Part shown: positions 1 through 8,036 of the stretch, piece by piece
Layout of the letters: each line of letters opens with the position of its first letter
Position numbering within the stretch: position 1 is the stretch's first letter
Source: a virus
Taxonomy: Duplodnaviria > Heunggongvirae > Uroviricota > Caudoviricetes
IMG/VR virus record: IMGVR_UViG_2703718851_000009
Direction: 5' to 3' (one strand)
DNA length: 8,036 bases
Translations under genes and position numbers: made by a program
Notes under the pieces: generated by a model
The model's input: the letters and a program-made list of their open reading frames with translations, nothing else
The model's database searches: none
What the model was told of the DNA's origin: nothing

Positions 1-1164
1 TTACGCCTTCTTTATATCCTCCATAATTCCACAGTGGGACATATTTGGGACATTATCACCAAAAATGTCGTCTATTTTCCTTGCATGCTCTGTCAAATGA
101 TTAGGCGCAAGGTGAGCATACCTACGAACCATTTCTATGGACTCCCATCCGCCCATTTCCTGAAGCACAGATAATGGGACGCCTGACTGGATCAGCCAGC
201 TTGCCCAGGTGTGTCTGAGGTCATGGAAACGGAAATCTTCAATTCCTGCACGACGACAAGCTGATAGCCATGATGTCTTGCTGTCGATGCGCATCTTCCT
301 GACCGCAGGCGTTGATGTTCCATCTGCTCGCTTAGCCGCCTTGGTATGTACAAACACCCATTTGTGATGCTTGCCTATTTGATCACGCAACACTTTACAG
401 GCGGTATCGTTCAGCGCCACACCAATGGCGCGGTTTGATTTGCTCTCTTCTGGGTTCACCCAGGCAACTCGTCGCTGCATGTCGATTTGTTGCCATTCCA
501 GATTTATGATGTTCGACTTTCTCAGACCAGTTGCCAGCGCAAACTTGACGACAGATTTCAGTGGTTCGGGGCACTCATCAATAAGGCGTTTTGCTTCCTC
601 CTTTTCCAGCCATCTGACGCGCTTGTTTCTGACCGCTGGTATCTTGATGACAGGCGCTTTTTCCAGCCACTTCCAGTCGCGTTCTGCAGCACGGAGAATG
701 GCCTTTATCATGGCAAGATGCTTTGCCTTTGTCTGAGTTGATACTGGCTTTGGTTCATAAACAGGCGGTTCTTTACCTTTCCTGATGGCGGCCTGAACTT
801 TCTGTTTCCATATTTCTTTCGTCTTTCTGTTATGCATTCTGCTTACAGCAGAGTAAATCTTTGCCTCCGAGATATCTTTAAGCCTTATACCCTCAAAATG
901 TTCAAGCCAGAACTCAATCCGGCTTTTATCTGAATCGAGAGATTTTTTATCAGCTTTTTCTTCAAGCCATCTTAGGCAGGCCTCTTCAAAAGTGACATCA
1001 GGTAAATCCCCTAGCTTTTCTACTCGCCAGAGTTCTGCTTTTCGCTTGTCGTGCAACTCCTGAGCTTGCCGCTTGTCCTTTGTGCCAAGAGATTCCTTAA
1101 TTCGTTTCCCGCCCGGGAGCGAATACGAGGCATACCATATTTCATTTCTGCGGAAGAGTGACAT
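1..1164 (-). CDS. int: Phage tyrosine integrase (P22/lambda Int family), 387 aa
   Basis: Full-length ORF; the N-terminus [21 protein letters not shown] and C-terminal [39 protein letters not shown] (catalytic R..HxxR..Y region) match, from memory, the P22-type integrase family. GAGGAA Shine-Dalgarno lies 6 nt upstream of the ATG at 1164. The stop codon is at window positions 1-3, so attL must lie left of the window. Confidence 0.95.
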
Positions 1165-1391
1165 TTTCTTTCCTCTGTTATGCCATCACCCGCGCTCACC
1201 TGGACAGTATGCAGCGGAGACTGAAGCGCCGCAATGCAAGCTTGCCGTGTTGTGAGGTAAGGAGATTTTGGCTTGGTTGGATCTTTACGTGTTGCCTGTA
1301 GGCGGCCTGTTCGTATCCAGTTGGTGGCGGTTGGTCTGGATATCTTAAGAAAATGACAGGCCTCATCGAGTGTGAGGCTGTATGGCTCCAT
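1020..1391 (-). CDS. xis: Excisionase-like / AlpA-type helix-turn-helix DNA-binding protein, 123 aa
   Basis: Sits immediately upstream of int on the same strand. N-terminus [26 protein letters not shown] resembles excisionase/AlpA HTH motifs. AGAGGTGA Shine-Dalgarno lies 4 nt upstream of the ATG. The 3' end overlaps the int start by 145 nt in another frame, so the true C-terminus is uncertain. Confidence 0.7.
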
Positions 1392-1395
1392 TATT

Positions 1396-1734
1396 TCACC
1401 TCTTGCTGTGACATTTTGAAAGATGGATACCAGCTCGTTGCTGCCAGACGATCCAACCGAGAGTCATATCCCATGCCATGTATTCGTTATCGCCGTTTTT
1501 TGCTCTCCGACGATCTACTAAGTCACCGAAACGCTTTTCCATGAATAATTCATAGGCTGCGCGTTCATCTGGCTCAACTTCCAGAGATGCCAGTGCAATC
1601 CGTGCCAGTTCTAAATCATCTTCAAGCTCAGCGTGAATCTCAGCGAATGCACTCTGTGTTAAGGCGAACTCAATGCTCTGCACTTTATTCCGTGCGCGCT
1701 CAAGCAGTGCATGGTAGTTAATTTCGGTTGTCAT
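1396..1734 (-). CDS. Hypothetical phage early protein, 112 aa, acidic
   Basis: ORF in the leftward operon. Its ATG overlaps the stop of the upstream PAPS-reductase-like gene (ATGA overlap at 1731-1734), suggesting translational coupling. I recognise no domain. Confidence 0.6.
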   Translation of the reverse strand: MTTEINYHALLERARNKVQSIEFALTQSAFAEIHAELEDDLELARIALASLEVEPDERAAYELFMEKRFGDLVDRRRAKNGDNEYMAWDMTLGWIVWQQRAGIHLSKCHSKR

Positions 1735-2609
1735 ACCCCTACCTCTTCGAATTTCAATTCCAATTGATCACCCCAGATTTCACATGACTCTGAACACGAG
1801 CCGGTATCGAATCGTCTGGCCTGTACCATCGCCTGATACAAATTTCTGTAGTCGCTGTTGGCAGACATTCTGGCAATTCCGTCAAGCGTCAGGTGACCAC
1901 GGTACATAACGTCTTTACCTGTTCTGCGATGACCATCCCTGACGTGTTTGCTTGTAACCAGCTCATTAAAAACTCGCATCAGACCAGGTTCGTCTTTACA
2001 TGCAAGCCCCAGCTTTTGCGTTGACTTTTTGATGCAGAAAACACAGTTCCCGAGATGCTCCGGGATTTGCAAATCAAAAGGTTGTTTTCGCCACCATCGG
2101 ATAACATCCGACTTATCAAAATCTGATAGCTCGGCAAGATACCGGACGCCCGATTTCGGTTTCAGCCTACTGGGTTCGTCTGCACGAATACCCAGCCATG
2201 TGATGTAATTACCTCGCCCGAAATGGTTATCGCAGTATTTCGTGAAAGGGATGAGTTTTAGCCTGTCAGTACAGAACGCGCCGCCGATGTATGGCGTGCC
2301 GTACTTTTTAACCATGTCCATAAACGGTTTAAGCACCGGCATTCGCGTCTGAATATCCTTTGGCTCCCATTCTGTATAACCATTAGGCTGCCCAAGCTCA
2401 GGATTTATATCGACCTGCAACACAGTTAGTGGTATGTCCCAGAACTTCACAACCTCCCGAATAAAGCGGTATGTCAGCGGATGTTCGCAACCGGTATCCA
2501 TAAAGATGTAGCAGACGTTATTGCCAGCCTTTCTTTGTTCTTCCATCAGGTGAACAAGATATGCAGATGTTCTCCCGCCAGAAAAACTAACTACATGAGT
2601 TATGCACAT
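1731..2609 (-). CDS. PAPS-reductase-like PP-loop ATP pyrophosphatase family protein, 292 aa
   Basis: N-terminal VVSFSGGRTSAYL is a PP-loop (SGGxxS) motif typical of the PAPS reductase/CysH/DndC-like superfamily. GGAG lies 8 nt upstream of the ATG. The start overlaps the stop of the HD-domain gene by 10 nt. Confidence 0.85.
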   Translation of the reverse strand: MCITHVVSFSGGRTSAYLVHLMEEQRKAGNNVCYIFMDTGCEHPLTYRFIREVVKFWDIPLTVLQVDINPELGQPNGYTEWEPKDIQTRMPVLKPFMDMVKKYGTPYIGGAFCTDRLKLIPFTKYCDNHFGRGNYITWLGIRADEPSRLKPKSGVRYLAELSDFDKSDVIRWWRKQPFDLQIPEHLGNCVFCIKKSTQKLGLACKDEPGLMRVFNELVTSKHVRDGHRRTGKDVMYRGHLTLDGIARMSANSDYRNLYQAMVQARRFDTGSCSESCEIWGDQLELKFEEVGV

Positions 2610-3136
2610 TTGCGTAACTCCGATAACTCGTTAAAACGTTCCATAAACATCCCGTAGGCATGTCCTGGTGACAGTGGAATCACTTTGAACATCTCTGTTG
2701 CTGGGATACCTTCCAGCACAGGCCAGAAAGAGCCATCATCAAGTCCGAGATCGCGGCGTTCTGTTGCCAGCATGATGAGATCGGCATATTTCACTGGCGT
2801 GCTCATAACCGGAGGTAACCCGTATTTCTCACGGATTACGGCGTCTATTTTTTCTTCCATCCGTTTATAGTCAGGAAGAAGGCGTTTCAGTGGTGCGGGG
2901 ATGTCCTGGCAATACGCTTCTGTTGCATCATGCATTAACGCTTCAAAAGCAAACTCCTCCGGTACCAGCATGCTGCAAAGCACCGCATGTTGGGCGACGC
3001 TATAGAAGTGTGAAAGGTGTCCTGCAAAGCGGCAGATATTTGAAAGGGAAACCGCGATATCGTTAATAACGATGTCGTCTTTATTTATCTTGTCATAATA
3101 AAAATGCTTCCCGGAAAAAGTTTTAATAAATGACAT
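2600..3136 (-). CDS. HD-domain phosphohydrolase, YfdR-like (5'-deoxynucleotidase family), 178 aa from the ATG at 3136
   Basis: H..HD metal-binding signature (SVAQHAVLCS...ALMHDATEAY). The ORF track starts at a GTG at 3163, but the ATG at 3136 has a strong GGAGAA Shine-Dalgarno 4 nt upstream and gives 178 aa, the length I recall for E. coli CPS-53 YfdR. That identification is from memory of length and domain, not a search. Confidence 0.85.
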   Translation of the reverse strand: MSFIKTFSGKHFYYDKINKDDIVINDIAVSLSNICRFAGHLSHFYSVAQHAVLCSMLVPEEFAFEALMHDATEAYCQDIPAPLKRLLPDYKRMEEKIDAVIREKYGLPPVMSTPVKYADLIMLATERRDLGLDDGSFWPVLEGIPATEMFKVIPLSPGHAYGMFMERFNELSELRKCA

Positions 3137-3180
3137 TTTGTTCTCCACGTATATGCGCTGCACCGCGCTGAATTTTGGTT

Positions 3181-3251
3181 AAAGAAAACCCTCGCCATCA
3201 GGCGATTATTGAGTCAATTATGTTTCCATAAATGCCCCCGCAGGGGCATTT
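3181..3251 (-). terminator. Intercistronic hairpins between the YfdQ-like and HD genes; possible partial terminator or attenuator
   Basis: Perfect 9-bp stem AAATGCCCC/GGGGCATTT with 4-nt loop at 3230-3251. A second 5-bp stem TCGCC/GGCGA at 3192-3205 is followed on the minus-strand RNA by GGGUUUUCUUU. Confidence 0.35.
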
Positions 3252-3263
3252 GCAGTAATGAAA

Positions 3264-4088
3264 TCAGGCGTTGAAAGTACCAATAAAGGTTTCTACTTTG
3301 CTGTCCTTGAATTTCTCAACAAGCAGATCACGAAATTCGTTAGCCATTTCTTCCTGCACTGCTTCCAGCTGAATAATGCGCAGAACCAGTACAGGACGAT
3401 CGCCAGTGATAATGCTGAGGCGTAATTTAAATGGACGTTCTTTCAGGCCTTCAAACGGAACGCATTTAAATTCAAATGCCACTGGCATAATGTCTTTGGT
3501 CTTCGCTTCGACAGACTCCATCAGGGAGCGTTTGCCGCTGAAGTCATTATCTTCAAAATCAGCGGTCTGGTTTGCTTCAATCGTGATTTTACGGACTGCC
3601 GCAGCCGCTTTTGTTGCCTGAATAGCGTCACCATTAGCATCAAAGCCCACAAGGTAGTCGGCCCAGTCTTCAATCCATTCTGCCAGTGACTTCTGGGTGT
3701 TACGCTCGCCGTTAACAGACAGCAGAGCAGAGAACGGTGCTGTCTTTTTCAGTTTGAGAGTGGCGGTGTTATCTGCGTGACCTGGTTCATCAATAGTACC
3801 CAGGTTAAGCACACTGACGGCACGCATATTATCAGCATCGATAAAGCAGCGGGTGCCTTCATCTGCAAGATCTTTAGAATAACGGGTAAAGTCATTGATG
3901 CTGGCAGTGGAAAGCGCACCACGGAAACGGAAGCGATTTAAATTAAATTTTTCCAGATCATGAATGCGGAAATTCTCAGGCAATGCCACAGCATCGGCAC
4001 CAATCTTACTGATAATTTCATTAACACCCTGAGCAGAAATAAGGGCATGGATTTGATTAATTGCGGTTGCGTCTAAGTTCTGAGACAT
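3264..4088 (-). CDS. YfdQ-like prophage protein (DUF2303-type), 274 aa
   Basis: Full ORF with GAGGA Shine-Dalgarno 6 nt upstream of the ATG. Length and position next to the HD gene match the CPS-53 yfdQ-yfdR arrangement as I recall it. Family assignment is by context and length, not by search. Confidence 0.75.
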
Positions 4089-4153
4089 AATAAGTCCTCA
4101 CTATATAAAGATCTTCAGTGATGAGATAAATAATCAGTTTATTAAAAACGATA

Positions 4154-4516
4154 TTAATGACCTGCTGCGCGGAGTTTTCCGTCAGGTTCACCGGCAAGAG
4201 TCAGTAATTGTCCCTGGTCTTCCTGCAGAATAGTCAGGCGACCACCACGATTGACATACATCGGCGTTTCGGTGGTGTCTTCTTCGGAAATTTTCCCGCG
4301 GTTAGTTGGGCGAACATATGAGAGTTTGTGTTTGATTTTCACACGGTTCTCATCAAATGGTTCGATTTCCAGGTTGAGTGAGACCTTACCTTTGGTTTTC
4401 GTGTTCATCACACCGGAAGCGACTTCACTGAGAACTGCGCCGATTTTGGTTTCAAATACGCCGCCGTCCAGCTCCCCGATAAATGCCTGCACATCAGTAC
4501 TGCGTTCGCTAGCCAT
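4154..4516 (-). CDS. Small hypothetical prophage protein (YfdP-like), 120 aa
   Basis: The ORF track extends this to 4834 (226 aa), but the N-terminal 106 residues translate a GC-rich structured region and look non-protein-like. The ATG at 4516 has a GAGGAG Shine-Dalgarno 7 nt upstream and gives 120 aa. Confidence 0.65.
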   Translation of the reverse strand: MASERSTDVQAFIGELDGGVFETKIGAVLSEVASGVMNTKTKGKVSLNLEIEPFDENRVKIKHKLSYVRPTNRGKISEEDTTETPMYVNRGGRLTILQEDQGQLLTLAGEPDGKLRAAGH

Positions 4517-4565
4517 TTTGCTGCTCCTCATCATATCGACCCTGCAAGGCCGATTAGTTTCTCCA

Positions 4566-4652
4566 CAAAACAGAGAAGAACACCTGCGGTGGCAGCCGCC
4601 CGGATGGATTGGGTTATGAGCCCGTCGTCCGGTGATGCTCTTCTCTGTTTTG
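4566..4652. repeat. Long hairpin: 14-bp perfect inverted repeat CAAAACAGAGAAGA / TCTTCTCTGTTTTG flanking a 59-nt GC-rich interior
   Basis: Arms at 4566-4579 and 4639-4652 are exact reverse complements. The interior contains further short complementary segments such as CCGGA..TCCGG. Confidence 0.6.
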
Positions 4653-4925
4653 TAAAAAGGACGGTACCAGCCGGAAGCAAGGGTACAAACTGGTACCGCC
4701 AGGACTACACACAGCATAAAGTTGTGGTGCCGGGTGCCTCCCGGTGCCTGGCGAAGGTTGCACACCAGACGGGTGGGTATCCACAGAAGGTCGACTGTCA
4801 GCCTCAACCTTAACCCGCGTGCGCTGAGCCGCATTCACCACAACGCTAAGGATTCTCTCTGGTTGAAAATACTTAGCTGTTATGTGCCTGCTTTTAGCCA
4901 CATCAGGCGAGGTGGACCTGGTTAT

Positions 4926-4971
4926 TCCCCAACAACAAGGATTCGGTTAATCTGGATATCCCCAACAACAA
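4926..4971 (+). repeat. Two copies of the 13-bp direct repeat TCCCCAACAACAA, spaced 33 bp
   Basis: Exact copies at 4926-4938 and 4959-4971, immediately upstream of the plus-strand ORF start. Confidence 0.6.
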
Positions 4972-4985
4972 TAAGAGTATTCAAT

Positions 4986-5501
4986 GTGATCGCTGAATTA
5001 ACGGCAGCAATGACGGCTATTCGTGAAACAGCCCAGATTGCAAAACTAATGAACGAGGCAAAAACTCAAGCTGAAGTAAATGCGGCTATTGGTGAGCTGA
5101 ACTCAAAGCTTGCGTCTATTCAGCGCGAATGCGTGTCTCTCGTTGAACTGGTGGGCTCTTATCAAGAAATAAATGCTTCTCTCAAAGCTAAAATTGCAGA
5201 ATTCGAAAACTTTGAGGCTCAGACGGAAGGCTATATCCTTAACCAACTTGAGTCGGGTACTTTTGTATACTCGAAGGAGGTAATCGTGAACGGTGGCAGC
5301 ATAACCATGCATCTTTGCCCAAAATGTTTTGGACAAAAGATAGTATCGATACTTCAACCATTCCCGGTTAGCGAAGATGAGCTTTTTCATAAAAGCAGGT
5401 GCCTCCACTGTGAAAATAAGTTTCTGATGAATAAAAATCCGGATTACGTATCGCCTCCATCCATTGAGGAGTTGTCCAGAAAACTTAACGGCAATCTGTA
5501 G
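4986..5501 (+). CDS. Orphan hypothetical protein, about 163-171 aa: predicted helical N-terminal half and C-terminal four-Cys (CPKC...CLHC) zinc-ribbon-like motif
   Basis: Plus-strand ORF opposite to all flanking early-left genes, AT-rich relative to its flanks, with a protein-like translation. Start is ambiguous: in-frame GTG at 4986 or ATG at 5010, both with weak Shine-Dalgarno. The ORF-track start at 4722 is rejected because the upstream part translates the structured region. An intrinsic terminator follows. Confidence 0.6.
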   Translation: MIAELTAAMTAIRETAQIAKLMNEAKTQAEVNAAIGELNSKLASIQRECVSLVELVGSYQEINASLKAKIAEFENFEAQTEGYILNQLESGTFVYSKEVIVNGGSITMHLCPKCFGQKIVSILQPFPVSEDELFHKSRCLHCENKFLMNKNPDYVSPPSIEELSRKLNGNL

Positions 5502-5540
5502 ATTACTACTGTTGTGGATATCCAGATTGTTAAAGAGCTA

Positions 5541-5563
5541 AGCGTCCTGTAGGGCGCTTTTTT
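5541..5563 (+). terminator. Rho-independent terminator for the plus-strand orphan gene
   Basis: 7-bp stem AGCGTCC/GGGCGCT (one G-U pair) with loop TGTA, followed by TTTTTT, 40 nt after the TAG stop at 5499-5501. Confidence 0.6.
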
Positions 5564-5649
5564 GTTGCTAACGAATCATCCTGGACTTCATATGCCCCAG
5601 GCGGCTACTTCGCGGGCGTCCTGCCTGTTCGTTATCTTTGATATAAAAT

Positions 5650-5699
5650 CTAACTTAACTTAGTTATCATGGCAAGAGAAAACACCAAACTTTTCTTAG
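5650..5699. promoter_or_regulatory. Putative OL: two 14-bp operator-like sites, CTAACttaaCTTAG (5650-5663) and CAAACttttCTTAG (5686-5699)
   Basis: Same 5-N4-5 architecture and CTTAG half-site as the two sites between cI and cro. Located just downstream of the cI stop, where OL/pL is expected. A possible leftward promoter (-35 TTGCCA at 5675-5670, -10 TAGATT at 5652-5647 on the minus strand) is inference only. Confidence 0.45.
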
Positions 5700-5728
5700 T
5701 TCGGTGCCTTAGTTAGAGAAGAGAGGTC

Positions 5729-6355
5729 TTAGAGTTCGTATTGAACTCCTTTGACTACACCAATGATAAGGCAATTACCATTGATAGGGATGTTGGGATA
5801 CCGAGGATTTAATGGCACTAAAAACTTTTGAGGGCCATCGATGACTAATTTTTTTACTGTAGCTTCGTTTGTTCCATCAAGTCGAGCGATGACTATTTTT
5901 CCATGACGAGGTTCTGCATCTGGATCTACAATCACTGTTGCGCCTTCTGGTATTGTTGGGAGGCCATTAGGGTTAGTCATGGAGTCACCTTTAACCTCTA
6001 ATGCAAATGAGTTATCACCAACCTTTAATGATGTATCTACCCACTTGTCCACTTCACTAAACACTTCTGCTGCCCTGCACTCAGTAAACTGCCCAGCCTG
6101 AACCCACGATATTACAGGAACTCTGCGCATGTTTGTGACGAGTTTGCCTTCAAACTCAGCACCATAAAGAATGTAATCTATTGACGTATTGAAGAACTTC
6201 GCTAATTTCGAAAGTGCCTCCCCGCCAGGGGTATTGATGTCTTTCTCCCAGTACCCCACAGCAACGTCGCTTACTCCACAAAATTTACCCAATTCTTTCT
6301 GGGACGTTCTGGTAACTCTTCTCAGAGCTTTTATACGCTGACCAACCGTTTCCAT
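5729..6355 (-). CDS. cI: CI/C2-type prophage repressor: N-terminal XRE-family HTH plus C-terminal LexA-like S24 autopeptidase domain, 208 aa
   Basis: HTH region QKELGKFCGVSDVAVGYWE, Ala-Gly autocleavage site in ISWVQAGQF, Ser nucleophile in GDSM and Lys in TVKKLV. Strong resemblance to the P22 C2 repressor family (ISWVSAGQW, QGDSM, NPxYP, INGNC motifs) as recalled. Transcribed divergently from cro. Confidence 0.95.
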   Translation of the reverse strand: METVGQRIKALRRVTRTSQKELGKFCGVSDVAVGYWEKDINTPGGEALSKLAKFFNTSIDYILYGAEFEGKLVTNMRRVPVISWVQAGQFTECRAAEVFSEVDKWVDTSLKVGDNSFALEVKGDSMTNPNGLPTIPEGATVIVDPDAEPRHGKIVIARLDGTNEATVKKLVIDGPQKFLVPLNPRYPNIPINGNCLIIGVVKGVQYEL

Positions 6356-6377
6356 AGGAGCACCATTTCTTTAATTG

Positions 6378-6440
6378 CTAAGTAATCTTAGTTTTTATTG
6401 ACCAAAGATAGATTTGTAATTAGCATCTAACAAAACTTAG
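6378..6440. promoter_or_regulatory. Putative OR/PR: operator-like sites CTAAGtaatCTTAG (6378-6391, perfect palindrome) and CTAACaaaaCTTAG (6427-6440) bracketing a sigma70-like promoter towards cro
   Basis: -35 TTGACC at 6398-6403, 17-bp spacer, -10 TAGCAT at 6421-6426. The second operator overlaps the -10/start site. GGAGGG Shine-Dalgarno at 6444-6449 precedes the cro ATG. Confidence 0.55.
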
Positions 6441-6452
6441 TTTGGAGGGCGT

Positions 6453-6653
6453 ATGACAACTGACGATATCGAAAGCTACTTCGGCAGTATTGAGAAAGTT
6501 GCTGCTTTTTTCGGCATAACAACTGAAGCCGTTTATCAGTGGCGAAACCGTCCGGGCCAGTTAATTCCAAAAGGACGTGCAGCAGAAGCTGCATATAGAA
6601 CTTGCGGACGGTTGCCATTTAAACCTGAGCTTTATGAAAAATCTAATGGATAA
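6453..6653 (+). CDS. cro: Cro-like HTH regulator (YdaS/Cro family), 66 aa
   Basis: Small HTH protein (FGITTEAVYQWRNR) divergent from cI, with a C-terminal ...KPELY motif typical of YdaS-type Cro proteins. Good Shine-Dalgarno. Confidence 0.85.
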   Translation: MTTDDIESYFGSIEKVAAFFGITTEAVYQWRNRPGQLIPKGRAAEAAYRTCGRLPFKPELYEKSNG

Positions 6654-7242
6654 ATCGATTAACAGAAACCACAGAACGATGAGGCTAACCGTGGGTAAGC
6701 ATCACTGGAAAGTAGAAAAACAGCCTGAGTGGTACGTGAAAGCTGTCAGAAAAACTATCGCAAAGTTGCCGGGTGGTTACGCTGAAGCAGCTGACTGGCT
6801 GGATGTAACAGAGAACGCATTATTTAACCGCCTTCGTGCCGATGGCGATCAGATTTTCCCGCTGGGATGGGCAATGATTTTGCAACGTGCTGGTGGAACT
6901 CACTTCATTGCTGACGCAGTGGCGCAGTCTGCAAATGGCGTCTTTGTGTCTCTTCCTGACGTCGAGGATGTGGACAACGCCGATATCAACCAACGCCTGC
7001 TGGAAGTCATTGAACAGATCGGCAGTTATTCAAAACAGATTCGTTCAGCAATTGAAGACGGTGTAGTGGAACCGCATGAGAAGACAGCAATTAACGATGA
7101 GCTGTACCTCTCAATTTCGAAGCTGCAGGAGCATGCAGCACTGGTCTACAAAATCTTTTGCGTTTCAGAAAGTAGTGACGCCCGCGAGTGTGCAGCTCCG
7201 GGCGCCGTGGCGTGTCGTGACTGTGGAGAAACTAACGCATGA
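6646..7242 (+). CDS. CII-like / YdaT-family regulatory protein, about 198 aa
   Basis: Follows cro on the same strand. Resemblance to the YdaT family (CII functional analogue in Rac-type prophages) is recalled, not searched. The ORF-track start at 6577 overlaps cro by 77 nt; the ATG at 6646 overlaps only the cro stop. No clear Shine-Dalgarno, so the start is uncertain (alternatives 6634, 6679). Confidence 0.65.
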
Positions 7243-7577
7243 ACAGTTTAACAACACACTACCGTCGCTCGCAACTGATTGCGCTTCCTGTACCGGGTGG
7301 AAAAGCGAAGGTGGAGTATTGCTATGCAGTAAATGTACCAGGTGACAGGGAAATTGTAACCCACAGCTTTGCAGAGTGGGCTGTGGGTGATTTCAACCGG
7401 CAGAAGGAGACAGTCCTTTGCGACAAGTTAACCGCTGGTTCAAAGATCACTACGGAGTGCCCGTCAGAGTCATTCGTTGGGAGCCGGAAACACAACGTGT
7501 TATCTACCTCCGCGAAGGCTATGAGCATGAGTGCTTCAGCCCGCTCGAACAGTTTCGTCGTAAATTCAGGGAAATAG
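7239..7577 (+). CDS. Hypothetical protein, 112 aa as an intact ORF, but possibly a frame-disrupted gene (see findings)
   Basis: ATG overlaps the YdaT-like stop (ATGA). The N-terminal ~57 codons look coding. The 3' part in this frame is Ser-rich and uses rare codons (tta, tca, tct), whereas a different frame at 7391-7597 uses E. coli-preferred codons and translates to a protein-like sequence. Confidence 0.35.
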
Positions 7578-7586
7578 AGGTCGGTC

Positions 7587-8036
7587 ATGAGCACTAAATT
7601 AACCGGCTATGTATGGGATGGTTGCGCAGCGTCAGGCATGAAATTATCCAGCGTGGCAATTATGGCCCGCCTGGCTGATTTCAGTAATGACGAAGGTGTG
7701 TGCTGGCCATCGATTGAAACCATTGCACGCCAGATTGGCGCGGGGATGAGTACCGTCAGAACGGCTATCGCACGGCTGGAAGCAGAAGGCTGGTTAACGC
7801 GTAAGGCGCGTCGCCAGGGTAACCGCAATGCGTCGAATGTTTATCAGCTTAACGTTGCGAAGCTTCAGGCAGCGGCATTTTCTCAACTGTCAGATTCTGA
7901 CCCGTCAAAATCTGACGCATCAAAATCTGACCCGTCAAAATTTGATGCGTCGAAATCTGGCAAAAAAGCGGGTTTTCACCCGTCAGAATCTGGCGGGGAT
8001 CCGTCAGTAAAATCAAAACATGATCCGTCAGATAAA
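7587..8036 (+). CDS. Replication initiator (lambda O / P22 gp18-like), 5' partial, runs off the window end
   Basis: Not in the ORF track because it has no stop inside the window. ATG at 7587 with GAGG 6 nt upstream; open for all 150 codons to 8036. Translation MSTKLTGYVWDGCAASGMKLSSVAIMARLADFSNDEGVCWPSIETIARQIGAGMSTVRTAIARLEAEGWLTRK looks like a winged-helix N-terminal domain, followed by SDPSK-type pentapeptide repeats encoded by the iterons. Confidence 0.7.
   Translation, partial: MSTKLTGYVWDGCAASGMKLSSVAIMARLADFSNDEGVCWPSIETIARQIGAGMSTVRTAIARLEAEGWLTRKARRQGNRNASNVYQLNVAKLQAAAFSQLSDSDPSKSDASKSDPSKFDASKSGKKAGFHPSESGGDPSVKSKHDPSDK
7889..8036 (+). repeat. Iteron-like tandem repeats (about 15-bp period, each with internal dyad such as TCAGAttCTGA or GTCAaaatcTGAC): putative phage origin inside the initiator gene
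   Basis: At least five consecutive ~15-bp units at 7889-7960 and three more degenerate CCGTCAGA-type copies up to 8036. Lambda ori likewise sits inside the O coding sequence. Confidence 0.6.

Follow-up and report, generated by a model that had tools for sequence, protein, structure and literature searches.

A patchwork early-left region in an Escherichia coli lambdoid prophage: yfdP, yfdQ and yfdR with a lambda NinC-family gene where yfdS normally sits

Four adjacent genes in a lambdoid prophage, one encoding a PP-loop protein and one an HD protein, raise the question of whether they work as one nucleotide-enzyme module. The original prediction was that they do, and that the module alters the nucleotide pool or modifies DNA or RNA for host takeover or counter-defence. 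We analyzed the 8,036-nucleotide stretch of DNA that carries them (hereafter the window), all of which is 100% identical to a prophage of E. coli N61 sited at a tRNA-Arg gene. The region is probably a mosaic early-left stretch of a CPS-53/SfV-type lambdoid prophage, made of three co-transcribed, separately inherited units whose roles we infer below: the pair yfdP-yfdQ; yfdR; and a lambda NinC-family PP-loop ATP pyrophosphatase that would have entered as a cassette of about 1 kb. Each part is known, and the patchwork joins the prophage trio yfdP-yfdQ-yfdR to NinC in the usual place of yfdS.

Gene layout and the exchanged cassette

As predicted, 1731-4516 holds four intact, co-oriented minus-strand ORFs, tightly packed or overlapping, at the predicted coordinates. 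Profile HMM support for them is well above what chance would give. The features of the window are as follows.

1396-1734, minus strand: chimeric YfdT-like ORF, 112 aa (PHROG 660 at 2e-21)
about 1600-2601: swapped cassette without homology to K-12 CPS-53 or phage SfIV (blastn)
1731-2609, minus strand: lambda NinC-family PP-loop ATP pyrophosphatase, 292 aa (PHROG 424 at 8e-91)
2565-2588, minus strand: PP-loop motif SFSGGRTS, residues 8-15 of the NinC-like protein
1782..2045, minus strand: conserved cysteine set of the NinC-like protein (alignment of 44 homologues)
2265-2276 and 2226-2237, minus strand: C113 and C126 of the NinC-like protein
2034-2045, minus strand: C189xxC192 of the NinC-like protein
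1782-1796, minus strand: C272xxxC276 in the predicted disordered C-terminal tail of the NinC-like protein
2600-3136, minus strand: yfdR, 178 aa, HD-domain phosphohydrolase (PHROG 318 at 1e-110)
3264..4088, minus strand: yfdQ, 274 aa (Pfam DUF2303 at 1e-91; PHROG 210 at 1e-119)
4154..4516, minus strand: yfdP, 120 aa, first gene of the yfdP-yfdQ pair (PHROG 204 at 3.9e-50)
5647..5675, minus strand: candidate PL promoter, TTGCCA, 17-nt spacer, TAGATT (consensus scan only)
5729-6355, minus strand: cI-like repressor gene
6453-6653, plus strand: cro

The order in the N61 prophage is tRNA-Arg, int, xis remnant, YfdT-like, NinC-like, yfdR, yfdQ, yfdP, cI, cro. Gaps of 65 nt and 127 nt separate yfdP from yfdQ and yfdQ from yfdR; yfdR and the NinC-like gene overlap by 10 nt, and the NinC-like gene and the next ORF by 4 nt. 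The yfdP start is an ATG at 4516 preceded by a GAGGAG Shine-Dalgarno sequence, and an alternative upstream GTG start at 3163 would lengthen YfdR to 187 aa. Placement in an early-left operon was borne out: the genes read towards int and follow a PL-like promoter. This candidate promoter lies directly left of the cI-like repressor gene and points towards yfdP, and its position relative to cI and cro matches the lambdoid layout. The promoter call is weak evidence, since it comes only from a consensus scan and promoter-like sites in the PL region are fewer than in shuffled sequence.

CPS-53 (KpLE1) of E. coli K-12 has the identical gene order, yfdP-yfdQ-yfdR-yfdS-yfdT, and its YfdP, YfdQ and YfdR proteins are 99%, 98% and 97% identical to those of the window. 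In both, a YfdT-like ORF is followed downstream by an excisionase region. They differ in that CPS-53 has yfdS (DUF551, 120 aa) where the window has the 292-aa NinC-like gene, in the N-terminus of the window's YfdT-like ORF, which diverges from K-12 YfdT, and in their integration sites: argW for CPS-53 and, for the window prophage, the tRNA-Arg gene adjoining fimZ, with an intD-type integrase.

We mapped the exchange with blastn. Homology to K-12 and SfIV spans 2602-4535/4969 and ends at 2601/2602; K-12 homology picks up again at 1329-1599 (94% identity), and SfIV matches beyond the cassette at just 76.5% over 70-1599. The interval 1722-2611 is 89.7% identical to the Stx2a-type phage Ss-VASD and 74.5% identical to lambda ninC. 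The right junction of the cassette lies at the yfdR stop codon and the left inside yfdT. Judging from these boundaries, a NinC cassette of about 1 kb took the place of yfdS and the 5' end of yfdT. The PP-loop gene had been predicted to replace both yfdS and yfdT; it does occupy the yfdS slot, but only the 5' end of yfdT is lost and a YfdT-like ORF stays. This ORF is 84% identical to K-12 YfdT over residues 36-106 only, and PGAP labels it a frameshifted 'DNA-binding protein'.

The NinC-family PP-loop protein

The PP-loop gene had been described as PAPS-reductase-like. That domain call was correct and missed a closer relationship: by alignment, the gene is an orthologue of lambda NinC (Orf290, NP_040635; PHROG 424), with 79% identity over 285 aa, gap-free, and the same length, PP-loop and conserved cysteines. 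In lambda the gene belongs to the rightward operon, where ninB and ninD flank it in the nin region; the window copy is part of the leftward operon, behind yfdR and beside xis/int. Unlike lambda NinC, the window copy falls within a subclade of at least 90% identity common to Stx2a-type phages and phage-plasmids, and it is 93% identical to the Stx2a-type phage copy. In lambda, ninC is dispensable (PMC10695390), and an interaction map counts NinC among the 'poorly understood' proteins, with no interactions detected (PMC3224144).

Pfam PAPS_reduct (PF01507), the match anticipated by the original prediction, was recovered at 1.4e-8 (35.4 bits, over the gathering score of 22.5) across residues 5-71 only, and the SFSGGRTS motif was confirmed at residues 8-15. 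Among 44 NinC homologues (50-95% identity), S8, S10, G11, G12, R13 and S15 are invariant, as are C113, C126, C189, C192 and C276; C272 is kept in at least 90%. The AF2 model has a pLDDT of 86.6, with residues 267-292 below 50. By fold it comes closest to CysH and APS reductase, with the sulfur transferases LarE and MnmA next.

RefSeq and PHROG name this protein phosphoadenosine phosphosulfate reductase, and taken literally the gene would be a genuine assimilatory PAPS reductase, a CysH-type auxiliary metabolic gene that raises host sulfur assimilation in infection. The PF01507 score agrees with that name, and CysH and APS reductase (PF01507) are the best solved-structure matches by sequence as well as by fold. 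CysH and the NinC-like protein also share a nucleotide-binding alpha/beta core followed by a Cys-bearing C-terminal tail, which is mobile in CysH. However, the Pfam and PDB sequence matches are confined to the N-terminal 70-100 residues, and TM-scores from Foldseek reach only 0.37-0.50. A canonical PP-loop (SGGRTS) stands where CysH has the degenerate SSSFGIQA in the alignment, and the C-terminus reads GSCSESCE instead of ECGLH, the catalytic motif of PAPS reductases. The genomic context is unconnected with sulfur assimilation: the neighboring genes serve replication, recombination and DNA methylation, and the family includes Dam fusions. On the NCBIfam CysH equivalog the protein scores 20.5 bits against a cut-off of 154. 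It is not a true CysH, and an assimilatory role is highly improbable.

The yfdP-yfdQ pair and yfdR

The genes yfdP and yfdQ are a near-obligate pair. Of 27 loci from different species, 26 have YfdP directly upstream of YfdQ, as do all six divergent phages inspected. The pair ranges over phages and prophages of many Gammaproteobacteria and some Betaproteobacteria, mostly amid early DNA-metabolism genes. A search for a PDB relative of YfdP gave none. YfdQ carries the DUF2303 domain expected of it (1e-91) and matches PDB 9o7m ('YfdQ Protein', 36 chains) at 1.2e-43; a fold search with its AF2 model (pLDDT 72.7) gave no significant match.

These neighborhoods bear on whether YfdP-YfdQ, with or without YfdR, could be an unrecognized system for handling DNA ends or single-stranded DNA, or a system that counters nucleases (a RecBCD modulator or recombination accessory, for example), with the DnaA effect discussed below as a side effect of overexpression. 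SSB or exonuclease genes recur beside the pair (in the Stx2a type and the Vibrio 36E38.1, Kistimonas, Sodalis and Marinobacter loci), the cluster occurs in lambdoid phages without any known recombination module (PMC12315714), and the 36 chains of the YfdQ homologue in one PDB entry suggest a large assembly. Yet the authors of PMC12315714 also note the cluster in phages whose Rec module is complete, and think a recombinase role unlikely. In fold, the YfdQ model does not resemble known SSAPs, Gam, Ku or nucleases, and the identity of the neighbors varies. On balance such a system is rather unlikely.

The third gene, yfdR, joins yfdP-yfdQ mainly in Enterobacterales and follows YfdQ in 15 of the 27 loci from different species. 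The HD dipeptide predicted for its product is present at residues 69-70 (window 2927-2932), and the conserved residues are His50 (AQH), His69-Asp70 and Asp119. The HD call was correct, but the Pfam model expected for it, PF01966, was not among the YfdR Pfam matches at E <= 0.01, and Pfam YfbR-like scored 23.2 bits, under its gathering score of 25.9. Because Pfam is sub-threshold, the HD assignment is drawn from PHROG 318, from K-12 YfdR at 97% identity and from the HD protein 2gz4, which matches at 1.1e-13. Like YfbR, the HD-type 5'-deoxynucleotidase of E. coli, YfdR has an H...HD...D signature; PGAP names it 5'-deoxynucleotidase, and PGAP and PHROG alike make it a dNMP phosphatase. It differs from YfbR in scoring 19 against a cut-off of 122 on the NCBIfam equivalog, in its reported nucleotide affinity, much below that of YfbR (Zimmerman 2008, as cited in PMC4776307), and in binding DnaA, the sole specific activity demonstrated for YfdR (PMC4776307). 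The predicted effect on the nucleotide pool finds no support, given the low affinity cited there and an activity directed at DnaA.

The published link between CPS-53 yfdQRST and DnaA to which the original prediction referred exists, with the content given there. Noguchi and Katayama 2016 (PMC4776307) found that K-12 YfdR binds DnaA domain I and partly obstructs the binding of DiaA and DnaB to DnaA. [quoted passage not shown] The replication phenotype required multicopy expression, and deletion of yfdQRST gave no replication or hydroxyurea phenotype (PMC4776307). With yfdS absent and the YfdT-like ORF chimeric, the inhibitory set in the window may be incomplete. In the mosaic we favor, induction or infection would start a leftward transcript yielding YfdP, YfdQ and YfdR, which would damp initiation of host replication; in K-12, YfdR overexpressed together with YfdQ and either YfdS or YfdT lowers oriC initiation. 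We infer such an effect at natural expression levels, as we do any role for YfdP.

The lack of a deletion phenotype in K-12 could also mean that the genes have no current function in this strain and are inert cargo of a decaying prophage, arranged as they are through neutral lambdoid mosaicism. The non-essentiality of lambda ninC fits this, and the prophage may be decaying, given the pseudogene flags that PGAP sets on three neighbors: the xis-like and YfdT-like genes and the ORF that lies upstream of yfdP. Against it, the four ORFs are intact and retain every invariant family residue, dN/dS is 0.06-0.16 in each of yfdP, yfdQ, yfdR and the NinC-like gene, placing each under purifying selection, and the same genes occur in functional phages, e.g., SfIV, SfV, PhiR phages and Stx phages. 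We regard inertness as unlikely.

Co-occurrence of the four genes and the role of NinC

In a single module, the PP-loop and HD enzymes would act on a common substrate, with YfdP and YfdQ as partners, to alter the nucleotide pool or DNA/RNA. The four genes are co-oriented, and the overlaps of NinC with yfdR and with the 112-aa ORF permit translational coupling. But yfdS has the identical 10-nt overlap with the yfdR end in K-12 and SfIV, so coupling belongs to the slot rather than to NinC. The NinC clade of at least 92% identity lies downstream of YfdP-YfdQ, with one gene between, at all 80 IMG/VR loci with enough flank, in two divergent lineages between which YfdP and YfdQ are each just 52-59% identical. 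In Citrobacter phage phiNP an adenine methyltransferase lies two genes past yfdR, suggesting that DNA-modification genes tend to lie downstream of yfdR.

Wider sampling argues against a module. Of 5,426 E. coli genomes, 2,456 have yfdPQR, 431 have this NinC clade (72 places on plasmids) and 272 have all four genes together, leaving about 89% of yfdPQR-bearing genomes without NinC. NinC was found in 0 of the 27 YfdQ loci from different species. The family sits mostly in nin regions without yfdPQR (between NinB and NinD/NinE in lambda, O276, Oslo and three E. coli prophages) and also on phage-plasmids, on one of them amid ead/Ea22 genes. Stx2a-type phages have a non-HD gene (PHROG 1363) between YfdQ and NinC. 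NinC and yfdPQR thus assort independently, and the expected co-conservation of the four genes as a set fails. With the low reported nucleotide affinity of YfdR, these data do not support one nucleotide-enzyme module, which we consider quite improbable. The recurrent early-left position leaves room for a looser functional link between NinC and YfdPQ.

Within the mosaic reading, the leftward transcript would also yield NinC as an independent accessory enzyme. It would most likely spend ATP to adenylate a nucleic-acid substrate and employ its conserved cysteines, which may form a metal or Fe-S site and a mobile C-terminal pair, in sulfur or thiol chemistry. Among defence-library profiles the top match is PADLOC SspD (1.2e-14, residues 5-154), with weaker matches to BrxP and DndC. 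These three are the PP-loop 'PAPS reductase' components of systems that phosphorothioate DNA. Like them, NinC has a canonical ATP-pyrophosphatase PP-loop and conserved cysteines, whose pattern may differ; the match is confined to the N-terminal half of the NinC-like protein, which has 292 aa against 468-481 positions in the DndC profiles. A search of the window for dnd/ssp partners gave no cysteine desulfurase, DndD/SspC ATPase or DndE/SspB.

The most likely role would be to counter phosphorothioate-based immunity of the Dnd/Ssp type. Taken singly, these genes could plausibly act in host takeover or counter-defence; for the PP-loop gene, counter-defence is plausible because a homologue lies in an anti-Dnd insert. 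A two-gene insert of Vibrio phage 44E38.1, p0018 with p0019, gave escape from Dnd (bioRxiv 10.1101/2021.05.05.442762). The p0018 protein (44E38.1/.2; Piel et al.) is the only NinC-family member with experimental evidence of function. It has 479 aa with a C-terminal Dam methyltransferase, whereas the window protein stands alone with no methyltransferase nearby; since p0018 is fused to Dam and moved with p0019, its NinC-like domain may account for only part of the escape, or for none. This N-terminal domain is 55% identical to the window protein over residues 3-282 and has every one of its invariant motifs.

Gene layout and conservation of the four-gene stretch

The window matched the chromosome of E. 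coli N61, an isolate from bovine mastitis, at 100% identity, and the RefSeq annotation places this lambdoid prophage next to a tRNA-Arg gene beside fimZ. All four minus-strand ORFs of the original prediction, which had read them as one nucleotide-enzyme module, were present at the positions claimed, as were the SFSGGRTS motif (residues 8-15 of the PP-loop protein, window 2565-2588) and the HD dipeptide (YfdR residues 69-70, window 2927-2932). The yfdR gene overlaps the NinC-like PP-loop gene by 10 nt, and the latter overlaps the next ORF by 4 nt. The observation was thereby confirmed and its interpretation partly supported, but the genes form a mosaic that is co-transcribed without having co-evolved as a nucleotide-enzyme module: the yfdP-yfdQ pair, which is conserved, the HD protein YfdR, which binds DnaA, and a relocated PP-loop enzyme of the lambda NinC family. 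All genes belong to known families, the trio is already in the literature and the finding is mostly ordinary; the interest left over centres on the roles of NinC and of the ubiquitous YfdP-YfdQ pair.

Features of the prophage in the window
1-1164, minus: integrase (RefSeq annotation of N61)
Between integrase and orf112: remnants of an excisionase/HTH gene (RefSeq annotation of N61)
1396-1734, minus: orf112, YfdT-like, "frameshifted DNA-binding protein" (RefSeq annotation)
1731-2609, minus: NinC-like gene, [quoted passage not shown] (RefSeq annotation)
2600-3136, minus: yfdR
3264-4088, minus: yfdQ
4154-4516, minus: yfdP
4531-4841: frameshifted hypothetical gene (PGAP call, separate from yfdP)
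4986-5501, plus: 171-aa ORF
5675-5647, minus: candidate PL promoter-like site just left of cI (consensus match only)
5729-6355, minus: LexA/S24-type cI repressor
6453-6653, plus: cro
Beyond cro in RefSeq order: CII-like ymfL gene, then replication genes

Of 5,426 complete genomes of E. coli, 2,456 (45%) held the yfdR-yfdQ-yfdP block at a coverage of at least 80%, 431 the window's NinC clade (463 places, 72 on plasmids) and 272 the whole four-gene stretch. An alignment scan with YfdQ over one genome per species returned 27 loci, each analyzed by local HMM searches, from Enterobacterales, Vibrio, Marinobacter, Alcanivorax, Kistimonas, Comamonas, Rubrivivax and others. YfdP was immediately upstream of YfdQ in 26 of the 27, the exception being a truncated YfdQ; YfdR was immediately downstream in 15, nearly all in Enterobacterales, and NinC was within 5 kb in none of the 27. 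Co-conservation of the four genes, as the module reading implied, thus fails. The P-Q adjacency also occurred in six divergent phages, and the gene following YfdQ varied between YfdR, PHROG 1363, SSB, DUF1351 and exonuclease. The pair reaches far outside the enterobacteria, including Xanthomonas, with SSB or exonuclease genes as frequent neighbours.

NinC was found in several other settings, its more distant contexts being drawn from phage GenBank matches and three contigs. E. coli homologues of 54% identity stood in the order NinB-NinC-NinE in all three places (3/3). On a 94-kb phage-plasmid (NZ_CP159120.1), a NinC gene of the same clade as the window's (locus L094, 5001-5873) has ead/Ea22-like, DUF968 and metallophosphoesterase genes around it and no yfd genes. 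Plasmid-borne NinC has approximately 91% nucleotide identity, and the four plasmids listed measure 93-136 kb. The presence of the same clade on plasmids indicates that NinC is mobile between lambdoid prophages in the integrated state and phage-plasmids, which are extrachromosomal. The best 80 NinC relatives in IMG/VR all had at least 92% identity, and among them every one with enough flank carried NinC downstream of a YfdP-YfdQ pair. Two pair types preceded it in this set: the K-12 type, followed by YfdR, and the Stx2a type, followed by PHROG 1363, with YfdP/YfdQ at 52-59% identity between types. Since NinC sits behind both, this NinC subclade has spread between two early-left operon types into an equivalent slot.

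Comparison with prophage CPS-53 of K-12, where the order is yfdP-yfdQ-yfdR-yfdS-yfdT-ypdJ-torI, and with phage SfIV located the junctions of the swap. By blastn, homology to both runs over 2602-4535/4969; that to K-12 returns at 1329-1599 (94% identity), SfIV matches window 70-1599 at 76.5% only, and the ~1 kb between the homologous blocks is unrelated to either. Window 1722-2611 has 89.7% identity to the Stx2a-type phage Ss-VASD and 74.5% to lambda ninC. The right junction is the yfdR stop codon, and the 10-nt overlap holding the downstream start codon is the same for yfdS in K-12 and SfIV. The left junction falls within yfdT, so that orf112 matches YfdT from residue 36 only (84% identity) and PGAP calls a frameshift. 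Accordingly, the statement that the PP-loop gene takes the place of yfdS and yfdT held for yfdS, which is replaced, and for yfdT in its 5′ end only. A different gene occupies this region in Citrobacter phage phiNP, with an adenine methyltransferase two genes past yfdR (locus L092, 3573-7412: yfdP-yfdQ-yfdR, a small hypothetical gene, the methyltransferase, an exonuclease, then xis). This gene order shows that different phages carry different DNA-modification cargo downstream of yfdR, a region that is a variable cargo position. E. coli prophages with NinC or yfdS in the same slot are natural isogenic-like variants, handy for tests of NinC.

The yfdP-yfdQ pair and YfdR

YfdP, YfdQ and YfdR are 99%, 98% and 97% identical, respectively, to the K-12 CPS-53 proteins. 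The trio yfdR-yfdQ-yfdP has been described as common in early-left operons of lambdoid phages, with P and Q considered to be without known function and unlikely recombinases (2025 Genome Research, PMC12315714). Given this view and a lack of fold similarity, we rejected a hidden recombinase as the main reading of YfdQ or YfdP. The work on CPS-53 and DnaA to which the original prediction referred is Noguchi and Katayama 2016 (PMC4776307). It reports that multicopy yfdQ and yfdR with either yfdS or yfdT suppress hda-185 over-initiation and inhibit wild-type initiation, yfdP being dispensable for the inhibition. Only YfdR binds DnaA, with Phe46 in DnaA domain I important, and YfdR partly blocks binding of DiaA and DnaB; deletion of the cluster gave no phenotype (PMC4776307).

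YfdR matched PHROG 318 (dNMP phosphatase) at 1e-110 and the HD protein 2gz4 at 1.1e-13, and carries the H...HD...D signature at His50, His69-Asp70 and Asp119. By signature and homology, it is classed as a member of the HD-domain phosphohydrolase family. Its sole Pfam match was to YfbR-like (PF12917) at 23.2 bits, under the gathering score of 25.9. Identity as a YfbR-type 5′-deoxynucleotidase was rejected, with NCBIfam NF003009 scoring 19.1 bits against a cut-off of 122. The nucleotide affinity of YfdR is also much lower than that of YfbR (PMC4776307, citing Zimmerman 2008).

The DUF2303 domain (PF10065) expected on YfdQ was recovered at 1e-91, aligning residues 7-272 to profile positions 2-269 of 269, and the protein belongs to PHROG 210. 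Searching PDB sequences with a profile returned 9o7m, titled "YfdQ Protein", with 274 aa and 36 chains of one sequence (~40% identity to the window's YfdQ by eye; single-sequence E 1.2e-43). So many chains point to a large homo-oligomer or assembly. What is truly conserved is the very widespread yfdP-yfdQ pair, for which a solved multi-chain structure apparently exists (9o7m); in the literature searched, we found no publication of it and no papers citing it. YfdP matched PHROG 204 at 3.9e-50 and had no PDB relative by single sequence or 6-sequence profile. The ORF holding yfdP is open for 226 codons (4154-4834), a long form annotated in phage SfIV (gp34); its PHROG 204 match is limited to residues 101-225, and the first 100 residues, rich in Arg and Cys, have a non-coding appearance. 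Because its ATG at 4516 is preceded by a GAGGAG Shine-Dalgarno sequence, the 120-aa form is probably the correct one. Between yfdQ and yfdR, which are 127 nt apart, lies a weak terminator-like hairpin (3192-3205, minus), a 5-bp stem followed by GGGTTTTCTT, which as a consensus match only may mark a transcriptional attenuation point between the P-Q pair and the downstream genes.

The NinC-family PP-loop protein

In direct comparison, the PP-loop protein showed 79% identity to lambda NinC (NP_040635), ungapped over 285 of 292 residues, and its residues 5-290 matched PHROG 424 at 8e-91. A tblastn search of phage genomes returned 588 records, and in the annotated neighbourhoods of phages O276 and Oslo a gene labelled NinC lies between ninB and ninD. 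This full-length homology places the PP-loop gene in the lambda NinC family. The nin location of NinC, usually in the rightward operon between the replication genes and Q, is seen in lambda, O276, Oslo and three E. coli prophages; the window copy departs from it, lying in the leftward operon with yfdR on one side and the xis/int end on the other. As nin location is no sequence criterion, family membership by homology stands.

The Pfam PAPS_reduct domain was present as predicted (1.4e-8) but limited to residues 5-71. Membership in the PP-loop ATP pyrophosphatase superfamily was borne out by an N-terminal PP-loop of the SGGxD/TS type, S8-F-S-G-G-R-T-S15, invariant or nearly so in 44 homologues, and by a Rossmann-like fold model. 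Assimilatory PAPS reductases have a catalytic C-terminal ECG(L/I)H cysteine motif. We rejected identity as CysH on three counts: the NCBIfam equivalog NF002537 scored 20.5 bits against a cut-off of 154, over residues 5-81 only; the C-terminus (DTGSCSESCEIWG) lacks ECGLH and has CSESCE as its motif; and the PP-loop is the canonical SGGRTS, versus SSSFGIQA in CysH. With equivalog scores so far under the cut-offs, neither the PP-loop protein nor YfdR is classed as a housekeeping orthologue (CysH and YfbR, respectively).

Residue conservation was evaluated on the 44 homologues, which have 50-95% identity. PP-loop residues S8, S10, G11, G12, R13 and S15 were invariant, as were D38-T39-G40 and cysteines 113, 126, 189, 192 and 276, with C272 kept in at least 90%. 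The AF2 model was confident (pLDDT 86.6, pTM 0.85) except over residues 267-292, which bear C272 and C276. Its nearest folds by Foldseek were CysH (6vpu) and APS reductase (2goy), at E ~1e-5 and TM 0.37-0.50, then the PP-loop sulfur transferases LarE and MnmA, then TilS. We infer that the enzyme uses ATP to adenylate its substrate and has a metal or Fe-S site built on cysteines as well as a mobile Cys tail; it would then carry out sulfur or thiol chemistry on the adenylated substrate, like DndC, SspD, TtcA or LarE, and not PAPS reduction. Against the PADLOC profiles, residues 5-154 matched SspD at 1.2e-14, covering profile positions 2-127 of 277 only, while matches to DndC (4e-3) and BrxP were weak; the other window proteins had no PADLOC match. 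No dndA/iscS, dndD/sspC or dndE/sspB partner was found in the window or 6 kb of flanks, nor were dnd/ssp partner genes present in the other NinC contexts examined (phages, plasmid, E. coli contigs).

Lambda ninC is dispensable after correcting polarity on Q (PMC10695390), and an interaction-map paper counts the protein among the "poorly understood" (PMC3224144). The nearest functionally studied relative of the window copy lies within a two-gene insert giving escape from Dnd. In Vibrio crassostreae phage 44E38.2, p0018 is a 479-aa fusion with a Dam methyltransferase, and its N-terminal part has 55% identity over NinC-like residues 3-282. The preprint of Piel et al. describes p0018 in phage 44E38.1 and reports that a sensitive phage given p0018 and the adjacent p0019 infects a Dnd-carrying host (bioRxiv 10.1101/2021.05.05.442762); a 2026 paper cites this work for a phage PAPS reductase promoting Dnd evasion (PMC13551039). 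The sole functional evidence for the NinC family is this two-gene transfer, in which the NinC-like domain was not isolated. One speculative and rather unlikely reading is that the family, lambda NinC included, comprises widespread stand-alone counter-defence enzymes. By ATP-dependent adenylation and cysteine/Fe-S sulfur chemistry, acting either on phage DNA or on an intermediate of host modification, they would evade immunity that senses phosphorothioates (Dnd/Ssp/BREX type 4). Having left the late-early nin region for the leftward early operon, the window copy would then be expressed as soon as infection or induction begins, alongside YfdR/YfdQ, which interfere with host replication initiation.

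Virome studies often tally phage "PAPS reductase" annotations as sulfur-metabolism auxiliary genes. Such annotations include the NinC family and are not to be read as metabolism, because NinC proteins do not pass the CysH tests and the only functional data on them indicate anti-defence.

Selection, decay and other features of the window

The dN/dS ratio was 0.08 for NinC relative to the Stx2a-type copy and, relative to K-12, 0.06 for YfdR, 0.16 for YfdQ and 0.08 for YfdP. At the sequence level, values of 0.06-0.16 indicate purifying selection on all four proteins. Three neighbouring genes carry pseudogene flags, which suggests possible partial decay of the N61 prophage. RefSeq marks both the excisionase-like HTH gene and the YfdT-like gene (window 1020-1734) as incomplete or frameshifted, and the start of the integrase gene shares 145 nt with a 123-aa ORF at 1020-1391. 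The prophage may have impaired excision functions.

No RNA families were found in the window at Rfam gathering thresholds, and the 171-aa ORF, orf112, YfdQ and YfdP had no NCBIfam match. By its consensus match, the site at 5675-5647 is a reasonable PL candidate. The 171-aa ORF, coiled-coil-like and matching PHROG 1244, lies antisense between this promoter-like site and yfdP, a moron-like position; a strong terminator-like hairpin follows it at 5540-5559. The region past ymfL that RefSeq annotates as an HTH-domain gene holds a tandem repeat at 7896-7959, 4.3 copies of the 15-bp unit TCTGACCCGTCAAAA, which resembles the origin iterons inside O-type replication genes of lambdoid phages. K-12 CPS-53 has a part, near yfdO, that is 99% identical to window 7820-8036.

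Follow-up and report, generated by a model that had tools for sequence, protein, structure and literature searches.

The early-left leader of an argW-integrated prophage

The stretch of DNA analyzed here (the window; 8,036 nucleotides) belongs to an argW-integrated prophage of the CPS-53/SfV/mEp460-like type and is 100% identical to a prophage beside tRNA-Arg in Escherichia coli N61, where the gene order reads int...yfdR-yfdQ-yfdP, leader, a plus-strand gene, cI, and cro. Positions 4517 to 4985 fall within the untranslated leader between the predicted early-left promoter, pL, and yfdP (Table 1). A promoter scan found pL (TTGCCA-17-TAGATT) as the sole sigma-70-like leftward promoter downstream of cI and no other sigma-70-like site on either strand of positions 1 to 5600. 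An operator-like palindrome at 5650 to 5663 overlaps pL, and CTAAGTTAAGTTAG at this promoter is similar to the OR palindromes at 6378 to 6391 and 6427 to 6440. The structured elements described below are situated ~800 to 1,080 nt downstream of predicted pL. It counts against a leader model that pL is ~980 nt upstream and that its transcript runs antisense through the plus-strand gene. In CPS-53 of E. coli K-12, the entire leader has been deleted.

Table 1 Positions of the leader elements and neighboring features in the window
Feature	Position	Strand	Basis
yfdP, first gene of the early-left operon, 3' of the leader	4154-4516	-	RefSeq WP_000135680.1 in the identical genome
Small GC-rich hairpin AUCGGCCUUGCAGGGUCGAU, 3' of the long hairpin and 5' of the yfdP ribosome-binding site	4535-4554	-	Fold
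Long conserved hairpin (module 2)	4559-4661	-	Fold; 121-sequence alignment
Apex GGG-CUCAUAA-CCC (CAU at 4616-4618)	4611-4623	-	Identical to the E. coli initiator tRNA-fMet anticodon stem-loop
Intrinsic terminator T1: 13-bp stem GGCGGUACCAGCC.../...GGCUGGUACCGUC, then U5 at 4654-4658	4654-4698	-	Fold
Predicted ~191-nt small RNA: cassette, linker, and terminator (module 1)	4654-4844	-	STnc100 match and analogy with sRNA-17
Single-stranded linker UUUAUGCUGUGUGUAGUCCU, candidate seed or Hfq-binding segment	4699-4720	-	
Closing helix P1, 3' strand CACCACAAC	4721-4729	-	Inverted repeat and fold
Hairpin CCGGG-AGGCA-CCCGG, abutting the P1 3' strand; part of the 20-nt signature CCGGGAGGCACCCGGCACCA	4730-4744	-	
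Closing helix P1, 5' strand GUUGUGGUG	4836-4844	-	Perfect 9-nt inverted repeat with 4721-4729
Conserved block between the small RNA module and the divergent plus-strand gene (4986-5501)	4878-4975	Not assigned	Conservation
Predicted pL, TTGCCA-17-TAGATT	5647-5675	-	Promoter scan; lies outside 4517-4985

Composition and folding strand of the region

The original prediction described 4517 to 4985 as a GC-rich, self-complementary candidate structured RNA, and its individual observations hold up well. GC content is 54 to 56.5% over 4401 to 4900 versus 37 to 47% in both flanks. The 14-bp perfect inverted repeat that it reported (4566 to 4579/4639 to 4652) is present and extends to 25-nt arms (4565 to 4589/4629 to 4653), which are fully paired as a 25-bp stem on the minus-strand RNA via G-U pairs; the GGTACCA/TGGTACC repeat lies within a 9-nt perfect repeat (4662 to 4670/4690 to 4698) which forms a 13-bp stem with CCUUUUUAC after it, and the CCGGG/CCCGG stem is also there. 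Folding of both strands, one of the checks proposed at that stage, revealed structure beyond chance: the minus strand of 4517 to 4985 has a z-score of -5.4, with 0 of 100 shuffles folding equally well, versus -2.6 for the plus strand. Because fold strength is asymmetric between the strands, the minus strand is the RNA strand; hence, the functional strand of the region is the leftward one. This asymmetry had gone unnoticed, as had the 9-bp helix between 4721 to 4729 and 4836 to 4844 and the separable modules, and neither the relationship to STnc100 and sRNA-17 nor the tRNA-like features had been recognized. Our analysis agrees with the broader expectation that the leftward early transcript carries a structured noncoding RNA in the interval from the immunity region to the first early-left gene. 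With a probability of roughly 0.6, we consider 4517 to 4985 to be a folded untranslated leader RNA of the early-left operon of a lambda-like prophage, made up of two modules.

A cassette homologous to STnc100 ends at an intrinsic terminator

At gathering thresholds, Rfam returned no match in the whole window, and only in E-value mode did the relationship of module 1 surface. STnc100 (RF02076) matched 4652 to 4874 on the minus strand over its full length (model positions 1 to 206 of 206, untruncated) with 41.2 bits and an E value of 1.5e-7, below the gathering threshold of 47 bits; the corresponding scores in PhiR29_1, SfII, phiES15, and ST64B are 35 to 42 bits. The proposed Infernal scan therefore yielded a subthreshold family for the upstream module and none for the long hairpin. 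Two STnc100 signatures, UGGUGAAU and CACCGGGAGGCACCCGGCACCA, representing the closing helix and the adjoining hairpin, are both present, and the exact 20-mer that includes the latter, which is common to canonical STnc100 copies, occurs in at least 120 viral contigs. Cassettes of the Kp4866-6 type have another stem with the same loop (GUGG-AGGCA-CCAC). P1 pairing is maintained in eight divergent cassettes, with phiES15 showing a change on both sides (AUUGUGG/CCACAAU), and helices P1, P2, P4, and P5 are all recovered across these eight, six pairs changing on both sides. The linker motif UGCUGUGUGWAGUC is maintained across different cassette types. Module 1 is homologous to STnc100.

STnc100, which is also EcOnc27/sRNA103 and is related to PasD, is an Hfq-associated prophage small RNA, and both Hfq binding and base pairing in trans have been reported for EcOnc27 and PasD. 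Module 1 has the same closing helix, P4 and P5 hairpins, linker, and terminator, a similar size (~190 to 206 nt), and the same type of location in an operon leader of a lambdoid prophage, whereas its P2 and P3 region differs. The genomic context is also different: the window copy is in the early-left leader 5' of yfdP, while canonical STnc100 copies are in the late region, where they precede holin or NanS-type (SASA) esterase genes, often with their own promoter. No sigma-70-like site that could serve as a separate promoter of module 1 was detected in 4100 to 5600, and a GAGAAU at ~4848 to 4853, inspected by hand, has no usable -35 element. Because canonical STnc100 cores likewise lie between a promoter and a terminator, ahead of holin or esterase genes, module 1 is a recurring phage operon-leader RNA. 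This suggests that STnc100-type RNAs in general are leader RNAs of phage operons, reaching from the promoter to the first terminator. If so, it would explain the abundance of STnc100 in lysogens and the reported "virulence" phenotypes.

The terminator that ends module 1, T1, has a wholly different but still complementary stem in ST64B, Kp4866-6, and others, i.e., it covaries. Directly 5' of the long hairpin, 192 of 205 distinct leaders have a hairpin of -10 kcal/mol or lower with a T-run. Linker and terminator together also gave weak matches to DicF (RF00039), the short RNA from the dicB early operon of the Qin prophage, reaching 15.7 bits in the window and 28.2 bits in two other loci (L214 and L174) against a threshold of 48. 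The two are alike in being short RNAs whose terminator stem reads GGCGGUAYCAG... and that are embedded in an early-left-type prophage operon, but the seed sequence is different.

The closest experimental counterpart of module 1 is sRNA-17 of E. coli K1 RS218, a 193-nt RNA that was mapped by RACE and is Northern positive (Sun et al. 2020, PMC7719688). We recognized it from the primers in Table S2 of that paper, the full-length pair of which starts with CGTTGTGGTGAATGCGCAGG and ends with GGTACCGCTCTTTT. It consists of an mEp460-type cassette and the same terminator, 5' of yfdP. Comparison of the mEp460 locus (L129) with the window shows that the two agree in their location between cI and yfdP of an mEp460/CPS-53-like prophage, in the start of the closing helix (GUUGUGGUGAAU), and in the terminator (GGCGGUACCAG...CUGGUACCGC with its U-tract). 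The cassette interior of the window, in contrast, is a different sequence, and megablast identity to mEp460-type phages ends at 4701, the 5' edge of the terminator; such copies would count among the "degenerative sRNA-17" of PMC7719688. By analogy with sRNA-17, whose RACE-mapped ends run from GUUGUGG to the same terminator, we place the ends of the window RNA at the first base of its closing helix (GUUGUGG) and at the end of the U-tract, which gives 191 nt versus 193 nt. A discrete 193-nt RNA with the ends predicted for module 1 is thus expressed from a sister cassette, as others have shown, and module 1 itself is predicted to be a small RNA of ~190 nt of the STnc100/sRNA-17 kind. Deletion of sRNA-17 raised yfdP mRNA ~95-fold (PMC7719688); instead of the loss of a barrier, the resistance cassette inserted in the mutant may account for this increase, and the terminator was retained. 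No relative in Rfam was found in the sRNA-17 paper, which also leaves the downstream hairpin undescribed (PMC7719688). Module 1 joins three previously unconnected literatures, those on STnc100/EcOnc27/PasD in Rfam, on sRNA-17 of meningitis E. coli, and on the early-left leader of phages of the CPS-53/SfV/ST64B/mEp460 type.

A long conserved hairpin with an initiator-tRNA-like apex

Module 2 is a long hairpin with an outer stem of ~25 bp (4634 to 4658 with 4560 to 4584) and a three-way junction that bears arm 1 (4600 to 4632) and a variable arm 2 (4586 to 4599). Folded alone, it reaches -51.2 kcal/mol (z = -7.8). No Rfam family matches it at an E value of 10 or lower. In an alignment of 121 distinct homologues (A3), 95.2% of cells pair, versus 40 to 51% in slid controls; double-sided changes affect 11 pairs (203 cells), and none of 500 shuffles reaches the covariation score. 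Compensatory changes in the long hairpin, which the original prediction had named as a check for its 14-bp stem, are therefore found. Of complete E. coli genomes, 46% carry the hairpin, and hundreds of phages of many enterobacterial genera have it at the same place in the leader; in two loci (L145 and L182), it directly follows pL without a cassette. The long hairpin is a very widespread, previously undescribed RNA motif supported by covariation.

The apex of arm 1 is presented as a 3-bp G-C stem with a 7-nt loop, and its 13 nt are those of the anticodon stem-loop of initiator tRNA-fMet, a tRNA sequence that we verified at 100% in 5,426 of 5,426 E. coli genomes, where it is annotated as tRNA-Met. 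The stretch common to hairpin and tRNA is 14 nt long (CGGGCUCAUAACCC). A stem-anchored scan blind to the loop showed that the apex varies only as GGG[CU][CU]CAU[AU][AC]CCC, the CAU and the G-C pairs being almost invariant while the surroundings all vary. The arm carrying it has about the length of the stacked anticodon and D stems of the tRNA, but the hairpin lacks an acceptor end, a D arm, and a T arm. Neither in the window nor in ten loci that carry different cassettes did ARAGORN report a tRNA, and 4450 to 5050 had no match to the Rfam tRNA model at an E value of 10 or lower. A known parallel for such a tip is provided by tRNA-mimic operators like the thrS leader. A covariation-supported RNA with a tRNA-fMet-like tip is directly testable. 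One candidate role, kissing of the CAU loop with the start codon of the first gene, was rejected after comparison of 130 loci, in which loop variants do not covary with the start-codon context.

What does the apex do? One explanation is that it imitates the initiator-tRNA anticodon arm, possibly after release by RNase III, and acts as a decoy or sponge. A host protein acting on tRNA-fMet might be titrated in this way, the Shigella and Salmonella anticodon nuclease VapC/MvpT being an example; alternatively, the target engaged soon after induction or infection might be MetRS, IF3, or the 30S P site. This idea rests on resemblance. The 14 nt shared with tRNA-fMet include three consecutive G-C pairs below a 7-nt loop, the CAU and these pairs are the constant part of a variable element, and the hairpin is in the first RNA made from pL. 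Neighboring cassettes also contain a bona fide tRNA-like element (L196, another phage with a cassette in this slot; 43.9 bits with the Rfam tRNA model; threshold, 29) and T-arm-like hairpins. The host range (Shigella, Salmonella, and E. coli) corresponds to that of the initiator-tRNA-cleaving VapC enzymes (cited in PMC10264068). Against such mimicry, apex loop positions 37 and 38 vary (AA, UA, or UC), a C-A mismatch replaces the fourth pair of the tRNA stem, and no covarying partner gene was found, the first downstream gene differing among loci. Positions 37 and 38 adjoin the reported VapC cleavage site. On balance, such a decoy or sponge is unlikely. That the tip of this widespread class of phage leader RNA functionally mimics the anticodon arm of initiator tRNA, we would propose only tentatively, and it is rather doubtful that the hairpin and the swappable tRNA-derived cassettes together constitute an early decoy or sensor for host factors acting on tRNA-fMet (VapC, MetRS, IF3, or the 30S P site). 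If true, the mimic would be an RNA-based counterdefense or translation takeover device.

Antitermination and the working model of the leader

Another explanation goes back to the original prediction, which had suggested a put- or nut-like antitermination element. Like the leader described here, HK022 put is a structured, cis-encoded RNA in an early leader; its phage is lambdoid and lacks N, and terminators follow the element. In such a scenario, the transcribing RNA polymerase would be bound by the cassette, the hairpin, or both, with or without Nus factors, and could then read through T1 and the downstream early-left terminators in a phage lacking N. PhiR29_1 has Q but no annotated N, the elements immediately surround an intrinsic terminator within the pL leader, and canonical STnc100 relatives are in the late leader, also an antitermination-controlled position. 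Several weaker terminator-like sites exist on the minus strand within the early-left operon, and an rrn-type boxA-like sequence, AGCUCUUUAACAA, follows the predicted pL start by ~100 nt. The latter match, AGCTCTTTAACAA at 5527 to 5539 on the minus strand, has one mismatch to rrn boxA, and no equivalent of boxB was identified; it is not beyond chance, given that 57 of 200 shuffles also match at two or fewer mismatches. Moreover, boxA-type complexes counter Rho, not intrinsic terminators.

HK022 put comprises ~70 nt in two stems right after PL and PR, in two related copies (PMC9378689), whereas the elements here are 190 and 103 nt long, ~800 to 1,080 nt from pL, and single copy. Judged by eye rather than by alignment, there is no likeness to HK022 putL in sequence, size, or position, and the apex motif occurs once, with no second, pR-side copy in the window or in the whole related phage genome. 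Membership in the put family is therefore not supported. Exchange of the cassette for unrelated structures between constant flanks is also hard to square with a specific polymerase-binding fold. Antitermination by a put- or nut-like RNA is thus improbable; the leader may nonetheless have some antitermination-related role, for which the terminator inside it and the boxA-like sequence near pL would speak. A conserved motif 5' of P1, AGUGCUCUCUUC, considered as a candidate boxA, is only partly boxA-like and is not kept in the window type.

The reading that we prefer is an untranslated minus-strand leader built of exchangeable RNA modules. Module 1 is a multibranched domain closed by a 9-bp helix resembling a tRNA acceptor stem, followed by the linker and T1. 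Transcripts ending at T1 would give the small RNA, T1 would gate transcription into yfdP-yfdQ-yfdR...xis-int, and module 2 would be present only in read-through transcripts. It is a 25-bp duplex capped by the three-way junction, whose conserved arm displays the initiator-tRNA-like anticodon stem-loop. Judging from its length, the duplex may be an RNase III-type processing or stability element, and the invariant apex may be the binding site of a conserved host factor that normally recognizes the tRNA-fMet anticodon arm. Behind this putative gate, a YfdP-family protein is encoded by the first gene 3' of the hairpin in about two-thirds of 130 distinct loci, and the first gene is not constant among the loci. 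YfdP of the window has no Pfam match.

Coding potential, retrons, and insertions

A decayed protein-coding gene is highly improbable, despite the PGAP annotation of 4531 to 4841 on the minus strand as a "frameshifted hypothetical protein" (a RefSeq pseudogene) and despite ORFs annotated here in several phage records, as tblastn identities with the ST64B, phiES15, and mEp460 homologues are similar in all six frames, in ST64B the best ORF (95 amino acids) is broken up over different frames, ORF lengths vary among members, Pfam has no matching family, helix substitutions are compensatory, and the mosaic boundaries of the region fall at RNA helices, not codons. The original prediction had dismissed the ORFs listed here as artifacts; all three exist, and none has a Pfam match. 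It had also proposed that a search might expose a decayed coding gene, and the six-frame comparison and Pfam argue against a protein gene, including the PGAP pseudogene. An antisense micro-ORF starting from the ATG opposite the CAU (MSPS...) was likewise rejected, with 11 codons in many members and no pattern at synonymous sites. A retron had been thought unlikely; in agreement with this, neither the annotation of the identical RefSeq locus nor that of the whole related phage includes a reverse transcriptase. The idea of a small palindromic insertion, in contrast, does not fit the constant place of the hairpin in the leaders of hundreds of phages or its compensatory changes. Overall, 4517 to 4985 is not coding, is neither a retron nor an insertion, and, judged by eye, is not homologous to HK022 put. 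Thousands of enterobacterial genomes call this region "hypothetical protein," "frameshifted pseudogene," or nothing, and an RNA annotation is warranted.

Mosaicism of the leader

Cassettes in the leader are swapped between phages for unrelated structures, one of them tRNA-like, while the flanks stay constant. The leader is a modular system whose tRNA-like and STnc100-like cassettes trade places between flanks that are identical; such a swap pattern is typical of elements under diversifying selection, e.g., those with antidefense functions. At the place equivalent to the small GC-rich hairpin of the window, SfII, ST64B, Kp4866-6, and many viral contigs have a GC hairpin of unrelated sequence. 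On the other side of module 1, the conserved block next to the plus-strand gene contains no sigma-70-like promoter and is 81 to 97% conserved in F1055, Kp4866-6, and phiES15, the flanks of which differ; it holds two direct repeats of TCCCCAACAACAA (4926 to 4938 and 4959 to 4971).

Location and transcription of the leader

The 701 bases around the feature (4517-4985) are 100% identical to a prophage adjoining tRNA-Arg in E. coli N61 and share 99% identity with induced phages, PhiR29_1 among them. The minus-strand genes run, from left to right, integrase, several small early genes, yfdR, yfdQ (DUF2303), and yfdP, followed by the feature and the genes tabulated below. By this order, the feature is therefore flanked by the immunity region on one side and, on the other, by the first early-left operon gene of a lambdoid phage of the CPS-53/SfV/ST64B/mEp460 type.

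A promoter scan gave a single leftward sigma-70-like promoter downstream of cI, overlapped by a palindrome similar to the two that flank the rightward promoter. These operator-like palindromes, found at both predicted early promoters, have the form CTAAG-N4-CTTAG and are candidate binding sites, probably for the LexA/S24-type repressor; judged by sequence, the two arrangements would represent pL/OL and pR/OR. On both strands of positions 1-5600, the scan found no other sigma-70-like site, against 2 to 6 expected by chance (0 versus 6.3 in 1-4700; 0 versus 1.9 in 4100-5600). With pL at its predicted position, the leader then extends for about 1.1 kb to the yfdP start codon, traversing the plus-strand gene 4986-5501 in antisense. 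boxA elements protect rRNA and CRISPR arrays from Rho. About 100 nt into the predicted pL transcript, immediately past a hairpin at 5540-5559, is a boxA-like site one mismatch from the rrn consensus TGCTCTTTAACAA; by analogy, it could shield this untranslated leader from Rho.

Features of the window and of the leader RNA
Feature	Position	Strand	Sequence or detail	Source
Gene, unknown function	4986-5501	+	right of feature	
cI repressor gene	5729-6355	-	LexA/S24-type	
cro	6453-6653	+		
Leftward promoter (predicted pL)	5675-5647	-	TTGCCA-17-TAGATT	promoter scan
Palindrome at leftward promoter	5650-5663		CTAAGTTAAGTTAG	
Rightward promoter (predicted pR)	6398-6426	+	TTGACC-17-TAGCAT	
Palindromes at rightward promoter	6378-6391, 6427-6440			
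boxA-like site	5527-5539	-	AGCUCUUUAACAA / AGCTCTTTAACAA	
Closing helix, 9 bp	4836-4844 / 4721-4729	-	GUUGUGGUG / CACCACAAC	
Internal hairpins, several		-	CCGGG-AGGCA-CCCGG directly abuts closing helix 3' strand	
Single-stranded linker		-	UUUAUGCUGUGUGUAGUCCU	fold
Terminator hairpin, 13 bp		-	followed by CCUUUUUAC	fold
Long hairpin, arm 1		-	CCGGA-C-GA-C-GGG[CUCAUAA]CCC-AA-UC-CA-UCCGG	fold
Long hairpin, arm 2		-	short hairpin; longer and variable in relatives	

The plus-strand gene, inserted between cI and the early-left leader, encodes a coiled-coil-like protein of 171 aa with Cys pairs at its C terminus, whose sole Pfam match, to TMF_TATA_bd, is weak. It has a strong terminator of its own (5540-5559), is transcribed against pL, and looks like a moron or exclusion gene. 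The divergent region ahead of it holds a perfect 13-nt direct repeat, TCCCCAACAACAA (4926-4938 and 4959-4971, 33-nt spacing); related phages have at this position an inverted repeat that covaries around a conserved centre (UGUGUGAGAAC), then a conserved block, ACCACCKCGCCTGATGTGGYTAAAAGCAGGC.

A structured RNA read from the minus strand

The original prediction of a candidate structured RNA was right, and the strand and transcript match its guess. The region is GC-rich (54 to 56.5% over 4401-4900 versus 37 to 47% in the flanks), and a repeat search recovered every repeat that had been reported, the 14-bp one being the core of 25-nt arms (4565-4589/4629-4653). Folding of both strands of 4517-4985 gave z=-5.4 for minus and only z=-2.6 for plus, and the helices are complete solely on the minus strand, via G-U pairs; the direction of the RNA is therefore leftward, as for yfdP. 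The idea of a small palindromic insertion is not supported.

PGAP annotates 4531-4841(-) as a frameshifted hypothetical protein. A coding gene here is disfavored, as the original prediction held for the local ORFs: tblastn against ST64B DNA (77% identical) gives similar identities, 41 to 57%, in all six reading frames, the 95-aa ORF is divided between two frames in ST64B, a Pfam search of the region's ORFs gave no match, and the antisense ORF from the ATG opposite the CAU of the hairpin apex spans just 11 codons in many relatives.

A predicted STnc100/sRNA-17-type small RNA

The 5' part of the structure, module 1, is a divergent member of a known small RNA family with a published sister RNA. 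The Rfam scan suggested earlier found nothing in the window at curated thresholds; in E-value mode, STnc100 (RF02076) aligned end to end with 4652-4874(-), below threshold (41.2 bits versus 47, E=1.5e-7). Homologous stretches of PhiR29_1, SfII, phiES15, and ST64B score 35 to 42 bits, and the PhiR29_1 counterpart is the sole STnc100-like element of that genome. Alignment of 8 divergent cassettes, the exchangeable stretches bounded by the closing helix, recovered this helix and the inner helices P2, P4, and P5, with 6 pairs changed on both sides. The terminator stem has a wholly different sequence in ST64B (GUCGGCGUC/GACGCCGAC) and in Klebsiella phage Kp4866-6 (GGCGGUUAUCC/GGAUAACCGCC), with complementarity kept. 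The window-type cassette occurs in 1875 of 5426 complete E. coli genomes.

The sister RNA, sRNA-17 of E. coli K1 RS218, measures 193 nt by 5' and 3' RACE and is seen on Northern blots; it is encoded in an mEp460-like prophage, within an intergenic region of >1 kb, and deleting it increased yfdP mRNA 2^6.6-fold and yfdR as well (PMC7719688). Its ends, taken from the Table S2 primers (5' at (C)GUUGUGGUGAAUGCGCAGG, 3' at GGUACCGCUCUUUU; PMC7719688), are exactly those of the cassette plus terminator filling the same slot in phage mEp460. The window shares this closing helix and terminator, whereas the cassette between them is another one; by analogy, its RNA would be 191 nt long, with ends at 4844 and about 4654. 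That study identified no Rfam relative (PMC7719688), and no earlier work seems to have drawn the connection to STnc100.

We compared canonical STnc100 at 113 distinct loci with the 20-mer CCGGGAGGCACCCGGCACCA, among the matches listed. A TTGAYN-N16-18-TANNNT promoter ends 4 to 13 nt ahead of the closing helix at 30 of these listed loci, a terminator follows within 140 nt at 88, and the next genes encode holins (three Pfam families) or a DUF1737/SASA esterase. At these loci, canonical STnc100 is therefore the short leader RNA of a late operon, running from promoter to terminator, in a position that may be equivalent to the lambda pR'-tR' transcript, which agrees with published reports of STnc100/EcOnc27 downstream of stx2 and PasD near Q. 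Module 1 is a module of this kind that sits in the early-left leader. Five viral contigs (L013, L024, L042, L060, and L081) carry two canonical cores in tandem, 484 to 492 bp apart, and further viral contigs have two copies separated by about 920 to 950 bp.

A conserved long hairpin with a tRNA-fMet-like apex

Directly 3' of the terminator U-tract lies module 2 (4559-4661, minus strand), a long hairpin with a 25-bp stem and a three-way junction (-51.2 kcal/mol, z=-7.8). Homologues from viral contigs, GTDB species representatives, and GenBank phages come from genera including Escherichia, Shigella, Salmonella, Klebsiella, Citrobacter, Enterobacter, Kosakonia, Leclercia, Mixta, Erwinia, and Phytobacter. 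In an alignment of 121 distinct sequences (A3), standard pairs fill 95.2% of cells versus 40 to 51% with partners slid, and 11 of 34 pairs are changed on both sides (203 cells), with a covariation score reached by 0 of 500 shuffles. Double changes include G-C to C-G at columns 17/116 (48 sequences), A-U to G-C at 23/110 (33 sequences), and G-C to A-U at 34/58 (30 sequences). The long hairpin is a real RNA structure under selection. It matches no Rfam family even at E<=10, and appears to be a well-supported, very common, and undescribed RNA motif: its type (at least 90% identity) occurs in 2492 of 5426 complete E. coli genomes, in up to 5 copies per genome. In genomes with the hairpin or cassette, it is either labelled "hypothetical protein" or left without annotation.

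Arm 1 ends in GGG-CUCAUAA-CCC (4623-4611), a tip identical to the E. coli initiator tRNA-fMet anticodon stem-loop, with 14 consecutive bases in common (CGGGCUCAUAACCC); the tRNA-fMet sequence used has a 100% match, annotated tRNA-Met, in 5426/5426 genomes. Since the first searches were baited with the apex, we repeated the search with a pattern anchored on the outer stem only, and the apex was GGG[C/U][C/U]CAU[A/U][A/C]CCC in every case. Essentially no variation affects CAU or the three G-C pairs; positions 37-38 are AA, UA, or UC. The window and the entire PhiR29_1 genome each have a single copy of the motif. Kissing of the CAU loop with the first-gene start codon was tested and found no support. 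A chance match to the apex pattern, in a Gammaproteobacteria DTU037 MAG (L255, about 3660-3730), is a tRNA-fMet-like gene that lacks the variable and T arms, its acceptor 3' strand coming right after the anticodon stem. Directly 3' of the hairpin, GGAGAA(A) (4559-4566) is invariant in 121/121 homologues, even those without the U-tract it could pair with, and may be a standby ribosome-binding site or processing signal.

A modular leader

For 205 distinct leaders, the sequence upstream of the hairpin was clustered. A hairpin plus T-run immediately precedes the long hairpin in 192, and a GUUGUG...CACAAC-bounded cassette is present in 157, with unrelated interiors and preferred lengths of about 59, 115, 124, and 135 nt. 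One cassette type (L196, 1077-1203, minus) matches the Rfam tRNA model at 43.9 bits (threshold 29), ARAGORN does not call this type as tRNA, and some others have T-arm-like hairpins with UUCGAUU loops; thus, the closing helix behaves as the acceptor stem does in tRNA, with a T-arm-like hairpin stacked against it. In the tRNA-like cassette (also in L214, about 3260-3390), the D and T arms are good, an insertion of ~56 nt is present, and a UUCAUAA (CAU) loop lies inside. A few phages have pL immediately ahead of terminator and hairpin (L145) or of the hairpin alone (L182); the hairpin is therefore the leader's constant element, combined with an exchangeable cassette. Downstream of the hairpin, the first gene is of the YfdP family in about two-thirds of 130 loci and RdgC-like or an HD-hydrolase in the rest. 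K-12 CPS-53 (L359, 7247-7605) has lost hairpin, terminator, and cassette, keeping just the last ~25 nt ahead of yfdP after GACGGGTCAGATTTTGA-like repeat units, and K-12 data therefore cannot inform on the leader RNA.

Proposed mechanism

With moderate confidence, we propose that transcription from pL would yield a ~190-nt RNA ending at the terminator, made directly or via processing at the base of the closing helix, and able to act in trans like its relatives STnc100, PasD, and sRNA-17. The terminator would additionally restrict transcription into yfdP...int. Transcripts passing it would fold the long hairpin, whose 25-bp duplex is in the size range cleaved by RNase III and whose invariant apex may be the recognition site of a conserved factor, most plausibly one whose normal target is the tRNA-fMet anticodon arm. 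Alternatives are put-like processive antitermination by the leader RNA, the feature's assignment as a put/nut element in the original prediction being unsupported, and a tRNA-decoy role.

Other RNAs in related phages

Related phages (Stx2a_1447, ST64B; L130 5730-5918, L138 9473-9661, L003 5231-5307) have isrK and C4 antisense RNA, above the Rfam threshold, in their rightward early operons and therefore carry several leader-embedded RNAs. PhiR29_1 also has two IS009 RNA matches (40146-40344 and 41190-41393; 229 and 106 bits) in its tail-fibre assembly region.

Follow-up and report, generated by a model that had tools for sequence, protein, structure and literature searches.

A P22-type immunity region with no recognizable N gene, and a conserved structured RNA and ribosomal-type boxA on the predicted early leftward transcript of a lambdoid prophage

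Results and Discussion

Genes and sites of the immunity region

The window, an 8,036-nucleotide stretch of viral DNA (Caudoviricetes; IMG/VR record IMGVR_UViG_2703718851_000009), contains what is, by all indications in its sequence, the immunity switch of a lambdoid Escherichia coli prophage, built like immC of P22 and the corresponding region of phage 21; the prophage presumably occupies the argU/fimZ (DLP12) site of E. coli. The layout of the switch itself – repressor, Cro and operator set – is of the ordinary P22/phage 21 type, and the unusual part is that the usual N antiterminator appears to be missing and that a folded RNA, followed by a ribosomal-type boxA, would open the leftward transcript. 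The features of the switch are as follows, with the strand given where a feature has one.

5647..5675, minus strand: predicted promoter pL, TTGCCA-17-TAGATT, from a promoter scan; predicted start near 5640
5650..5663: candidate operator OL1, CTAACTTAACTTAG, within the 17-nt pL spacer and overlapping the -10
5676..5710, minus strand: hairpin and U-run after the cI stop, -15.1 kcal/mol, z -2.3; covers OL2
5686..5699: candidate operator OL2, CAAACTTTTCTTAG, with one good half-site; 36 bp from OL1 and upstream of the pL -35
5729..6355, minus strand: cI repressor, 208 aa, with HTH_3 and Peptidase_S24 domains
6378..6391: candidate operator OR3, the perfect palindrome CTAAGTAATCTTAG, closest to the cI start
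6398..6426, plus strand: predicted promoter pR, TTGACC-17-TAGCAT, from a promoter scan; both hexamers are kept in relatives
6403..6416: candidate operator OR2, degenerate, CAAAGATAGATTTG; overlaps the pR -35 by one base and otherwise lies in the spacer
6427..6440: candidate operator OR1, CTAACAAAACTTAG, directly after the pR -10 and covering the predicted pR start
6453..6653, plus strand: Cro, 66 aa, P22_Cro family (PF14549, 42.8 bits against a cut-off of 30.2)

The repressor has Pfam domains PF01381 and PF00717, and its translation contains VQA-GQF, a lambda-type Ala-Gly cleavage motif, together with GDSM and VKKL. It shares 49% identity with phage 21 cI, over 96% of its length, and 47% with P22-like C2 proteins, and Cro also matches phrog_409 and phrog_35; P22 and phage 21 thus use the same protein families as those found here, including Cro of PF14549.

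Candidate operators and their conservation

A sequence-only reading of this region had described four operator-like 14-mers, two on each side of cI (5729-6355, minus strand), and these are present where it placed them. Four is an undercount, since a fifth, degenerate site lies at 6403-6416 with its centre 25 and 24 bp from those of its neighbors. The same reading counted one perfect palindrome and three one-mismatch variants; the palindrome at 6378-6391 is indeed perfect, but the site at 5686-5699, with one mismatch to CTAAS-N4-CTTAG, has two to the perfect palindrome. The window has seven strand-matches to the 14-mer against 0.53 expected, and none of 200 shuffles reached seven.

The 14-mers are conserved at fixed positions beside cI homologues of 64-100% identity from about ten enterobacterial genera. 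At 20 loci with cI proteins 64-90% identical (from Enterobacter, Kosakonia, Kluyvera, Serratia, Rahnella, Yersinia, Rouxiella, Providencia and Proteus) the half-sites persist around varying central bases, a constant 49 bp separates the two strong OR sites, and OL1 always lies inside the spacer of pL, which reads TTGACC-17-TAGATT in relatives. At 80 loci where cI is 99-100% identical, no site departs by more than one base, with CTAATAAAACTTAG at the OR1 position in 64 and an identical OL1 in 77. Even the degenerate OR2 is kept, as CnAAT-N4-CTTTG with a fixed spacing of 24/25 bp, in 21 loci. Phage SfV has flanks in common with this prophage but another cI, another cro and other dyads, and the 14-mers are missing from it; the cI, Cro and operators of SfII and SfIV are likewise unrelated to those described here.

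Comparison with P22 and phage 21 points the same way. A 5-N4-5 dyad with an AAG...CTT core is common to both systems, their annotated operators and promoters align with those here position for position, and OL1 again falls in the pL spacer. The pR layout of P22 is the same as that seen here, and P22 OR2, ACTAAAGATTCCTTTAGT, is the positional homologue of our OR2 and carries the same T-to-A half-site variant. In phage 21, OL2 is 35 bp from OL1 (36 here) and also has one degenerate half-site. The half-sites themselves differ, being TTAAG in P22 and phage 21 and CTAAG here. Because the sites are conserved and share this layout, they are best read as operators of new specificity in a P22-type switch, in which CTAAG-N4-CTTAG in place of TTAAG-N4-CTTAA would define a new immunity. 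The suggestion of the earlier reading that the 14-mers are repressor operators overlapping pL and pR is thus well supported by their conservation across genera, by their agreement with P22 and phage 21 positions, and by their absence from heteroimmune relatives with common flanks, such as SfV. That they are not protein-binding sites, and arose by chance or as AT-rich repeats associated with promoters, might be entertained given that the region is AT-rich and that OR2 and OL2, among the five sites, are degenerate, but we consider it extremely unlikely in view of the shuffling result, the fixed register against the promoters, the retention of half-sites around variable centres in about ten genera, and the one-to-one correspondence with annotated P22 and phage 21 operators.

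The switch as a whole very probably works as its homology with P22 would predict. The LexA-type cI and the P22-type Cro would be divergently transcribed from a tripartite OR (OR3, OR2, OR1), with a bipartite OL just beyond the cI terminator, and repressor dimers would bind the 14-bp CTAAG-N4-CTTAG dyads, in which the CTAA/TTAG core is strict and the centre free. OR1 would lie over the pR start, OR2 over the pR -35, OL1 over the pL spacer and -10, and OR3 over the cI-proximal promoter region; because of this placement over pR and pL, cI would shut off both promoters, and it probably autoregulates, with Cro acting on the same sites. Since CTAAGAT within OR3 is invariant on the cI-sense strand, TAAGAT may be the -10 of pRM; it is one of two candidate -10 hexamers, the other being TAGCAA/TAGnnT at the edge of OR3, and neither has a convincing -35. 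The operator set would be one more specificity (CTAAG vs TTAAG) for the well-understood P22/phage 21 switch, which is not surprising, and it should be useful for annotation and for studies of repressor-operator co-evolution.

The region between cI and pL also differs from its initial description, according to which OL directly abuts the cI stop. The stop codon occupies 5729-5731 and no full site comes closer to it than 5699, leaving a gap of 29 nt that contains the 5' arm of the hairpin at 5676-5710; an OL close to the repressor gene is normal in phage 21 and P22 as well. This hairpin is probably the cI terminator, as its stem covaries among relatives (CACC/GGTG, CATC/GATG, AACC/GGTT) and a terminator is annotated at this position in phage 21. 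Two OL sites are recognizable, as against OL1-3 in P22, and no OL3 was found here; an isolated CTAAG half-site overlapping the cI stop codon was considered as a third OL site and rejected, as it is not conserved. We note that the conservation of OL2 could stem in part from the terminator hairpin around it.

The predicted pL transcript

The following features lie on the path of leftward transcription.

4154..4516, minus strand: yfdP, first of the early-left protein genes and about 1.1 kb away from pL on its downstream side
4652..4874, minus strand: STnc100/PasD-like structured RNA (STnc100, RF02076, 41.2 bits, E 2e-6, full model length)
4986..5501, plus strand: "orphan" gene, 171 aa, GTG start; coiled coil plus Cys4 ribbon; phrog_1244, of unknown function
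5528..5538, minus strand: rrn-type boxA, GCTCTTTAACA, a perfect 11/11 consensus match on the pL-sense strand
5540..5559, plus strand: predicted intrinsic terminator of the plus-strand cassette gene, from a promoter/terminator scan and direct reading
5567..5633, minus strand: R1, a 67-nt three-way-junction RNA, identified by covariation

The R1 element starts, with its stem P1, about 6 nt after the predicted pL start. It consists of P1 (AACGAACA/UGAUUCGUU), P2 (GGC-AGGAC-GCC) and P3 (CCUGG/CCAGG) around a nearly invariant junction core, and was found in IMG/VR as 103 distinct sequences, with one copy per phage contig. The proposed pairs are formed in 97% of cells as compared to 85% in shuffles and no more than 38% in slid controls, and the covariation score is 0.33-0.42 vs 0.09-0.10 in shuffles. 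Pairing is 94-100% at P1 pairs 2-6 and P3 pairs 1-4 among 99 distinct sequences, and most of these positions show three or four pair types. Of 151 contexts, 107 have a promoter-like site upstream of R1, with a -10 that ends 12-15 nt ahead of P1, and 86 have an ORF for an S24 repressor upstream on the same strand. R1 occurs behind unrelated cI types and before unrelated genes, and its carriers include phages SfV, SfII, SfIV, ST64B, ZF40, SPN3UB, mEp237 and mEp460. The records of the SfV/SfII/SfIV/ST64B/LLS group hold no annotation of R1, no Rfam family matches 5528-5633 at E <= 1, and a full-text search for R1 core strings returned unrelated primer matches only. Judged by this comparative evidence, R1 is a conserved structured RNA, and one that appears to be undescribed. 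A 5'-terminal structure such as R1 could simply stabilize an mRNA.

The size of R1 and its three-way junction, with covarying stems and invariant junction nucleotides, resemble those of an aptamer, and it lies at the extreme 5' end of a transcript made at a decision point, so that a ligand- or signal-sensing, riboswitch-like leader gating early-left transcription may be envisaged. We regard this as highly improbable, as R1 matches no Rfam riboswitch and has no conserved expression platform, the sequence downstream of it being different in different phages.

The second element, boxA, lies about 30 nt past R1 and is the only perfect consensus match in the window, where 0.05 are expected, and the only one from int to Q. 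The 13-mer around it (AGCTCTTTAACAA, 5539-5527) matches the rrn boxA, UGCUCUUUAACAA, at 12 of 13 positions. The gamma-proteobacterial consensus is GYTCTTTAANA (bioRxiv 10.1101/091223), and the match to it here is perfect, with C at position 4, and lies on the transcribed strand. It is kept after R1 in prophages of Kluyvera, Kosakonia and Xenorhabdus, and follows R1 in just 39 of the 151 contexts; its end, AACAATCTGG, is the exact point where relatives diverge.

Between R1 and boxA, pL transcripts would cross the sequence at 5540-5559, which on the minus strand is a weakened hairpin with a C.A mismatch and no U-run. The orphan gene is a variable cassette antisense to pL, and in 569R4 and SfV different cassettes stand in its place; it matched no family in Pfam or PADLOC, and yfdP and yfdQ gave no PADLOC match. 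Further downstream, a pseudoknot-like element at 4886-4915 precedes the STnc100-like RNA, whose score of 41.2 bits is below the gathering score of 47, making it a relative rather than a curated member of that family, and which ends in a strong hairpin plus U5 (4651-4700; -28.6 kcal/mol, z -3.8). The kinship of PasD and STnc100 has been discussed, and relatives described as prophage-encoded small RNAs (bioRxiv 10.64898/2026.05.13.724894). The sequence-only reading had suggested a cis-acting role on the leftward transcript for the structured region at 4530-4980; we find nothing to support this, the region having a weak STnc100 match and a terminator of its own, and R1 (5567-5633) and boxA (5528-5538), both in the pL sense, would be better candidates for such a role. 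SfV, SfII, SfIV, ST64B and LLS, lambdoid phages with yfdP-yfdQ, share the early-left genes and the STnc100-like RNA.

Neither R1 nor boxA is required by the switch, since LLS and Enterobacter prophages (cI 89-90% identical at the Enterobacter loci) have the same immunity type and operators, and neither element after pL.

Absence of a recognizable N gene

The potentially important part of this region is the missing N. As the earlier reading had proposed, no N-like gene is apparent: the minus-strand ORFs between pL and yfdP have no N-family match in PHROGs or Pfam, and neither phrog_271 nor the Pfam N family matched any ORF tested, whereas the N protein of phage 21, used as a control, matches phrog_271 at 2.5e-36. 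A tblastn search with lambda N and phage 21 N from int to quuD found nothing, and no boxB hairpin is conserved 3' of boxA, where the sequence is a variable cassette junction. A negative search of this kind falls short of proof because N proteins are short and divergent, and a crude scan for arginine-rich N-termini downstream of R1 (137 contexts) was discarded because it missed its own positive control, phage 21 N. We are nonetheless fairly confident that the prophage has no N gene and no boxB where P22 and phage 21 carry boxA-boxB-N; R1 and boxA take that place here. As compared to the lambda N/nut system, boxA is present and the genome position, first after pL, is the same, but an N gene and a boxB hairpin 3' of boxA are both lacking. 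An absence of N is already in print for SfII, SfIV and SfV (PMC3851460) and for LLS, for which an HK022-like, put RNA-mediated mechanism was proposed (PMC12315714).

An unrecognized N-like or other antiterminator protein, from the phage or a co-resident prophage, could in principle use R1 as an oversized boxB-like site together with boxA. A boxA near a structured RNA does resemble a nut site, R1 is present in mEp237 and mEp460, both from the mEp collection, the members of which are described as Nus-dependent coliphages (PMC11893012), and N-like genes may sit elsewhere, as does mEp021 gp17 downstream of nutR1 (PMC11893012). The searches described above argue against such a protein, however, as does the order of R1 and then boxA, the reverse of that in lambda nut; moreover, the genes after R1 are entirely different between phages, and therefore no conserved partner gene adjoins it. 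We judge a hidden antiterminator to be improbable.

Comparison with the put RNAs of HK022

The put RNA of HK022 causes readthrough of terminators in cis, which is blocked by mutations in the beta-prime zinc-binding domain. The put elements (putL and putR, and those of HK639, phiEt88 and CobraSix) resemble R1 in being RNAs of about 70 nt that open the pL transcript of a phage without N, and in their covarying stems, conserved unpaired nucleotides and downstream terminators; R1 thus has the position of a put element, closely following an early promoter of an N-less phage. The two differ in that put forms two side-by-side stem-loops (consensus GAACGGC..GUCGG and GGCGGG..CAGGAnGA..CAAU) and R1 a closed three-way junction, and in that R1 is single, no second, putR-like copy being found downstream of pR from int to quuD. 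The identification of R1 as a put RNA of the HK022 type was rejected, as covariance models used in both directions gave no cross-matches. The put model, built from eight put sequences, recovers its own training sequences putL, putR, HK639, phiEt88 and CobraSix at E <= 2.4e-15 and finds nothing at R1, with a best match anywhere in the window of E 4.2, and a BLAST comparison of the leader with HK022 yielded short words only. In HK639, the annotated put-like RNA belongs to the HK022 type. No HK022-type put was found in the SfV-like phages and LLS, and most carry R1 at the put position, sometimes followed by the rrn boxA consensus. R1 and put may still be functionally analogous, despite the rejected homology.

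Possible roles of R1 and boxA

Ribosomal-type boxA recruits NusB, NusE and SuhB and suppresses termination by Rho. As in the rrn operons and their Nus complex (NusB, NusE, NusA, NusG, SuhB), boxA here precedes a long untranslated RNA that would need protection from Rho, and the complex might bind it; the difference is that this boxA belongs to an early phage operon that has neither N nor boxB. We would guess that R1 and boxA provide N-independent antitermination, so that RNA polymerase could pass the STnc100-like terminator and some 1.1 kb of untranslated RNA on its way to yfdP...int. That boxA recruits NusB/NusE and the Nus complex against Rho has, in our estimation, somewhat less than an even chance, and that R1 acts on the elongation complex as HK022 put does is a more doubtful proposal. 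It is similarly tentative that R1 represents a new class of phage leader RNAs acting in cis in place of N/nut, either by making RNA polymerase resistant to termination unaided, as a structurally unrelated "second put", or together with boxA and host Nus factors, and that it is used by a large group of enterobacterial temperate phages. Should R1 or boxA prove to drive readthrough, this would account for how early genes are expressed in a widespread group of phages, Salmonella phages and Shigella serotype-converting phages among them, and could offer a second case from nature in which RNA alone controls elongating RNA polymerase.

A possible alternative, to which we give limited credence, is that there is no processive antitermination: pL transcripts would mostly end at the STnc100-like terminator to give a small RNA, yfdP to int would be expressed by leaky readthrough or from internal promoters, R1 would be a 5' stabilizer or the binding site of some other factor, and boxA a relic at a mosaic junction. 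The description of STnc100/PasD relatives as prophage-encoded small RNAs (bioRxiv 10.64898/2026.05.13.724894) is consistent with this, as are the LLS-type phages, in which an STnc100-like RNA directly follows pL without R1 or boxA, and the coincidence of the boxA end with the divergence point of relatives. Against it, the unpaired R1 junction is nearly invariant in 99 distinct sequences, which exceeds the needs of a stabilizing hairpin, and boxA is a perfect 11/11 match that is kept in Xenorhabdus, Kluyvera and Kosakonia. Furthermore, the promoter scan found no minus-strand promoter other than pL in 4400-6750, and therefore none upstream of yfdP. A P22/phage 21-type switch without N, in which R1 and boxA lie on the pL leader, is probably the best explanation of the region as a whole. 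Elsewhere in the window, 15-nt tandem repeats in the replication gene account for an artefactual Rfam match to mir-5880 at 7888-7962.

Immunity region and operator sites

The immunity region is an ordinary one of the P22/21 type with a new specificity, a specificity already present in sequenced phages, though uncharacterised. E. coli strain N61 has a prophage, extending from intD to quuD beside tRNA-Arg and fimZ (the DLP12 site), to which the window is 100% identical. Most of 4100-6700 is present in phages 569R4 and 689R6 and in complete E. coli genomes, of which at least 156 contain it.

Gene order and predicted promoters (simple promoter scan), in window coordinates
Minus strand: int, a xis-like gene, a PAPS-reductase-like gene, yfdR, yfdQ and yfdP
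Between yfdP and cI: no minus-strand gene for about 1.1 kb
5675-5647, minus strand: pL, TTGCCA-17-TAGATT
5729-6355, minus strand: cI
6398-6426, plus strand: pR, TTGACC-17-TAGCAT
6453-6653, plus strand: cro, followed by the CII-like ymfL and replication genes

The sequence-only reading had placed four CTAAC/G-N4-CTTAG sites around cI, and all four are found, at 5650-5663 (OL1), 5686-5699 (OL2), 6378-6391 (OR3) and 6427-6440 (OR1), but the count was too low. A weak middle site (OR2, 6403-6416, CAAAGATAGATTTG) had been overlooked; relatives keep it as CnAAT-N4-CTTTG, and OR is tripartite as judged from these dyads. With at most one mismatch on either strand, CTAAS-N4-CTTAG occurs seven times against 0.53 expected, a number reached in none of 200 shuffles. 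OL1 lies inside the pL spacer and -10 and OL2 upstream of the pL -35, while OR1 starts directly after the pR -10 and OR3 has the pR -35 on one side and the cI start on the other.

Conservation was assessed in 79 other-species loci and 80 viral contigs that code for proteins related to the window cI. The same dyads are in the same places in 20 loci from about ten genera with cI proteins 64-90% identical to that of the window; in these the two strong OR sites keep a spacing of exactly 49 bp throughout, the pL spacer invariably contains OL1, and the half-sites are retained as the central bases vary. The strict part of the dyad is the outer CTAA/TTAG, with a variable fifth base that explains the C/G of the earlier consensus. 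The sequence-only reading, which would have fallen had the 14-mers been lost beside near-identical repressors, withstands this check in the 80 contigs with 99-100% identical cI: OL1, OL2 and OR3 each occur unaltered in 72-77 of them, and OR1 is CTAATAAAACTTAG in 64. SfV has flanking DNA in common with the window, but its cI and cro are unrelated and its dyads differ, being of a TGTACC type.

Identity of the cI protein is 49% with phage 21 cI and 47% with P22-like C2 proteins, and Cro scores above the Pfam cut-off as a P22_Cro family member. Annotated phage 21 and P22 operators read ATTTAAG-N4-CTTAAAT, and their layout matches that of the window almost base for base: pL is TTGACC-AATAA-ATTAAGAAGTCTTAAAT in phage 21 and TTGACC-AACAA-ACTAAGTTAAGTTAGAT in the window's family, OL1-OL2 spacing is 35 and 36 bp respectively, both groups have an OL2 with one degenerate half-site, and the P22 OR2, over the pR -35 with a variant half-site TAAAG, corresponds to the weak site at 6403-6416. 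By homology, we consider it highly probable that these are operators working with P22-type logic. Repressor dimers on OR1 and OR2 would block pR, occupancy of OL1 would block pL, and OR3 would lie over a putative cI-proximal promoter. Direct reading of the translation shows that cI retains VQA-GQF (the lambda Ala-Gly cleavage motif) together with GDSM and VKKL; given these motifs and what is established for LexA-family repressors, cI is probably RecA-inducible.

OL had also been described as abutting the cI stop, which does not hold, the nearest full site ending 29 nt from the stop codon; the closeness is itself ordinary, since OL lies near the repressor gene as a rule in P22 and phage 21. On the cI-sense strand, this interval and OL2 together make up a hairpin with a run of U's behind it; the stem covaries among the related loci, and phage 21 has an annotated terminator at the same place.

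Absence of N

In P22 and phage 21, boxA, boxB and N follow immediately after pL. The proposed lack of an N-like gene here is borne out: minus-strand ORFs between pL and yfdP gave no N-family match in a search that scores phage 21 N at 2.5e-36, and tblastn with lambda N and phage 21 N found none from int to quuD. Related phages likewise have genes other than N in first position after pL, and we regard N as very probably absent. This state is already known for relatives, having been described for LLS (PMC12315714) and for SfII, SfIV and SfV, which are reported to have no additional regulators (cII, cIII, N) (PMC3851460). Matches of ymfL (6691-7242, plus strand) to CII families (phrog_101 at 4e-70; Pfam Phage_CP76) indicate a CII-like activator in the phage group.

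A structured leader RNA

In the position expected for N and nut are a consensus boxA and a 67-nt element, R1 (5633-5567, minus strand), with which the pL transcript starts. This leader RNA is unannotated and very well supported. BLAST over the fetched loci yields numerous variants with compensatory changes, and RNAalifold predicts a closed three-way junction of stems P1, P2 and P3. When 17 variants are aligned with MAFFT, the proportion of paired cells is 97.4% (84.7% in shuffles), covariation scores 0.329 (0.090 in shuffles), and sliding the partners lowers pairing to at most 38%; once ZF40, ST64B, SPN3UB and mEp237 are included, double changes are seen in 10 of the 16 pairs. A pattern scan of IMG/VR finds a single copy of R1 in each of at least 120 contigs. 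A set of 99 distinct sequences includes three unrelated sequence classes of P1, all of which pair, and shows almost no variation in the junction, AGGCAGGAcGCCCACGaAGUAGCcGCC ... GGAUGA. R1 is almost certainly a real structured RNA. Among 151 contexts, 107 have a promoter-like site upstream, its -10 ending 12-15 nt before P1, and in 86 an S24 repressor ORF precedes on the same strand; repressor types upstream and genes downstream vary freely. Phage records carrying R1 do not annotate it as an RNA feature, and Rfam has no match to it.

R1 has the position of the HK022 leader RNA putL, but membership of the put family is rejected, as the models cross-match in neither direction. A put model from eight sequences (HK022 putL and putR, HK639, CobraSix, phiEt88 putL and putR, PdC23, S9-5) recovers these at E <= 2.4e-15, gives no score at R1, and finds nothing significant in the window, LLS, SfV, ZF40, ST64B, SPN3UB, mEp237 or 569R4; the R1 model gives no score in HK022-type phages. 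An HK022-like put RNA-mediated mechanism has been suggested for LLS (PMC12315714); the analysed LLS early region gave no detectable HK022-type put (E 0.78 at best). Two Rahnella prophages have a long, nearly perfect hairpin (ACAACGGGAAGGACACTGG...CCAGTGTTCTTCCCGTTGT) in place of R1, which suggests that pL is followed first by a mosaic slot for different structured RNAs.

boxA and early-left transcription

Features of the pL leader region beyond R1, in window coordinates
5540-5559, plus strand: terminator, read in reverse by the pL transcript, between R1 and boxA
5538-5528, minus strand: boxA, GCTCTTTAACA, about 30 nt after R1
4986-5501, plus strand: 'orphan' gene with GTG start (phrog_1244; coiled coil and Cys4 ribbon)
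4886-4915, minus strand: pseudoknot-like element, CCACC-nn-GCCUG-nn-GUGG-n7-CAGGC
4652-4874, minus strand: STnc100-like RNA (RF02076 relative), terminator hairpin 4651-4700

The boxA perfectly matches the gamma-proteobacterial consensus GYTCTTTAANA (bioRxiv 10.1101/091223). The window has no second perfect match (one observed, 0.05 expected), nor has the whole int-to-Q stretch. Agreement with the rrn boxA is 12 of 13 positions. A boxA follows R1 in 39 of the 151 contexts, recurring in Kluyvera, Kosakonia and Xenorhabdus prophages; in several contexts without it, including SfV, a gene comes within about 70 nt downstream of R1, a pattern that would fit an anti-Rho role on untranslated RNA. That this boxA is a functional Nus site we rate slightly below an even chance.

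The transcript from pL to yfdP is antisense to the 'orphan' gene and then crosses the STnc100-like RNA, which ends in a -28.6 kcal/mol hairpin and U5 (z -3.8) annotated as a terminator by the SfV depositors; antitermination would be needed for this passage. Alternatively, pL transcription may just end at the sRNA terminator, and R1 could be a mere 5' stabiliser. Against a functional reading, LLS and two Enterobacter prophages have the same immunity type and operators with no R1 or boxA after pL, and in LLS and some Enterobacter prophages the STnc100-like RNA with its pseudoknot-like start comes directly after pL. Action of R1 on elongating polymerase seems rather unlikely to us. R1 and boxA are a concrete, testable candidate for the means of early-left gene expression in a large phage group.

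Other features

The STnc100 match (41.2 bits, gathering score 47; E 2e-6) is below threshold and covers the full model length; a 2026 preprint ties STnc100 to the EPEC sRNA PasD (bioRxiv 10.64898/2026.05.13.724894). A PGAP 'frameshifted hypothetical protein' pseudogene overlies this RNA in N61 (L001 6432-6742). Just upstream is the pseudoknot-like element, kept in SfV with both stems retained and different inter-stem bases; in LLS and Enterobacter prophages it comes immediately behind pL. Between the STnc100-like terminator and the yfdP start, immediately past the terminator, is a 25-nt inverted repeat (4565-4589/4629-4653, 84% complementary) that is kept in SfV, 569R4 and LLS.

The 'orphan' gene, without a Pfam or PADLOC match, is flanked by a 26-nt inverted repeat (4949-4974/5503-5528, 85% complementary) whose arms could pair over about 530 nt on the pL transcript. 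In relatives, different cassettes fill the space between the same two junctions, AACAATCTGG following boxA and GTTGTTGGGGATA on the other side, and the locus looks like a moron slot with exchangeable contents.

The xis-like and DNA-binding genes beside int are PGAP truncated or frameshifted pseudogenes in N61 (L001 3230-3635; window ~1330-1735), for which reason its prophage may be excision-defective. A 15-nt unit (TCTGACCCGTCAAAA) is repeated 4.3 times in tandem within the O-like replication gene (7896-7959, plus strand). These copies caused a spurious Rfam match to mir-5880, and are probably origin iterons.

Follow-up and report, generated by a model that had tools for sequence, protein, structure and literature searches.

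Probable Out-of-Frame Overlap of ymfM with an Embedded DUF4222 Gene in the Early-Right Operon of an e14/SfII-Like Escherichia coli Prophage

INTRODUCTION

In the Rz/Rz1 pair of phage lambda, a small gene starts independently in another frame inside a longer lambdoid phage gene; both frames are kept open, and the Rz and Rz1 products act together in lysis. Phage early operons also contain termination-reinitiation chains (i.e., an upstream stop codon lies a few nucleotides from a downstream start codon). We know of no published description of an ORF that is maintained free of stops over the full length of an embedded gene so that it reaches the next start.

The ymfM gene (b1148) of the e14 prophage of Escherichia coli K-12 is annotated in the K-12 reference genome as the division inhibitor behind the decades-old SfiC phenotype, while the NCBI pipeline drops ymfM in thousands of genomes. 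Both the literature and the K-12 annotation present a simple 112-aa YmfM. The only studied member of the DUF4222 family (PF13973) that we found is RgdR (ECs1581; EHEC O157 prophage CP-933C), which is about 99 aa long and carries an RGD motif at residues 20 to 22 (PMC3378721).

Here, we describe a locus in a window of 8,036 nt (i.e., the whole stretch of DNA analyzed), which is an e14/SfII-like (e14/SfII/SfIV-type) lambdoid prophage of E. coli; positions 7239 to 7597 lie within its early-right operon (Table 1). The window carries the K-12 gene, with 112 codons and at the same position (ymfL-ymfM-rep), and 3 of the 112 residues of its product differ from those of the b1148 product ("cell division inhibitor YmfM"). 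Unlike the simple YmfM of the annotation, it comprises a conserved module of ~58 residues, and the rest overlaps a better-conserved gene. We refer to ymfM as gene A and to the overlapping gene as gene B. Gene B is prophage-borne, as are all RgdR relatives (PMC3378721), and matches the DUF4222 model over its whole length; with 59 aa and no RGD motif, it falls outside the RgdR subfamily as judged from the description of RgdR rather than from an alignment.

The locus differs from lambda Rz/Rz1 in several respects. Rz1 lies wholly inside Rz, whereas gene B runs 20 nt past the stop of gene A. Unlike in Rz/Rz1, the overlapped part of A is free of sequence constraint, and A and B recombine as independent modules that also occur separately; we know of no functional link between them. 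The locus resembles the termination-reinitiation chains of phage early operons in the ATGA at the ymfL/A junction, in the A stop 9 nt before the ATG of the replication gene, and in the B stop 8 nt after it.

RESULTS AND DISCUSSION

Two genes in positions 7239 to 7597

The first-pass annotation, made from the letters of the window, had noted the 112-aa ORF, a second frame open from 7391 to the TAA at 7595 to 7597, a TTG at 7418 preceded by AAGGAG (7404 to 7409) with an 8-nt spacer, and an overlap between the stop of the second frame and the ATG of the replication gene. All of these features are present, and the last overlap amounts to 11 nt, with the ATG at 7587 in agreement with the RefSeq annotation of the identical locus. 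It had offered two gene models, one of which, a 59-aa gene that starts at the TTG and lies within the 3' part of the 112-aa ORF, corresponds exactly to a RefSeq CDS (WP_001250269.1; identical coordinates, 7418 to 7597). The other, a single ancestral gene, is considered below. On the basis of the sequence comparisons that follow, we propose that the region most probably comprises two genuine out-of-frame overlapping genes, with no frameshift, sequencing error, or recoding involved.

Profile searches identified the flanking genes. The ymfL product matches NCBIfam NF041471 (YmfL; E = 1.6e-49) and Pfam PF06892 (Phage_CP76; E = 1.2e-13), and the replication gene matches Pfam PF13730 (E = 1.3e-11). 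The TGA stop of ymfL (7240 to 7242) and the ATG of ymfM (7239) overlap as ATGA, as read from the sequence. Of 5,426 complete E. coli genomes, 1,932 contain the two-frame layout, as do many phages. Its annotation differs among resources: RefSeq/PGAP calls gene B, while the K-12 reference and phage SfII call gene A, and PGAP leaves out ymfM in every listed genome.

Table 1. Coordinates of features at the ymfM locus of the window
Feature	Positions	Strand	Basis
ymfL, CII-like regulator gene	6691..7242	+	RefSeq annotation of 100% identical locus
Gene A (ymfM), 112-codon ORF, ATG 7239 to TAG 7575-7577	7239..7577	+	ORF list
A-N, N-terminal module of ymfM, about aa 1-58	7239..7412	+	dN/dS, phrog_20047 match, stand-alone genes
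ymfM tail, codons 61-112, +1 frame of gene B	7419..7577	+	Polymorphism, dN/dS, pLDDT, stop absence
TGA closing the B frame upstream of the B start	7388..7390	+	Sequence, 77 population loci
Gene B Shine-Dalgarno AAGGAG, 8 nt before TTG	7404..7409	+	Read from sequence
Gene B, 59-codon DUF4222 gene, TTG 7418 to TAA 7595-7597	7418..7597	+	Pfam, PHROG, RefSeq, dN/dS
ymfM stop TAG (7575-7577) overlapping SD-like AGAGG (7576-7580) of replication gene	7575..7580	+	Sequence
O-like replication gene (HTH_36), start ATG 7587, runs off window	7587..8036	+	RefSeq annotation
Antisense 90-codon ORF, in codon register with gene B	7322..7594	-	ORF list

The embedded DUF4222 gene

The second frame had been called protein-like, and its homology is far beyond chance. 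Gene B matches Pfam PF13973 with an E value of 8.6e-19 (67.3 bits against a cut-off of 27; residues 2 to 53 aligned to model positions 3 to 52 of 53) and PHROG 1343 with an E value of 2e-34. More than 130 homologues (59 to 70 aa) were found across Enterobacteriaceae, located in phage immunity/replication regions. The AlphaFold model (pLDDT 84) is a small beta-barrel, for which fold searches returned generic small-beta-barrel matches only, and a sequence search of solved structures yielded no match for either the A or the B protein.

Gene B has its own conserved Shine-Dalgarno sequence (SD) and start codon in every lineage examined, with GGAG or GGAGG at a comparable distance before the start in most of the other lineages. 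In the window, TTG 7418 is the first start codon available in the B frame, which is open for nine codons ahead of it. The TGA at 7388 to 7390 that closes the frame upstream is polymorphic (T to G, A, or C in 15 of 77 loci) at what is a synonymous third position of ymfM. Across lineages, the upstream in-frame stop sits 1 to 25 codons before the B start, and lineage L098 leaves one codon only. The two-frame layout is retained down to 38% identity in B.

The two parts of ymfM

The ymfM gene consists of a small conserved module in its first ~58 codons (A-N) and a +1-frame reading of gene B in its last ~52 codons. The whole ORF matches PHROG 1170 (positions 1 to 112; E = 4.6e-70), and diverged relatives have intact ORFs of 111 to 117 codons in the ymfM frame. 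The homologue comparison proposed with the first-pass annotation thus gave a split outcome: intact 111- to 117-aa frame-0 ORFs exist in relatives, yet the alternative-frame peptide has abundant homologues as well.

A-N matches a 63-aa family (phrog_20047) and stands alone as genes of 59 to 78 aa in Providencia, Hafnia, Citrobacter, Atlantibacter, and Entomohabitans, with only 5 to 20 residues beyond the conserved module. In the Providencia and Hafnia phages, A-N occurs alone, its stop overlapping the start of the next gene, and the gene order in Citrobacter phiNP is A, rha, B, rep. Three unrelated kinds of N-terminal module (A1, A2, and A3) are joined to B. AlphaFold modeled A-N with three strands and two helices (pLDDT 56 to 74), while residues 68 to 112 of YmfM have a pLDDT of <50 and are predicted to be disordered. 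The tail is rich in Ser, Thr, and Ala in all lineages. An exhaustive search with the A-N core also returned matches to Listeria-Bacteroides repeat proteins, which we judged to be summed matches from repeats rather than homology.

Amino acid selection in the two frames

Strong purifying selection at the amino acid level acts in the B frame. The dN/dS values (NG86) of gene B are 0.04 to 0.3 with saturated synonymous sites (pS = 0.57 to 0.81), and those of A-N are 0.21 to 0.47 (against 11 relatives), while the ymfM tail has apparent values of 1 to 7. Among the variable sites in positions 7418 to 7597 of 77 population loci, which were picked by identity in A residues 1 to 65 and are uninformative on A-N constraint, 13 of 18 are synonymous in B, and each of these 13 is nonsynonymous in A; the common polymorphisms exchange G/E/V, S/N, and A/V in the tail. 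Within ymfM, amino acid-level selection is limited to A-N, and the sequence of the tail is unconstrained. The earlier impression that the 112-aa ORF looks coding only in its 5' third stands at the amino acid level for about the first half of the ORF and overlooks its openness, which is conserved. The first viral scan returned 100%-identical copies only and was used for the polymorphism analysis only, and a scan of genome contigs returned only six loci.

Two signs of a dual-coding overlap were considered. Both frames are open beyond the prediction from codon content in 8 of 8 lineages (see below). Depressed synonymous variation in the dominant frame, a sign of amino acid constraint in the second frame, was not found in B, which has 13 synonymous polymorphic sites compared with 12 in the non-overlapped half.

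Stop codons are absent from the ymfM frame across gene B

The +1 frame across B contains no stop codon in any of the eight diverged lineages in which an A-type ORF abuts B, while 1.7 to 2.4 stops are expected per lineage. Chance would leave a single lineage stop-free with a probability of 4 to 12% and all eight with a joint probability of 5e-10 (8e-5 to 1e-4 under over-conservative nulls), the independence of the lineages being argued from saturated synonymous sites rather than from a phylogenetic model. The codon usage of B is consistent with this absence. The first-pass annotation had described the codons of this frame as E. coli-preferred. The Val and Leu codons of B are, however, unusual in that the third position is biased to C/T; Y-ending codons account for 87% (Val) and 74% (Leu) of those in overlapped B genes versus 51% and 23% in the non-overlapped homologues (P = 6e-4 and 9e-4, respectively), and all 32 Val codons that precede an A-starting codon are GTY.

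We rejected shared ancestry as the cause of the openness on the basis of the saturation of B synonymous sites, and the alternation of GTC and GTT at the sites at risk also counts against it. That openness is intrinsic to DUF4222 genes is largely rejected by the non-overlapped, phiNP-type controls, which have one to six stops (about the expected number) and ordinary Val/Leu codons; four exceptions remain, in which the +1 frame of a B homologue is stop-free with no A-type ORF reading in (L112, Yersinia YeP2, Providencia PSTCR8lys, and Hafnia yong2). Thus, both ORFs appear to be maintained, because the frame of A is stop-free in all eight lineages, unlike in the non-overlapped B homologues, and stops are excluded from the part of the A frame that crosses B in every case where an A-type ORF abuts B. 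Each of the current annotations is incomplete because both ORFs appear to be maintained, and neither single-gene model is adequate because the long ORF itself is kept open by selection. The locus offers a clean natural case in which selection keeps a frame open while leaving its sequence free.

Possible coupling to the replication gene

The ymfM stop is in frame with the replication gene and lies 9 nt upstream of its ATG. In all eight abutting lineages, the A frame ends within about 10 nt of that ATG; TAG or TAA occurs 6 to 9 nt before it in the E. coli, Klebsiella, Phytobacter, and Pantoea lineages and in L097 and L098. Gene B ends 8 nt inside the replication gene. The arrangement of an upstream stop a few nucleotides from a downstream start, as in termination-reinitiation, is conserved in 12 loci.

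From this geometry, we tentatively suggest that the frame may be kept open to couple translation of the replication gene to that of A. Gene B would be initiated independently at TTG 7418 from its own SD and would be a passenger. Ribosomes entering at ymfL/ymfM would be carried across B in the open A frame, would terminate inside the ribosome-binding site of the replication gene, and would reinitiate there; the chain of coupled ORFs would thereby be extended (i.e., ymfL, A, and rep). The overlap may in this way show how ribosomes get past inserted modules in lambdoid early operons. Two observations count against coupling: the replication gene is preceded by an SD-like AGAGG of its own, and the stop of B already overlaps the replication gene start, which leaves no obvious need for coupling via A.

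In SfV-type phages, the frame continues beyond B for 500 to 835 nt, crossing the IsrK and C4 RNA genes and entering rha/ant, and the frame spanning B, IsrK, and C4 in SfV/ST64B-type phages has 278 to 404 codons. This long frame does not fit a simple model of termination at the next start. Conservation of a ribosome relay over a passenger gene to the next essential gene (rep or rha/ant) among lambdoid phages in general, including the SfV/ST64B/Stx-type phages with IsrK and C4, seems rather doubtful.

Alternative explanations

The main rival to coupling is that the YmfM tail is a functional, intrinsically disordered segment (e.g., a degradation tag or an interaction region) whose length or composition matters rather than its precise sequence. 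In that case, both frames of the overlap would truly code, and stop avoidance would stem from protein function rather than from ribosome delivery. We consider this explanation unlikely, although it accommodates several of the observations: the stop avoidance is real, the Ser/Thr/Ala-rich composition and predicted disorder recur across lineages, overexpressed YmfM blocks Z-ring formation (bioRxiv 10.1101/2020.11.19.390815), and the SfV-type frame, which extends far past the next start, fits a requirement to stay open better than one to stop at the next ATG. Against it, the tail tolerates common G/E/V, S/N, and A/V swaps with no amino acid-level constraint, synonymous variation in B is not depressed (the 13 sites versus 12), and stand-alone A genes have just 5 to 20 residues past the module. 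Furthermore, the composition of the tail is what a +1 reading of B yields anyway.

It is improbable that nothing beyond the DUF4222 gene and a short A is meaningful and that the 112-codon length is an accidental read-on, which is in effect the RefSeq/PGAP model. PGAP omits ymfM in all listed genomes, the tail lacks conservation at the protein level, a single lineage could be stop-free by accident, and some non-overlapped B genes are stop-free as well. However, all eight diverged lineages are open though their synonymous sites are saturated, and only overlapped B genes show the Val/Leu codon bias. The stop always adjoins the following start codon, and B is traversed by the frame of each of three different N-terminal modules.

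A programmed -1 ribosomal frameshift near 7391 to 7417, which would produce an A-N::DUF4222 fusion of about 119 aa, is very improbable. Gene B does lie in the -1 frame of A, its frame is open upstream of its start, and fusion-type proteins (P0059 and P0065) exist in databases. As the first-pass annotation had observed, there is no slippery heptamer (no X XXY YYZ within 7391 to 7420), and RNAalifold found no consensus pairs at the A/B junction of the eight lineages. A hairpin in the window pairs the SD of B with its start (z-score, -1.9) and is not conserved. We rejected recoding on these grounds (i.e., no slippery site and no conserved hairpin at the B start); the conserved SD and start of B in every lineage and the nearby, polymorphic upstream stop in the B frame also argue against it. 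The fused A-N/B proteins in databases (P0030, P0052, P0059, and P0065) are rare indel variants with four different junctions.

A single ancestral gene of ~119 aa broken by a frameshift, or a sequencing error in the window, was the other model of the first-pass annotation and would explain two half-length coding signals in adjacent frames, but it is scarcely credible given that the same or nearly the same layout occurs in the 1,932 complete genomes and in independent phage isolates, is conserved across genera to 38% identity in B, and joins unrelated modules that are found apart elsewhere; relatives keep two frames rather than one continuous protein, the rare fusions aside.

Division inhibition and the product of ymfM

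With two overlapping genes as the preferred reading, the phenotype credited to ymfM needs to be reconsidered. The block of Z-ring formation was shown only with DNA carrying A and most of B (bioRxiv 10.1101/2020.11.19.390815). The pBAD-ymfM construct, the library clone D1-8E, and the ymfM deletion also include or remove the DUF4222 gene (bioRxiv 10.1101/2020.11.19.390815; PMC3614548); no frame-specific ymfM mutant is reported in the former study, and our literature search found no ribosome-profiling evidence on ymfM. Because all published ymfM constructs and deletions also touch the DUF4222 gene, the active product is ambiguous (i.e., the 58-aa module, the full 112 aa, or the DUF4222 protein), and experiments crediting division inhibition to the 112-residue YmfM cannot tell which product acts. 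SfiC, the SOS-inducible division inhibitor, may be not the 112-aa YmfM but its N-terminal module of 58 residues or, conceivably, the DUF4222 protein.

An antisense ORF

One Klebsiella phage record annotates an ORF at the position of the antisense 90-codon ORF. The codon-aligned antisense frame of B is open in seven of the eight lineages because TTA, CTA, and TCA codons are rare, and its sequence follows the free third positions of B. We judged this ORF to be a by-product of the codon content of B rather than a gene.

Setting and annotation of the two reading frames

On the basis of the ORF map and DNA searches, the window belongs to a lambdoid prophage of the e14/SfII/SfIV type. A copy with 100% identity occurs in Escherichia coli AMSHJX01. 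Of 5,426 complete E. coli genomes searched, 2,701 gave a match, and in 1,932 this match covered 80% or more of the 601-nt query. The first-pass annotation had described a 112-codon ORF (here ymfM) and a second frame, open from 7391 to a TAA (7595 to 7597), whose first start is a TTG preceded by AAGGAG (7404 to 7409; 8-nt spacer); both are present as described. Its suggestion of a TTG-initiated embedded gene was correct, and this gene is already a RefSeq CDS: PGAP annotates exactly the TTG ORF (i.e., "DUF4222 domain-containing protein," WP_001250269.1) and leaves out the 112-codon ORF, PGAP-annotated MG1655 assemblies included. The curated K-12 reference NC_000913.3 makes the opposite choice, listing ymfM (b1148, "cell division inhibitor YmfM," 112 aa) without the DUF4222 ORF. 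Phage records are likewise divided: SfII has the long ORF, and Pantoea phage AH07 and Klebsiella phage ST147-VIM1phi7.2 have the short one. Searches of Pfam and NCBIfam gave no hit for the 112-aa product and assigned the 59-aa product to Pfam PF13973 (E = 8.6e-19). Against PHROGs, the 112-aa product hits a 112-position family together with a 63-residue family confined to residues 1 to 63. The GenBank record of Klebsiella phage ST101-KPC2phi6.3 carries a minus-strand "hypothetical protein" (1335 to 1622) over the DUF4222 gene, the counterpart of an antisense ORF in the window (7322 to 7594), and leaves both plus-strand genes unannotated.

Features of the window and of SfV-type loci
Feature	Locus	Coordinates	Strand	Basis or position
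Integrase	window	1-1164	minus	ORF map
LexA/CI-like repressor	window	5729-6355	minus	ORF map
cro	window	6453-6653		ORF map
ymfL (CII-like)	window	6691-7242		ORF map
ymfM	window	7239-7577	plus	
DUF4222 gene	window	7418-7597	plus	
O-like replication gene (rep)	window	from ATG 7587		after region under study
ymfL-stop-started frame	L119 (phage SfV)	1352-2188		
ymfL-stop-started frame	L120 (ST64B)	1307-2515		
ymfL-stop-started frame	L121 (Stx2a_WGPS2)	1352-2503		
ymfL-stop-started frame	L122 (2H10)			
DUF4222 gene	SfV-type	1501-1680		
IsrK sRNA	SfV-type	1712-1788		
C4 antisense RNA	SfV-type	1813-1900		

Separable modules

The alternative of a single frameshifted gene was wrong, since the N-terminal module of YmfM (approximately residues 1 to 58) and the DUF4222 gene are separable and database proteins fusing them (P0030, P0052, P0059, and P0065) are all rare, with four different junctions, consistent with sporadic indels. 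The module occurs alone in Providencia phage PSTRCR_117lys (63 aa), Hafnia phage yong2 (59 aa), Atlantibacter (75 aa), and Entomohabitans (78 aa), and the gene order in Citrobacter phiNP is N-terminal module, rha, DUF4222 gene, rep. Three mutually unrelated N-terminal modules are joined to DUF4222 genes (i.e., A1, YmfM-N; A2, MNSLTANNRLSQQ...; A3, MNSVNRFRPAKQ...), which have their own start (TTG, ATG, or GTG) and a GGAG-type Shine-Dalgarno (SD) sequence in the lineages examined.

A reading by -1 frameshifting was rejected: the junction has no slippery heptamer, as previously noted, and no conserved structure. A 6-bp hairpin predicted at 7403 to 7419 pairs the SD sequence of the DUF4222 gene (GAAGGA) with UCCUUU at the start codon of that gene; the fold scores weakly (z, -1.9), and eight lineages yielded no consensus structure. 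In an exhaustive protein search, the core of the N-terminal module (7239 to 7415, residues ~14 to 52) matched the repeats of very long proteins of the Listeria-Bacteroides-repeat (Flg_new) and DUF7507 kinds (e.g., 13 stretches of P0213; E = 5e-25); a beta-hairpin motif in common, with its matches added up over the repeats, probably accounts for this.

Selection on the DUF4222 frame

We compared 77 near-identical loci (46 haplotypes), picked by identity in YmfM residues 1 to 65; because of this choice, the absence of replacements in the N-terminal module is uninformative. Among the 18 variable sites within the DUF4222 gene, 14 fall on its third codon positions. Thirteen of the 18 leave the DUF4222 protein unchanged, and all 13 alter an amino acid of the YmfM tail, with replacements including common G/E/V, S/N, and A/V swaps. 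Across lineages (Nei-Gojobori), dN/dS was 0.21 to 0.47 for the N-terminal module and 0.04 to 0.3 for the DUF4222 gene, where synonymous differences are near saturation (pS, 0.57 to 0.81); the same columns read in the ymfM frame gave apparent values of 1 to 7. AlphaFold models agree with this pattern, predicting a confident small beta-barrel for DUF4222 (pLDDT, 84) and, for YmfM, a modest N-terminal fold (56 to 74) followed by a tail that scores below 50 from residue 68 on.

Position 7388, in the TGA that closes the DUF4222 frame ahead of its start, varies among the 77 loci (T, 62; G, 13; A, 1; C, 1), and the frame therefore opens further upstream in some strains; gene callers give 69- to 73-aa versions (P0095 and P0096). 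One of the 77 viral-contig loci carries 7437 G>A, which converts DUF4222 Trp7 to a stop and leaves the ymfM frame open (Gly>Ser).

Probable maintenance of the long ORF

Unexpectedly, in every case where a ymfM-type ORF adjoins the DUF4222 gene, its frame (+1 relative to DUF4222) is stop-free over at least 50 DUF4222 codons. These cases comprise E. coli, three Klebsiella phage types, Phytobacter, Pantoea, five metagenomic/genomic lineages, and the SfV/ST64B/Stx group, with DUF4222 identities down to 38%. Resampling the synonymous codons of each DUF4222 protein with window codon usage predicted 1.7 to 2.4 stops per lineage (P of no stop, 0.04 to 0.12), and the joint probability for eight lineages was 5e-10. 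Even two deliberately over-conservative nulls, both influenced by the effect itself, gave 1e-4 (pooled DUF4222 codon usage) and 8e-5 (permutation of each gene's own synonymous codons). The mechanism of stop avoidance is visible in the codons: preceding a codon that starts with A, Val is GTC/GTT in 32/32 cases and Leu is CTY in 6/6. Y-ending codons account for 87%/74% of Val/Leu in overlapped DUF4222 genes versus 51%/23% in non-overlapped phiNP-type genes (Fisher p, 6e-4 and 9e-4) and 53%/38% in other genes of the window. The phiNP-type controls contain 1 to 6 stops in the +1 frame, near expectation, indicating that the null model is calibrated. Four non-abutted homologs (L112, YeP2, PSTCR8lys, and yong2) are exceptions in that they are also stop-free. 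It is probable that two overlapping genes are maintained; phage genes that overlap out of frame are a known class, to which this pair adds a further example.

In phages of the SfV/ST64B/Stx type, the frame starting on the ymfL stop is open for 278 to 404 codons, spanning the DUF4222, IsrK, and C4 genes and continuing in frame into rha/antirepressor. The records annotate it whole as one "transcriptional regulator/antirepressor," with DUF4222 unannotated. In phage yong2, the 5' end of an annotated "Ash family protein" CDS (2196 onwards) harbors an unannotated DUF4222 ORF (2192 to 2377) in the -1 frame, and the downstream sequence is similar to the IsrK/C4 region of the SfV-type phages.

Implications for YmfM and SfiC

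A previous study reported that YmfM causes filamentation and credited it with SfiC, the construct being "the open reading frame" in pBAD24 (bioRxiv 10.1101/2020.11.19.390815); the original library clone, D1-8E, comprised ymfL(142-185), ymfM, and ymfN(1-92) (PMC3614548). Both constructs include the SD sequence, the start, and at least 52 of the 59 codons of the DUF4222 gene, and the ymfM deletion removes that gene as well; the sections consulted describe no frame-specific mutant. The attribution of SfiC to one product is therefore ambiguous. Our analysis adds to RefSeq both this ambiguity and the likely maintenance of the long ORF. The only studied DUF4222 protein found in a literature search was RgdR (ECs1581, 99 aa), a nonspecific DNA-binding protein that activates LEE1/type III secretion and represses motility (PMC3378721); RgdR has an RGD motif, whereas the window protein lacks one.

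Stop placement and possible coupling to rep

The ymfM stop (TAG, 7575 to 7577) lies inside the SD-like AGAGG of rep, in the reading frame of rep and 9 nt upstream of its ATG. The DUF4222 TAA overlaps rep, as the first-pass annotation stated, 8 nt after the ATG. This geometry recurs in the other lineages; at three loci, the DUF4222 stop and rep start form ATGA, with the ymfM-type stop 5 to 8 nt later. The ymfL/ymfM junction is also ATGA, and the stop of the stand-alone module overlaps the following start (PSTRCR_117lys and yong2). Judged from sequence, this arrangement resembles a succession of termination-reinitiation sites.

As for why openness is selected, we tentatively favor the possibility that the open ymfM frame would deliver ribosomes to the rep start. 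However, rep has its own SD sequence and a start already overlapped by the DUF4222 stop, and a simple coupling model is weakened by the SfV-type frame, which continues for 500 to 835 nt over the IsrK and C4 genes into rha/ant. A functional disordered YmfM tail ranks next and is somewhat less likely.

Regarding ribosome delivery in K-12, the rep downstream of ymfM (NC_000913.3 locus, 2171 to 3501) is a chimera/pseudogene (ymfN = oweE + aaaE); therefore, no coupling of ymfM/DUF4222 to an intact rep is possible in e14 itself. Within the window rep, tandem near-repeats like CCGTCAAAATCTGAC (7880 to 8036) resemble origin iterons as read from the sequence, and similar repeats appear as spurious ORFs in two phiNP-type loci (L105 and L115).

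Follow-up and report, generated by a model that had tools for sequence, protein, structure and literature searches.

The tandem repeats at the end of the window (the whole 8,036-nt stretch of phage DNA that was analysed) are very probably the replication origin of an SfIV/SfII/CPS-53-type lambdoid prophage, embedded in the linker-coding part of its initiator gene. The original prediction had named these repeats as the probable phage origin, and it is supported by comparative evidence, namely the layout of the region, conservation at the DNA level and co-variation of the repeats with the initiator. A mechanism is proposed where dimers of the N-terminal winged-helix domain would bind six palindromic iterons to form an O-some-like complex, which would destabilise the adjoining A+T-rich stretch bearing two GATCCGTCAG boxes. 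The lambda-O-like C-terminal domain would then bring the replicative helicase, probably host DnaB-DnaC, and the cro - cII-like - ymfM-like - O operon would be transcribed across the origin, as in lambda. Counting against an origin are the 15-bp centre-to-centre spacing of the iterons, which is much tighter than the approximately 20-24 bp of lambda and may keep the sites from all being occupied together, the modest character of the A+T-rich stretch, and the lack of a P, DnaC or DnaB gene after the initiator.

Neither a description of this origin type nor an experiment on its binding, unwinding or activity was found in the literature searched, and annotation does not mark it; the SfIV genome paper is silent on the origin, and a text search of the literature with the motif strings returned nothing relevant. 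Of the 5426 complete E. coli genomes, 1950 (36%) carry a 177-nt segment of the module (window 7860-8036), with up to four copies per genome, and the module also occurs in Shigella serotype-converting phages, in each case without origin annotation; the gene is labelled just 'helix-turn-helix domain-containing protein' or 'primosomal protein'. A placed origin would aid annotation and the reading of prophage induction and copy-number data, and would help in judging which cryptic prophages still replicate and in building vectors or replication-blocking tools.

An O-like initiator gene and its internal repeat array

The features of the region are as follows, with strand given for coding features.

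5729-6355, minus strand: S24 repressor
6453-6653: Cro
7587-8036, plus strand: O-like replication initiator gene, first 150 of 313 codons, cut by the window edge
7653-7796, plus strand: part coding for the winged helix-turn-helix (HTH_36; Pfam, aa 23-70), presumed origin-binding domain
7828-8010, plus strand: out-of-frame 60-codon ORF, a by-product of the repeat and not a gene
7889-7961: iterons 1 to 5, each a 13-bp palindrome with core TCArAwTCTG plus a 2-bp spacer
7889-7901: iteron 1, GTCAGATTCTGAC, a perfect 6-1-6 palindrome
7904-7916: iteron 2, GTCAAAATCTGAC
7919-7931: iteron 3, ATCAAAATCTGAC
7934-7946: iteron 4, GTCAAAATTTGAT
7949-7961: iteron 5, GTCGAAATCTGGC
7962-7978: spacer between iterons 5 and 6, A6...T4, AAAAAAGCGGGTTTTCA
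7979-7997: iteron 6 as a 19-bp near-palindrome, CCCGTCAGAATCTGGCGGG
7982-7994: iteron 6 as a 13-mer, GTCAGAATCTGGC, 33 bp after iteron 5
7998-8007: box 1, GATCCGTCAG, which includes a Dam GATC site (7998-8001)
8006-8036: start of the A+T-rich, least stable 40-mer, the candidate unwinding region, which runs about 9 bp past the window edge (from SfIV)
8022-8031: box 2, GATCCGTCAG, 24 bp after box 1, with GATC at 8022-8025

Positions 7400-8036 share 99% DNA identity with SfIV and SfII, both phages of Shigella, and with several phages and prophages of E. coli. The ORF starting at 7587 is translated in the window as MSTKLTGYVWDGC...SDSDPSKSDASKSDPSKFDASKSGKKAGFHPSESGGDPSVKSKHDPSDK, and the full gene in SfIV spans L001:4188-5129 (942 nt, 313 codons), where L001 is the SfIV locus and the window coordinate equals the L001 coordinate + 3399. 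Its product is O-like over its whole length according to phrog_391 ('replication initiation O-like'; match over 1-313, E 1.6e-135). Identity to lambda O is 30-35% in the C-terminal half (34.9% over aa 131-277, E 4e-18), with the lambda-like C-domain beginning at approximately aa 170, and this region also matches the 'replisome organizer' family phrog_4880 and Bacillus phage proteins. At the N-terminus, Pfam HTH_36 matches aa 23-70 (E 4.2e-11, 42.9 bits versus a cut-off of 25), and the LADxxNDEGVCWPS core of this domain is invariant in the family alignment. No match to PF04492 (Phage_rep_O) was found at E <= 0.1, and BLASTP against phage 434 O aligned residues 70-277 alone (E 7e-26), with no N-terminal alignment. 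The host gene is thus an O-like initiator, as had been predicted, but its N-domain lies outside the lambda O family. A Pfam search gave no Rep_3 match, just weak RP-C and DnaD_N matches below cut-off, while a PDB sequence search gave no more than weak MarR-type winged-helix matches, and a single-sequence AlphaFold model of the N-domain (pLDDT 52) was too poor for use.

Upstream of the initiator the window carries integrase, YfdR-/YfdQ-like genes, the S24 repressor, Cro, CII/CP76-like and ymfM-like genes, which is a standard lambdoid early region. The CII-like ORF at 6577-7242, which was called mechanically from a GTG at 6577, has a 77-nt overlap with cro; its true start is probably the equivalent of 6691, as the SfIV homologue is annotated. 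Elsewhere in the window, a 23-bp tandem repeat, TCTGAATAACCTTAGGCTGCCCAT, is present in two copies (2348-2394) inside a PAPS-reductase-like gene on the minus strand. A promoter scan found none, and three weak terminator-like matches were within chance.

The repeat had been described as units of about 15 bp, each with an internal dyad, in at least five tandem copies. These units are real: five 13-bp palindromes of the GTCAGAwTCTGAC type lie in register with an exact period of 15 bp (7889-7961), and a sixth follows at 7982. Tandem Repeats Finder gave period 15 for 7896-7959 (4.3 copies, 81% matches) and also a 30-bp super-period with 88% matches. A spacing of 15 bp is approximately 1.4 helical turns and would place adjacent dimers on almost opposite sides of the DNA, which the 30-bp super-period fits. 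Searching with GTCAAAATCTGAC at <=3 mismatches returned 14 matches in the window versus 2.9 expected, a number reached in 0 of 200 shuffles, and the six dyad-symmetric iteron sites inside the initiator gene account for 10 of the 14. Iteron 6 is the best-conserved element in the repeat region, with CAGAATCTGG invariant in 62 of 62 homologues, third codon positions included; per-position conservation in the spacer before it is low apart from GGTTTT. Translation of the 7587 ORF bore out the predicted phase with an SDPSK/SDASK peptide, the repeats being in frame with SDSDP SKSDA SKSDP SKFDA SKSGK; they span nt 303-408 of the gene (codons 101-136 of 313), which is the linker-coding segment.

Selection on the repeat DNA and its co-variation with the initiator

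One alternative to an origin is that the repeat is the footprint of a low-complexity Ser/Asp/Lys linker generated by slippage, without a function as DNA. This fits the in-frame SDPSK/SDASK units and the slippage-like steps in which copy number changes. Its consequence would be conservation of the peptide repeat and not of the DNA, and the opposite was found among homologues. From 80 chromosomal loci gathered, 66 family members were kept, ranging from Escherichia to Proteus, Providencia, Yersinia and Pantoea, and all 66 retain the 15-bp units after the winged helix with near-fixed synonymous sites. As a same-gene baseline, the commonest codon averages 0.49 in the N-domain (40 amino-acid-conserved columns, four-fold codon families, 66 homologues), versus a third-base frequency of 0.91 in the repeats (Mann-Whitney p = 8e-6). 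The first Ser of the 321 repeat units is encoded by TCA (295) or TCG (26) and never by AGY, TCC or TCT, Lys is AAA in 210/210 and Glu is GAA in 44/44. The second Ser is TCT in 189/238, and its replacements retain the third T (TTT, CCT). Among Ser codons, the combined share of TCA and TCT is 20% in the N-domain versus 85% in the linker. Within the block GGTTTTsACCCGTCAGAATCTGGnGGGGATCCGTCAGTAAA, 61-62 of 62 sequences have the same base at third positions, even in codons that specify different residues (S/P/A = xCA).

The reading frame itself can change while the DNA stays. In phiP27 a 1-nt deletion and a compensating 22-nt insertion mean that TTTTGACCCTTCAGAATCTGG is translated in another frame, as VLTLQNL instead of FHPSESG, and yet is conserved. 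Eighty IMG/VR prophages with 100% identical N-domains (L086-L165) have arrays that differ by whole 15-bp units, so that the initiator gains or loses five residues per unit and is 308, 313 (69/80), 318, 323 or 328 codons long, corresponding to 4-8 units; the point differences among them fall mostly in the 2-bp spacers, where the amino acid changes and non-synonymous substitutions are tolerated. Fixed synonymous positions beside varying residues are the reverse of what protein-coding selection produces, thus indicating that selection acts on the repeat DNA beyond the requirements of the protein. The codon analysis largely refutes the linker explanation, which we regard as very improbable. More generally, the combination of synonymous-site fixation, frame-independent conservation and spacer-confined changes offers a way to find origins embedded in genes.

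Conservation of this kind could also stem from mRNA structure or from an overlapping gene on either strand, given that the palindromes could form hairpins and that ORFs are present at 7828-8010 (plus) and 7849-8016 (minus). This explanation is disfavoured and carries very little probability, since complementarity between the arms is no higher than independent variation would give (outer pair 154 versus 138.6) and the alternative frames are open in 7, 0, 29, 0 and 0 of the 66 homologues. The sole match in an Rfam scan of the gene was to a microRNA model on the palindromes, at 30.7 bits versus a gathering score of 97. The 7828-8010 frame is the one open across the region in just 7/66, which agrees with the earlier view of that ORF as a by-product of the repeat.

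DNA-level selection alone does not imply an origin, and the repeats might be selected for another job, as an autoregulatory operator, a roadblock or sites for host or phage proteins, with the origin elsewhere. The modest A+T-rich stretch would suit such a role, as would the resemblance of iteron 6 to a block in lambda-type O genes that is unlike the annotated O-binding iterons of those genes. We consider this unlikely, because the repeats are inherited, and change, together with the winged helix of a replication initiator, because the layout mirrors ori-lambda and because the SfIV replication region contains no other iterated element that we could see. Packaging is also unlikely as their role, since SfIV has a cos site at the genome end (SfIV genome paper).

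The N-domain and the repeats are inherited together while attached to at least three unrelated C-terminal domains: SfIV and Klebsiella phage 1 LV-2017 have a lambda-O-like one, phiNP and YeP2 share a second type, and phiP27 has yet another. Within the family, both the recognition-helix region GAGxSTVRTAI and the iteron core TCArAwTCTG are invariant, and a variant recognition helix, STVKSAIAEL, is accompanied by GTCAAnnnTTGAC units at the same 15-bp period. In relatives whose N-domains are 34-41% identical (Psychrobacter, Thorsellia, Phlomobacter, Thermomonas, Zooshikella), the iterated repeats found at this position are markedly different, and this also holds for a Pseudomonas-phage subfamily, Phi24B, Aggregatibacter S1249 and Pectobacterium ZF40; no clear iterated repeat was detected in the Vibrio D67 initiator gene. 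Such co-variation is the pattern that would be expected of cognate initiator-iteron pairs and points to the N-domain as the probable iteron binder. The iteron core CGTCAGA shares sequence with the boxes, which leaves the assignment of binder to element ambiguous.

Several degraded or rearranged copies of the module were encountered. In the E. coli K-12 lineage, a CPS-53/KpLE1 pseudogene (L250:3962-4669) retains the iterons and the C-domain without the winged helix; the match in K-12 is to CPS-53, and its identification as Rac oriJ was rejected. A second K-12-type relic (L056, L076), which we take to be e14-like, consists of codons 1-79 fused to unrelated sequence, and neither relic would be able to fire its own origin. 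The circular record pZ1322PEC0161-2 (plasmid, 15,977 bp; L258:1-10634) resembles lambda-dv in carrying repressor, cro, a related O-like gene, a DnaC-like ATPase, a nin-type region and Q, with variant GTCAAnnnTTGAC iterons and two GATCCGTCAG boxes. Its initiator frame is broken beside a G-run, which may be an assembly error; the interrupted gene undercuts the record as natural proof of origin autonomy and leaves it as weak support.

The A+T-rich stretch, the GAWCC boxes and helicase loading

The repeats had been thought to continue in degenerate form to the window edge. What lies there is instead a second repeat, GATCCGTCAGTAAAA (7998-8012) and GATCCGTCAGATAAA (8022-8036), 24 bp apart. Extending the window by means of SfIV, as the original prediction had proposed, revealed a melting candidate directly after the last iteron: in a nearest-neighbour scan, the least stable 40-mer of the gene, AGTAAAATCAAAACATGATCCGTCAGATAAAAAAACTTCT (L001:4607-4646, window 8006-8045; 27.5% GC), starts 12 bp after iteron 6. 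Its A+T-richness is moderate, with a z of 2.8 that several other 40-mers in the 3-kb context equal, so that it is a candidate melting site, suggested by its position.

Two GATCCGTCAG boxes 24 bp apart were found in 47 of the 66 SfIV-family members, and a GAWCC(N)GTCA box cluster follows the iterons in every HTH_36-type initiator subfamily examined, often in differing reading frames and with its first box one iteron period past the last iteron. Distant relatives have 2-4 GAACC(N)GTCA-like copies placed after their own iterons. There are four in Thorsellia (10-11 bp apart, frames 1, 0, 2, 0) and three in Psychrobacter (12 bp apart), whereas S1249 retains a single complete GAACC box beside two degraded ones (ATAACC, TAAACC); the boxes of Phi24B, Vibrio D67 and ZF40 read AGAACC..TCAC...GAACCAGTCAATGAWCC. 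All 75 non-redundant Pseudomonas-type loci have 2-4 boxes, which 2 of 1560 shuffles equalled, with 11 and then 12 bp as the commonest spacings and 1, 0, 0 as the commonest frames. Examples of these clusters lie at L083:2907-2950, at L193:1844-1880 and in L246, L247 and L249 (gene nt ~350-400). We take the boxes as part of the origin because they remain constant while the iterons change with the N-domain, and we hypothesize that they act as the opening or loading site. No published description of a GAWCC box cluster was found.

The original prediction also assumed a partner gene for the initiator, and this is absent from the closest complete relatives. In SfIV (L001:5126-8313) and in Klebsiella phage 1 LV-2017 the initiator is not followed by any P, DnaC or DnaB gene, whereas P follows in 6/6 of the other lambda-C-type O genes checked. 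The genes downstream in SfIV encode PerC, LexA_DNA_bind, KilA-N and DUF968/HNH proteins, and a methylase gene follows in the Klebsiella phage (L002:2451-3260). As no loader is encoded nearby, host DnaB-DnaC is probably used.

A broader, tentative reading, which we hold to be possible but rather less likely than not to apply in full, is that HTH_36-type O-like initiators have two-module origins, with subfamily-specific iterons and a superfamily-wide box cluster. Iterons may co-vary with the recognition helix, with 2-4 boxes in phase after the last of them, and the boxes could be an unwinding or helicase-entry element that is recognised, perhaps as single strands, by an invariant part of the initiator domain. 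They would then be a phage counterpart of the DnaA box and DnaA-trio; enterobacterial boxes would have gained the Dam GATC for methylation control, and SfIV-type phages might load host DnaB without a P-like loader. If the boxes are functional, they would show where opening or loading takes place for a large group of phage initiators that is as yet uncharacterised.

The enterobacterial boxes contain GATC, versus GAACC in the Pseudomonas, Psychrobacter and Thorsellia versions. Dam-like adenine methylase genes were also seen downstream of the initiator in several relatives, immediately so in L002 (2451-3260) and L003 (2870-3751) and one gene further in L004 (3477-4190). Methylation or SeqA control of the origin is possible.

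Comparison with known origins

The layout is ordinary for lambda-like phages; what differs is the domain family of the initiator, the length and spacing of the sites, the boxes and the missing loader. Iterons inside gene O are the textbook layout of ori-lambda (PMC5043065), and the lambda facts used for this comparison are from PMC5043065 and PMC7466680. In lambda and 434, ori-lambda comprises four 19-bp dyad iterons and a 40-bp A+T-rich region, and the iterons annotated in the lambda-type O gene of phage 434 lie at nt 349-433 (codons 117-145). As there, the repeats described here lie inside the gene of the initiator itself, in the part coding for the linker that joins the DNA-binding domain to the C-terminal one; the iterons have dyad symmetry and A-rich centres, the operon is cro-cII-O and the C-domain is homologous. 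A candidate melting region, of moderate A+T-richness, is placed downstream, and the order from iterons to this region along the direction of transcription would also be that of ori-lambda (PMC5043065). Unlike ori-lambda, the N-domain is HTH_36 and not Phage_rep_O, each iteron is 13 bp long and the period is 15 bp, instead of approximately 19 bp and 20-24 bp, the six sites are arranged as 5+1, the boxes contain GATC and no P gene follows.

The origins of Stx phages (933W and the 'P27' of Kozlowska et al.) have six lambda-type iterons, and extra iterons lengthen the initiator in frame (PMC7466680). Iteron number likewise varies between relatives here, although the Stx-phage origins have true lambda-type O proteins and iterons. 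We considered whether the 'P27' of Kozlowska et al. is phiP27 (NC_003356) and rejected this, as their P27 origin is lambda-type and belongs to a different phage. In gene 18 of P22 and phage L, predicted iterons within the initiator gene have been taken as the origin (PMC8022706), which is an inference of the same kind and strength as ours, made from distinct repeats in distantly related initiator genes. Their repeats have other sequences and lengths (11 bp in L), and both phages carry a gene for a DnaB-type helicase.

Iteron plasmids (RepA, pi, TrfA, RepE) similarly combine an initiator that has a winged helix, arrayed binding sites and an adjoining cluster of short repeats where the DNA opens. 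The 13-mers in their DNA unwinding element (DUE), an A+T-rich stretch which is the first to melt, are bound in single-stranded form (Wegrzyn 2014, cited in PMC5043065), and by analogy the GAWCC boxes could be their counterpart. Their iterons, however, are direct repeats of 17-22 bp that normally lie outside the rep gene, whereas those described here are dyads at 15 bp inside the gene, and there is no Rep_3-type domain here. Replisome organisers of the SPP1 G38P type, where oriL is inside gene 38 and the initiator binds repeats within its own gene, offer another parallel, as the C-terminal region of the present initiator matches 'replisome organizer' families; these systems are Gram-positive, with a dedicated loader and helicase and with unrelated repeats.

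A possible further link to lambda comes from lambda-C-type O genes with unrelated N-domains, all of which carry, directly after the A+T-rich stretch, an almost identical DNA block, CGTCmGAGAATTCTGrCGAATCCTCTGAC (peptide SSENSGESSD; L251:964-993, equivalents in L252 and L254-L257). Window 7980-8007, which comprises iteron 6 and box 1, matches this block in three ordered pieces, CGTCAGA / TCTGGCG / ATCC, a likeness in sequence which suggests that iteron 6 with box 1 and the lambda-C-type block may be a shared origin element.
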